A program made the position numbers and the translations under genes. A stretch of 61,079 nucleotides of DNA, counting the filler, from Globobulimina sp. (Eukaryota), in the NCBI GenBank assembly GCA_003354225.1. It is 16 parts of 16 records of this genome, joined end to end, with 100 filler letters (N's around TTAATTAATTAA, not from the genome) between each part and the next. Parts side by side here need not be neighbours in the genome. Positions count along the whole stretch, not along the records: positions 53,538 to 57,258 come from PIVH01002205.1; 15 more parts are not named here. One strand, given 5' to 3'. Below, piece after piece: positions 1 to 61,079 of the stretch; position 1 is the stretch's first letter; each line of letters starts with the position of its first letter. The notes under the pieces are model-generated. The model worked only from the letters and a program-made list of their open reading frames with translations. It was not told the DNA's origin and ran no database searches.

Positions 1-45
1 CCCGAAAATCCACATCGTTTCTTTTGTTTTGTTGCTGAGCTAGTC

Positions 46-3000
46 ATGCAATCAAGAAAGACTTGTTCAAATGCATTGGCATTTAATATTTTATTTCTGT
101 TAATAAACATATTGAATATCAATTGTAAAAGATTGGATGATGGATATTATGATATATCGACCTACACAAATTGCAATGGTTTAGATGATGGTTATTATGA
201 TATTGAAGTAATAGCGAATCTTACAATAAATATACTCTGTTCCAATGAATATATGATCATCGACATACTACATGACAATCAATGGTTAAATTTACTGTCA
301 TCCTACAAAGATTATGACAAACATATCATTGGTCCACTAACCAACGACCACGTCAATTGGGATTCATTTATACCTTCAACAGACATACAAATTGATCATT
401 ATTTGGTGTCACCAGATTGTGAGTCATGTGATTTAAACTCATATTTAAACGCCGGATTATATGGTGACCATTCTGCATATTATATGAATCAAATCGCATC
501 TGGCTGTTTTCATAAAAATCGAGGTTTGCCAGCGTGTGATATGGATCCTGTAACGTATCAATGCAAAATATGTCAATGGAGTGAAGGTACCGTATTGTCG
601 CGTCCTTACAGCACAGCAAATGACTACACAGATGACGAAAATACGGGAATCTGTGCATTTTCTATCAAACCGTCCAATTTCATAGTTGCTACACAATTTT
701 CGCAATGTTTAAATTATGAAACGTCTGCATTCAAACCCTCGTTAGGTAGCAATGGCGCATATTGCCAGTGCATAAAACCAGACGCAAGCAATGGATATGA
801 AAGCCGACAGTCGAAAGCTTTACTTCTAGCAAATGTAAATACAAATGACATTGTTCGAAGTCCACAAACTCACATTCAAATTGAAGCTGATATCACATAT
901 TTATATCAACGAGATTTTGCTGTTGGAACATATAGAATTTTGCAAGGCGGCACCTATGTTGTTATGGAAGATATTTTGTTTGATTTTAATGCAAATGTAC
1001 ATGCTCCAAATGCAGTGGGTGCCTATATGCCACATTGTGATCAAATGGATATATATCCCGGTGCCTGCAGTCAATTTGGACCATATTTTCTGGGCTTTTT
1101 CAGTGGAATCACTATTGAGACGACAGAGGGAGTCATATTGGATTTAAATGATCATAGCATTGGAATGAGTGTAGAATTTTTCTATCAACAGGGTTTTTTC
1201 AGTATAATTGAATTGGGCTCACAGCCTTTTTTACCAATGCATGGTCCTGGAAATTTTGGTGCGAATGCGGTCTATGCAGAAAATGTTATCATTAAAAATG
1301 GTGTCTTGCTGAGATCCTCACATCACGGCATTCATGGCAATAATAATAAGAATATTGAAATAAATAATGTTATGGTTAAACAGTTTGTTGTAACGCACGG
1401 TATGTTTTCCTTGATTTTTATATATTTTTTCATTCATTTTATAATTTATATGCAGGCATTCAATTGAATGGTTTCTCAGATATTACATTGAAAAATATCG
1501 ATATTGGGCCAACGAACGACATTATTAAATTAAATGCCAATTATATTCAAATGCGAGCGTTGTTAAATAATTTGCGGACATTATATGCAAAGAATAGTGT
1601 GAAGCATAAACAATTTAGTTTTTCGGGCCGGAAACATGATGTTATGACATTGGAGGAGTTGGTTGAAGACAGATTGATAGCAGCTATGGACGAAGCGTTT
1701 AGATTTGCTGTCAATGAGAATTATAAAATTAAAGATAATGATATCAAAGCTATTGTAGATAATGTATTTGTGAATGATGCCTCCCATAATATACCATATG
1801 GTGCGGTTGTTTATGGCGTATTCCTTAACTATCCGGCCTCGGGTCTGTGCTCTCTTTAATTTGCAATTTCAACTTTTACTGTTAATAAATTAAGGCATAT
1901 TTGGGTGGCACGTCAGCGAGGAACAAAGTGTTGGCGCACTAATTGAGAATGTAAACGTGCACGATTTGTATCACCACAGTGAAGAATTGATTGGTTTAAC
2001 AACAAATAAACATGGAATATCCAATGCATTTAATGGTCCATTATCAGCAATATCGTTAGTTGGCACTCAAAGGATGCAAGAAATTGCAAATGTGATTGAA
2101 ACAAAATCTGGTGAGTTTCATGCAAATTACGTTGGTGATATAACAACCGATGTTCATTTTGCATATTATTTGTTAGGGTATGATGATTGGGATTTATTTC
2201 CTGGGACACCGTATTATGGCGACAACAGCGAATTAGCCAAATGGGCGTTTGGTGATGATCCGTATTATGAGAATGTGATAAGTTCGGATCGTATTACAAC
2301 GCAGCAAGAATTAAATGAATTGGTGACATGTAATGGCGATCGAATGCAACATCCATTAAAAGGAATTGTTGGCATTAAAATCACAGGTGTTTCAAATGTA
2401 CAATTTAAAGGCTCTCTCACTGTCAACAATCTGTATGATTCGACACCTCTCGGATCCACACTTTGCGGTCCTTATACAAAAGCCAACTTTGGGCAACAAC
2501 TCCCATATTCATTTGGTATGTAATGTACGCCATGTTTTTACATTTTTACTGTCAGTGAAGTTTTTACATTTTGCAAAAGGTTTCAGCGGGAATATGATTC
2601 ATGGGATGGATGTAACATTTAGTGACATCACCTTTGATTTGCACCAATTCAGAATAAGTAATTTGATATCGGAGACAGGATTATCGTATGGTTTATCCAC
2701 GTGGTACAACACTCAAATCCAATTCAACCAAGATACAGATTTTAGTATTACAAACATTAAAGCAGGCAATAAATATTTAGACGAGATACCGTCAGATAAT
2801 GCAATGAGATTTGTGGCGCCCAATCATAAACCACAAGCATGCGGTATTCGTATACATGAAAATAAAGTGTATCCCGTAACAATTAGTTTCGGTTCGGATG
2901 AATCTTTATTTAAACAACAATGCATAATCGGAATAACCGGCTGCGAGGAAGATACGCAAAAAACAAAATTCCCATTTACTCATCTTGGCAATGTCAATAA

Positions 3001-3253
3001 TATGGAATGTCAAGATTTGAGAGCACCGATAAATATGAACAAGAATAATGATGGAGGAGAGGGTCAGAATATATTTGGTGAAAAGGAAGAAATAATTGAA
3101 AAGGTGCAGTATTTTGGGAATGTATTTTTAATGACAGCTATATTGGTAATTGTGTTCAGTGTATTGGCTGTATATTATTGGTGTTGTTTTATTGATAAAA
3201 AAGAGGATGGAATTGGTCAATATTCGAGCTATTATGCATATGGCAGTTTGTAG
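46..3253 (+). CDS. Large type I membrane/secreted protein with probable beta-helix (pectin-lyase-like) region; 4 exons
   Basis: Phase-compatible GT-AG introns 1400-1455, 1843-1894, 2516-2579 join four ORFs; N-terminal hydrophobic signal, Cys-rich region, NVIIKNG...SSHHGIHGN...NIEINNV beta-helix-like motifs, C-terminal TM helix. Confidence 0.7.
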
Positions 3254-3506
3254 CTGTCAGTTTTTTAATTGGTTGTTAACCCAAAGCAATATATTATGCT
3301 TGTGTTAATATATTTTAATTAACAAAAACTCGGTGATTATATTTTCAATCACATCGATTCGTATCCTCATTATTGCCGCACTTCATAGTTCAAGCAACTT
3401 AATGGGCTATGAATAGATATTATACAGGTTATAAATATTAGTAAGTTGACGGCCAGAACAAAAAAACAGAACATCCAAAACAGTAAATTTCTATTTCTGC
3501 AGATGT

Positions 3507-3725
3507 TTAGTTTTGAGTTGTTGAAAGCCCATAAATCTCAAATCCATGACATAATATGAAATAATTGCCAGTTGAATCAGTTCCGGTGCTATATATTCTG
3601 AACATTCCATATGATTTATTACAATTTGAAATGCTCCATGAATGCGATTGTTTTGCTGCATTAATTGTTGTATCATTTGTATGCTTTTTAAGAAGCTCCC
3701 AATTTGATCCATCAACACTTCCTTC
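3507..3725 (-). CDS. 3' end of a gene with a galactose-binding/F5-8-like domain (different frame from the listed ORF)
   Basis: Manual translation: EGSVDGSNWELLKKH...FRIYSTG...YFILCHGFEIYG then TAA at 3507-3509. Confidence 0.65.
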   Translation of the reverse strand, partial: EGSVDGSNWELLKKHTNDTTINAAKQSHSWSISNCNKSYGMFRIYSTGTDSTGNYFILCHGFEIYGLSTTQN

Positions 3726-3727
3726 AA

Positions 3728-3827
3728 NNNNNNNNNNNNNNNNNNNNNNNNNNNNNNNNNNNNNNNNNNNNTTAATTAATTAANNNNNNNNNNNNNNNNN
3801 NNNNNNNNNNNNNNNNNNNNNNNNNNN
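3728..3827. other. Artificial contig linker (first of 15; others start at 7554, 11380, 15205, 19029, 22853, 26677, 30501, 34325, 38149, 41972, 45794, 49616, 53438, 57259)
   Basis: Identical 100-bp N-run/TTAATTAATTAA/N-run spacers; intervening contigs never increase in length, running from 3727 to 3721 bp. Confidence 0.98.
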
Positions 3828-3892
3828 GATTCATCATTGGATTCATCATTGGATTCATCATTGGATTCATCATTGGATTCATCATTGGATTC
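3828..3892. repeat. 12-bp tandem repeat GATTCATCATTG (encodes ESND)
   Basis: About 5 copies running into the gap. Confidence 0.95.
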
Positions 3893-5485
3893 GTCACTAT
3901 CATTTAATATTATATATGGGCAGTTGTTATGAGATAATTCGGTGCATGGTACACGTGAACTGGATAATGCGTTTTCGTCAATATTTTCCTTTTTAATGGT
4001 TGTATCCGACATTGATATATCACCGTCACTATCATTTAATATTATATATGGACGGTTGTTATGAGATAATTCGGTGCATGGTACACGTGAACCGGATAAT
4101 GCGTTTTCGTCAATATTTTCCTTTTTAATGGTTGTATCCGACATTAATAATAAATCAAATTTTATATCTAAACCATATGTGCATGAAATTGTCGATTCCA
4201 TTTTATTAAATACTTCCCTGTTAATCCCAGTACATATTCGACTAAATGTTTCATTATCTGCTCTTAATAGCCACCCACTGTATTCGTCGTTGTATTGTAT
4301 CACAACATTACTAATATCTATATTTAATTGTTGCAATGCTTCTTGCACAACGCGCCGTATTTCATTTTCGTAATGTTTAAAATGTGTCATATGATTCATC
4401 GATTTAATAGAAATTACAATATAATTTTGTTCATAGTTGTCTTTACCAGTTTTAAATTCAGATAATTCATCATTCATAAGATGATTTAGATGAACATGAT
4501 TTAGATGACTATCTTCATCAAAATTATCCACATCATCATCCTCTGAATTCTCTGAATCTGAATTGAAAACTGGTAAATAATGTTGCTGTGATTGGTTTGC
4601 GATATCGATGTGATTGGTTTTAATACGGTCAATTTTATATAAAATATCGATATTTGTTTTATTTTTAATGAATGCTGACATTTGCGTTGTTAATATCTCA
4701 TTTACAGAATCTGTATTTGGTACAGCTATGGCATCATGAATTAACGATGCAACGTTATTTTGAATGATTTCTTTTTCTTTTAAAAAAATAAACATTAATT
4801 CTAATATCACCACTTCATGTGTAAAATATACGGTCGATAGAACACGACCTTTCTCATTGCCACCATGTCCTGCGACACATAATAAATGAATATTTGCTTC
4901 ATATATACGTTCGGTTATTGGTCCAAGTTCAGCTCCTAACGAAATGTAACATTCTGGTTGTAATCCAACAAAATTATTATCCTTAGCCCAACGTTGGAAA
5001 TTGCCACCATTCATCAATATATTTATTAATCGTTTGGCATTTTTGTGATCATTTAATGCTGCAATGTATGATCCTCGGTTCTCACAATAATTTTGTAATT
5101 GGGGGCATTCGATATTGTTTGATTTTAAAATAGAACATAAGATACTTGGCCCATTATTAATTCCATCGATATAAAGTATCGTAGTATCGGTTAATGACGG
5201 TCTAATTTTCTTGCTAACTGCTTGAAAAGATGCTTGCGAATCGCAGAATAAACGACCTCCTCTACGAGTATATGTCTGTGGTACTAATGCCTGGTCAGTT
5301 CGCATGGTGTTCAATAATTGTCTCCATCGTTGTACATTTTTAGTATCGATTTGACCTGATTCTAGTAAACGTGATAGATTTTCTCTATTAATGGAATCGT
5401 GTAATGTTACTCCTTCCAACGTTGATGGTTGTACGTTAACCTTCAAAGGTATTTTTGTTGTTGAATCTGTTTGTTGTTGACTCAT
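3828..5485 (-). CDS. TV-Pol-like divergent family A DNA polymerase/primase (virophage, Polinton-like virus or Tlr type); 3' truncated
   Basis: Ordered motifs GRLF..SFQ..SKKIR, YID..NNGPSIL, NY..NR, AKRL..ILMNGG, VLS...E..IL, LIHDA; intronless. Confidence 0.65.
3893..4145. repeat. 132-bp-period in-frame tandem duplication inside the TV-Pol ORF
   Basis: MSDTTIKKENIDENALS.SRVPCTELSHNN.PYIILNDSD occurs twice; copies start at 3893 and 4025. Confidence 0.9.
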
Positions 5486-5719
5486 TTTTGTTGTTGAATC
5501 TGTTTGGTTTAAGTTTTTTTATTCAAACTATGGGATTCGATACGTCATTATGACGTTGTGTATATCATCGATTTCTATACATGGAAGATGTATTATGTTG
5601 ATGTTGCATCTTTTCAAGCAGTTAGCGACGACATGATAAAAGTTCACTTGGTTAATTTAAATAAAAACATTACCTATATTCGGTCAGAAACATTACTGAA
5701 CTGAAAACATCGCCTCGAG

Positions 5720-6127
5720 ATGAACGACCTAATTCATTTAATTTACCTATGGGCAGAGCCACAAGAATCGCAAACATTACGAGTCGTGTCAGGATACGCT
5801 CTACGTGCATTAGAAAATTTAATTGAAGATAAACTAATGTTTGCAATTCTTTTTTATGTTACAGAAGCAGAAACAATTTTAAATTCATACATTGGTATTC
5901 ATTATCACGATGGCATTCCTGCAATACAACACTTAATAATATCAACATTTTATCAAATTAATACCACAAAACAAGTAACATTCGAAGGTAACTGGCAATT
6001 AATCGATAGAGACCCTGCAAATTCTGCACAATGTTGTACCACAGATATCGTAGATTGCATAGGTTGTTGTTGGTGTGGATTTGAACGGATATATATAGAT
6101 CAATTATTCGTAACAGGATTTTTATGA
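5720..6127 (+). CDS. Hypothetical protein, divergent from TV-Pol
   Basis: ATG-initiated 135-aa intronless ORF; no recognised motif. Confidence 0.4.
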   Translation: MNDLIHLIYLWAEPQESQTLRVVSGYALRALENLIEDKLMFAILFYVTEAETILNSYIGIHYHDGIPAIQHLIISTFYQINTTKQVTFEGNWQLIDRDPANSAQCCTTDIVDCIGCCWCGFERIYIDQLFVTGFL

Positions 6128-6169
6128 ACAGGATTTTTATTAATACGGTTTTGACCGAATATAAATGTA

Positions 6170-6919
6170 AGAATATCACGCGCCTTATTACTCGGAATTG
6201 CAAATACCATCACATCGTTTGTAACCATTCATATATGCAAATCATTCAGCGAATTATTCAAATTACCTTGTACATGTCTGAGGGTTTCTAAATCAAGTGG
6301 TCGGAGATTAGTATATCGTGATACATTCCATAACAGATATATTATATCAAGTACCGCTGTTGGTACTTTTTCATTTGACCGTAAAAGCGCAGACAAAGTA
6401 GTAGCCCCATTACTACGAGCAATGGGTATTAAGATAGTTCCACGTAGCCCAATTGTCCCAATTGTCCCAATTGTCTTCGTAAATGATAAAACACTGTATG
6501 GTGTTGGAGGCACTGTTATTGATGACGGTAAATATAAACGAAGAAGCATTCATGCGACAATAATAGATTATTTAATACAAGAAGATATATGTACACTGAA
6601 TAAGAGAGCTTCCTTTGATTTATTTACAACAAGCGAATTAAAATCACAGTATCAGAATTGGCACGATGACTTCAGTAATATTGAAGTATTAGGCGATGAC
6701 GGTAATATACCGGATATAAAGGTTCAGAATAAAGGTTCAGAATTAACATCTTTATCAGACTTCGCGTTCAGAGAATTTTATGTTGAATCGCAAATACAAG
6801 AGTGCAAAAAGTTGTTGAACCTACGTCAGTTTGTTAAATATGATTGGTCAGCGTGGTCAGCGTGGAATTATTTAAATTTTAATTGGTCACAAAAAAAGTT
6901 TTGCGAGGATATATATTAA
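6170..6919 (+). CDS. Hypothetical protein (frame is open well upstream of the ATG at 6422)
   Basis: About 250 open codons; may be a disrupted continuation of the preceding ORF. Confidence 0.35.
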   Translation, partial: RISRALLLGIANTITSFVTIHICKSFSELFKLPCTCLRVSKSSGRRLVYRDTFHNRYIISSTAVGTFSFDRKSADKVVAPLLRAMGIKIVPRSPIVPIVPIVFVNDKTLYGVGGTVIDDGKYKRRSIHATIIDYLIQEDICTLNKRASFDLFTTSELKSQYQNWHDDFSNIEVLGDDGNIPDIKVQNKGSELTSLSDFAFREFYVESQIQECKKLLNLRQFVKYDWSAWSAWNYLNFNWSQKKFCEDIY

Positions 6920-7284
6920 ATTAAATTGTTTAAATTCAATTATTTAATTTGTGCGATTTGTAATAATCTTATTTGTGCGAATGTTTTAATCTTGTCTTAA
7001 AGTATAAGTTTGGAACCCATGAAACAAAATCAATTATGGGTATGCAATATAATGGGGATATATTTCAAATATTATTGTGTTATTATTGCATTATTTACCA
7101 TTTGGATTATTATTGTTTTGTTTTATACGCCAATATCCCATAAAAGCAAAGAAAAAGCCGAGCAAAACACTCAATCGATCCACGCCATTCAGATGGAAAT
7201 CTGTATGCAGTTATAAAATTAAGATATGCAAATTTTACGAATCAAAAACATTAAACAATCAATATCACACAACATTCACACAAC

Positions 7285-7553
7285 TTATTTTTTCTTTCTT
7301 CGCTTTTTCTTACCTTTTGAGATCGGAGCTATTATTGCTACATCTTTCCTCCTTTGTCGTTTTATCGATGATACTAGAGCATTTAAAGCACTTTCCATTA
7401 TTTTCATTGTTTCATTGTTGCAACAAGTTCCATTTCGAAGCCGTGATATCAAAGCAGCAGTGCATTTAAATCGAGATGTAATACTTGGATTATGCATAAT
7501 TACTGAACGACATATATCGTTATCTGTCATCTTCAGTGATTTTAGAATAGTTA
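7285..7553 (-). CDS. 3' end of an unknown gene with a basic NLS-like tail
   Basis: Open to the gap; ends KGKKKRRKKK. Confidence 0.35.
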
Positions 7554-7653
7554 NNNNNNNNNNNNNNNNNNNNNNNNNNNNNNNNNNNNNNNNNNNNTTA
7601 ATTAATTAANNNNNNNNNNNNNNNNNNNNNNNNNNNNNNNNNNNNNNNNNNNN

Positions 7654-10326
7654 ACAACACATTTATCATTGTATTCTCTCATCAAACATTTGCGACATAT
7701 TTTAATATCACAATTTATATTCTCATTATAACATTCAATAATTTTATTAACACCATACCACATATTACACTTATTACATTTCGTCGTCGCTGAACTATTC
7801 AATGGAAATGCTGCCGGCAGCACATGTTCCTCATTCAACTCATTATATTCAAATACAATCTTCAATTTATTCAATACTTTTTCTAATCTTTTTTGAAAAT
7901 CCTCAAATTTAATTCCAATCCTTCCAGAACATAACAACATTAAATCCAGATACAATGCTGAATAATTTCCATGTTTTGCATCATATCCATGATATTCGAA
8001 TATATTATAATTATCTCCAATAATTTTCTCTTTCTTCTCATCCAAAATGTTCAACGAATTAAATGATTTCTGTCCATTTAATTTCTTATTATATTCATCC
8101 TTGTATTCCATATACAAATCTTTATGTTTTTTATTAATTTCCTGCGCTTTTTGTTGTATAAACTTATCAATTAATTCAAAATGTGGTTTTATTCCATAAT
8201 GCCTAACAATAAAATCTTTTGTTAGCGAACAAATCCATGAAACATTAGCATTCTCCAAACCGCCTTTGCTGTCAAACATTTTGCAAACTTCACCCATATC
8301 CTTACAATCAACGTATTTATATTTGCTATCCCCATCAAACCAAGTCGACAAACTCGGCAATTTTTTGAACAAATTATACTGATTCACCACCGGGTTTTCA
8401 TTCAATTTATGTTTTAGACATTTATCAAATCGATAAATACACAAAACACCAATAACAATCAACGACATTATAGTCACTGGCGATAAATGTTTATAACTCA
8501 CTTCAAAATCATTATAATTCACTGAATCCTCTCTATGTCCTTCCACGCCATTGCTAAATATCATTTTCATTGCAAAATCGAATTGTTTTAACTTTGTGGT
8601 GTTGGTATAACCAACGTACATCGATCCATACTCACTCAACTCTTTCCATTCACTGTCAATGTGCTTATTTGCGACACAAAAAATATCCCCAAAACTTTTA
8701 TATCTCTGCACAAATATCTCAATCACTGAAAGCAGACATAATGGAATGTTCAAATCGCGCAAATACTTAACAACCATCAACTTACTATTAAACGGCACTA
8801 TTTTTTCAATCAAAGCTAAATCCCGTATTAATTGATTGGAAATGCTATAAAATTGCTGGCTGTCATATTTCATTTCATTTCGTTGAAAAAACTTTTTAAA
8901 AAACACATAATTGCCATCAGTCACAAATAATTTCCTCCTTTGTGTGCTGTCACAAATTCTAAACTTTTTCGGTAAGCATTCAAATGCGCGCAAATATGGT
9001 ATGATACATTTTTGTGCAGCGAGTATAATATCATTCATAGTGATGGTTTCCGCACAAATCCTGCAGCCAATATATAACAAAACCAATGATAATTCCAAAT
9101 TTATATCTCCTTTTTCATAGCTATATTGATCGCATTTTGCACGCAGGTTTTTATCATTCTTTTTATTTTTTCTTCGTTTGTAACCAAACGGATCCTTTGC
9201 CGGTATCCGCTGCATAAAACGGCTGCATTTCTGTGGTAAAATGCGTCTCCACGCTAAGCGAGCTCTTTTTTTGCGTTTTGCCCGTTCTCCCTCGGTTTCC
9301 ATGCGTCTTTTTCGTCGCTTCTGCGAGGATTTGGTGAGGCTGATGGAGGTTTGTGAGGAGATAGAACTGCGAGACTGCTGTGATACATTTGATGTGTCGG
9401 ATAATAGCGCGTCGAAATCAATTCTATCTTCCAATGATATTTTGGGATATTGGTCATGCGGATTATGCTCTGAAACGGATGATTTTTCATCCGGTGAGCT
9501 CGTAAAGTCTGAATCTTCAGTGGTCAAAAATACATCGATTTGCGACTGTTTTGGTGTGATCCATTGTTCGCGGAAATCATTATTCTGATGCAATTTGCTA
9601 TGGTTTTTGTTCCAAACCCATTCCGATTGGTTATCATTGGTGGCGCCAAAGCCCTTTTTGAGCCAGACTTTATTGAGAAAGCGGAACCAAAGTTGTCCTA
9701 CGATTTGATATAAATGAGGTTTGACATTGTAAGTATGGATTAATACACTGACTTGTGACTGTAATACATGTTGGAAGGCATTCAATATTAGCTTTGTAAA
9801 CTGTTTCTGTGGACGGATAATTTCTTGGTTTAAGGGTTGGATTATGTTTCTTTGTTTTTCTCTGATGATATCTTTGGAGATATCGGCAATTGCAATAGAA
9901 TCCTCATCACCAAATATTTGGGAGCTTTGCAGGTCTTGGTAGTCCTTTTTGTGTGTACGCGTTGGTATAATTTGTTTGAATGTTAATCAAAAAAAAGAGT
10001 TTATTAACTTGTACAATGCGACTGCATTGAGTGCAGATTTTGTGTCCAGTGTTATCATCGATTTGCAGTGTGTTTTGCGCTCCGCAGTTTGAACATTGAT
10101 TATGTACTGATTGCTGCGATTGTTGTGAGGATTGTTGCGATTGTTGAGATAATGACTGTGACTGTGATTGGGATTGTGATTGAGAGAAGAAATTTAATTC
10201 ATAATTATCAAAAATTGGTAATTCAGTGGATTGCTCGGTATCTGGGTCAGTGTTTTGTGACAATTCTTCTAGTTTCATGAGATCTGTTGGTAAATCCAAT
10301 GTGTTAAAGTCAAAAGAGTCTACCAT
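7654..10326 (-). CDS. TAF1B: RNA polymerase I initiation factor TAF1B/Rrn7-like; intron 9945-10008; 3' truncated
   Basis: TFIIB-type zinc ribbon CSNC...GHKICTQC, then AFQHVLQSQV..LI...IVGQLWFRFL and L.LLYIGCR...IT..DII..A....IPYL; phase-0 intron joins the two ORFs. Confidence 0.75.
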
Positions 10327-10431
10327 GATGAACAAAATGTTTGTGAGGTAAGTTTTCAATATTAATATTTATTTTAAGAAATACTTAAGATTTGGTTTTT
10401 GCACACAACACAAATAAGCACAGTATATTTT

Positions 10432-10947
10432 TTAAAACCACGCAGACATTTTTCTGCATAAATCTTGACAATTGTTACTGAGCAAACTATAATTTGCATC
10501 AAAATAATCCAAATATTGTACCACATCTCCAATAGATTTCGATGGTTTACCGTTCCACTTATATGAATATTTCGATTCTGTCCACATATCAGCATCGGTT
10601 GTTTTTGCTGCTTGTGCTAATCCACATTCATTACAGTCACGCCATGAACTACATTTTCTCATTTCAATGGTTCCATGCGATCCTTCATTCCTACAAAATT
10701 GGATAACATAATATTTTGTTGCTGTCTTGATAATCATCCACCAATGTTCAATGGCATCACCAATACCCAATTTCACTGCAGATGCCAACCATGAATACGA
10801 ACCATGTAATATTCTGCATGAACGTGATGTTATTTCTATTACTTTTTCTTGTTTATCACCGTCACTAATGCTGCAACTTGTTATTTGTTTATAACGTCTT
10901 GTCACAACACGGGTACCTTGATATTCTGCATCAGAGCTATTACCCAT
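10432..10947 (-). CDS. PPPDE/LRAT-like permuted papain-fold peptidase, possibly N-myristoylated
   Basis: MGNSS start; EHWW (His) and YSLLSNNCQD (Cys) motifs. Confidence 0.65.
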   Translation of the reverse strand: MGNSSDAEYQGTRVVTRRYKQITSCSISDGDKQEKVIEITSRSCRILHGSYSWLASAVKLGIGDAIEHWWMIIKTATKYYVIQFCRNEGSHGTIEMRKCSSWRDCNECGLAQAAKTTDADMWTESKYSYKWNGKPSKSIGDVVQYLDYFDANYSLLSNNCQDLCRKMSAWF

Positions 10948-11030
10948 GGTATATATGTTCGACTTATTTATAATATGAATTAACTTTTTTGGCTTAGTTT
11001 CGTTTCGTTTCGTTTCAACGATTAGCAAAG

Positions 11031-11142
11031 TTTTTGGGTTAGCTAGAGTGGTTTTCAACTTAGTATTCGAAGTTGACCTAGTATTCGATGACCTAGTAAT
11101 CCTAGCATTCAAAGTTGAGAACCACTCTAGCTAACCCAAAAA
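11031..11142. mobile_element. Small MITE-like fold-back element
   Basis: 31-bp inverted repeats (TTTTTGGGTTAGCTAGAGTGGTTTTCAACTT, one mismatch) around about 50 bp of CCTAGTA-type repeats. Confidence 0.6.
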
Positions 11143-11479
11143 AGTTAAATGTTACGTTTGCATCTCGCTGGCAATTTAATTAAGAAAAACTTACTTTTGG
11201 TGCAAGGATAAACAATTATTTTCAATCATTATTATTATTTTCAATTTGTCTTTTCTTTAAATATCGCTTAATATCACTATAAACAGAAGAATTGGCGAAA
11301 AATTGTGATGGTTTAACATTTGCATTTTGACAAAATTGCTGAATAATTTGTAAATTCTCTTCTTGGTTTGATACAATAANNNNNNNNNNNNNNNNNNNNN
11401 NNNNNNNNNNNNNNNNNNNNNNNTTAATTAATTAANNNNNNNNNNNNNNNNNNNNNNNNNNNNNNNNNNNNNNNNNNNN

Positions 11480-11644
11480 CGGAATATTATTATTATTATT
11501 TAATATTATTTGTGGTGATAGTGGTTGGTTGAAAGCAGAACTGCTTAGTATTAACTGTGGCTGATGCGGTAATTGTGATTGTTGTGATTGCTGTTGATGC
11601 TGATTTGGATTTTGTAAAGTTTGGAGTAGTTGAAGAAAATTCAT
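11480..11644 (-). CDS. 5' end of a Q/N-rich protein
   Basis: ATG-initiated low-complexity ORF open into the gap. Confidence 0.5.
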
Positions 11645-12087
11645 TGTTTCAATTTATTTGTTGTATATAATCGAGAATGTTTATTACAGGATTACTGCAT
11701 AGTAAATTTGTCATAGATTTAAATATTAAAATGTGCCAATTCCAAAAATAAAATTACAATCCGTATATAAATTTATGTAATCCGTATATATAAATTAAGG
11801 AAAATAACTTATTTAATTTTAAACGGAATGAATACATTAAGTTAATATTTGGATTCAGAAATTTACAACGGCTGATACATTTATTTTCGGAATTTACTAT
11901 ATTATATATACAGGACAATCTACATACTAGTTTCAAATACTTTCAATGTGGAAATTAAATTAGCGAACCCAGAAAGTTTTTTCTTTATAAAAAAATTATC
12001 TATCTTAGCCAGTACATATTCTTCTTCTTCTTCATTGTCTCTGTTTTTAGTATTCCGGATTAAATCATTTGTAACTGTTTAACAAAG

Positions 12088-13486
12088 ATGAAACGCATGG
12101 AACCTTTGACTGAATCCACTCCGCAACAACAACAACAGCAACAACAGCAATTACTTATGTTCAATACAAACATTCCATCCATACCAGCAGTGCCACCCAG
12201 CGCTGCGCAGCTCGCACTGCCCTTTGATTTTCAACCAAGTTCATCATTGCCAGATTTCCAATCTTTGCCCTCGTTGCAATCCTTACAATCGCTACAATCG
12301 CAACTCTTATTGCAATCAGTCCAGCAATCATTACAAGAGTCATCTAATAAGCAATCAATATTGCAATTATTGCAATTGTTGGAAAGCTGTATGTGTCCTC
12401 AAATGGACCTTTTTAATACAGGTCTTAGTATACAGTCCAACAGAAACAATAATAATAACTTTCAATTCCAAACTGAGCAACAATTATTGCCACAAATGCC
12501 GACACCATCAACATTAAATTTATTTAATCTCAATAATTTGAATCAAATGCAACAATTTAATTATAATGCATTATTAAATAATAATAATAGCAATAATTAT
12601 TTATATAACAGCAACATTTTAAATGCAAATAATTCGATGTTATGTACAAACAATATTAGCGGTATTAATGGCTATGGAGAAACAACGTTTGTGGCACCCA
12701 AAACAGAGCAAGTAATACGTGCTAAAATTACGGATCTAGCAACATCCGGCCCCAATAACACCAATTTCAATGATGACTTACCACCGATTGTCAATATACA
12801 CAATATACATAATATAAATAACATAAATAGCAAAGTAAAAATGAATATTGACCATGAGGTTAAGCCTAAAAAATATAAAAAAAGTAAAACTAAAACTAAA
12901 GTAACAACACATAAAAATCCTAGAAATATTTTCCAATGCAAAATTTGCATGAAACAATTCAAATATCAATCAAATTTAATCTCTCATCGCAGGGTACATC
13001 GCGTCGACTGTCCGAAATGCTCATATTGTGGTAAAAAAGTTACGTACATTGCACAGTACATGTATATGTTTTATATGTTTGTTTTATGTGTTTGTTTTAT
13101 GTGTTAATACCGTTTGACAACAACAGTTTGCCCGTAAAAGTAACTTGGTTCAACACATTCGAATACATACAAATGAGAGGCCATACAAATGCAGTTATTG
13201 TCCAAAAGCATTTAAACAGAAACATAGTTTGACGGATCATATTCGATCACATACCGGTGAACGCCCATTTTCTTGTAATGTTTGTCTTAAATCATTTGCA
13301 GTGAAACATAACTTGATTGTGCATAAACGTATTCATTCTGGCGAGAAACCGTATGTTTGCAAGATATGTAATACTAATTATTCCAGCAAATCTGGCATTA
13401 ATTCACATTTAAAACATCGCCATCCCGATTTATGGGCGACCAGAAATGTAAAAAAGATTAAAAAAGAAAATAAATTTATTAATTAA
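12088..13486 (+). CDS. C2H2 zinc-finger transcription factor with Q/N-rich N-terminus; intron 13039-13126
   Basis: Five C2H2 fingers with TNERP/TGERP/SGEKP linkers; splicing restores CSYCGKK|FARKSNLVQH. Confidence 0.9.
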
Positions 13487-14043
13487 AATTAAATCAGTGT
13501 TAATCATCCGGATTTTGGATATTTTTTGTAATAATGATAAAATGACAATTTTTTTTCTTTTCTTTTTTCTTTTTTTTTCTTTTTTTATTTTATCTCTAGA
13601 TATTATCTTTAATTTATTTTTTCCATCATTCTCAATTCCCACTCCCCTCCCTATCACTCTTTCATTTTCGGTGTATTTATATAATATTATTTTGTTTTTT
13701 GTGTGCATGGTGTTCCAAGAGTGTAGGACTTGTTTTTTTGTTTGTATGTACAATAAATATTATGTACAATAAATATTTTCAGAGATGTCATTGTCATGGA
13801 CAGGACATGCATCTAAAATCAGATCATTATAAATTATAATGGAGTGTTATTTATATTTAAGATCGTCTGCTGTTTCTTCAATAAAATTAGTTCGTAAAAC
13901 AGTGTTTTTGAACTGTTTTCATTATTTTTGATCAGAGGGTTCGATTTTTTGTACAGGAATCAAAGTGCGATGATTTTGGAGCAAGATCATTACTTTTATA
14001 TAGTAGTAGGACAAATTGATTGCTGGAACAACCCTATGAGATT

Positions 14044-15063
14044 TCATATTAGTTCAGTTTTTTGTTCATCATTTTGTTTTTTCAATGCTTTTTTAAATGT
14101 CAGCTCATCGATATTACATATTTTAATAAAAAAGTATTTAGTATTTGGGAATCCTTCCTTTGCGATTTGATAATAAAAATCCCAAATTAAGTCAACTCTC
14201 TCCCCACAAAAACCATATTTATTATCCATCAAAATATCATGTTGCCAATATACAAAATCATCACTTTCTACAACAACATAATTTATTGATGTATCCTTCA
14301 CAACATTTGTACCAACATATTGCAATAAACCATGATATATACCATCCCTTAATTTATTATCTGAATTCCGCGATTCCCCATTTTTGAAAAACTTTTCGTT
14401 GACAACCAACCATGAAACAACAATGGTTTTATGAGTAACCAATTTAAAGCCATCCGGTACTGCACGTACATGGACTTCAAAATCTTTGTCAGATATTTGT
14501 TTCTCGCGACAATAATCGCTATATGAGCTTAATGATATTATTCCTAAAATTAATTTCTTCGAAGGTTGGTCATATGGTTCTGCAATATAAAAATTGTACA
14601 TTTTCCAAAATAAATGTATTTGCTTATTTTTTAAAATTAATGCATTATCGTTTAATGTTTCTTGATCCATTTTTTGTAATTCGGACCGAATTTCAAATGC
14701 ACGAATATATCGAACAAAATACAATGAAAATGCTTTCATAAAACAGCCACCAAATATGGATACTGCTGCAAATATTGACAATATAATATAGAATGCTCTT
14801 CTTTGCGACAGATTATACAAATCTTTTTCTGAGATTGCAAGAGTGGCCACGGCAAATCCAATCACAGTCAAAGCACCAACAAACCAGGTGACTGTCACAT
14901 AAATATTGCTTAACATTAATTGTATTAACTCTTTCCATCGAAAATACGGTTCACTGATAATAACATCAATTATTTGTGGCAAATCGTTTGGTTGTGCACG
15001 ACGAATTGAATAAAATGATGTTTCGTATTCTTTCCTTTTTGCTTGCTTGTTATCTGTTGACAT
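14044..15063 (-). CDS. Membrane GNAT-fold protein (NAT8/NAT14-like architecture)
   Basis: YSIRRAQPNDLPQI GNAT start, two TM segments, then FYIAE..LILGIISL and a degenerate acetyl-CoA loop. Confidence 0.5.
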   Translation of the reverse strand: MSTDNKQAKRKEYETSFYSIRRAQPNDLPQIIDVIISEPYFRWKELIQLMLSNIYVTVTWFVGALTVIGFAVATLAISEKDLYNLSQRRAFYIILSIFAAVSIFGGCFMKAFSLYFVRYIRAFEIRSELQKMDQETLNDNALILKNKQIHLFWKMYNFYIAEPYDQPSKKLILGIISLSSYSDYCREKQISDKDFEVHVRAVPDGFKLVTHKTIVVSWLVVNEKFFKNGESRNSDNKLRDGIYHGLLQYVGTNVVKDTSINYVVVESDDFVYWQHDILMDNKYGFCGERVDLIWDFYYQIAKEGFPNTKYFFIKICNIDELTFKKALKKQNDEQKTELI

Positions 15064-15628
15064 TATCTATTCCAGCAACGAAAGTGTTGTTAACAAGAGA
15101 TTTATGGGATTGAGTTAGAAATCATATAAAACATTTAGTGTTTTTTCCACCATTTTTTAGTTTGATTCATATATCCAACATAAGCATCACCCAAAAACCC
15201 ATTCNNNNNNNNNNNNNNNNNNNNNNNNNNNNNNNNNNNNNNNNNNNNTTAATTAATTAANNNNNNNNNNNNNNNNNNNNNNNNNNNNNNNNNNNNNNNN
15301 NNNNCCCCCTGTCGCTTGGTGATGACTCTCCTTAATTGCATGCCGAAATGTCACCAATTTAAGGGGCCATGTACTGCGCAACTCATCAGTACAACCCTCA
15401 CATTGACCTGCCTCGAGTTACACTCTGATATAGTGAGCTCCCGTGATATTTTTAGTAATCTATCATATTCCATGCAAATTTTGAAAAATCAACATTCAAT
15501 CTTCAACACTCAATCTTCAATCACTCAATCACTCAAAAATCAACATTCAACACTCAATCACTCAAAAACCTCACTCAATCACTCAAAAACCTCAAAAACA
15601 AGGACTGCGATCACCAATCTCGTAAAAA

Positions 15629-16342
15629 ATGGACGCGAAGATACCATGGAGACAAGCATGCCATGGCAAAAAAGCAAATTGGTCGGATGCCAAAGCGAAG
15701 AAATTGAAAAATAAGAAGAATGCGCCGACGTACCGGATGCTGACGAATATTATCAATAAATTCACGGATGTGCCGAAATATGGCATTCTTTATGGAAAAG
15801 AAGGCAAAGAAAAAGAAAGAGAAACCACACCTTACACAACCACCGAGCAATTAGTCCAAGCAATGAATGAGTGCAAGCCTCATCATTTAAAAACTATTCA
15901 ATCAGAATATAAAAGAAAATTAAATATGGTACATTTCAAAAAGACCGACGTTTATAAGAAATTTGATGATTATTTATTAGGCGATATCGAGGCCAGACAA
16001 AAGGCCGTATTTATTGATTTAAAAGCAAGATTAGACATTGCATTCGATAAAAATGCATTTTCCCCATTAAAGAATGAAAAAAAGGCCAAAGCAACACGAA
16101 AACGAAAAGTATCTCAAGTAACTACACCGGCTGCCCATACACCTGCCGCTAAGCGAGCACGTTATGCTTCGAGTCGTCTCCGCCAATCCGTACGCCGCCA
16201 ATGCACTCCTCGTCGATCCGCACCCCGTGGATCCACACCCCGTCGATCCGTACGCCGCCAATCCTCCGTCTACGATGCCGATCAATCCGAGAATGAGATT
16301 ATGGATCAATTTGACTATGAATCGGATAATGGATCAATTTGA
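15629..16342 (+). CDS. Basic hypothetical protein with (T/A)PRRS repeats, probably nucleic-acid binding
   Basis: 237-aa Lys/Arg-rich ORF. Confidence 0.55.
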   Translation: MDAKIPWRQACHGKKANWSDAKAKKLKNKKNAPTYRMLTNIINKFTDVPKYGILYGKEGKEKERETTPYTTTEQLVQAMNECKPHHLKTIQSEYKRKLNMVHFKKTDVYKKFDDYLLGDIEARQKAVFIDLKARLDIAFDKNAFSPLKNEKKAKATRKRKVSQVTTPAAHTPAAKRARYASSRLRQSVRRQCTPRRSAPRGSTPRRSVRRQSSVYDADQSENEIMDQFDYESDNGSI

Positions 16343-16380
16343 CTTACTATGAATATTTAATTTATGGCAATACTGATTAT

Positions 16381-16619
16381 AAGCTTTTGCAGCTATGATC
16401 ATAGCTTATATTCATATATTTTAATCAGTTTCAGACTGTAAATTTCAGTTTGAAACTGATAGTATTGGCATAGGATAGGAACCCACGGGGCTGCGCCCCG
16501 TGGGACCGGCGGCAGCCGGTCCTATCCTATGCTAATACGATCAGTTTCAGACTGAAATTTACAGTCTGAAACTGATTAAAATATATGAATATAAGCTAAG
16601 ATCATAGCTGCAAAAGCTT
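16381..16619. repeat. Y/T-shaped palindrome, copy A
   Basis: 100-bp arms 16381-16480 and 16520-16619 enclosing two GC hairpins (16482-16504, 16506-16519). Confidence 0.95.
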
Positions 16620-16622
16620 TTC

Positions 16623-18676
16623 ATGCATGAATCATACTTATATTTAGATATCGATCGTGAATTGCCGTTAAGTGAGATCCGGCGTAATTTTAATGTAAAG
16701 AATGAATTGGAGGTTGAGGCAGTTAATGAATTATCTTTTTTTGCTTATGACGTCAATGAAGATATGGCGACGAAGATGTTGCAAAGTGCCACATCAATGG
16801 ATGGCAATGGCAGGCACAATGTACAGCAGATGGTGAGAGATTTAAATGTCATTTTATTACAAAACAACAACGCACAAAGTGATATTATCAGTCGATTGAA
16901 GCGAGAAATACATATTGGTGTTGCAGACAATGCAACGTGGCGCAAACAATGTGAATCTTTGCAGCATGATTTACATGAAGCGAAGGATTCGTTGGATGAG
17001 GTACGTGGCTCTCTTTATTATGTCACACGGGAAAGAAAGAGGATGTTGGTGGATAAAGCGAAATGGAAGGAACAAGGTCGTTTGTTACCGGTACGACGGA
17101 AAGAAGAAGTGGGTCCAGCAGCAACCATTTGGAGAGCGAATACAATAAATGATAATTTACATAAATATTTCTCTGAAAAAGACTTAAAACAATTAAATAG
17201 GATACAGATTTTGAAGGATGAGTATGGAGAAATGAAACGATTGAAAAGCAAATGGGCGAATGGCGTTAATGATGAATACAGATTAATGGAGAACAATCCA
17301 GAGAGAATATTTACAATCAGTATTACAGAGTATGCGTTGGGGGTGAACCATGGACAACAAAGAGGTTCACGGATTATTAATACCAAGATGATGGGTAAAC
17401 ATGGCCGGAGTATTATGCAGTTAACAGAGGATGGCGTAAAATTTGGCGGAGGTGTGGTATCTGATTATAAGAAATGGACAGCATTGCATATTTATGAAAT
17501 AAAGCGATATGATGATGGCACTGGATTTAAACCGATATTTCGAGATTCGCTCGAGATAAATCATAATTATGCGAGATTTAGTGAGAAGAGAGAGGTGGCG
17601 ATACGCAAACAGATTAAAAAGAATGAAATAATATTAAACAAATTACGAGAAGCAGAATCAAATGATATTATCGATACAGTTTCTGATGATGAACAATTAG
17701 AATCAAGCAATAATCAATGTATGTGTATACAATAAATTATTTTCATATATTTTTTTTAGTTTGAAACTCAAATTTTATCAGTTTACGAATGATTTATCAT
17801 ATTCAAACTGGAAATTTGAGTTTCAAACTGATAGTATTAGTATAGGATAGGATCCCACGGGCTACGCCCCGTGGGACCGGCGAAGCCGGCGATGATAGCA
17901 AGGATGAGGATGATGGCAAGGATGAGGATGAAGCGAAGGTTGAGGATGAAGCGAAGGTAGATGGCAGAGACAATAAAAAATCCAATCCGGATAAATATAT
18001 TGGCGCCACTGTCGATATTGCTGTATTATTTGAAAAAAGATTGAATGATTTGGTGATCAATCCGAAATTTGAACATTTTTGGTTTAATAAATCAAAATAT
18101 GATGGCAAAGAGGGAGAAATAAATGAAGAAAGATTAGTTTTGATTTTATTTTTCGACGGCTACACGACCAATTCGAAGAAGACATTGCATTGTTTGAAAG
18201 TTTGTGGATGGGATGAAGGATCGGCGGCAGAGGGCAGCCCCAAAATATTAATGCGCGCGTTGTATGTCAATGGTGATGAAAATACAACCCCGTGTTTTTC
18301 ATTACGTGGGAGATTAATTTATGATGAAGTAAAGCAAAAGATATTAAATCGCGAATGGAAGGTACGTATTGATGAACGAAAAACAGTGGTATTCAACAAG
18401 GTTACATTTGGCGTGGTATTTGATTTGGCGGGAGGCAAGAGAGATAAAGGACAAACTGGGTCAGCTGGCACACATCCCATATCAGATGTTGTTATTTTCG
18501 ATCCAGCACATCAAACATTTGAGTATTTGGTGGTGGCCGGTGATGATATGGACACAGCTCGTCTATCGATGTATTATCCGCACGAAATAAAAGAAGATGA
18601 AACAAACGGAGTGCCACCGCGTTACCAGCATAAACATTTAAGATTCCTTCCATCAGTGCCAGGTTCTGATTTATAA
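16623..18676 (+). CDS. Probable DDE transposase-like protein (CACTA/Mirage/Chapaev/Transib-like core), spliced; probably continues past the contig end
   Basis: Coiled-coil N-part; candidate intron 17719-17885 keeps frame; LVLILFFDG, IYDEV, FGVVFDLAG..G..GSAG.HP resemble the first and second catalytic Asp regions; candidate donor at 18663. Confidence 0.5.
17752..17889. repeat. Y-shaped palindrome, copy B (left arm and both ears only)
   Basis: Arm is the exact reverse complement of about 100 bp of the right arm of copy C; ears identical to copy C. Confidence 0.9.
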
Positions 18677-18695
18677 TCTGTTTACATAACAACAC

Positions 18696-19027
18696 AATTA
18701 CAAATTGTATGAAAAACACCAATATATATATATAATTTGTAATTTTTTAGTTTCAAACTCAAATTTTATCAGTTTCCGAATGATTTATCATATTCAAACA
18801 GGACATTTTAGTTTTAAACGATAGTATTAGTATAGGATAGGATCCCACGGGCTACGCCCCGTGGGACCGGCGAAGCCGGTCCTATCCTATACTAATACTA
18901 TCAGTTTGAAACTCAAATTTCCAGTTTGAATATGATAAATCATTCGTAAACTGATAAAATTTGAGTTTCAAACTAAAAAATTACAAATTATATAAATATA
19001 TTGTTGTATTTCATAAAATTTGTATTT
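18696..19027. repeat. Y/T-shaped palindrome, copy C
   Basis: About 147-bp imperfect arms around ears 18844-18865 and 18867-18879; runs to the contig end. Confidence 0.95.
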
Positions 19028-19129
19028 TNNNNNNNNNNNNNNNNNNNNNNNNNNNNNNNNNNNNNNNNNNNNTTAATTAATTAANNNNNNNNNNNNNNNN
19101 NNNNNNNNNNNNNNNNNNNNNNNNNNNNT

Positions 19130-20423
19130 CAAGCCGTTAATGAATTCATTAGGAAATCATTAAAATGAATTCATTAATGATTTTTGGCAATATTGGCAAT
19201 TTACAACAATGATTTTTTTAATGATTTTTTCAAAAATTGTAAAATTGCCATTATTTATTAAATTAATTTTACATTTTTCAACTCAAAAAACTACACTCCC
19301 TCTCAATCTCCTTAGTCCTCATCATGTCCCAGTCACAGTCGACAAACAAGCGATCTAAGCCTAAGAAAAAGGTGAAAGATCCAACTCGATCAACAATACC
19401 AAATGGCGTGGCATTCGTTGTGCCAAAAGAAGACAAATGGCTTCGTAAATATGGAGATCATTCATTAGAGATCATTCGTAATGATCCGTCGTTTAATATA
19501 AGATGTAAAGCCTGCTGCGCCTTAAATAATCCCGTTTCAAACTGAAATAATTATGTCGTAATCCACCATAAATAATCCCGCATTTTCGCATCACAAAAAA
19601 CATAATAAACACAACACACAGACCCATTACGGCAGAATATTTATGATGAATTGGCGAAGCAATTTAGTTTGGCGAAGAAGCCGGTAAAAGTATTGAAGAA
19701 TTTATGCGAATTGGATCCATATAATATTAATCAATCAAGAGATATTTTGGTGGCATTTAGCGAGTTCAGGCATGGACCGCAATCATTGGGCAATCAATTA
19801 AGTAAATTAGCGCGAGTTAGAAGAGAATGGTTATTTTATCATACGGTCATATGTCCGTATATTCGTGGCGAGATCGACAAAGAAGATGCAATACAAAGGA
19901 TGTTATTGGATTTGGCGCAAGTTAGGGCATTGGATAAGTTTGTTGGAAAAGAAAGAGATACATTGGATATTATTGGTTTATTGAGATGCGGCGTTATGAG
20001 GCATTTATGGTTGGGTGGATTTGGTGTGGATGTATTGGATCATCCGATGGATACATGCGATGCAGAGAGATTTGTGAGATATTTAACATTAATAAATTCA
20101 AACGTATTGACGAAGCAAATAAAGCCGGAGACCAAGAAAGTGCGATTATTGACATTATGGAATTCGGAAATTGTGATTAAGAATATTTGTGATTGATATC
20201 ATTGATTTTGTTTTTTTTTGTTTATATTTTGTTAGTTTGGGGGGGGTTTTTAGTCCGAGTGGTTTTTTAGTGAGTTTTTTTGTGTTTTTGCGAGTTTTTT
20301 TTGGTTATTTTTGTGTTTTTGCGAGTTATTTTATATTTAATGATTTTTTTAATGATTTTTTGTCTTTTGAAAAATATGCAATGATTTTTGGCATAATCAT
20401 ACAATGAATTCATTAACGGCTTG
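19130..20423. mobile_element. 1.3-kb TIR element carrying an ORF
   Basis: Perfect 21-bp inverted repeats CAAGCCGTTAATGAATTCATT at 19130-19150 and 20403-20423; AATGATTTTT subterminal repeats at both ends. Confidence 0.75.
19324..20196 (+). CDS. Hypothetical protein inside the TIR element (two ORFs, spliced or disrupted)
   Basis: ORF 19324-19545 has KWL...CKAC (BED/TTF-finger-like start); ORF 19651-20196 follows a CAG acceptor near 19621. Confidence 0.45.
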
Positions 20424-20656
20424 CAAGGAATAAAGAAGTAAATTAAATTAATAAATTAAATTGAGTCAAACACGACATTATAACAATCGGGAAAAATAAT
20501 AATAAATAAAAGTAATATAATAGAAAGAAATAGAATTTATTAAAAACTATTTCTTAAACCCCGATTGCCCGCGTGTAACGTGAATGAATTTTTAATGTTG
20601 CCTAGAATGTTTAGAAAATTCATTGGAGGCAAACCTTATTTCAATCGAAGAGATAT

Positions 20657-21937
20657 TTATTTTCTGTTTTTGATTTGTTGAAAACAGAATTTTCTATCTT
20701 CACATTTCGCCCAGGGATCAAACACAACACACGTTCTTAAAAATTGTTTATTTTTTGTGTTTTGATTATTATTTGGGCCATGAATAATATCATGAATCAT
20801 ATGACTAAGGTAGATAGCATCCGGTCTAACATACCGCATGCTAACATCTGGTAGTTTGGAATCACTCCATCCGACATATTTTAAAATAAGTCCGTGAGCG
20901 ATTCCAACTTGAGAGGCTCTTGTTGTACCTCCAATTCTCGAACTATAAGTAGAGTATCGTTTTGGTTCTAAAATATAACGCGAATTTGCTGAAACAACGT
21001 TTTTTATTAATTTAGTAAGGTGAGTAGTATTTACTACTTTACCTGAAGACCAAACGAAAACATTGTTGTCTTTTGCTAACAACAAATGGCGCTTTCTTAT
21101 ATTATTTGGTAATGAAGATACTAAACGTTGTCTACGTTTTAAATATACATTTAATAAACGGAGAGGATTTAATAGTTTGCAAGGACATGATAGATTGGTA
21201 TTTAATGCCTCTGAGCAATAGGAATGTCCAACATATACTAATTTGGAGTCGTTGAGGGATTGCATGGATTTATGAGACACAATTTGAATGCGAACAAAGT
21301 GTGTAGATGGATCTGTTGGATTTGGTTTCATAAATGTGAGATGTTTAAATTTTATTCCTTGTTTTGTTTTGGAGTATCTGGATTTTAATAATTCTGAGGT
21401 TCTGGACATCGTAAAAAAATACATTTGGATTATAAGAACGCTCAAAAGGTCATCTAAAGGTATTGTATTATAGTGTTTTATGACACATTTTAATTTTAGA
21501 GTATAGCGCATTAAATGTTTTATTGTCAAAGGCAATCTGGAATCGGATGGTTTATCGAAGCGTTTTATTGCTGCGCGTTTAAATGTGGTATATTCAATAT
21601 CGGAATTAAACGTTGGTTTTATGCCATCAACTTTATGGAGCCATAATAACATTGCTTGAGATTGTCGTACAGAACTTGTATTTTTCGCTTGTTGTATTCT
21701 TTCAGCGATCCAAAATAATGCTAAAGAGGGATCAGTTGGTAATTGGAAGGGATTTCGTTTTAACGTGACACAATAAAATACCCAATTTCTTAATTGTGAG
21801 ATATATTGTATTTTGGTACCCGTACATTTATCCAAATTATTTGTTTCTACAACAAAATCCGCTGTTTTTGGTTTTTCTTTTGAAAGTGAGTGTGTTTTGA
21901 AGAAACGGTTTTTGTACCAAGCTATATAAAGTGACAC
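20657..21937 (-). CDS. Tyrosine recombinase of a DIRS/Ngaro-like retrotransposon
   Basis: FFTMSRTSEL, YSSRIGG, VGW, MRYVR catalytic motifs; directly downstream of an RNase H ORF. Confidence 0.88.
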   Translation of the reverse strand: MSLYIAWYKNRFFKTHSLSKEKPKTADFVVETNNLDKCTGTKIQYISQLRNWVFYCVTLKRNPFQLPTDPSLALFWIAERIQQAKNTSSVRQSQAMLLWLHKVDGIKPTFNSDIEYTTFKRAAIKRFDKPSDSRLPLTIKHLMRYTLKLKCVIKHYNTIPLDDLLSVLIIQMYFFTMSRTSELLKSRYSKTKQGIKFKHLTFMKPNPTDPSTHFVRIQIVSHKSMQSLNDSKLVYVGHSYCSEALNTNLSCPCKLLNPLRLLNVYLKRRQRLVSSLPNNIRKRHLLLAKDNNVFVWSSGKVVNTTHLTKLIKNVVSANSRYILEPKRYSTYSSRIGGTTRASQVGIAHGLILKYVGWSDSKLPDVSMRYVRPDAIYLSHMIHDIIHGPNNNQNTKNKQFLRTCVVFDPWAKCEDRKFCFQQIKNRK

Positions 21938-22002
21938 ACAGTTTATTTAACAATGGAAACAAGAAATAAATGGACACAAGAATTGTGTATAAAGATAGGA
22001 AG

Positions 22003-22852
22003 TCATAATTTAAAATTGTTTGCGTAATTAGGATATGAAGTATTCGCTCTTGTTTTTAATGGTAATTGTAAGAATTTGATGAATTGATTATATTCATTTT
22101 CATCATATTCATGGTCTAAAAACGCATTATTTGAAGTTGGATTTTGATTATTTATGAATTTAAATTTAGTATAATACATTGTTTCTGTTTTTGATATTGA
22201 AACATTGAGATTATAATCATTTATTATTTGCCAGAATTTAAACATATCGTTTCTAGACAAAGCATCTGATGGACCATTGGTTGTTGATGGGATCCAATCA
22301 ATGTAAACAATGAATTTATATTCCAACATTAAAAAGCATAGCTCATAGATAAAGAGCATTAAATTAAAGGATGCAGACCATTTATTTTTGACTGCATAAA
22401 AAATGGATTCGTTTTCCTGATAAATAGTATCTGAACGTAAAGAGGGCTGAGAGGATTACATGAGCCTCTTTTTGATTGATATGCCAATTTTTGGTGTGTG
22501 CTTCAGTGAATTGGTAAGAAGACCAATATCCAGCTATTAAATATCCAGCGTGTGTGGAGGAGGCATCTGTTGAAGCTGAGATATTTGTATTATAATTTAT
22601 TAATATATCGGACATTGGGACATTTAAGATTTGGTCAGAGAAATAGTACCAATATCTTAGGTCATTTATAATGGATAGCGGTAAAATATAATGATGATTT
22701 TTTGGGAATAGGCCTGATCGGATGTTTTGGTAAATAAAGTGTAATAAATTCCAACAAAGTGATTTTGTTGGTTGTTTTAATTGGGCCCAATGCATAATGG
22801 TTCCACAAATGGATTCAAGGGCAGCTCCTGTGATTACGCGATATTGCATTGT
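22003..22852 (-). pseudogene. DIRS-type RT thumb/RNase H, frameshifted near 22395
   Basis: STDAS, HINQKEA, WIPSTTNGPSDALSR; the DN motif is absent and the frame shifts between IHF and YAVKNKWSAS. Confidence 0.85.
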
Positions 22853-23178
22853 NNNNNNNNNNNNNNNNNNNNNNNNNNNNNNNNNNNNNNNNNNNNTTAA
22901 TTAATTAANNNNNNNNNNNNNNNNNNNNNNNNNNNNNNNNNNNNNNNNNNNNTGAGCTAGGCAGGAGTTTGTGAACTGTGCATTGGTTTTAGATTGCATT
23001 TGTAATTCGCTGAGTGCCAGGACGAAAGCAGAATGTTATGTTTCTAAATGACAAAAGTTTTTTTTTCTTCAATTATCAAAGCGTTCATTGAAGAAATGAA
23101 CTAAAAGCAAAAACCCTAATCAATTCACTAGATGGGCGGCTCTTTTAACATTACATTTTTAACCTATTTTCCTTCCAA

Positions 23179-23641
23179 AAAGTACTGTTTTTAGGAAATT
23201 AAAAGTTTTGAGGAATCAAAAAAAGCCACTCTTACAAAGTTTTATCGTTTCGAAAGTAGTAATACCATTATATTTGTTTATGTTTCTGTCGATGTTTAAA
23301 AATGCAAAACTACTGAAAAACTTTTCAAACAACAAAAAATTCCACTACTTTAGATCGGAAGCCGTATTGTCTCGTCTTTAGTATTACTACTTTCGAAACA
23401 ATAATTCTTTTCAACTTTTTTCCGTCTTTTTTTCAAGGGAATCATGGGAATTATTTTTTTAAGGGAATCATCGGAATTATTCTTTTTAATGGAATCATGG
23501 GAATTATTTTTTTCACGGAAATATTGTTTTTCACGGAAATCCAAAAAATCGAAAAAAAGTATTGTTTTTATGAAATTAAAAGTTTTGAGGAATCAAAAAA
23601 AACCACACTTACAAAGTTGCATCGTTTCGAAAGTAGTAATA
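23179..23641. mobile_element. MITE-like repeat cluster
   Basis: 18-bp inverted repeats 23382-23399 and 23624-23641; internal GGAATCAT.GGAATTATT repeats; about 87-bp direct copy of the right end at 23179-23265. Confidence 0.55.
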
Positions 23642-23658
23642 GAATATTGTGGTTGAAT

Positions 23659-25600
23659 ATGAATAGCTTGTTTCTAATAATAGGTGGTTTATTATTTAAC
23701 TATTGTGTTTGTGATCATTTTGTAGATCCAAAATTATTGGAAATTCCAGAGATCCTTCGTCTTGAAGAATTTGTAGCAAATAATTATTTAATTAATCACA
23801 GTTTTTTACGTTGTTTTGAAAATGGAGAATTTGCAAATATGACAGAAGCCGCCGCAATATTTGCATTAAATCATTACGTATATTCCAAAAATTTCATCAA
23901 TTATCTCCAAACTGTTGCTGCCAAAGTTGAAAATAAAGATGTTAGTAAACCTATTTTAGATAATATCAATGAAGAATTAGGTACCACATTTTCCTCTGTT
24001 TTCTCTTAGATTTGGTCTGCACAAATTTGCACACAATTTGTTTGTATTTATTTTTTGCAAAAAAAACAATTTGTTTCGGCTTACAGGTAATTACGAACAA
24101 GAAGACATTGACCTTTTAACCAAAATTGGAATATCTGAAGAGTGGTATAACAAAATCCCACATAAATATCTCAGCCAACGTTTTTTCGAATCATTAGGCA
24201 TCAATGCAGAGGAAATACCGGTGATAACAATGAGTAACACGGATGTTTATACCACCTCAGACTCCGAACAACATCAAGATTGCGCAATATATGGGCGTAA
24301 AAAACAACGTTTATATCATCCAGACGATTATAGCCAATTACAAGAAGCCGAACTATTCAATCCCGATGGTACTGATACGCCGGGCGAGATATTTACAAAA
24401 TACATGATCCATTTATATAAGAATACAAATGCCTGCGAGTCGCTAGCCATCATTGGCTTTGCCATCGAAGAGACGGTGTCGAAAATCTATGAGTATATTT
24501 GGAACGGATTGCAGCATCATACTCAATTAACAGACGATCAGATTGTCTTTTTTCCGTTACATATATTAATCGACGACGGCCATGCGGATTTATTAAAATT
24601 AGGTTTCAAACATTATATCGTAAACAATGTCTCAATGTGCCAAAACGCTGAAATTATTATTAAAGACGTATTGGAGAAACGAAGCAAAATGTATGACGAT
24701 GTTCGGAGAGAAATTGAAGAAAAACAAGGATCGCAATGTGCGCTCCCTTATGAACACATTGTTACTCCGCATGAGAGACCAACCCGGGACGAGATGGTGG
24801 AGGTAGAGGTGGAAGTGGATGCCGCTGTAATTGAAGCACAGAAATTGACGATAAAATATAATGTATTAGGCGATGCCCGATGGTCATTGATCGATAAGAT
24901 GTCATTGGCAGCGCGTATATTAGCAAAACAAGGCCATGGCGAGACATTATCGGGACAGATTACGTGCAGATACAATTACCGCGACGGCAATGTGACAATG
25001 TTAGTCAATGCCTATGGTAAACCATTAGAATTGGTGAGCAATGAAGATTTCTTAGAAATTGATGGTGATTTGAATGTGCTTAAAGGAGAGGGTTTTGCAA
25101 ATAAGGCGACTCGATTTCATTTCCATGTTTATAATAAAAGGCCAGATATTAAATGCATTGTTCATACACATCCGCCATATTCCAGCGCGTTAGCCATCAG
25201 CGGACAGAAATTGTCCATCTCGCATATGGATACCATGGCGTTGTATGATGATGTACAATATTTAGCGGATTGGCCGGGGATTCCCTTTGGCGACGAGGAA
25301 GGTGATTTAATATCTGGTGTGTTGTCAGACAAATATTGGAGTGCGTTACTAGCGCATCATGGATTAATTGTGGGCGGCACAAGCATTGAAGAAGCAACGT
25401 ACAGAGCGTATTTCTTTGAGAAAGCAGCCCGAATGCAAATAAATGCATTGAGTGCGGTTGGTGGCGATATCAATAAATTGCCGAAAACTAAGGCAGGTTT
25501 ATCGCGCAAAGCTAGAGATTGGAGGATTTCGCAAGGACCTGTTGATGCACATTTTAATGGCTGGGCACAAATTATATTAAAACAAGATTCACCATTTTAA
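23659..25600 (+). CDS. Fusion of heme-oxygenase-like diiron (CADD/PqqC/TenA fold) domain and class II aldolase/adducin domain, with signal-like N-terminus; intron 23981-24086
   Basis: NINEELG...PH, AIEE, FFPLHILIDDGH metal-ligand pattern; FHFHVYNKRPDIKCIVHTHPP, LLAHHG, SIEEA aldolase motifs. Confidence 0.85.
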
Positions 25601-25974
25601 TATTAAATTTCTTACTAGCTTTCACCACACATTATATATATGTATACAAAATGAGAATTAATAAATTAACATAATTATTTGACTATTTTTATTTTTTTTC
25701 TTCAAGTATTTTGTGTGTGCATATATTTTATATATTTATTGAAAGGTTTGGTCCATTATAGGCCCATTCATTGGTCCATATGTATGATCAATACGGGAAA
25801 AGCGAGTTGAGTGTTTTTAGTCTTGTCAAACGAAGTCAGTTTTCTCAGAAAAGCTTTAGTTTTTGAAATCAGAGCCAATGGCTTTTAATGACCCTGTGGT
25901 GCTTAAAGGGTTAATATTATTCTTTTTTGGTTGAATGAGTTCATAAATGTTATTTAATTAATACAACAAAAACA

Positions 25975-26676
25975 TTAATGTCCACAAAATGTCATTGGAA
26001 TTGCTGGATGAATAAAATCATTACTTTTATTATAAATTTCAGTAAATTCTTGCAAGAGTAGCTCAGTTATTTGCTCACTACTTTTATTTTCAAACATTTT
26101 TTGTTGATAAGAAATTGGATCCGCAGAATTATTATAAATTGTATTTTCTGATTGATTGTTATTCTCATTTTGATGAATAGGAAATTGTGGAGTTTGACGA
26201 ATTTGAGATGCTCTCAAATCAATGTTTTTTTCTTCATCATATTGAATATTTTCTTTATTTTTAATTTTAATTTCAAATTCTGCTTCAAATTGAGCAAAAA
26301 CCATAGGTTTAATATTATCAATTTCAATTGCTTTACTTTGATAAACTGATTTATTTGCTTTTTTATGCAGTTTACAATATAAATCATATTTATTTACATC
26401 GTTTGCATCATTTTCATTGTTACAATGATTAAAATATTGATTTATATTCAGATTAATAATTGCTTGGCTTAAGCTTTTATTATTATTATTTTTCAAACAT
26501 TTAATATTTGATAATATTTCAACATTTTTTTGTTTTAAAAGAATTGGTTGAAATATTGCATCATTATAAAATGTTATTTTATCCTGTTTATAATGCGGTG
26601 GTCTCATAATCCAAAAATCCTGATAACACATTATTTGTTTTCTTAATGAAGATTGCATATTATTTAATGTCTGGGG
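25975..26676 (-). CDS. 3' part of an N/Q-rich hypothetical protein
   Basis: 227+ open codons from the gap. Confidence 0.5.
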   Translation of the reverse strand, partial: PQTLNNMQSSLRKQIMCYQDFWIMRPPHYKQDKITFYNDAIFQPILLKQKNVEILSNIKCLKNNNNKSLSQAIINLNINQYFNHCNNENDANDVNKYDLYCKLHKKANKSVYQSKAIEIDNIKPMVFAQFEAEFEIKIKNKENIQYDEEKNIDLRASQIRQTPQFPIHQNENNNQSENTIYNNSADPISYQQKMFENKSSEQITELLLQEFTEIYNKSNDFIHPAIPMTFCGH

Positions 26677-26776
26677 NNNNNNNNNNNNNNNNNNNNNNNN
26701 NNNNNNNNNNNNNNNNNNNNTTAATTAATTAANNNNNNNNNNNNNNNNNNNNNNNNNNNNNNNNNNNNNNNNNNNN

Positions 26777-27583
26777 GGCAGTGGCGGCTCCAATCCCATT
26801 CCATCCTTTGATACCATGATACCGCTCGAAGGCATCGTATTGTCGCCGATGCGGAGCAAGCACGGCCGTGGCACCATACGATATAAATGGAAGCGAGGCA
26901 GTGGTCACAAAGAAGAGGAGAAAGTGGTTGAATATGATTATGATCAGAAAGCAAATTGGCAACGATCGATATTTTTAACCGAAGGGGATCGCGTTCGATT
27001 GTTTTTTCGTCAAATCAATGAGGATGACGCTAGTTTGGCCTATGTAGCATTGTTGGATCCTGTGTACCGACAGAGATTATATGGACAGTGCTATTATTAT
27101 CATCCAACCAAGAATTATTATTTGCGATTTCGGCGTGAGAGGGAGTCGAGACATTTTATTGAGTTATGGTCGTATCACATTGTGGATAAAAAAGTGCAAT
27201 CTTACAATTTGGAGAATGAATTGATTGTATTTGATTTGTCGGAGAGGATAAATTATCAAAATGACAATAAAATTGCCACGCGATGTAGATGGGTGAGATT
27301 GGATGACAAGCAATGGTATAATGGGAAGATTGTGTCGTTGCCGAGTAAGAATCATACAAAATATGGTTGTATTAAATATTATGATAATCAGAGCCAACAA
27401 GAGAAAAAAATTAGATTTTCGACATCGTCGTTATCGAAACAATACAAAAATTATCAAAAAATTGGGGATGAGGTTAAATTTCATATTGAACATGTTATTA
27501 CTAAATCGACGTATGATATTATCCCAGCCACTGCCGTCAATATTGATACTACGCTAGTATATAGACCCAAAAATAAAAAGTAA
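26777..27583 (+). CDS. 3' part of a protein with cold-shock-like OB domains
   Basis: GIVLSP...GRGTIRY...GDRVRL and GKIVSLP...YGCIKY...KIGDEVKFHI. Confidence 0.5.
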   Translation, partial: GSGGSNPIPSFDTMIPLEGIVLSPMRSKHGRGTIRYKWKRGSGHKEEEKVVEYDYDQKANWQRSIFLTEGDRVRLFFRQINEDDASLAYVALLDPVYRQRLYGQCYYYHPTKNYYLRFRRERESRHFIELWSYHIVDKKVQSYNLENELIVFDLSERINYQNDNKIATRCRWVRLDDKQWYNGKIVSLPSKNHTKYGCIKYYDNQSQQEKKIRFSTSSLSKQYKNYQKIGDEVKFHIEHVITKSTYDIIPATAVNIDTTLVYRPKNKK

Positions 27584-27928
27584 ATATATAAATTGTTGAA
27601 TGATTACAAATAAATTAATTGTTACTCAATTATAATGTTGTTATTATAGTTTTTTTTCGTTTCTTTTTTTTCTCTTAATTTCCCAAATAACTGACATGTT
27701 CCGGTCTTACTCTTTGCACAAGAAAGTCAAGAAATCCTTTGCGATTATATTTATATATTCATTCATTTTAGGTTCAAAACTGCTATTCTTTCGTTTGGAT
27801 GATATAGATTAAGCTTTTCCTAACAGTTAGTATTTGACTAAAAACAGTTATTAATAATTCGGAACATTTAATAACATATTGCTAACAGAGTGGACCACTG
27901 AGAATTCAGCTATGCGGACTTTTATATT

Positions 27929-29909
27929 TCAAGGCAATATTTCAATGCTCACTCGAAACACCAATTCATTTATGTTTAGCATTCGATAATTGATTAAAAT
28001 TTGTTCTCTTAAAATTTGCCTTTCCTCATTAAAAACCTTTTGCCTTTTACCACTTTTAAAACCGGTCACAAGTTCAAATACTTGACAATTTGCCATGAAT
28101 TCAGCCGTTGTTACTGTTTGAACGTTTAATGAAATGTATCCCTGTTTAATAGTACTTGAATGTTGTACTCGTAATACAAATAAATCATAAAAAATATTGC
28201 TTTCATATACTTTGCCATATCCATTGTAGTCGGCAAATAGTAATCTTTTCACATTTTTATCAATATTCCATTCCAATAAATATCCATTGTAATTTAATAT
28301 TGATACGTAATTAAAAACATTATTTATTTTTAAAATTTGAATATTGCAAATTAATGATTGTAAACAAGACATATCTCCGAAGTTCTTTACTCTGTAATGA
28401 AAATATTGTGAATTACGCTTTTTAGCGTGTTTTGGTTTTAATATCGTTGAATAGCTTTGATTTGTCAATTTACATTGGATTCGACATAAAAATACCACGT
28501 CAAAATCTCTCTTATTTGATGCATTCATCACTAAAAATGTCTTTTTATCTTTTAATTGTAAATAAAATTCAATATCGTTAATAGTAAATACATTTGTTTT
28601 TTGTTCCAGTTTAGCACTCAATTTATGATTATGTTGACTTACTTCATATTTTCCACCATAATATTTTGGAAATAATATACAAATTATTTGAATAACGTCA
28701 AATGGCATATTATTATAAAATTCGCAGCGAATATAACCACAAATTAGCAATTCTTGTCCCAATTGCTGTGGTTGCTTAAGTAATGCATGAAATTGAAAAT
28801 TTATTGTCCTTTCAACTTCTCTTTCATCAAATTCATATCTTTTATAAAATTGTTGATTTAAATAAAAATATTTACTTTCAAAAATAAAGCCAATCTCTGG
28901 GAGTTGAATTTCAATATAAATAACACCGATTTCCCGCAATTGCAACTTATAATTGAATGGAAATGCAGTATATTGATCAGATACTATTTCTTTGTTAGCA
29001 CAGCAACTGCACGCCGCAAAACACTCAGTCAACGACATTAACGACAATAGTACAGGAACTGTGCCAATCTTATTCCAGTTATTCTGATGGCGTCCATTAA
29101 ATACCTCCACCGCCGCGTTGGTGTTAACTGCATTCAATTTCAATACAACCATTGTTAAATAATTTCTGTTGTTAAAAATGATTTTAACAGATTTAAGTGG
29201 AAATTCTGTTGAATGGAAAAGTGGATGCAACTGTTTATATGTTTGAAAATACTCAAATATTAATTCGGTTATAGGTTTGTTAAAATCAATATTTGTGACC
29301 AGTTTATCTAACTCATTCAATTGTTTTTTGCCATAGAACGTATTCCATTGGATTTTGTTTGCAGTGCAATATGTTTCACCAGCTATTGCTATATGAAATA
29401 TATTATCATCCCATATATTCGGAATATCACTTATTTTTATGTGATTACGCAATAATTCATTTTCATGGAAGAAATTAATGTCTGTCATTTGTAGATGGCC
29501 ATATCTGCTACGATATTGTGGATCATTCATATGTCGTTGTTTGATATCTCGTATTGTAGTACATGAGTTAAATAGAAATCTTTTTTGTTGTCGAGATGGA
29601 AGGTTTATGATAACAGCAGATGCTTTGGACTCTAATCGCAATGATAAATGCAATGTACAATCAGCTTCAATACCATAATGAGAAATTGTTTGATAACCAG
29701 ATTGCAACATTTTTCCACCAAATGTTAGTATTTGTTCAAATAATGGTATGCCTTGTTTGTCATGTATTTTTTGTTTAATCTCTGTAATTGTTGAATTTGA
29801 TTCAATTTCTATGGTAATTGTCTTTCCATTCAATGTTTTTACAAAACTGAATTACAACCAAAATAATATATATTATTAATAAACAGCATAGATCGACATA
29901 CATGTCCAT
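27929..29909 (-). CDS. Ubiquitin-like domain fusion protein; intron 29847-29901
   Basis: Splicing gives MDIFVKTLNGKTITIEIE...GIP..EQILTFGGK.L...TLHLSLRL; no GG; a second degenerate Ubl follows. Confidence 0.85.
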
Positions 29910-29965
29910 CCGATGATGAGTTTTTTTAGAAGTTTTTACTCATCCTTTAAGCCTGTATAGTTATC

Positions 29966-30500
29966 ATGGCAACATTAGTAGACACTTTCATGGAAGATTG
30001 TGAAGATTCAGAGGATGATGTTGTATTTGAAAATAACAATCAACAAACAGACCAGGTATATACAATAACATAATTACATTATCTCACAAACAGTGTTCTG
30101 TGTTGAACAAAACAACACTGACCACTCCTTGCTCCACTATTCCGACCCAATAAAACAACAAAAACACAGGAGATGGATATGGAAGAAGATATTTTTGCAG
30201 ATATGGAGGATATGATTGACATTGATTTAATAGAAAATGAATGCAGAAACTCGCAACATTTCGAATCGGTTGAAACCGTATCGGATTTGTTAGACAGTGA
30301 GAGATTAAAATTACATTTACGTTCCATTAAACAATCAAATGAATATAAATATGACGCTTCCGGATATAATCGAAAATTAAAAATTAAGGACTATGAACTA
30401 ATCAAAGAATCAAACTTATTGATATTAGAAATTGAGAATCATATCTTACGCATTCATAAATTTATTTGGGATATTCATTCCACAAAGTTCCCAGAATTGT
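29966..30500 (+). CDS. PRPF31: U4/U6 snRNP protein Prp31, 5' part; intron 30056-30169
   Basis: MATLVDTFMED start and YELIKESN.LILEIEN.I..IHKFI.D..S.KFPEL. Confidence 0.85.
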
Positions 30501-30711
30501 NNNNNNNNNNNNNNNNNNNNNNNNNNNNNNNNNNNNNNNNNNNNTTAATTAATTAANNNNNNNNNNNNNNNNNNNNNNNNNNNNNNNNNNNNNNNNNNNN
30601 CAAAATATTGTAAAAATATAAAATTCAAATTCTCAAAAGAAAGAAAATCGCAAATGGAACATCTATACAATTTAATGAAATGGATTAAGCAGTATGACTT
30701 AGTATTGTTCT

Positions 30712-31302
30712 GTGACGATGATGATCTATCATGAAGATCGTGTTGGTATTTTTTCCGATACATACAAATATGCAATTGTTCAATCCGAAAAAAAACATGG
30801 GAAATTTGCTGGAATCCGAGAATTTCCAAATACGAAAGGAATTCACAAGAATTCTGATTTATCACAAGAATTCTGGGCGCATGGTGTAGTTCCATCGATA
30901 CTTGAAATGTTTTTTGAGAAAAGCAGAAGATATTTTATGTTATTAGAACATAATTTAGCTGACATGTATTTTAGATGTTATTTACTTAAATTAAATCGAA
31001 CATATTTGTGGGGTGGTGTGGGGCCGCATCAACCCGGCCTTGCATATTACAAATATAACCAAAAGAACCCTGATAGTGTCTGTGCTAAACTTAAACAAAT
31101 GGAAAAATCATTGGACGCTCAAGATTGTAAAGTAACATGGAGGGAAAAGCGGCGTTGGGCTCATGATCAACTGTTATTGGCTACGATAGATGGTAGTTTT
31201 CAGACGAGATTCCCTCATATTACTGATGAAAGAGTAAAAGAAATATTCCCAGAACAACAAACGGTTATTAATCTTTGTCGTGAACTTTATGATACGAAAT
31301 GA
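30712..31302 (+). CDS. 3' part of a hypothetical protein
   Basis: 196 open codons; no recognised motif. Confidence 0.45.
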   Translation: MTMMIYHEDRVGIFSDTYKYAIVQSEKKHGKFAGIREFPNTKGIHKNSDLSQEFWAHGVVPSILEMFFEKSRRYFMLLEHNLADMYFRCYLLKLNRTYLWGGVGPHQPGLAYYKYNQKNPDSVCAKLKQMEKSLDAQDCKVTWREKRRWAHDQLLLATIDGSFQTRFPHITDERVKEIFPEQQTVINLCRELYDTK

Positions 31303-31516
31303 TTTAATTATTTAATATATTTAATTTAATATTTAATATTTTTTGTTGATTTGTCAAAATCTCGACCCGTGTAAATTTGTATACCAAAGGTTAACTTTTC
31401 TTTTGACATTGTATACATTATCCTTGCACGCGGTGTTTCCACTCAGATTTTGTATAATCTCACATGGAAGCGTTTAAACATGGAAGCCCTTTTAAGATAA
31501 ATGAAACATAGAAGCG

Positions 31517-34274
31517 TTGAATCTTATTGATGAGCTTGTGAATCATTTTACAAGTCCATTCTTATTGGGTTGCATGTTAAATAGTGTTGATTTGTTTAAA
31601 GAGGTGTCGTTTGAATGTAAACTTTTACTTTCTGGATGCGCGGCTACAGAACGTGTCATATATGCTTTGGAATTTTGTTCATCATTGGATACGAATATGC
31701 ATAATGAATTGGTGGAATTTGCGAATAAAACATACAAAATATTATTAGACGATTATGCACATATAGTAACACACCACAGTGATGATTTAAATCGTATATT
31801 GCAAAGATATCATTTAGCAAAATGCAATGTTAATGATTGTTCAATATTATACCGCAATTATACACAAGCGATTCAATATTAATATGCGATGACAACGCTA
31901 ACGATGACGAGTTTGTATTTTACCGAAATTTATTTGATAGAATCCATTGTTATTTATTCCATTCTTATGACGTTGGACTAAGAATAAATAGACAACACAT
32001 TGGTGTCCACGCAGATGATGATCGTACACATGAAAGCAACGCGGAATATGATGCTCAATTCGCTGTTATTTGCAAAATAATTGATAAAAAAGCAAAAACG
32101 TTCAAACAATTGGCAGGTTTTGATGCAGACAGATTCGTAAACAATAAATTTGACATAAACGTTACTGTCATAAAAGGTATTTGTTTTTATCTCTTTGTGA
32201 TTGTAACTGAGTTACAAACAAACATAAATATCAGGTGTCACATTCATCGATGGCTTCTTTAAATATTTACAGTGTCTTGGAATTGCAGTGACTGATCGCC
32301 AACTGTGCAAATTGCGCAATATTATATTGTCTGAGGAATATGACACAGATGCTTTGTTGGATGATATTTGTTGGAGGATATCTTCAAACATTGCGTTGGA
32401 ATGCAGGTTAAATTCAGAAGAGGAAAAAGCAGCAAACAGACCAGAATCACACATTTGTGTTTGTGGTGAGATATTATCCAAGAAAAAAATCAAAAATTGC
32501 TATCAAACATTATCCAAGAAAAAAATCAAAAATTGTAGAGTGATATGCGATTTATGTGGCATTTTTATTGAAGATCGTGACGTTTATGTTTATCATTGCA
32601 ATGCTAACAAAACAACGACACATCCATTTGGATATGATATTTGTTTATCGTGCAATGACAACTTGCAAAAGCAACAGGCAGTTGACAACACTGCGCATGC
32701 AGTCAATATATGTGATCAGCTCCAGCAATATGAGCAATATACAAAACGTTATGTTACATATTTATATCTGCATCAACAAAGTACTTAAATTTAATACTGT
32801 ACCAATAAAATTGCAGTTGCAGATAATTCATTTCGTATTGGTTACAGATTTTATTATTGGGAATACTACAAAGAAAATGAGATTACGTTGCAACAACCGC
32901 TCAGTAACAAATATGACCACAGCGGGTATAAACCACATCAGTTATACATTGAAGCAAAATACGAATCCATCAAATACGAAGTGCTTAACAGCAGGATCTA
33001 TAGATTGCGTTTGCATCAATTTAAATTATCTTTGACCAAAGCAACCAAATACATTCAAAGCGATGCTGCTAAAAAGATCAAATCCCGTTTCTCACTCATT
33101 CCCAATGTCTATAAAATGTACGATATTAGTTACAATACACCCATCGCAGTGGAGAACTTATTATCTATCATTCTATATTGTGACTGGAGCAAATTATGCA
33201 GGCACTTCTCAAAAACATTCAGACAAACATATCAGTACGAACCTATTGCTTCCATTAAGCAGAAAAACCGTGAATATGCAAATTGGGCTCGCGTATTAAG
33301 AGAAACGTGTGAGTTATTTGGAGAGAATGGCGATGATTGTTATTACAATGAGGATGGCGATGTGGTTTATACTGCTCGTGGTCCATTCTTCTGCGGTGTG
33401 TCCGTTGTGATGGCACTGCCTCAGTTTAACATCAGATTATGTGCACCCACGTCGACATCAACAAAAATCGAAGTTGCCACCAGGTTCGCAGGCGACGGAG
33501 GCATTATTTTACAATTAACTAATTTGGGACATAAGTTGAGCACAAAATTATGTTCATTTAACTGTTCGTGGCTATCAAATTACAGTGCCGAGGACGAGAG
33601 ACTTTTCTTTGGCGGGGCGTATAGGATACAAATCGAAACAATAAGAAACATTGATACAGCACAGAATTTCCGTGCATATATCCGACCATTATATCACTTT
33701 AATTGTATGATAGGTGGAACCTCAATGATTGTTAACTCACCGCAGCAAAATTATTGAGAATTTAATAGCCCATCGACTCGATATAGATAATTATCGCAAT
33801 AAATATTGTAAATATGTGAATGATACATTTGAAGCATTCCTCAATCATCAAACCCAAATTGTATTGCATTTGTCAGATATTAATTTGTTTTATAGACCAT
33901 TCAAACATTTGATAATGGATAATAGAGATATATTTAAATTAAGTGATGTTATAATGGATAATAGCACCCAATTAAGCGATGTTATATTTAAATTATTCAA
34001 ACACATGAAAGAACTGATTATTTATTCAATGAATTACAAATCGTATGAGTTCAATATATTGGATTTGTTGTCGACTATTCAATCAACGACGACCCATCGG
34101 ATTACGGTTAGAATTAAAACAACCACAGTGTTTTCTGAAAGCGACTGGATATTTCTTCAATATAAATCAATACAATCAGAGTGTGAAACAAATGATAAGT
34201 ACAAAATGTTTGCTGTAGACATAACAAGTGAACATAACAAAGAAGATGCACTAACAATAACTTATTCACCATAG
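31517..34274 (+). pseudogene. Multi-exon gene with ZZ-like Cys/His finger and ADP-ribosyltransferase-like domain; apparently frameshifted
   Basis: CDLC...YHC...HPFGYDICLSC; PFFCG, PTSTS, EDERLF; frame changes near 31865 and 33740 without evident introns. Confidence 0.6.
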
Positions 34275-34424
34275 TGTAAACCTTGTTGAATAATCGAAGC
34301 CAGAAAACTTTTAACTTTTCGTTANNNNNNNNNNNNNNNNNNNNNNNNNNNNNNNNNNNNNNNNNNNNTTAATTAATTAANNNNNNNNNNNNNNNNNNNN
34401 NNNNNNNNNNNNNNNNNNNNNNNN

Positions 34425-37294
34425 CCCCATGTCACTTGTGTTATACCATGCATACATGCAAAACATTTATCACTGGTATGCTCATTAATAACGTAACAAT
34501 GCCGGCACATGTGATGGTAATCACATTTGGCATGATCTGTCGCAAAATAACAGTTTCCTCTCTCGTTATGTCTACAAATATGTAAACTTAATTCAGGGCC
34601 ACCGTATAACCGCCCATTCTCATCTTTGTACATTGCTAATTTCTTAGCATTGGTGGGTCGTCCTCTTAAACCTAAAGGAATGTGCGTATCATTCCCTTTT
34701 CCCCGTTTTGGAATCGGTGTGCTTCTGAAATCATTGCGGTAATGATTACGTTTTGGTGGTATCTGTGGTCTCATTGGTTGAGGATGTTGAGGATATTGTG
34801 GATGATTTGGATAAATTGTAGGCGGACTTGCATAGTTTTGAGGATTAAATGCATTGTATTGTGGTGCTTGCGATTGTCCCACAAATCCTCTGTTTCTCGC
34901 ATTATAGCCATTGTTGTTACAACCATTAAATTGGTTGTTCGGATTGCGAAAGGATTGCCATCTTTGTCGGGAACGTCTTCCTCGACCTCTTCCACCATTG
35001 TAGCCACCACGAAATGATGTGTTTCTTTGATTGGATTCCCTGCGGTATCCCATTCCATCTCTGCTCGGAGTGTATCTGTTGTTGTTGGCTGATGAGTTGG
35101 TGTTATCGTTGGGAGATTTCTTTTGAGCATAGTTGGATTTGTTGATTTTGCCCAATGAATTATCAAATCCTCGCGTTTCCACTGTGTTTTCGTGCTCTTT
35201 TGCCATCACTTCCATCTTCCACGTATTATAAAAAATTCTTCCATTTACGGCATTTAACGCAGATGGCCCATTTGCAAGAAATGCTTTCTTTCTTTGAATC
35301 AATAAATAATTTAATGCTTTCATTCCATTTTCGCCGCGTAAATGCTGTCTTAAATTATTGTCTACAAAGCGACCAAATTCCTTCCATTGAAGGGCTTGAA
35401 TGTACAAATATATGCTAATTTTAATTGAGTCAATTGACGTGCCACGTTTTTTATGTTCATCAGATAATGTATTTATGGCATCACTCACCATACGAATAAA
35501 TTTGTATGCTGCATCATCAGATTTGATGAAGCTTTTGATGCACGAATCAATATTAAAATGAGTTTTACTCCAATTTAATTCTCCACATAATGCAAAATAT
35601 CTTAATAAGCTCATGATGTCACCACCTCCTTCGGTGCATAAATCGTAAAAAGCGATTCGTGCAAATACTTTCTTTGCATTTGTAACGTTGCCAGTTACTT
35701 CTTTATCTAAATCGGCAACTTCTTTCTTGTAATTCTCATAAAGAAACATATCTGAATGCATAATAAATTAATGTTTAATAATAAAATGAATTAATTATAA
35801 TATAAATAATGAGTTAATATATACGCTGACTAATAAATGAAAGATACTATGACTACACGTCATGAACAAAAAACCAGTGAAAAATAGTCAAACGATGACC
35901 AGAAAAAGAAGTTACGAAGAAAGTATACAAACTGAGGGAGATCACATACTGTTCATTACATATTTTTGAATATCTTTTTCCATCACTTTGCCTCCACTAT
36001 ATTTCTTGACTATTTCTTCTGAATACAACTGATCAGTTTTATCCTCAATGCCAGGATGAAAGAAATCAAGACCCGGTGCTAAGGCTGCTTTGTTTGAGGT
36101 ATTCACTGCATTACGTACCTCCTTCTCAATGTCACTGACGTTGGACACCAATGTTCTCGAATGGTCTTCAGCCCCTTCATCGATATTATTTTTTCGATCT
36201 TTTTCTCGTTGCTCTTTAATTTTCCGTCGAAGTTCCATTCTCTGTTTTTTCTTGTTCAATTTTTGAAGAATCGTAAGTTTCGACTCATCACTGGATTCTT
36301 TCTCTTCCATTCCACCTAAAGCTGCGAGCTCTTTTTGCCATTTTGCAATATCGACTTCGCTTCCTTCGGCTGCATCCTCTGACGATTTGCCATCATCAAT
36401 CGGTACTGGCGATGGTGCTGCATTCTCATTTTGATTCGATAATGTATCATTTTCATGCATGTCTGCAATCAATTTATTCGGATTCAATATTGCTTCTTTG
36501 TATGCATCAAAAGTTTCTGATGCATTAACTGTGTGCGTTAGATTAGTAATCCAATCGCCTAAACCTTTCCATTCAATGTCAAATGTGTTAATTTTATACT
36601 GAACTTTGGCTTTTTGAAGGCCAAAATCAGCGCCAGTAAAAATCTCTAAATTCGGTGTGTTGTGAATGGTTACTTTGCGTTCACCGGTCGTAAGCCAACG
36701 ATTCCATGCTTTGACCGCTATTCTTGCCACAAATGAGGCAATGTCGATAAATTCGTCTGTTCCCTCGGGATTGGGATGCGATGCTGTGCCCTTTAATGTT
36801 TTCAACAACGTGTCAATCAAATTAAGGGTCGGATAATCGAAATATTCTTGTAAATAATCTGATAACTTTGCCTCAAATACATTCAAGATGTTTGATTTGA
36901 ACATCATAACTAAATCCCAGCATTTAATTTGTCCCATACTCGGCTGCATCCTCCCTTGGGCATCACTTTGTGTCCATTTTGGATCATTCGGATCATCGAC
37001 AATTAATGTGCCTTGTACCCATTTGCGGAGTAATTTAAAGTCCTCGGCTTTGCCTCCTTTCACTAATTTGAATGCTATCTTTTCAATCTGATCTTCAGTC
37101 TTTTTAAATTCATTGAATTTAATTAATAATTCGAGATCATCATAGAATTCGAGCAATGCATTATAGATCGAACTTTCTGGCTCTGCACGACCGTGCGCGC
37201 TCGGTAGACGAATTGAGGAGACAATACTGTTTGCAATTACTCTTTTCATATTGGTGTTGCGCAATGCATTGCCAATATTGACCGTAATCGACAT
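34425..37294 (-). CDS. Gag-like ORF1 of a DIRS/Ngaro-like retroelement; intron 35752-35949; 3' truncated
   Basis: W..F...D...R core, RGG/P-rich linker, composite finger CRHNERGNC...C.Y.H.C..C....H....C; GTATGT...TTCAG intron is phase-1 compatible. Confidence 0.65.
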
Positions 37295-37527
37295 AATTAC
37301 GAGGTTGCGAGGAAAACGTTCCTGTTTCGAGTGACTTTTAACTTGTTTGTGTCGTAGGTATTAGAAAACTAAAAACTTTTTTAACGAATTTTAAAAACTT
37401 GAAAAACATAAAAATAAAGAATAAATATAGAAACGATAAATTATATTAATCTTTACATAAAACCATTGTTCAACGAATAAAACATATTGTTATAATAATC
37501 CAATTTCATGATTTTCGCATTCCTGAT

Positions 37528-37705
37528 GAGGCGACTACGTCGCTGCCATCGATACCATAATAAATTAGATACCGATCGATAAGGCGACTGCGTCGCCGTA
37601 ATAGATACCATAATAAATTCTATCGCTGAGGCGACTCCGTCGCCACCATAGATACCATAATATCCATAGATAGCATAATAAATTGATCAGATCGATCAAT
37701 GAGGC
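37528..37705. repeat. Array of three hairpin-containing units (47-53 bp period)
   Basis: GGCGAC-TNC-GTCGC(C) at 37530, 37583, 37630, each followed by GATACCATAATA. Confidence 0.85.
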
Positions 37706-38248
37706 ATAGTTGACGTTCCATTGTTTTTGATGTCTTTTGTAAAAAGTTTTTTGACTTTAAGTTAGTTAATGTCATCCATCGTTTCAGGTACGTTCGTATT
37801 TTAATGTTACATTATGTGTATTGCATTTATGAATATATATTATCTTGTTTTGTTTTGTTTTGTGTTTTGTCATATTTTTTGTCCCATGAAACTAATCAAA
37901 AAGAGAGAAATCATAAATATGAACATTATAAATTATGGCAAAATTCACTGTATGGTCATTTTTTTTGGTAAAACATTGTATCAGAAGTCAGTTTATAATC
38001 TCGGCTGGTAACGAGTTTCTGAAAACACAGTTTTTCACGCCTTGGGGGGTGTTGAGTTATAGGAGAATTAGAAAGAAGAGGAAAGGATAATAAATTAATA
38101 TAATAATAGAATATAATAATAGAAAAAAGGTATAATAAAAGGTAATTANNNNNNNNNNNNNNNNNNNNNNNNNNNNNNNNNNNNNNNNNNNNTTAATTAA
38201 TTAANNNNNNNNNNNNNNNNNNNNNNNNNNNNNNNNNNNNNNNNNNNN

Positions 38249-38771
38249 ATGTATTGCTGTCTAAGGTCAAAGTGATTAAATCACCATTTACTGCCGTAAT
38301 GGTAGCATTACGTTTCGCTTTTGATAACAAAGCTGTTTCGCCAAAATAATCGCCTTGTTTTAATCGAGCGACTTCTTTCTCGTCAGCTTTGTCGCCATGT
38401 ATTGTAACAGAAGCAATGCCTTGTTTGATGATATAAAATCTATCGCCTTCGTCGCCTTGTTTGAATACATGTTCTCCTGATTTGAATATCATTGTTTCCA
38501 TGACACCACCAACTTTATTTCGTTTATCTTCAGGAACACGACAAAATATTGGTACTTGTTTCAACCAATCACCAATTTGCGGTGATGACTGCAGCCGTGT
38601 CCATATATCTGATGGTGCTGTTATTGAAGTTGTTGAAGAGTTGTCCTTTATAGGAACACTTTTATTTTTATTTTTGTAATTATTATTATTATCATTTAAC
38701 AATTTAGACGTATTGGGATGCTCAGAACCGGTAGCAACATGATTGTTTGGTGCGTTGCATAAATTACCCAT
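38249..38771 (-). CDS. Cyclic-nucleotide-binding protein (PKG or PKA-R-like), 5' part, predicted N-acylated
   Basis: MGNLC start; VFKQGDEGDRFYII..G...GDYFGETALL....RNATI. Confidence 0.85.
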
Positions 38772-38941
38772 TTGTTTGCAATATCAGTGAGTATCATCAA
38801 ATTAATAATTGCTAAGATGCGACATATTACGTCATATACATGAAGTTTATCTACTGTACAGATATTTGGATGCGCTCTATTATTTTTATATGGTTACTAG
38901 CTAGTAGCTAGCATAGTGAACAAAAAAAAACAGTACTTTGA

Positions 38942-39247
38942 ATGTCATTTAGGTTCTTCTTCTGGTCACTGAGGAAAGCAGACTGGGCTGTGACTTGTGG
39001 CATAACTTTAGGGATAGCAGTCATTGCATATTCTGCATGGGATTATCAACAACATTCACAAAAGGAACAATGGATGCCTCGAGCAGTAAATCAACCAAGC
39101 AAACCTGGCCGGTTTGGTCAGTCTTTTCCTGATAGCACTGCTCGATATAAACGAGAATCAAAAAAACAAATTACTTTGGAAGAAATAGAATGGAATATAC
39201 AGGATAGACAACGTAGATACCAACAAGATATGAAAAATGAAAAATGA
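38942..39247 (+). CDS. Small single-pass membrane protein
   Basis: 101-aa ATG ORF with one hydrophobic helix, fitting the intergenic space. Confidence 0.55.
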   Translation: MSFRFFFWSLRKADWAVTCGITLGIAVIAYSAWDYQQHSQKEQWMPRAVNQPSKPGRFGQSFPDSTARYKRESKKQITLEEIEWNIQDRQRRYQQDMKNEK

Positions 39248-39310
39248 AAATTATAACTCTTAAATAAACCCAATTATGGTCCTTGCACAAAAAGCACAAA
39301 CAAAATTGTT

Positions 39311-41424
39311 TTAAGAAGAACAGCTCACACAATCTGATACTGTCCAGTCAGGTGCTGGGCAATCATAGTCATTTTTTGTTGCATTTAATTGCTCATTAAA
39401 TGGATCTTTAATCAGTTGTAATAATGATTCGATTTCATCATATTCACCATTTTCTGCTTTGTTGATACAATTTTGTAACATATAATTTCTCAAAATGTAT
39501 TTTGGATTATTTTCATTCATCCTCTTAATTCTCTCTTCATTAATTCTTAACAATTCTTGTTGATCATTTCCAACATATTGTTTATTCACTGCATTTCTAT
39601 ACATTTGAACAAATACTTTCCATACATTCCTATCATGTTCCTTCTTCTCTGCAATTGTCATTTCTTCAATCAATCCATTATTTGTTGCAGTTGCAATTGT
39701 TTTTACAACTTCCTTTCTATCAAAATGATCAAATACAGCTTGAAGATCGTCCAATGTTAATCCCGCCATACTATTCAGCTCTGGGTTTTCTCTCAAACTG
39801 TCTGCCATTTTTCTTAAATTAGGTAAACCTCTTCGTAACGTCATTAGTTGAGTGGATTTTTGTGGATATTTAATAATTGTAAATTGTAACGGTGTCGCAC
39901 ATTGACTCACCAGATATTCCGTCAATTTATTATCTTCCATCTCCATATCTCCATTATTAGTATTAACTGATACCATATTTAATGCACGAAATGCATTGGT
40001 AAAATCACAGGCTGTTTGTTGCAATGCATCAAAAAAACATTCAACAACCTTACCCACATCACAATCATAGGCATCTATCAACAGTCCAAACTTTAATATC
40101 ATTGAATCTTTATAATATTTGTCATACAATGCATTATAATTAATATTGGAGATGTATGGTTTTGTAACATTATAATTTAAAATATGTGCATCATCCAAGG
40201 CTTCTGCGAGTCGGTCCAAGTTCCATTGACATATTTCACCTTGTTTTTTATATGAATATCTTCCAGAATGATCGCTATAATTAGCAACAAATTCATCATT
40301 AAAATATTCCATAAAAGCAAACGGTCCATAATCAACAGTCAATCCCAATATGGACATATTATCTGTATTTAACACACCATGCACAAATCCAAAGCATTGC
40401 CATTTTACAAGCAATCGAATGGTTTTATCCACCAACTCTTTCCACCATAATTCATACATTTCCAATTCAGAAACAGAATCAACAGCTACATATATTTCAG
40501 GATAATGATATTGGATAATATAATCCAACAATGGTTTTAATAAACTGTTACTGTGCTGTGAATCATTTGCATTATACGATGGCCCACCTTTTTTACTGCA
40601 AATCTCAAATGAACCAAACCTAATAAATGATGGAGATAATCTTAACACAATGGCTATTTTCTCCCGTTTGCTATTTCCGTTATAAAACTCATCACGAATA
40701 ACTGTATCAGTATCACTGATGATTAACATCCCAGCTCTGGTTGTTGGAATTCCTAAATAGTGCATTGCTTCACTTATAAAATATTCCCTTATTGATGATC
40801 TTAAGACAGCTCTGCCATCTAAAAATCTACTAAATGGTTTTAAACCGGAACCTTTTAATTGTATCTCCCATATTTCATTCTTATCATTAACAAATTCACA
40901 CAAATTAATGGCTCTTCCATCACCTAATTGTCCTGCAAAATTACCAAATTGATGACCTGCATCTGAATATAATCAATATATTTGAATAAAAATCATTATT
41001 AATAGGTTCAAGGTGCAAATTACATACAACAGTGGCTAGAGGGTGAACAATTTGGAATTATTTTACGAATTGTTTCTATATTTCCAGCAAAGAGTTGTGT
41101 TAATGTATCCATTGATTCTTTGTCGTTTGTAATGTTTGTGTCTAGATCGATACACGTAGTGACAGCGGATGATATTGATAATAATTGTGGTGATCCTAAC
41201 GGTGTAGGATCAACTGGAGTGAATAATGCATTCTTTACAAGTCTCGGCTGTTGGTTCTGTTGCGGCGACAAAGATTCATCTACAGCTAATCGTTGCAATT
41301 GTGTATATTGTAACTTGTTGGTTAAATTATTCAACCATAATGCAGTTGATGTAATAAATGTTCTCTGGTAATGATGTCGATATTGTTTTATGGCAACTCT
41401 GTTTAAACAAAGCAAAAGTAACAT
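39311..41424 (-). CDS. SELENOO: Selenoprotein O/YdiU AMPylase, Cys-containing form; intron 40963-41027
   Basis: Spliced YAGHQFGNFAGQLGDGRA, QLKGSG, DGRAVLRSSIRE, HGVLNTDNMS, DYGPF, NPKYILRNY; C-terminus CVSCSS. Confidence 0.93.
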
Positions 41425-41476
41425 GGCCAGACTGAATTAAGTATGTGAAGTTTTTTTGCAATTAAGTTTTATAATA

Positions 41477-41971
41477 ATGCGCCGATTATTAGTCACAGAA
41501 ACAGGAGATTCATTTGGTAGATTCAATGATGGCTCAACAGTATTTGTATCGTCATCGTGCCAAATTGTGGTTGAAACAGATAAAAATAACAAACAAGTTA
41601 CTCATATAATCAATTTTATCAATGCATCACTCAAACAGAAAGTGGAACAAATGGTCATCATCAGAAATAAATATTTTTGGCCAATATGTTTACCGCCATT
41701 CATGCAACAAATAACAGCCAGAACCACCACCAATGGATACAAAAAAGTTAAAAAAAATGCACGAATTAAAAAAAAACAAAGAATAAAATGTTATATAAAC
41801 AGTTATTAGTACCATTAACAGAATGTATATGGAACCAAGAGTGTCAACAAGGCATTGAAGAGCAAACCATTAAGTCCTGTGATGGCCACACCAGTTTACA
41901 ATTACATACAAATCGTCACAAAATATCCGTATCATTCCCAATAAATATAAAGAATTCGAAAGAAATACAAG
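41477..41971 (+). CDS. 5' part of a possible C5orf34/DUF4524-like protein (spliced)
   Basis: F.DGS.V.VSS....T......LK.KV......RNK resemblance; divergent from SELENOO. Confidence 0.35.
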
Positions 41972-42071
41972 NNNNNNNNNNNNNNNNNNNNNNNNNNNNN
42001 NNNNNNNNNNNNNNNTTAATTAATTAANNNNNNNNNNNNNNNNNNNNNNNNNNNNNNNNNNNNNNNNNNNN

Positions 42072-43019
42072 CAGCAAAAGATCTAAGTCTTATTCTGGTA
42101 ATGTAGTATGATGACACGCTCGCTGTTTATGATTAGTAGAAGCAGTTAAAAAAAATTGCGATTATCGAAGATAATTGGCCAGGTTCTGTGCATTGTTAAT
42201 AGGCAATATACAAAAATAGATATTTTACTACTTTGTGTGTTGGATTAAATGCAACAGAAATTGATAGAGCATAGCAAATCTAATGGGGATATTAAGCATA
42301 AAATGTTGAAACGAAACAACTGCATTGCCGGTGACTAAAAATGCAATGTTTATGTGATATTTATCATCATTAAAATACAATGAATCAACAATATATTTCG
42401 CAGTTTTATTCCGATAACATTTCAAACGTCGCGTAATTGTATGAGCCATATAAAATGAATAATACTCATACTTATTAAACATGGTAAGACCCGCTAAATA
42501 TGTGTCAAGTGAATGGATTAAACATATTTTCCAGTTTGGTTTGTGTGAAATGAATGAATCTTTAAACCAAATCGTATTATTAAATGACGGAATACCTTTT
42601 GGTAATTCATGTCCATCTGGCAATATATCCGCACATTCTTTGTATTTTGGTGCAACATTATTAAGATTCTCAATAATCGCAACTCGGTCACGTTGCAGAT
42701 ATGCATCGGTATTCAATTGTTTTTTATTCATTCCATATTCGAATTCATCCATTTCTAAATTATGGATTGCTGCAATAATGGAAAAATTAAAATCATTCCA
42801 AGGAGCCGTTGGTAACTTATAATTATATTTTTTACTAATGTTTGTCGTATAATTATAACTTGTCTTCAATTGGTTTGTATCCAATATTGTTTGCAGTTGT
42901 ATTACATGACTTGACTCATATTTTGATAGAAGTACAACATTTATTGCATAAACGAGCATCATTATGGATATTGTAGTCGGCGGCCTCGTCTTGCAATTGA
43001 ATGAGAAACCCATATTCAA
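42072..43019 (-). CDS. Type II membrane protein, possibly GT61-like glycosyltransferase; 3' truncated
   Basis: N-terminal TM helix; SFQHFMLN motif; downstream exon likely near 42190. Confidence 0.4.
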
Positions 43020-43578
43020 CTCTAACAGTTTTCAGCAGGCTTACTCCAGTTAACCATGTCGACCACTCTCTTTTTTGTTGCTGTTCTGTTAGTATATGGT
43101 GCGTTGTCTGCAGATGTCACTGTAGATTGGACAAATGTCATTGCAGTCAGCAAAACAACCACTACATTATAAGTGGTAGTAAATGCGTTGCTTACGCGAC
43201 AATCACCAATCCATAATCAAGTATTTCAAATTAAGTCTTGGCGATTTAGATGCCGACATTTCATCGCAACAAAGAGCTGGTGATTTGACAAACTCAAGAT
43301 TTTGATGAAAATTGATTTTTTTGAATAAAATGAAATTTAATGATGGTATTTCAAAAATTCTTTCAACTTTGTGTTTCTATATGCATTGGCTTGTATTTTT
43401 TTGACTTTCTAGCATCTGGGTCGCATCTGCCACCAACTTGAATTTTCTGATCACCGTTGATTGGATCCATTGTCTGGTTCCATTGTCTGGTTCGATCACT
43501 TCAAGTAAAATTTTCAAAAAAAAAAAATCATAATAAAAATGTGGATGGCACCGAGAAAGGAGATGTTATATTGAATCG

Positions 43579-44379
43579 TTGCTTGGTGTGCCAATTGTGG
43601 TAAATCCTGACGCAAAACATAAGCAGCGTCAGTATGATACAAAGAACAGGCGATCGCGTTCATTGGTTGAGTCAGATAAAGATGATATTATTGAATTTGC
43701 AGGATATCCGATTAAGGAAAAAGGAAAAAAAACATGGGCTGTTGCGGCTCAGTATGAATTGGAGCCATATATTATTACTGTCGATGCATTTTGTTTAATG
43801 GCAGAGTGGGAATTATATCGTATTGAAATGACAAATCAATTACAGACGAATTCAGCCGCCCGTACATTTATGACTGATTATATAAATTCAATGGAAGCGA
43901 ATAAAAAAGGGACATCGAATAAAAATAAAAATGAAAATAACAATGAAAATGAACGAATTAAACAGGATTTTGAGCAAATATTTGAGGAATATGTGACTAA
44001 ATTATTGGAGCAAACGGTAAAGTATGGGATAAATCCAAATCATCCATCTGGAATTACGGCAATTCGCGCTCGGTGCAAGCTGTATATACCAAATAAATTG
44101 GCGGATATTACATTGATATCATATGGAAATAAATATAGATTACAATCATTTAATGGGACAAATAAAACAACTGTACATTTAACACAAGAATTAATAAAAG
44201 ATAAATTAACAGAAAATTCATCAAAAATATGGAGTGATCGAGCAGGAGGAAGTGTGGAAATCGATTTTGCAAAGCAAGATACAATAAAACTTATTTTTAG
44301 TAAACGGACAAACGATATTTATTTGGATACATTTTATTATAAGAATTTGAATGCGTTAACCAACATTAATGCAAATTGA
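43579..44379 (+). CDS. Hypothetical protein, start uncertain
   Basis: 266 open codons in AT-rich DNA. Confidence 0.45.
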   Translation: MLGVPIVVNPDAKHKQRQYDTKNRRSRSLVESDKDDIIEFAGYPIKEKGKKTWAVAAQYELEPYIITVDAFCLMAEWELYRIEMTNQLQTNSAARTFMTDYINSMEANKKGTSNKNKNENNNENERIKQDFEQIFEEYVTKLLEQTVKYGINPNHPSGITAIRARCKLYIPNKLADITLISYGNKYRLQSFNGTNKTTVHLTQELIKDKLTENSSKIWSDRAGGSVEIDFAKQDTIKLIFSKRTNDIYLDTFYYKNLNALTNINAN

Positions 44380-44417
44380 TATTCTTATGTTATATTTAAT
44401 TTAATGATATTTTTATC

Positions 44418-44661
44418 GGCACAGACTCGCTCATTATGCGCCATTCCAACTCCCTCCATGGCACAGACACGCACATTATGCGCCATTCCCATTCCCTCCA
44501 CGGCACAGACACGCACATTATGCGCCATTCCCATTCCCTCCATGGCACAGACACGCACATTATGCGCCATTCCCACTCCCTCCATGGCACAGACACGCAC
44601 ATTATGCGCCATTCCAACTCCCTCCACGGCACAGACACGCACATTATGCGCCATTCCAACT
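44418..44661. repeat. 42-bp minisatellite, about 5.8 copies
   Basis: GGCACAGACACGCACATTATGCGCCATTCCMAYTCCCTCCAY units at 44418, 44460, 44502, 44544, 44586, 44628. Confidence 0.97.
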
Positions 44662-44795
44662 AATCACAGTGTCAATGTACACACTGTCCAACTCTTAATA
44701 ACGTGGCCAACGCCACAATGAATTCTCTCCTTCAATCACAGTGTCAATGTACACACTGTCCATCTCTTAATTATGTGGCCAACGCCACAATGAAT
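44662..44795. repeat. 72-bp-period duplication with internal hairpins
   Basis: AATCACAGTGTCAATGTACACACTGTCCA...GTGGCCAACGCCACAATGAAT occurs twice. Confidence 0.9.
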
Positions 44796-45219
44796 CCCAA
44801 GCCACAATTAATTCCCATCTTTATTGATTCGCACTTTCGCAGTTTTGTAATATCCATTAATGTGTCTTTGATGTGCCGGCGCCATTAATATATATCGATC
44901 CATATAATTTCTGATGATTTCTTGTTTGATAATCCATTTCTTCCGAATGACTCATGTATAGTATGTGGACGGTCTACAACAACCGAACAAATACATAAAT
45001 AACACATACGTTGGGCGATTGAAACAACTTTACACCGTAAGTTGCCATACCATGATAAAATGTCAGTAGATTTTTGCTCAGTCAAAAAGCGTTTTGGGTT
45101 TGTTCTTTTATGTCATGACAGCTGCACTCTCATAATATATGGATCGCAAAGTCGCAATGATGCGAGATTGTATTATTAAACTTTTTATTTTTGTGTGTAT
45201 GTGACGTGGAAACAATAAT

Positions 45220-45771
45220 ATGGACGGAAACGTTAACATGCAATCTATAGCAAAGCATTTCCATTCCAATGCATTTAAAAACATAACAGAAACAGATGAA
45301 AACAAAAATGAACAAACGGAATTATCGATAGCGACAAACAAAATCGATATCAATGCATTGAACAATTATAATTTTATCAATGAAACTAAGACTGAGTTCA
45401 CGAATAAACGTATGCCCAAAGATAAAAAGAAGATGTTTTGGTTTAACAAAATTCGGAAATACACAATTGACCCAAATAAATCCATCAAAACTATAATGAA
45501 TCGAGGGTACAATTTAAAATTATCACTATTAATGCATGATTTTGAGGCGGAGGTATTGGAATGTCACCGACTCGGAAAAGAGCCACCGGATTTTATTATG
45601 GATCGGCTATTACCGCATCTCCGGAAACATGATTTTATAGAAAAAGAATCTGAAAATACATCGGCACTGAAAACCCGATTATCATCGGCCAAAAAACAAC
45701 AAGAAGATGCACAGCGAAAATATAACAGTGACATCCAGCGATCCAACATAACTAAAAACAGTTGTCGTTAA
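45220..45771 (+). CDS. Hypothetical protein
   Basis: 183-aa ATG ORF. Confidence 0.4.
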   Translation: MDGNVNMQSIAKHFHSNAFKNITETDENKNEQTELSIATNKIDINALNNYNFINETKTEFTNKRMPKDKKKMFWFNKIRKYTIDPNKSIKTIMNRGYNLKLSLLMHDFEAEVLECHRLGKEPPDFIMDRLLPHLRKHDFIEKESENTSALKTRLSSAKKQQEDAQRKYNSDIQRSNITKNSCR

Positions 45772-45893
45772 AAGTATAGATCGAATTCAGATTNNNNNNN
45801 NNNNNNNNNNNNNNNNNNNNNNNNNNNNNNNNNNNNNTTAATTAATTAANNNNNNNNNNNNNNNNNNNNNNNNNNNNNNNNNNNNNNNNNNNN

Positions 45894-46585
45894 CAGTGAT
45901 TCTCAACGGGGCTTTGGTGGGTTTGTAACCTTTGCGTTTATTCCGCAGTATGTATTTCATTTGAATGGTATTCCTCTGACGTGCTGTCATGTCGATCCGT
46001 GATGGTTCCGGTGCATTAAACGAGGACACATGGCATTTCGAGGGGTTAAATCTGTACCTCCATTTCAAGCTGTGTGTTTCACAAATTTTAAGCAATTGTC
46101 TCAAATCAGCTATGCTGTGCGCTACCAGTAGAATATCATCACAATATAGCAATGCTCCAATTATTTGTTTCCTTAAAAAATGGGCACCTATTTTGGACTC
46201 TTCCAGTGCAGTCACTAAATCGTTGATGAAAACTCCGTACAACAGCGGTGCAAGCACACTACCCTGCACCACACCATTTTTGGTTACAAATACATTAGAC
46301 ATTGAGAGATCTGTTCTCAGACTTGTCTTTGTATTTTCTAACATTGCCGCCACCAAAGCACACAAATTTAAGGGCACATCAAATTGCTTACGGAGCTTGT
46401 ATATTATGGATTGTCTCCAGGCTGTGTCGTATGCCTTGCTGATATCCAGTGACGCGTAATAAAGGGGAAGGTTTTTTTGTTTAGTGACATCACTCAAAAC
46501 CAGGATTAAACCGAGTTGTTCAATGACACCACGTCCATGTCTATATCCTCATTGCCACGGATGCAATTTGCTCTCTACTCCGTGT
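45894..46585 (-). pseudogene. Non-LTR (LINE) reverse transcriptase fragment
   Basis: Q*GYRHGR (in-frame TGA), LDISKAYD, GVVQGSVLAPLLY, LLYCDD, FNPSKC. Confidence 0.92.
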
Positions 46586-46886
46586 GGCGTTAGTTGCCAG
46601 TTGCTGGATTATGGAGTGATGGTCACTGTTAATAGCGATGATCCTTGCGTATTTTGGAGGCTATGCGAATGCGTGATATAACTATTTGATTCATATGTTT
46701 GACAAATCGGAATATGAGAAGTGTTACAGAGGGATCAAATCACAAATTGGACGTGTTTCCCAATTATTTCTGAGTTGAGACTGATTCATTAACAAAGGAA
46801 ATTCAAGGACAGAGTGAATAAGTTCGTATGATGCTATTCTGTGAATTAATTCTCTATTTTTTTTAATTGTCCAGAAATAGAGCTAG

Positions 46887-48030
46887 CGTTTCAGTCCAAA
46901 GTTTTTAATTAGCAAATTAAATAATGCGGGAGAAAAGTCTAAGAAATGGATTTTTGATATTGGTCTTTGTCTCAGTATGGATGTGATCGTGGTGGTGTTC
47001 GGTGCCTACTCATCATGCGTGGCCGTGTTTCACGATTTTCCGCTCGTCTTTCGTGTGGCGATCGCAACAATAAATGAAACTCAGTGTCATTTGGAAGGGA
47101 ATAATAAGTGGTCCTCAAACGAGACCGACTAGGTGAAGCATACGTAAAGGTCAAATACATTCCCCCTTCTGTGCATTTCCATACGAAGTCTTGATGGGTT
47201 TCAGTTATATGTCTCCGTCCCCTTTCATCTTCAGTAACATCTGTGTCTGCAAATTCCGCTGTTTTTCTGATGAAAACTTTATGTTCATTTTCTTCATCCC
47301 ACCCAGACTTTGGACGAATGGATTTCTGCATCTCACCTGTAGGACATATAAAAGAAATGTCATGAAACTCATCCCATCTTTTACCAGTCAGTGTTCCAAT
47401 TTGTTGCTTTACATCCTTGTCAAGATTGAAAGGGATTCCATCTCCAACATCTGTACCAAATTTTAAGCCTTCACGGACTTTTAACGAAATCATATCCAGC
47501 CTCACAATCCAATCAATCTTTGATTCCATGGTTATTCCCACATCAGCCAACAACTCCTTGTCATTTCTCAATTCTTTTCCAAAATGATTAATTCTAATCA
47601 CGCCCCACTCTAAATGTGATAACTCTGAGATCTTTTTTTTCAAATCTTCAATTGTGGCTTCATTTGCGAGTTCAATTGCTGTGTTTTCTTCACGAATGGT
47701 TGCAAAAACTAACAGTGATTCGGCTCTGGGGAGTAATACAGCGAATGCAACGATTAAACTGATAACAAAGGAATTTGTGACTTTATCCATTTTTTGTGTT
47801 TGAGATTGATCGAGGTTTGAGATGTGTGAGGTTTGAGGTTTGAGATAATGTTTTCCCGTGATTGGTTAATTTGTTTGAGATTTGGAATGTTTTAAGCGGC
47901 GATTTAAAGCGGCGATTTTGTTTGTTGAGCTTTCTCCGACACTGCTGCAATTGCAGCTGAATAAGCCGTGACGACCAATAATCGATCGTCCCATGTTAAT
48001 ATTTAATAACGTTTCAGTCCAAAGTTTTTA
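46887..48030. repeat. 21-bp perfect direct repeats flanking the secreted Ubl gene
   Basis: CGTTTCAGTCCAAAGTTTTTA at 46887-46907 and 48010-48030. Confidence 0.85.
46972..47790 (-). CDS. Secreted protein with ubiquitin-like domain, intronless
   Basis: Signal peptide, then ATIEDLKKKI...HFGKEL...LADVGI. Confidence 0.65.
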   Translation of the reverse strand: MDKVTNSFVISLIVAFAVLLPRAESLLVFATIREENTAIELANEATIEDLKKKISELSHLEWGVIRINHFGKELRNDKELLADVGITMESKIDWIVRLDMISLKVREGLKFGTDVGDGIPFNLDKDVKQQIGTLTGKRWDEFHDISFICPTGEMQKSIRPKSGWDEENEHKVFIRKTAEFADTDVTEDERGRRHITETHQDFVWKCTEGGMYLTFTYASPSRSRLRTTYYSLPNDTEFHLLLRSPHERRAENRETRPRMMSRHRTPPRSHPY

Positions 48031-49143
48031 GTAAATTAAACAATGGACTCACCCTTTGGAGATTTCGACAGCGACTACTCCTCAGATGAAGAAATGGACC
48101 ACGGTTTCTCACACAGCGACTCCGAAAGTGACTCATTTGACTCTGAGTTCGACCCAGAAGCGCTCAAATCCCATTCACGAATAAACACTCCGCGCCTCAT
48201 TCACAAACACAAAACAAGAAAGACATCGAATTCAAACACACTGACACAGTATAAAAATTGAATATGTTGCTTCCAAGATAAGTATAATAAAAAACTTAAT
48301 CTAGTGAAGGTTCAAAAAATCAAAAACAACCAAAGGTCCATTTCATCGCATACAGTTTTTCATCCCACTCTACTTTTTTTTCAGAACCTTTGACAATAAT
48401 AATAGTAAGGAGAGTAAAGGAAACGAGAAACGGGCGTCGCCCTAGCTCATTATTCTTTGAAAATAAAATCTGGTATGTCATTATTCATTGCACAGTTAAC
48501 GTCTCGCAGGTAATGGTTAACAATATGCAGCAGACAAATATAATATGATATATATATGGATGTGCATCTGGAGGAATGGATAGAATCATACATGTTTCGT
48601 GCAGTAATATTCGCATGATTTCATTGGGTTTGGTGGCTGCGTCAGATTATAGATATGAAATGTTTATTTGTTTTATATTGTGTAGTGTATATGAAATGTT
48701 TATTTGTTATATGCAATGCAACGAACAACAAAAAGAAAAGATATGATTAGAATTACTTATTTTTTATTTTGTTTTACTTTATTTAATTACATATTTAATT
48801 GATGCTTATTTAACCATGAACAGACAATCAAGCGCTTCAAAAGTAATACCATGTAGTTTATGGCGACATTGGGTGACTGAAGTAAATTTAAGTATGAGTT
48901 CATCCCACTCAGCATGTCTCATGAGATGAAATGGACCTAAAATTAAACTTTTTGTTCGTAAGAATGCAGAGGACCAAGCTTACTAAGCTTAGCTTAGGTG
49001 TTTTCTAGATACAGTACGTATTTGTTTTTTTACCGCAAAGTACTCGTAATCAGTGAATGTATACGTATCAAAGCACACAATTACAATTTCAAGATCGCGA
49101 TCGATATATCTGTGAAAACAAACTTTTTCACACAACTTTACTT

Positions 49144-49485
49144 TTATGGTGCATAAATATTTAAAGCTTGAATTGTGACATTTGCAGCATCATGCCATGG
49201 GTCACCACACCAGACCGGCGCTAAAAACATTGTACGATGAATAACTTCACCAGCGGATGAGTGCATTTTGTCATCGATAAATAATGAAACTGTATTATCC
49301 ACGCATTGAAATTTCATTTTATAGATTCCATTCTGTTCCAAAGCTATATTTGGGTCATATCCTTTATTTTTATCATACACATCACTTAAACGAACATGTA
49401 ATTTGAAGCTTTTGGGGTGAAACCAAATTCCTGGCGATCTCTCCATATCTTCATGTCCAATATGTAATATGCTTTCCCATGAATC
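49144..49485 (-). CDS. 3' fragment with a beta-sandwich (ConA/LamG-like) domain
   Basis: WESILHIG...RSPGIWFHP...LHVRLS...VWCGDPWHDAANVTI. Confidence 0.45.
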   Translation of the reverse strand, partial: DSWESILHIGHEDMERSPGIWFHPKSFKLHVRLSDVYDKNKGYDPNIALEQNGIYKMKFQCVDNTVSLFIDDKMHSSAGEVIHRTMFLAPVWCGDPWHDAANVTIQALNIYAP

Positions 49486-49715
49486 ACCTCAATACAATGA
49501 TATCTCCGATTGTCGCCTAAATGACAAAATATCAGACCAAAATATCAGTGATATTTTCAAGATTTGGGTGCCGAAATCTGAAAATATCAATACATAATTC
49601 AACATATGAATTATGNNNNNNNNNNNNNNNNNNNNNNNNNNNNNNNNNNNNNNNNNNNNTTAATTAATTAANNNNNNNNNNNNNNNNNNNNNNNNNNNNN
49701 NNNNNNNNNNNNNNN

Positions 49716-51047
49716 TTCAATAAAAGAATGAATAAAAAAATGAATGAGAAGAATATAAATTATATTTATGATAATAAATTATTATTGGAATGGAATAATA
49801 AATGTGTTAGGAGGTGGTTGGTGGAAAATGATTTAAATGTTTTATTATCGTTTGTAAATAATTTATTATTTGATGGGATCCATTTATTATCTTTTAATAA
49901 ACACAGAGCAATGGACATTTTATCAAATAAAGAATTTTTATTGTTTAAAAAAGAAGAATTTTTTGAGAAATTAATAGATTTAAAGATGGAATGTAAGCAG
50001 TTATTGAAAGGAATTGTGAATAATTATGTTGATGATTATATGCTTTTTCTTCCTCCATCGCAAGCAGTCGCGGATAATATATTTGGTCAATTTTGTGGTT
50101 TTATAAAAAAAGCAGGTTTTATTGAAAAGAAGGAGAAGAGAGAGGGACCGGCAGATCTTTTAGAAATGATTGGTTATGATATCAATACAAATGATATGTT
50201 GGTACAAATGAAGGAAGTTAAAATAAAGAAAGTTGAAGAGTTAATAAATGAGGTGTTGCTATATCAGGTGGTCCCGTTAGAGACATATGAATCAATTATA
50301 GGGAAATTGCAGGATTTATCGTGTTTAAAATGGCCGGGAAAGGCTTTTTTGAAGAGATTAAGAGATAAATTATATGAATATATTAAATTATATGGAAGGA
50401 AGAATGTGATTATAATATTGGAAAGCTGGCAAATTTTGGATTTATTGTGGTGGAGGAAGTATATTAGATTAATAAATAAAGCATCAATTTTTGATGTTGT
50501 TGATCCAATATATCCGGAGGATGAAATACATTTTGATGCAGCAACGAATGGATGTCGTGAAGAGGGATGGTGTCCGGCTATCGGTTGTTGGTACAAAAGC
50601 AATTGGTTTGCGATTCCATTGCCGAATGAATTCACAAATGTATATAGATCATTAAGGACTGAGTATGTAAAAGAATTCGCGATCGCTCATTTTGAAATGT
50701 TGGCAATCATCATAGGATTGTTTACATTTAGACGTTTAATTAGGTCGCATACAAAGATTCTGTTAAAAACAGATAACAAACACGTTGAGGCGGTTATAAT
50801 TAATAAAAATTCAGATGACGAATTCTTGCAAGATGGGGTACGGTGGCTTTGCATGTTTGCAGTGGAACAATCTGTAAATTTATACATTGATTATGTCAAT
50901 TCAAAAGCAAATAAAATCCCTGACTTGGCATCAAGGTTTGATATAAAAACATTACTGAAGGTCGCAAGAAATAAATGTAGGAAAAATGGATGGATTTTGT
51001 CAGATTTTTCAAGAAAATGTGAAATTCCAAACATACATGAATGGTAA
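49716..51047 (+). CDS. DIRS-like RT/RNase H, 5' truncated, with a SAM-like insert before YVDD
   Basis: YVDD, LEMIGYDI, SIIGKL, DLLWW, HFDAA, IAHFEMLA, KTDN, NKIPDLASR. Confidence 0.88.
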   Translation, partial: FNKRMNKKMNEKNINYIYDNKLLLEWNNKCVRRWLVENDLNVLLSFVNNLLFDGIHLLSFNKHRAMDILSNKEFLLFKKEEFFEKLIDLKMECKQLLKGIVNNYVDDYMLFLPPSQAVADNIFGQFCGFIKKAGFIEKKEKREGPADLLEMIGYDINTNDMLVQMKEVKIKKVEELINEVLLYQVVPLETYESIIGKLQDLSCLKWPGKAFLKRLRDKLYEYIKLYGRKNVIIILESWQILDLLWWRKYIRLINKASIFDVVDPIYPEDEIHFDAATNGCREEGWCPAIGCWYKSNWFAIPLPNEFTNVYRSLRTEYVKEFAIAHFEMLAIIIGLFTFRRLIRSHTKILLKTDNKHVEAVIINKNSDDEFLQDGVRWLCMFAVEQSVNLYIDYVNSKANKIPDLASRFDIKTLLKVARNKCRKNGWILSDFSRKCEIPNIHEW

Positions 51048-51909
51048 TTGGCATTTGGTGCATTTTAATCCGATTTAACGTAATATCCCATTTATTTATA
51101 ATAATTATATTGATTCGTAATGTGATATTTGATTTTAATGTATTTAGATTATCTGTAATATATTAATAATGAATATTATTATAATAAATGAGTGCATGGA
51201 TTGAATACTGTGTTTTGCAATGGTTTGTATTGTATGGAGCAGTGATTACGTTTAGTTGACGCGGTTTGCTTTCGCGATAACAGACTGACTTAGCATTTGC
51301 ATTTAGAATTAGTTGAAATTGGGTTAATTTGATGAGTAAAATTGATATTCTCTGAATAAATAAATTGAATTTGTATACGTTTAATATATTTTATGTTGAT
51401 TTTCCTTATGTGTTTATCATTTGATTTTGATTAAATTATGCTTGGTTTGCGTTTATTTAATCAAATTTGGCAATTAATCGACCAAAATGCTGTGTTTATC
51501 AATCAAAATCAGTATTTGATTGAATTGTTCATATTGAAAATGATAATGGCAGTTTGATGCATTTGCTATGAAATAATATTATTTATTGAGAGATTTGGAG
51601 TCTTTAGTACCGAGATAGATATTTACTGCCATTTACAATGGATTTGCATAGTTTACAAATAGATAATAGTTAATATAAAGTACTATGATAAGTTGTGAAT
51701 AATATGGCGATATTGCCTGTATTCAGTATAACAGAGTGCATATATCTGAATTTGTGAATAACTGTAGGTATTCAGAGGTTTATTGTACGTGTTTAGGTGT
51801 GGTGTAAAGTGTAGGTGTCATTGTTTTTTACTTTTTTGAAGGGGCTGTTTTTATTTTGAGTTAAAAGTGAAAAACCGTTTTTGTTTCTAGTTTGTGTGGT
51901 TTGTAAAGT

Positions 51910-53271
51910 TTGTATTGTGTGAGATATACAGTTAGAAGCAAACAATATGATCATCCGATATGGTCAAAAGTAAACCCGATTTATAAAGAATTATTATATC
52001 AAGCATTAAATGGGGGAGTAAAGGTGACCACAGAATCAACTTATATGCAGAATTTCCTATATTATTGGAAAACGATGCGAAAATTAGGATTATCGGATGA
52101 GGAAATTTGGACTTTTCCGACTCCGGATGCGTTCCTGCAGCTATATACAATACATTGTTGTATGGTGCAGAAGAAAGTAAATTGTTGGAAGACCATGAGG
52201 TTGAAATATCGCTCGATTGATTTTGTCGCACAGTTATGTGGCGAATTTCAGTCATGGTCGGATAATCCGTCCTTATTCGCATTAACGCAGTATGTTAAAA
52301 AAACGAATCCAGGGAAAGGATCAGACACTTTGCCCGTAACTGCGGATATTTTATTGCAAATCATAAAATATATTTTAGCCTTTAAAGTATACAAAGGTTT
52401 AAGGTTAACGGATTATGAAAAGGAATTGAAGAGTGATTGGTTGTCATTTAAGAAGATATGGACAGATACCAATAGATTGTTTTGGTATATGTTTGCGATG
52501 TCGCTCTTATTTGTAGGTATATTAGGATTAAGGGGGGCGGAGTGTTATGAAAATACAAATAAAGCGTATGTCGGTTATGGCATTTATTTGTCGGACTTGG
52601 ATTTTTATTGGAAATGTGAGGGTATAAATGCAATATATCGAAGTAATGGTTATTCCCTTGCTTTTGATGAATTACATCACGTTCGGATAAGGTTAAGAAA
52701 TTCGAAAGGAAAGACAAAAGGGAAGGATGTAATGTTAAGGATTGGGAGGACGAAGAATAAAATAGATCCGGCGGTGATATTGTATCATATTTATCAAACA
52801 CAAAAGAGAGATTTAAAGAGAATACATAATAAAAGTTTGAAGAATTATTATGTTTTTCAACCAATTAAAAGAAGCTTTAAATTAAGAACGGTTAAAAAAT
52901 ATTGGAAGAAAGTTATATTAGAAATGGGTTTCTGGGAACCGCAGAGATATAGGTTTCATGGCTTAAGAAAGGGTTTTGCCACAACCTTGCAACAGAAGGG
53001 AGTGCCAATGAGTTTGATTGCATTTGCAGGGAGATGGAAATTGACGGCAGCAATATATAAATATTTAATACATACACAAAGGGATTTGATTGCGGTGGCG
53101 AATATATTTATTTATGGTAAAAATAAAAATAGTGTTGCTATTGATATGGATGCAGCGGAATGTGATTTGGTGAGAGAATTTCCTAATAATAAGGATAAAT
53201 TCTCGATGGAGTTTATGAATAAATATCAGGAGAGATTATGTGAATATGAAATTGATTTAAATATTGGGTAA
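51910..53271 (+). CDS. Tyrosine recombinase of a DIRS-like retrotransposon
   Basis: GLRGAE, RNSKG, FHGLRKG, AGRW, YKYL; intact catalytic set. Confidence 0.9.
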   Translation: MYCVRYTVRSKQYDHPIWSKVNPIYKELLYQALNGGVKVTTESTYMQNFLYYWKTMRKLGLSDEEIWTFPTPDAFLQLYTIHCCMVQKKVNCWKTMRLKYRSIDFVAQLCGEFQSWSDNPSLFALTQYVKKTNPGKGSDTLPVTADILLQIIKYILAFKVYKGLRLTDYEKELKSDWLSFKKIWTDTNRLFWYMFAMSLLFVGILGLRGAECYENTNKAYVGYGIYLSDLDFYWKCEGINAIYRSNGYSLAFDELHHVRIRLRNSKGKTKGKDVMLRIGRTKNKIDPAVILYHIYQTQKRDLKRIHNKSLKNYYVFQPIKRSFKLRTVKKYWKKVILEMGFWEPQRYRFHGLRKGFATTLQQKGVPMSLIAFAGRWKLTAAIYKYLIHTQRDLIAVANIFIYGKNKNSVAIDMDAAECDLVREFPNNKDKFSMEFMNKYQERLCEYEIDLNIG

Positions 53272-53537
53272 TTAATCTATAGGTGTTTCTGTTTTATTAT
53301 TTTACGATGTGGAGTTTATTTCATATATTTAATAGTAATTTGTATATAATACAATGTATATTGATAATGAACGAGGTGGAGATTGGTATAGGTTTGGTAT
53401 TGTGGTATTTGGTGTTATTGTTAATATGTATTATGTTNNNNNNNNNNNNNNNNNNNNNNNNNNNNNNNNNNNNNNNNNNNNTTAATTAATTAANNNNNNN
53501 NNNNNNNNNNNNNNNNNNNNNNNNNNNNNNNNNNNNN

Positions 53538-53633
53538 TAAGGACGCACCAATCGTGGTGGCAAACCCTGCAGCAAATGTTAACAGAATTGCTAAATTAAT
53601 ATTTTCTTGGGGATGAGCATCGGAATCAGTCAT
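53538..53633 (-). CDS. 5' end of a ZIP/ZupT-like metal transporter
   Basis: NINLAILLTFAAGFATTIGAS matches the first TM helix of ZupT-type proteins; only 32 codons visible. Confidence 0.6.
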
Positions 53634-53725
53634 ATTTTGTGTTGGGAATTGATATTGGCAAAATAAGTAGTGAGTTGAGTTAAGTTTTTTTTTCAACACA
53701 CAATTCACGAAAAACTCCTTCCGAA

Positions 53726-56700
53726 ATGAACTATATTATGGCGATTGTGATATCGTCATTGGTAACATCCACATTACCCACATTTATTGAACCGCCACAA
53801 GTTGAAATATTGGCAGGAACATCATACGATTTCTCAATCGATTATTGCACAATTTCAATACCACCATATATATCAACCATGAATGCACATTGTTACTGTT
53901 TCTATAATCCAACTACAGAAATATCATTTAATTGCAGCGTACCTGGACCAACATTTATATTCTATGCAGGAGACAAAGTATCAATGACATGGCACAATCG
54001 CATGAGTGGTGATTCAATATCTGATTCATCATATTTTAATAAACAAAAGGACTTAGATATAACCAATATACATACACATGGACTTCGTTAAGTAAATGCG
54101 TAACTCCATAACCCCACTAACCCCACACATTTGAAACAGATATAGGTCCCGATCAAGATGCGATATCTCATAACATACTGCCTGGATACAGTCATACATA
54201 TAAATATAGCGTCCCGTCCTACCATTATCCAGGAACACATTGGTTACATGCACAGCATCACGGAAGTGCGTCATTTCAAGTAATATCCGGTTTATTTGCT
54301 GCATTGTTGATCAAATATTCAGAGGATTACAGCTATCAATTAGGTGATATCGATGATAGTTTAATGAATATGAAAGAGAATGTATTGTTATTCCATTGGT
54401 ATTATATAATAACAACCGCGATATGTAATTGCAGCAACACTACGGAATGGAAAACATATTTTTATTATCCGCCACAATTCAATGTTTCTGATTGTATTTC
54501 AGGGAAAGAATGTTTCCAAGTTTTCTCGCATTGCCATGAATATTGTTCCATGCCTGAAACACAACGCTTATTATCTGGTTATACATATAACATACAATCC
54601 GATTACAACAATAACTTTCAATTATTTGTTGTGAATGGACAGTTCGAACCTATTATTAAAATACGCGTGAATCGATTTCGTAGATTACGATTTATTAATG
54701 CCATGACGCAGTATTATATACAATATAAATTTCCTACCTCGCACTGCGAATGGTATATAATTGCAATTGATGGCATATTTTTATATAACAATGAAGTAAG
54801 AAGTATTAATTCTGCTCCTTATTTCGGTGAATATTTATTGCCATCCGGAGGGAGATTAGATGTGATTGTTAAATGTGATATGCTCGGCACTCATAGCATT
54901 GTGACGTCAGAGAACACAGAGATTGATGCTGATTTATTTAACATTGGGAGAGCACCCGCTGGCTATACATTATTTAAAATCTACATAACTGCTGATGGTG
55001 AGGATGTGGTTAGAGATGTACCCGAATCATATCCGGTGAGACCAAATTATTTAACGGATTTAAGTGAGAAAGAAATCAATATTTGTGGTTGTAATACGTA
55101 TAACAGAAATAATAATAATACCGGTATTATCACATGGAATGACACTGAATGTGGCATCGTATTTAATATGAAAAACAACCATAATGTGAATGGTCTTGTT
55201 TTTAATCCAAATAAACCGTCCACTGTTAAGTATTTATAACCAATATTTGCGTATGTTTGTTTTTGTATCTTTGTAGATATTTGCCAGAGTGTGAAACGAA
55301 CACAAAATTTATATTTGATGACATTCGAATTCCAAAACTCTGAAATCAAGCAAATGGTTTCGTTTCCCACTCTGTTATTGCAGTGTGTTTTGTGTGTCTA
55401 TAGTCATTGGAATACGGTCAAGTATACGAATTTACATTAATTCCCCATATGCACGCATACCATCAACGCATATTTCCGTTCCAAATGCAAACGGATATTG
55501 GAATGAATGGCTTCCAGGCTCAAGCCGGTGATTACCATGATACCATTGGTGGGCCCAAAAATAAACAATTTAAATTTCGAAGCTATCCAATTGATTTTAG
55601 CGGACCGCAAATTATTCAATGTCATCAATTAACACACCAAGATATGGGAATGATGGCTTATATCGATATATTACAACCACATCAGACATGTAATGCCTAC
55701 ACTGGCGAAATCATTGGGAATCCCACCATGAAACCAACACCGATTCCCACTCAAAACCCTACGTTATCACCAACCAAAATACCAACAAACACACCAACCC
55801 CTCAACCAACTGGAGCACCCACATTAAGACCTACAAGCAAACCAAGTTAATTTCGGATTTGTTTATCTATATATTATATTTTGCGGAGTTTTTTTATTAT
55901 TTGTTAGCACGATCACCACTGCGCGATATTTGTCCAATTGAGCCAGGCATATACATGGATTTCATCGTATTATTTGACAATTCGTGCGGATTAAGTGCCG
56001 ATACTGGTGATGATTTATTAGAATTTGTAGGAGAAGTTATATCCGTTATATTAGCGGACACAAATAAAACCAGAGTACAAACTATGGCCACCAGACCCGT
56101 TGGGGCGCCCGATATTATTGTCGTATTTGGCAATACAAATTTACAAAATGATCCGGTCCGATATGTTCAAACTGTACGGGAATTTGGGGAATGTACAGAT
56201 GGTGGAGCTGGTTCAACTGATTTACTGCATGCACTTCATGATTCTTTCTTATATTTTGATGTGTCAGACAATAGAATTGATAAAATAATAATAATCAGCG
56301 CCTGTCAAGATAACAGAGACGCGATATGTGATGAAATGGCACATGAATTATCACAGCATGATATTGATTCATATGTTATAAACTTTATGGACTTATCCGA
56401 TGCAAGCAATGTGATTACGGCTCCACAAACAGATAATTATTTAAAATGTGTGGCAGATTATGATGACACTCGTGTTTGTTCCGGTGAATTGGGACATGAT
56501 GATGACGAAATTATTGATAATTGTTTGGTGTCTCATGTTTGTAGTGTGCCTACGAAAACACCCAGTCTTCTTCCATCCACACAACCAACATTTCAGCCTA
56601 CAACAAAACCAACCACGCAGCCATCGGTGCCACCGACAAAACCACCATCAAAACAGCTTTCAATTTCACCTACAAAACAGCCATCGAAGCAACCATCAAT

Positions 56701-57258
56701 TTCGCCTACAAAACAGCCATCATTTTCACCTACAAAACAGCCTTCAATTTCACCTACAAAACAACCCTCGATATCACCAACGATTTCACCTACAAAACAA
56801 CCATCAATTTCGCCGACAAAACTGCCCTCCATTTCGCCTACAAAACAACCCTCGATGTCACCTACAAAAACACCAACGATTTCACCTACAAAACAATCCA
56901 CAAATAAACCCACACAAAATCCAACGCAGTCCCGAACATACCGACCGACTGCAGAGCCTACTGTTGGGCCAAATGGATCCCCAACAACGTTACTGTTACC
57001 ACCAACAAGTTTTGTTTTGTTTGCAGTGGCTATATAAAAATATGTCTGTTTTTTTTTAGAAGCAAGTGGTGAATGTTTTGTTGGCGAAGCATGTCAAGAT
57101 ACATTGGATTGTTGCATGGATGATGTTGAGGGGGGAAGAGGAATCACATGTTCTTGCTATACCAAAATGAGTGTAACTGTGGAGGACAGATTTTGTTGCA
57201 TTTTGAAAGGATATGATGGCTGTATGTCCGACAATGATTGCTGTAAAGTCCGAACATT
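53726..57258 (+). CDS. Multicopper-oxidase-like protein with PT linker, vWA domain, SPTKQP repeats and Cys-rich tail; introns 54087-54139, 55225-55403, 55846-55907, 57009-57059; 3' truncated
   Basis: TNIHTHGLH, GTHWLHAQHHG, HAYHQR, QCHQLTHQDMGMM; DFIVLFDNS vWA start; phase-compatible GT-AG introns. Confidence 0.85.
56550..56930 (+). repeat. 24-bp coding repeats (SISPTKQP), mucin-like stalk
   Basis: Repeated TCACCTACAAAACAGCCATCAATT-like units. Confidence 0.85.
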
Positions 57259-57358
57259 NNNNNNNNNNNNNNNNNNNNNNNNNNNNNNNNNNNNNNNNNN
57301 NNTTAATTAATTAANNNNNNNNNNNNNNNNNNNNNNNNNNNNNNNNNNNNNNNNNNNN

Positions 57359-59205
57359 GATGAGCCAAATAGCACCTATGCCAAAAAAATAAAACCATTA
57401 CGCGATTGCGGCAATTGGTTGCTATGTACATTATTGCTCGGCAATGTAGCCGTAAACACAGGGCTGTCAATATTATTAGCAGATAAATCGGATGCATTGA
57501 TTGGTTTCATTGCGTCCACAGTAGTCATTGTTGTGATGGGTGAAATCATACCGCAGGCATTGTGCTCGCGATATGCATTGTGGATTGGTGCACGCACAGT
57601 GCGTTTGGTATGGTTTATAATGGCATTGCTAGCCTTTGTCGGGTACCCAATTGGAATGATTTTTGATTATTTTTTATGCAAAGAATGAGGTACAAATTAC
57701 AGTCCCGCAGTATTAAAGGAATTAATTAATATTCACGCTAAAGATGATGGGACCGCCGTTAATACGCAATCTGCAAATATCATGAAAGGCGCATTGGAGT
57801 TACAAGAAACTGTGATCAGAGACGTTATGACTGTCATCGATGATGTATTCTGGTTGTCGCAAGACACAACACTAACATTTGATGTCCTGACACAAATATT
57901 CAAATCTGGTGTGGTCCTGTTTAATTTGTCTCCATTTTGACACAATTATATCAGATGATGTGTTGTTTTTTGCTGTTAACAACAGGTCACTCCAGGATTC
58001 CGATACTGAAAAAAACGGATTTCGGAAATAATTTGCATTTGGTAGGGGTATTATATGCAAAAGACTTAGTATTATTAGACCCCGACGACGAGATCTCTGT
58101 ATTGCATATTATGAATGCCTTCAAATATAAAAAACCAATATTTCTGTCCGCAAACACGCATTTGGACCAATGTTTAAAAATATTTGTCCATTCCCGTCAA
58201 CATTTGTGTATGGTAAAGGATGACACAGCGAATGAGAATTCTGCAGCTGAGCGGAAAATGTCATATTTTGATGAATATCTACAAAAGCAGCAACAAAACA
58301 GTGTCCCCGTTGGCAATGAAGTGTCGATCGGGATTATTACTTTAGAAGATGTGATTGAACACGCTTTGCAAACTGAGTTGGTGGATGAACACGATGTGTT
58401 TATTAATATGCGCTCACAGCTAAAAACAAATAGATTATCCCGAATTGATTGGAGTATATTGCAGATGTTTGATCATCGACAAAAAATATTAACCAACTTA
58501 CCACCACAAGAATTACAGGCGGTTTATCATTTTTTCTCTCATTCCATCCGATCTTTTATGCCGCAACATAGCAAATGTTCAGAGTCGTCTATTAAAAACC
58601 TGTTGATCTCCTCCTCCGTCGTTAAAGTTGATGTAAATAACCATAGCGCTGACTCATCAAAAAGCAATTTGAATACGAATCGAATATTAGTGAATCGTGA
58701 TCCATATAAAGAAATTGAGAGCAATGGATTGTTATTGTATCAAAGGGATACAAAAACAGAATATTTTACATTAATTTTAGATGGTAAATGCGAAATTTAT
58801 GCTGGAAAGCAAGGGTTTAGATCCACATTATCGCGATGGACGTATTTATGTCCGGATGCATTAGAGATTGTTGACCAGTGTGTAGCGGCAGGCAAACCAT
58901 TATTAGATTATGTGCCAGATTTTACATGTAAAGTGATTGCGGATGCAAGAGTTTTAAGAATAAAATTATGTGATTTTAAAGCATGTATTCAAGGGCGCTT
59001 TGACGTAATTCAAACTGCTTCGTTAAAACAAGGCTGCTCTAAAACTACAACAATACGCAATCATGACAATATGCAACCAGAATACGAACAATCTATCCAT
59101 AAAATAGAAATGTCATCGACATCCGATAGTTTACGATACACCAAAAAACGACGCCCTTTAACTCCTGGATCCAGCAACAACAAAAATATAAATTTAACCT
59201 TGTAA
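57359..59205 (+). CDS. CNNM/DUF21-CBS metal transporter, 5' truncated; intron 57909-57985; in-frame TGA at 57686-57688
   Basis: LLCTLLLGNVAVN, GEIIPQALCSRY, GHSRIP, VGVLYAKDL, GIITLEDVIE, FTLILDG, YVPDFT. Confidence 0.85.
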
Positions 59206-59474
59206 AGCTTAACTTATGTGTGCATGGCTATTATTTAAACTTAAGTAAAATTATTTGAAACTCTAAAAATATAAAATTAAATCCTTGAAATCCCAAAAAG
59301 TCTAGTTACGGGATAGTAATTATATAGCTTTTCTTGGAAATACAGGCAAAAAAAGTCAAAAATTGAAGACCAAAAACATTCAAAAAATAACATAAAAGAA
59401 AAAAATTATAATTAAAACACGAAAAGTCGACACAATAAAAATGATTTGTATTTTAATTTGATTGCCAGATAATG

Positions 59475-61049
59475 TTATTTTTGATGGAAACTAGTCAATT
59501 TCTGAAAAATTGGTGTATCTTGAAATCGTTTCTTTGAATCAATCATCAAATATATCATTTGATTGCAACACGGAACAAATAAATTAGTTAATTTTTTATC
59601 TGTGACACTTTTGTTTTCTATGAACGTCGGATAATTTCCCATTAATTTATTATATTTGCTTCTTTCTTCCGAAGATATATTTATTTCAAATTCTGCCCCA
59701 TTTTTAATATATTTTGCATATAATTTCCATGCTTTCTCCTTATTTGCAAACTGTTTATTTTGTACAATAAACGATTCTGGAATATTTGTCGCTAATTTAA
59801 TGTCATTTTTTTGACTGTCACTATTACGCCGCGCAGGTGTTCCATGTATAGATATCATATAATCTCGAAATTGAACAAACTCAGTTAAACTTAATAGACA
59901 TTCAACGCTAAATTCCTTCGATAAATGTTTAATAAACTCGTTATAATAAATAGTTGAAGACAACATTTGATATAAATCATCGCGGAATGAATGATTTAAG
60001 TTAACATTGGCTGTGTTTGATGGGTACGACTCAGATAAATCCAATGTGGCGGTATGATCGTCACTTTCCTGTAGAATACGAACTATTTTCTTTTTGGGCT
60101 GTATCTCAATGCAATGTTTCTGCTTTAAACCCAACTGTAATTTGTTCGATATTTTATGTATTTCATATCGATGCGTTTTGATAATATTTTGACATCTTTG
60201 ATTGACCCAAGATGTCGATATTAACATAGCAATGAATTGCACAGCAACAATAATTTGAAATTCTATAAATAATATAATATCCGCAATCAATGCATTCTTT
60301 ATTTCAATCCCGCTCATTATTAACAGCCACGAGTAATACACAAAATACTGGACACATAAACAAATAAATATATATTTCATCTCTTTGGTGATATAAAAGT
60401 TGTCATTGAATGCAGGCGTTTTGATATAAATAATAATTAAAAGTATGAAAGGAATGGCATAATCCCACCCGGCATACAATTCACGTAAATGCGTGTTTGT
60501 GTCCTTTGAATTGCCGTAAAATTGTGGGTAAATAATATGTGTAATGACATACATGGTAGTAAATATAATGGCAATTATTAAACATATAAATCCCACAAAA
60601 TAAGTGCTGCCAAATGTTTCTCTGTATTTTGCATAAAATGTGTTGGATGCTTGTTTGTTTTGTGTATGATTAATAATTGCTTTCCATTCACAATTAATTA
60701 CAATATTATTTAACATGATGTTATATCGTAATAACCAAAATTTCCACACAAAGCAATATAAAAAAAAAGCTGCTAAATAAGCAGTTATCGCATTGACAAT
60801 GTCATCTTCCAACGTATCTCTACCAAAGATATGAAATGACGATACGGCTGAAAATGCACTACATATCAGTTTAATAATTAATAGTATTGATTGTATTACT
60901 GTGATATTCGAATATCGTAACAAATAAACAATATTAGTGTCGCGTGATTGGTATTTTCGTAAATGATAAATAATAATTGGACAATATATAAATAACCATA
61001 AAATACAGCTAGATAATATAAAGAATAGGGACACTGCATCGATTGACAT
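59475..61049 (-). CDS. 7TM-RGS protein (membrane receptor-like GAP for G-alpha)
   Basis: About seven hydrophobic helices, then FIKHLSKEFSVECLL...LYAKYI..GAEFEINISSEER. Confidence 0.88.
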   Translation of the reverse strand: MSIDAVSLFFILSSCILWLFIYCPIIIYHLRKYQSRDTNIVYLLRYSNITVIQSILLIIKLICSAFSAVSSFHIFGRDTLEDDIVNAITAYLAAFFLYCFVWKFWLLRYNIMLNNIVINCEWKAIINHTQNKQASNTFYAKYRETFGSTYFVGFICLIIAIIFTTMYVITHIIYPQFYGNSKDTNTHLRELYAGWDYAIPFILLIIIYIKTPAFNDNFYITKEMKYIFICLCVQYFVYYSWLLIMSGIEIKNALIADIILFIEFQIIVAVQFIAMLISTSWVNQRCQNIIKTHRYEIHKISNKLQLGLKQKHCIEIQPKKKIVRILQESDDHTATLDLSESYPSNTANVNLNHSFRDDLYQMLSSTIYYNEFIKHLSKEFSVECLLSLTEFVQFRDYMISIHGTPARRNSDSQKNDIKLATNIPESFIVQNKQFANKEKAWKLYAKYIKNGAEFEINISSEERSKYNKLMGNYPTFIENKSVTDKKLTNLFVPCCNQMIYLMIDSKKRFQDTPIFQKLTSFHQK

Positions 61050-61079
61050 GTTCGACAGCTTTACGTTTTTCTCGTCTCG

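Follow-up and report, generated by a model that had tools for sequence, protein, structure and literature searches.

In CueO, a multicopper oxidase (MCO) of Escherichia coli, residues His143, His448 and His499 together coordinate one T3 copper, as described in the part of PMC6155172 that was available; in the nomenclature of Fet3p this site is T3-alpha, and its ligands in that enzyme are H128, H418 and H483. With regard to oxygen reduction, the available part of PMC10107611 describes a peroxide intermediate which arises by oxidation of T2 and T3-beta, aided by the T2 Asp, and a cleavage of the O-O bond which takes its proton from the T3 Glu/Asp and its electron from T3-alpha. Loss of copper ligands within the MCO fold is already known: according to the sections of PMC4203857 at hand, insect MCORP is devoid of oxidase activity yet essential, and the plant proteins SKU5 and Bp10 are without most copper ligands, while the MCO fold of SufI is described in the accessible part of PMC2661564. 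In MCORP, SKU5 and FtsP, as far as these partial sources go, the Cys and most of the His have been lost.

In this work, we analysed an MCO-like gene in a stretch of Globobulimina sp. DNA of 61,079 nucleotides (the window, i.e., the whole stretch that was analysed). In the protein that it encodes, the ligand set of a single copper is gone together with the proton-donor acid, and the remainder is apparently under selection. No natural MCO with the same pattern of loss was found in the open-access library searched.

Materials and methods

The query gene lies on the + strand, from 53726 to at least 57258, on a 3.7-kb piece of the window (53538-57258); spacer begins at 57259, and the neighbouring pieces are not contiguous with it. 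As reference, CueO of E. coli K-12 was translated from NC_000913.3 and aligned with the query protein by HMM, and the roles of the ligands were taken from PMC6155172, the legend of Fig. 2 in PMC4203857, and PMC2944330, all of them available in part. For family-wide comparisons 152 homologues were aligned, and the counts given for a column are limited to the homologues covering it. The relatives P0005, P0156, P0006, P0007 and P0008 are unnamed eukaryotic MCO-PT-linker proteins from eukprot and ENA records.

Gene structure and transcription

The query gene belongs to a eukaryotic, low-GC organism and comprises at least five exons separated by four GT..AG introns (Table 1). It had been described in the first-pass annotation as an intact ORF, which holds once the four introns are spliced out, the resulting reading frame running for 1062 codons with no stop, but not in the sense of a single continuous ORF, as the unspliced frame splits into four ORFs under table 11. 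The exon junctions are backed by spliced contigs from runs X1, X5, X6 and X8, which belong to four studies, as well as by tblastn with P0005. The contigs of X6 and X8 are 90-99% identical to the query gene. Furthermore, two of the relatives, P0006 and P0007, break off with ...TVK at the intron 2 position, which is what read-through into the same GTTAAG donor would give, and in X5 a cDNA end flanked by adaptor sequence was found at 53708. The gene is real and spliced, and we infer from the spliced contigs that it is transcribed, the kind of run being given as '?' for X1 and X5 and guessed as 'RNA?' for X6 and X8. The hydrophobic N-terminus of the encoded protein is probably a signal peptide, judging from its sequence.

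Searches by tblastn with the exons and with P0005 revealed no second copy of the gene in the whole window. Upstream of the gene, a 32-aa fragment had no match in Pfam, and its likeness to a ZIP transporter is unsupported.

Table 1. Exons, introns, copper motifs and repeat array of the query gene, with the corresponding CueO residues.
Feature	Position	Strand	Content
Exon 1	53726..54086	+	Start codon, hydrophobic N-terminus, first part of cupredoxin domain 1, motif 1 HTH; ends in phase 1 (C|AT = His121)
Motif 1	54071-54079	+	HTH; H116 (CueO H101), H118 (H103)
Intron 1	54087..54139	+	53 nt, GTTAAGT..AG; skipped by an X1 spliced contig; spanned by the P0005 alignment; junction 54086>54140 present in contigs
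Exon 2	54140..55224	+	D127, motif 2 WLHAQHHG, Cys-rich middle domain
D127 codon	54157-59	+	Second-sphere T2 Asp (CueO D112)
Motif 2	54241-54264	+	WLHAQHHG; H157 (CueO H141)
Q159 codon	54253-55	+	CAG (CueO H143)
Intron 2	55225..55403	+	179 nt, GTTAAGT..AG; junction 55224>55404 in all four runs; P0005 aligns over it as ...PTT|SLEYG
Exon 3	55404..55845	+	Motif 3 HAYHQR, motif 4 QCHQLTHQDMGMM, then PT-rich linker
Motif 3	55452-55469	+	HAYHQR; H499 (CueO H443), H502 (H446)
R504 codon	55467-69	+	CGC (CueO H448)
Motif 4	55617-55652	+	QCHQLTHQDMGM
Q554 codon	55617-19	+	CAA (CueO H499)
Q561 codon	55638-40	+	CAA (CueO E506)
Intron 3	55846..55907	+	62 nt, GTTAAT..AG; junction 55845>55908 in all four runs
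Exon 4	55908..57008	+	~200-aa alpha/beta-looking domain, then mucin-like repeat array
Mucin-like array	~56630-56930	+	24-nt (8-aa) repeats, ISPTKQPS-type
Intron 4	57009..57059	+	51 nt, GT..AG; junction 57008>57060 in X1
Exon 5, incomplete	57060..57258	+	Cys-rich region, cut by the end of the piece

Fold and family membership

A phmmer search of the PDB gave 3zx1 (E=1.7e-9) and 2xu9 as the best matches, and the ESM Atlas annotation reads 'multicopper oxidase'. In Pfam, Cu-oxidase_2 was matched by exon 3 above its cut-off (22.4 vs 20.4 bits) and Cu-oxidase_3 by exon 1 below it (16.9 vs 21 bits), and exon 2 had no match; the domains were split in these scans because the exons were scanned one by one. 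The model of P0005, a protein 65% identical to the query, displays pLDDT >90 across most of residues ~70-620, and its comparison with 2xu9 (Thermus laccase), 9cpm and the CueO entries gave TMt values of 0.75-0.82. By way of this model, the query protein is predicted to have three cupredoxin domains. At rank 49 among the structure matches of the same model stands 2uxv, taken as SufI. Copper nitrite reductases, which are trimers of two-domain subunits with T1 plus a T2 between subunits, were rejected as a candidate family, given that the fold and the best matches are those of three-domain CueO-type oxidases.

Copper ligands

The four copper motifs noted at first reading (HTH, WLHAQ, HAYHQR and QCHQLTHQDMGM) were all located in the translated exons, and the alignment to CueO that the first-pass annotation had called for confirmed Q/R/Q/Q at H143, H448, H499 and E506. 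It bore out, in addition, the earlier assignments: the residues replaced by Q159, R504 and Q554 together supply every ligand of one T3 copper, namely T3-alpha, by the roles given in the available part of PMC6155172; Q561 corresponds to the glutamate E506; and the ligands of T1, T2 and the other T3 copper are all retained. Thus, T1 is formed by H499, C555, H560 and the axial M565 (CueO H443, C500, H505 and M510), T2 by its two His, H116 and H502, together with the second-sphere Asp D127, and T3-beta by the triad H118, H157 and H556 (CueO H103, H141 and H501). Also unchanged are D562 (CueO D507) and the residue at CueO H145. In total, the Cys and 7/10 His are present in the query protein, along with the axial Met and the T2 Asp.

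The four odd codons are not sequencing errors. Two X5 contigs deviate from the query gene only away from these codons, so all four are identical in X5, an independent run, and the His codons that reads might have shown there, as the earlier reader had cautioned, are absent; the Arg codon is also confirmed by an X1 contig.

The loss had been regarded as non-random, and the counts agree. Of the 165 triplets that can be drawn from the 11 His/Cys ligands, no more than 2-3 are complete three-ligand copper sets, and if these ligands decayed neutrally at a uniform rate, the loss of 3/3 at one site with 0/8 at the others would have a likelihood no higher than 0.0016. Moreover, the three columns are invariant in the alignment of homologues: His was found in 140/140, 120/120 and 117/117 of the sequences covering them, with no other residue at any of the three among the 152. 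The E506 column holds E in 91 of 115 homologues and Q in 2, and because Glu is this far from universal the replacement of E by Q stands out less than the losses of His.

Relatives of the query protein

A word-index protein search returned only P0005, P0156, P0006 and P0007, which are 58-66% identical to the query protein, none exceeding 66%; for P0008 the identity is ~35-39%. The sister in the tree is P0005, which aligns end to end with the query exons and shares the same MCO-PT-linker architecture through the second domain. The closest relatives display the canonical set of ten His and one Cys: P0005, P0156, P0006 and P0008 are canonical at every motif they cover; the P0007 sequence does not extend over any motif. 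No scattered ligand loss of the type expected from decay was seen among these close relatives. P0066 and P0110, members of the broad family, have lost several ligands. A metagenome scan with exon 2 retrieved only two distant loci, 41% identical over 35 residues, which were left out of the comparison. The loose ends of the X1 and X5 contigs show that the organisms concerned carry one or more additional paralogues. Among the relatives compared, the Q/R/Q/Q pattern is limited to the query copy, with a single lineage carrying it.

Selective constraint

Among the differences listed between the query gene and near-identical contigs (40 of 170), which derive from mixed runs and may include chimeric or paralogous contigs, at least 33 are coding, 17 of them synonymous and 16 non-synonymous. 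For the oxidase part (codons 1-590), the 13 synonymous and 9 non-synonymous differences listed correspond to a pN/pS of 0.19-0.26 (p=0.0002-0.0016 against neutrality). Of the family columns conserved at ≥80%, the query protein keeps 53/61, and the eight changes include the four ligand and Glu ones; one further flagged column is artefactual, exon 1 having been read on past its end into the intron. With pN/pS at ~0.2 in the oxidase part and 53/61 conserved columns kept, neutral decay is unlikely. In the tree, the branch of the query protein measures 0.32 vs 0.225 for P0005.

The C-terminal part

Extracellular display by means of vWA and mucin-like stalks had been proposed on first inspection, and the two halves of this claim fared differently. 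The mucin-like array is real, being recognized by Pfam as PT repeat (E=1e-16), but the VWA label is weak, as no Pfam VWA match was obtained at E≤10 for 55910-56548. Exon 4, which holds this alpha/beta-looking domain, displays 62% homology to residues 722-921 of P0005; the P0005 counterpart of the domain reaches a sub-threshold VWA score (17.3 bits vs a cut-off of 23.8), and the P0005 model over the domain has pLDDT <50. No vWA structure occurs among the PDB sequence matches of the domain, and the sequence reads D-N-S-C-G where the MIDAS motif of a vWA domain, DxSxS, would be. The domain is possibly vWA-like.

Proposed function

Our preferred reading, to which we assign a probability of roughly 0.55, is that the query gene encodes a secreted, stalk-borne and selectively maintained three-copper derivative, without four-electron O2 reduction, of a eukaryotic family of three-domain MCOs of the CueO/Thermus type. 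The residues serving the peroxide step (the T2 and T3-beta ligands and the T2 Asp) persist, and those serving O-O cleavage (the T3-alpha ligands and the T3 Glu) have gone. In such a protein, the T3-alpha copper would no longer be bound, and the guanidinium of the Arg may take its place; we infer the loss of this copper, rather than observe it, because Gln can ligate copper, and single His-to-Gln variants of Fet3p reportedly still load the cluster. Neither the coupled binuclear T3 pair nor a complete trinuclear cluster would then be formed, and four-electron reduction of O2 would for that reason be lost, i.e., the protein probably cannot turn O2 into water. Three coppers, namely T1, T2 and T3-beta, would stay under selection. 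Most likely, the Cys-His link, being retained, would still carry electrons from T1 to the T2/T3-beta edge, and oxygen chemistry would halt at the two-electron (peroxide) stage, or not happen at all; in the latter event, the role of the protein at the cell surface would be to retain or transfer electrons or copper.

More speculatively, and with odds that we consider low, the protein may act as a natural 'half-cycle' MCO, which would oxidize its substrate at T1 and, at the cell surface, give off H2O2 rather than water, the Arg at a copper-ligand position assisting in the binding or protonation of the peroxide. If so, it would constitute the first natural descendant of MCOs with two-electron oxygen chemistry.

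If three coppers are truly bound, the query protein would provide a natural test of the division of labour within the trinuclear cluster, for which the sources available in part propose that T2 and T3-beta deliver the first two electrons and that T3-alpha and the carboxylate serve the cleavage of the O-O bond. It would likewise be an example of the stepwise conversion of an oxidase to another role.

Alternative interpretations

The most probable of the alternatives, which we nevertheless hold to be doubtful, is a non-redox pseudo-oxidase. Borne on a mucin-like stalk, the fold would then be no more than a module for binding or scaffolding, comparable to MCORP, SKU5 and FtsP/SufI, and the leftover ligands would persist only through the stabilisation of the fold by bound copper or for want of time. 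Pseudo-MCOs with essential non-oxidase roles do exist, as the accessible part of PMC4203857 documents; P0066 and P0110 illustrate the loss of several ligands within the same broad family, and the PT/mucin repeats and Cys-rich tail would fit a surface or adhesive protein. However, known pseudo-MCOs are described in the same partial source as lacking the His-Cys-His triad and most ligands, and such proteins, defined by the loss of that triad with at most the T2 His kept, differ in this from the query protein, with its Cys, seven His, axial Met and T2 Asp. Besides, the retention of 8/8 other ligands alongside the loss of 3/3 at one site is unlikely without selection on the remaining copper sites.

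A recent inactivation that would end in a pseudogene, in which a redundant paralogue would have lost one ligand, the other two would have drifted and the rest would not have been hit yet, seems rather unlikely to us. The further paralogue shown by the loose contig ends is in its favour, as are the single-nucleotide nature of all four changes (CAY>CAR, CAC>CGC and GAA>CAA) and a query branch ~1.4x that of its sister. Nevertheless, the reading frame runs unbroken through at least five exons whose splice sites work, spliced contigs were found in runs of four studies, the pN/pS of the oxidase part is ~0.2 among the differences listed, most conserved columns (53/61) are retained, and the likelihood of uniform decay is low, as given above.

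Still less probable is a four-copper oxidase in which the two Gln and the neighbouring His (HAQHHG) would rebuild the T3 site and another acid would deliver the protons. In some cupredoxins Gln is known to ligate copper, two His directly follow Q159, and 24/115 homologues, presumably working, are without Glu at the E506 column. These adjacent His, whose possible role as substitutes had been raised beforehand, are ruled out as a compensating novelty because the same HH occurs in canonical relatives, with HAHHHG in P0005 and a His at +2 after the H143 column in 135/140 homologues; in addition, the third ligand position is occupied by a cationic Arg, and 0/152 homologues tolerate a change at the three columns.

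Finally, that an artefact of assembly or sequencing, or a chimera of paralogues, produced the odd codons is extremely improbable. Chimeric joins do occur in short-read contigs of the family, at their loose ends, but the changed codons are spread over two different exons and the X5 contigs, from a different study and with the same codons at 4/4 places, have together with X1, which has the Arg codon, already largely refuted such an origin.

Comparison with known systems

With the three-domain oxidases of the type of CueO, the Thermus thermophilus laccase and Campylobacter McoC, the query protein shares the order of the motifs, T1 with the axial Met, T2, T3-beta, the T2 Asp (D112) and D507; in contrast, the H143/H448/H499 triad and E506 are missing from it, its gene is eukaryotic and contains introns, its middle domain is Cys-rich and the Met-rich segment is absent, and its C-terminus adds PT linkers, an alpha/beta domain, mucin-like repeats and a Cys-rich tail. 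Compared with P0005, P0156, P0006, P0007 and P0008, which are canonical at all ligand columns covered, the query copy differs by its Q/R/Q/Q.

With MCORP, SKU5/Bp10 and FtsP (SufI), as these are portrayed in the available parts of the sources, the query protein has in common an MCO fold that has lost ligands and has yet been retained and functional in those proteins, to which it shows no orthology. Whereas the two T2 His are all that is left of the ligands in MCORP and SKU5, the query protein is without the ligands of one copper only, and its electron-entry site and Cys-His link are intact.

The T3 variants of Fet3p from the Solomon group are said to be single His-to-Gln changes made in the laboratory, whereas the query protein is natural and has all three ligands and the carboxylate replaced. 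Those engineered variants address the same asymmetry between T3-alpha and T3-beta (PMC10107611, in the part available) as the one displayed by the query protein.

Gene structure and splicing

Under translation table 11 the region reads as four separate ORFs. Short GT..AG introns are visible in the gene sequence, and removal of four of them yields a single frame of 1062 codons with zero stops, open at the piece end. The intact ORF described by the first-pass annotation was therefore recovered once spliced, but it is not continuous in the DNA. The junctions are supported since two independent lines agree: a gap-free alignment of the sister protein P0005 (929 aa) over the exon junctions, and spliced contigs from public sequencing runs of four studies (X1, X5, X6 and X8). 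These contigs are most simply explained as mRNA-derived, the kinds of run not being on record. One X5 contig begins at 53708 beside adaptor sequence, 18 nt 5' of the ATG at 53726. Introns 1 to 3 have donors starting GTTAA (GTTAAGT twice, GTTAATT once) and not GTAAGT. Two relatives encoded on genomic contigs, P0006 and P0007, stop at ...TVK, which matches the position of intron 2 and is expected because translation reads into the same GTTAAG donor.

Introns of the copper oxidase gene and codons replacing canonical residues
Feature	Position	Strand	Observation
Intron 1	54087-54139	+	skipped in X1 contigs; P0005 alignment ...HTHGL|H...
Q159 (CAG)	54253-54255	+	CueO H143
Intron 2	55225-55403	+	skipped in X1, X5, X6, X8; P0005 alignment ...PTT|SLEYG...
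R504 (CGC)	55467-55469	+	CueO H448
Q554 (CAA)	55617-55619	+	CueO H499
Q561 (CAA)	55638-55640	+	CueO E506
Intron 3	55846-55907	+	skipped in X1, X5, X6, X8; P0005 alignment ...KPT|RSP...
Intron 4	57009-57059	+	skipped in X1 contigs

Copper ligands

The exon translations hold HTHGL, WLHAQHHG, HAYHQR and QCHQLTHQDMGMM, and in a phmmer search of the PDB the window motifs aligned to WYHPH.H., HPFHIHG and HCHILEHEDLGMM of the Campylobacter (3zx1), Thermus (2xu9) and Pediococcus oxidases. Residues were mapped by aligning the E. coli K-12 cueO product to the family profile. The window protein is identical to CueO at H101, H103, D112, H141, H145, H443, H446, C500, H501, H505, D507 and M510; the T1, T2 and T3-beta ligands are thus present, as the annotation had proposed, as is the T2 Asp, and the T3-alpha ligands and the E506-type acid are missing. 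The motif readings and the four substitutions were likewise confirmed. The three lost His were said to form the full ligand set of one T3 copper, in agreement with the CueO mapping and with the portion of PMC6155172 that describes one T3 copper held by His143 with His448 and His499; the homologous T3-alpha set in Fet3p is H128/H418/H483 (PMC4203857, Fig. 2). The replaced Glu aligns with CueO Glu506, equivalent to CotA Glu498, an acid implicated in proton transfer in the relevant section of PMC2944330.

Relatives and column conservation

An exhaustive HMMER search with exon 2 as query retrieved 1287 proteins at E<=0.001, and word-index searches contributed P0005 and P0156. Identity to the window protein is 65-66% for P0005, 61-62% for P0006, 59-60% for P0007, 58% for P0156 and ~39% for P0008, all eukaryotic relatives. 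In a maximum-likelihood tree of exon 2 the window protein is sister to P0005 (branches 0.32 and 0.225, respectively), and both share the order oxidase, PT linker, second domain.

Among 152 homologues aligned with hmmalign, His occupies the T3-alpha columns in all covering sequences (140/140, 120/120 and 117/117), and of the 115 homologues covering the E506 column, 91 have E, 13 have S, 6 have A and 2 have Q. Ligand-column departures occur only in P0009, P0066 and P0110, with none at the three T3-alpha columns. In P0066 the T3-beta triad is replaced by Y, G and A and two of the T1 ligands are missing; P0110 lacks two of the three T3-beta residues, two of the T1 residues and one T2 His. Their loss is complementary to that of the window protein, as both keep the whole T3-alpha triad which it lacks.

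The 11 His/Cys ligands allow 165 different triplets, only two or three of which make a complete three-ligand copper set, and with an equal drift rate for the 11 ligands the chance of losing 3/3 at one site and 0/8 elsewhere is <=0.0016. These values and the column conservation bear out the earlier description of the loss as non-random.

Fold and C-terminal parts

The structure was modelled on P0005 as a stand-in for the window protein, using a 40-sequence alignment. The model has pLDDT >90 over most of residues ~70-620 and <50 in the PT linker and second domain; with Foldseek it matched Thermus laccase (TMt 0.78-0.82), the Campylobacter oxidase, many CueO entries (TMt ~0.72-0.80) and SufI. From the proposed display through vWA and mucin-like stalks, the PT and mucin-like parts are real (Pfam PT, E=1e-16; 24-nt repeats over ~56630-56930), but the vWA label is weak: the window second domain had no Pfam match to vWA at E<=10, that of P0005 scored 17.3 bits against VWA, under the cut-off of 23.8, vWA structures were absent from the matches of the PDB sequence search, and DNSCG stands at the place of the putative DxSxS metal site. 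Exon 5 opens a Cys-rich region truncated by the piece end. Near-identical X6 contigs are 12 nt shorter in the PT linker (55788-55804), and X8 contigs skip 144 nt of the mucin-like repeats (56655-56800), both in frame, as expected of repeat arrays.

Genomic surroundings

The 16 pieces, each ~3.72 kb, are separated by spacers of 44 N + TTAATTAATTAA + 44 N (window 3728-57358, every ~3824 bases). Genes are not continued across the spacers flanking the studied piece (53538-57258), so the genomic context is confined to each piece. The window has a G+C of ~30-39%, and its ORFs include eukaryotic domains (Rrn7/TAF1B, ubiquitin, SelO, CNNM). A divergent gene start at 53538-53633 (-), broken by the spacer, encodes an N-terminus of 32 aa that includes a hydrophobic stretch and has no Pfam match; a likeness to the N-terminus of a metal transporter is no more than an impression. 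A 454-aa ORF at 51907-53268 (+), in a eukaryotic piece, carries a tyrosine-recombinase (Phage_integrase) domain (E=1.4e-7) and may belong to a Crypton- or DIRS-like mobile element. GC skew is unusually high (0.28-0.37) in pieces within 50001-54000, and a single ORF at 23981-25597 (+) has a strong class II aldolase/adducin domain together with a weak match to Haem_oxygenas_2 (iron-containing redox enzyme).

Proposed function and alternative readings

We favour, with a probability of about 0.55, a functional three-copper derivative incapable of four-electron chemistry. The T3-alpha copper would no longer be bound, and because neither a coupled T3 pair nor a complete trinuclear cluster would then exist, four-electron O2 reduction would be lost. 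According to the review PMC10107611, the peroxide intermediate of Fet3p is made by T2 and T3-beta oxidation, helped by an Asp at the T2/T3-beta edge; the T3 Glu/Asp supplies the proton used in the decay of this intermediate, and T2 and T3-alpha provide electrons for it in one computed pathway. The window protein keeps the peroxide-forming set and is without the peroxide-decay set. Oxygen chemistry may thus halt at two electrons, or there may be no reaction with O2, electrons or copper being only held or passed. An H2O2-forming oxidase, within the three-copper reading, is doubtful overall. The interpretation given earlier is supported in part, and the repurposing it suggested may apply to the single lineage in which the pattern is seen.

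A pseudo-oxidase devoid of redox function is likewise doubtful.

Recent decay is rather improbable. In a conservation alignment of 82 homologues picked for carrying all four motifs, the ligand columns are invariant by construction, and the unbiased count is that of the 152 homologues. The window protein has a residue at 61 columns conserved >=80%, nine of which were flagged as changed. One of the nine is spurious, exon 1 having been translated past its end into the intron; after splicing the codon is C|AT, for His. The remaining eight are the four key residues, Y>L and G>A (two columns at which the close subfamily departs too), P>A beside the T1 His, and W>Y. All non-ligand invariant columns are kept. 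Among the differences listed between window and contigs, 33 are coding (17 synonymous, 16 non-synonymous), with 13 synonymous and 9 non-synonymous in codons 1-590, and 4 and 7 in the linker and repeat part, where there is no departure from neutral. For codons 1-590, pN/pS is 0.19-0.26 (kappa 1-4; one-sided binomial p 0.0002-0.0016) in a small, partial sample mixing several runs (40 of 170 difference rows). Taken together, column retention, pN/pS and the uniform-drift chance argue that selection still acts on the oxidase part, and on the other three copper sites in particular.

A persisting four-copper enzyme is very unlikely. An artefact behind the four odd codons is hardly credible: X5 shows two differences from the window in record 6 (54171-54908) and four in record 7 (55404-55756), none of them at the four codons, which X5 therefore shares with the window, and record 2 of X1, from a different study, confirms the Arg codon; the His codons considered earlier as a refutation are not seen in X5. 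At 54816, 54876 and 55994, X1 and X5 contigs switch into similar but distinct coding sequence (loose ends), one version having a second domain with ...DDDCDDLLE..., which indicates at least one further paralogue in the same organisms.

Comparison with known multicopper oxidases

By descent and fold the window protein is one of the three-domain oxidases of the CueO/Thermus type, but it fails their defining ten-His signature at one copper. The Q/R/Q/Q pattern is clean-cut and genuine, it seems to be under constraint, and it is seen in a single lineage. No natural multicopper oxidase with such a pattern was found among the listings of open-access literature searches. In the known pseudo-oxidases MCORP, SKU5/Bp10 and FtsP, the Cys and the majority of the His are gone (PMC4203857, PMC2661564), a loss different from, and far more complete than, that of the window protein.
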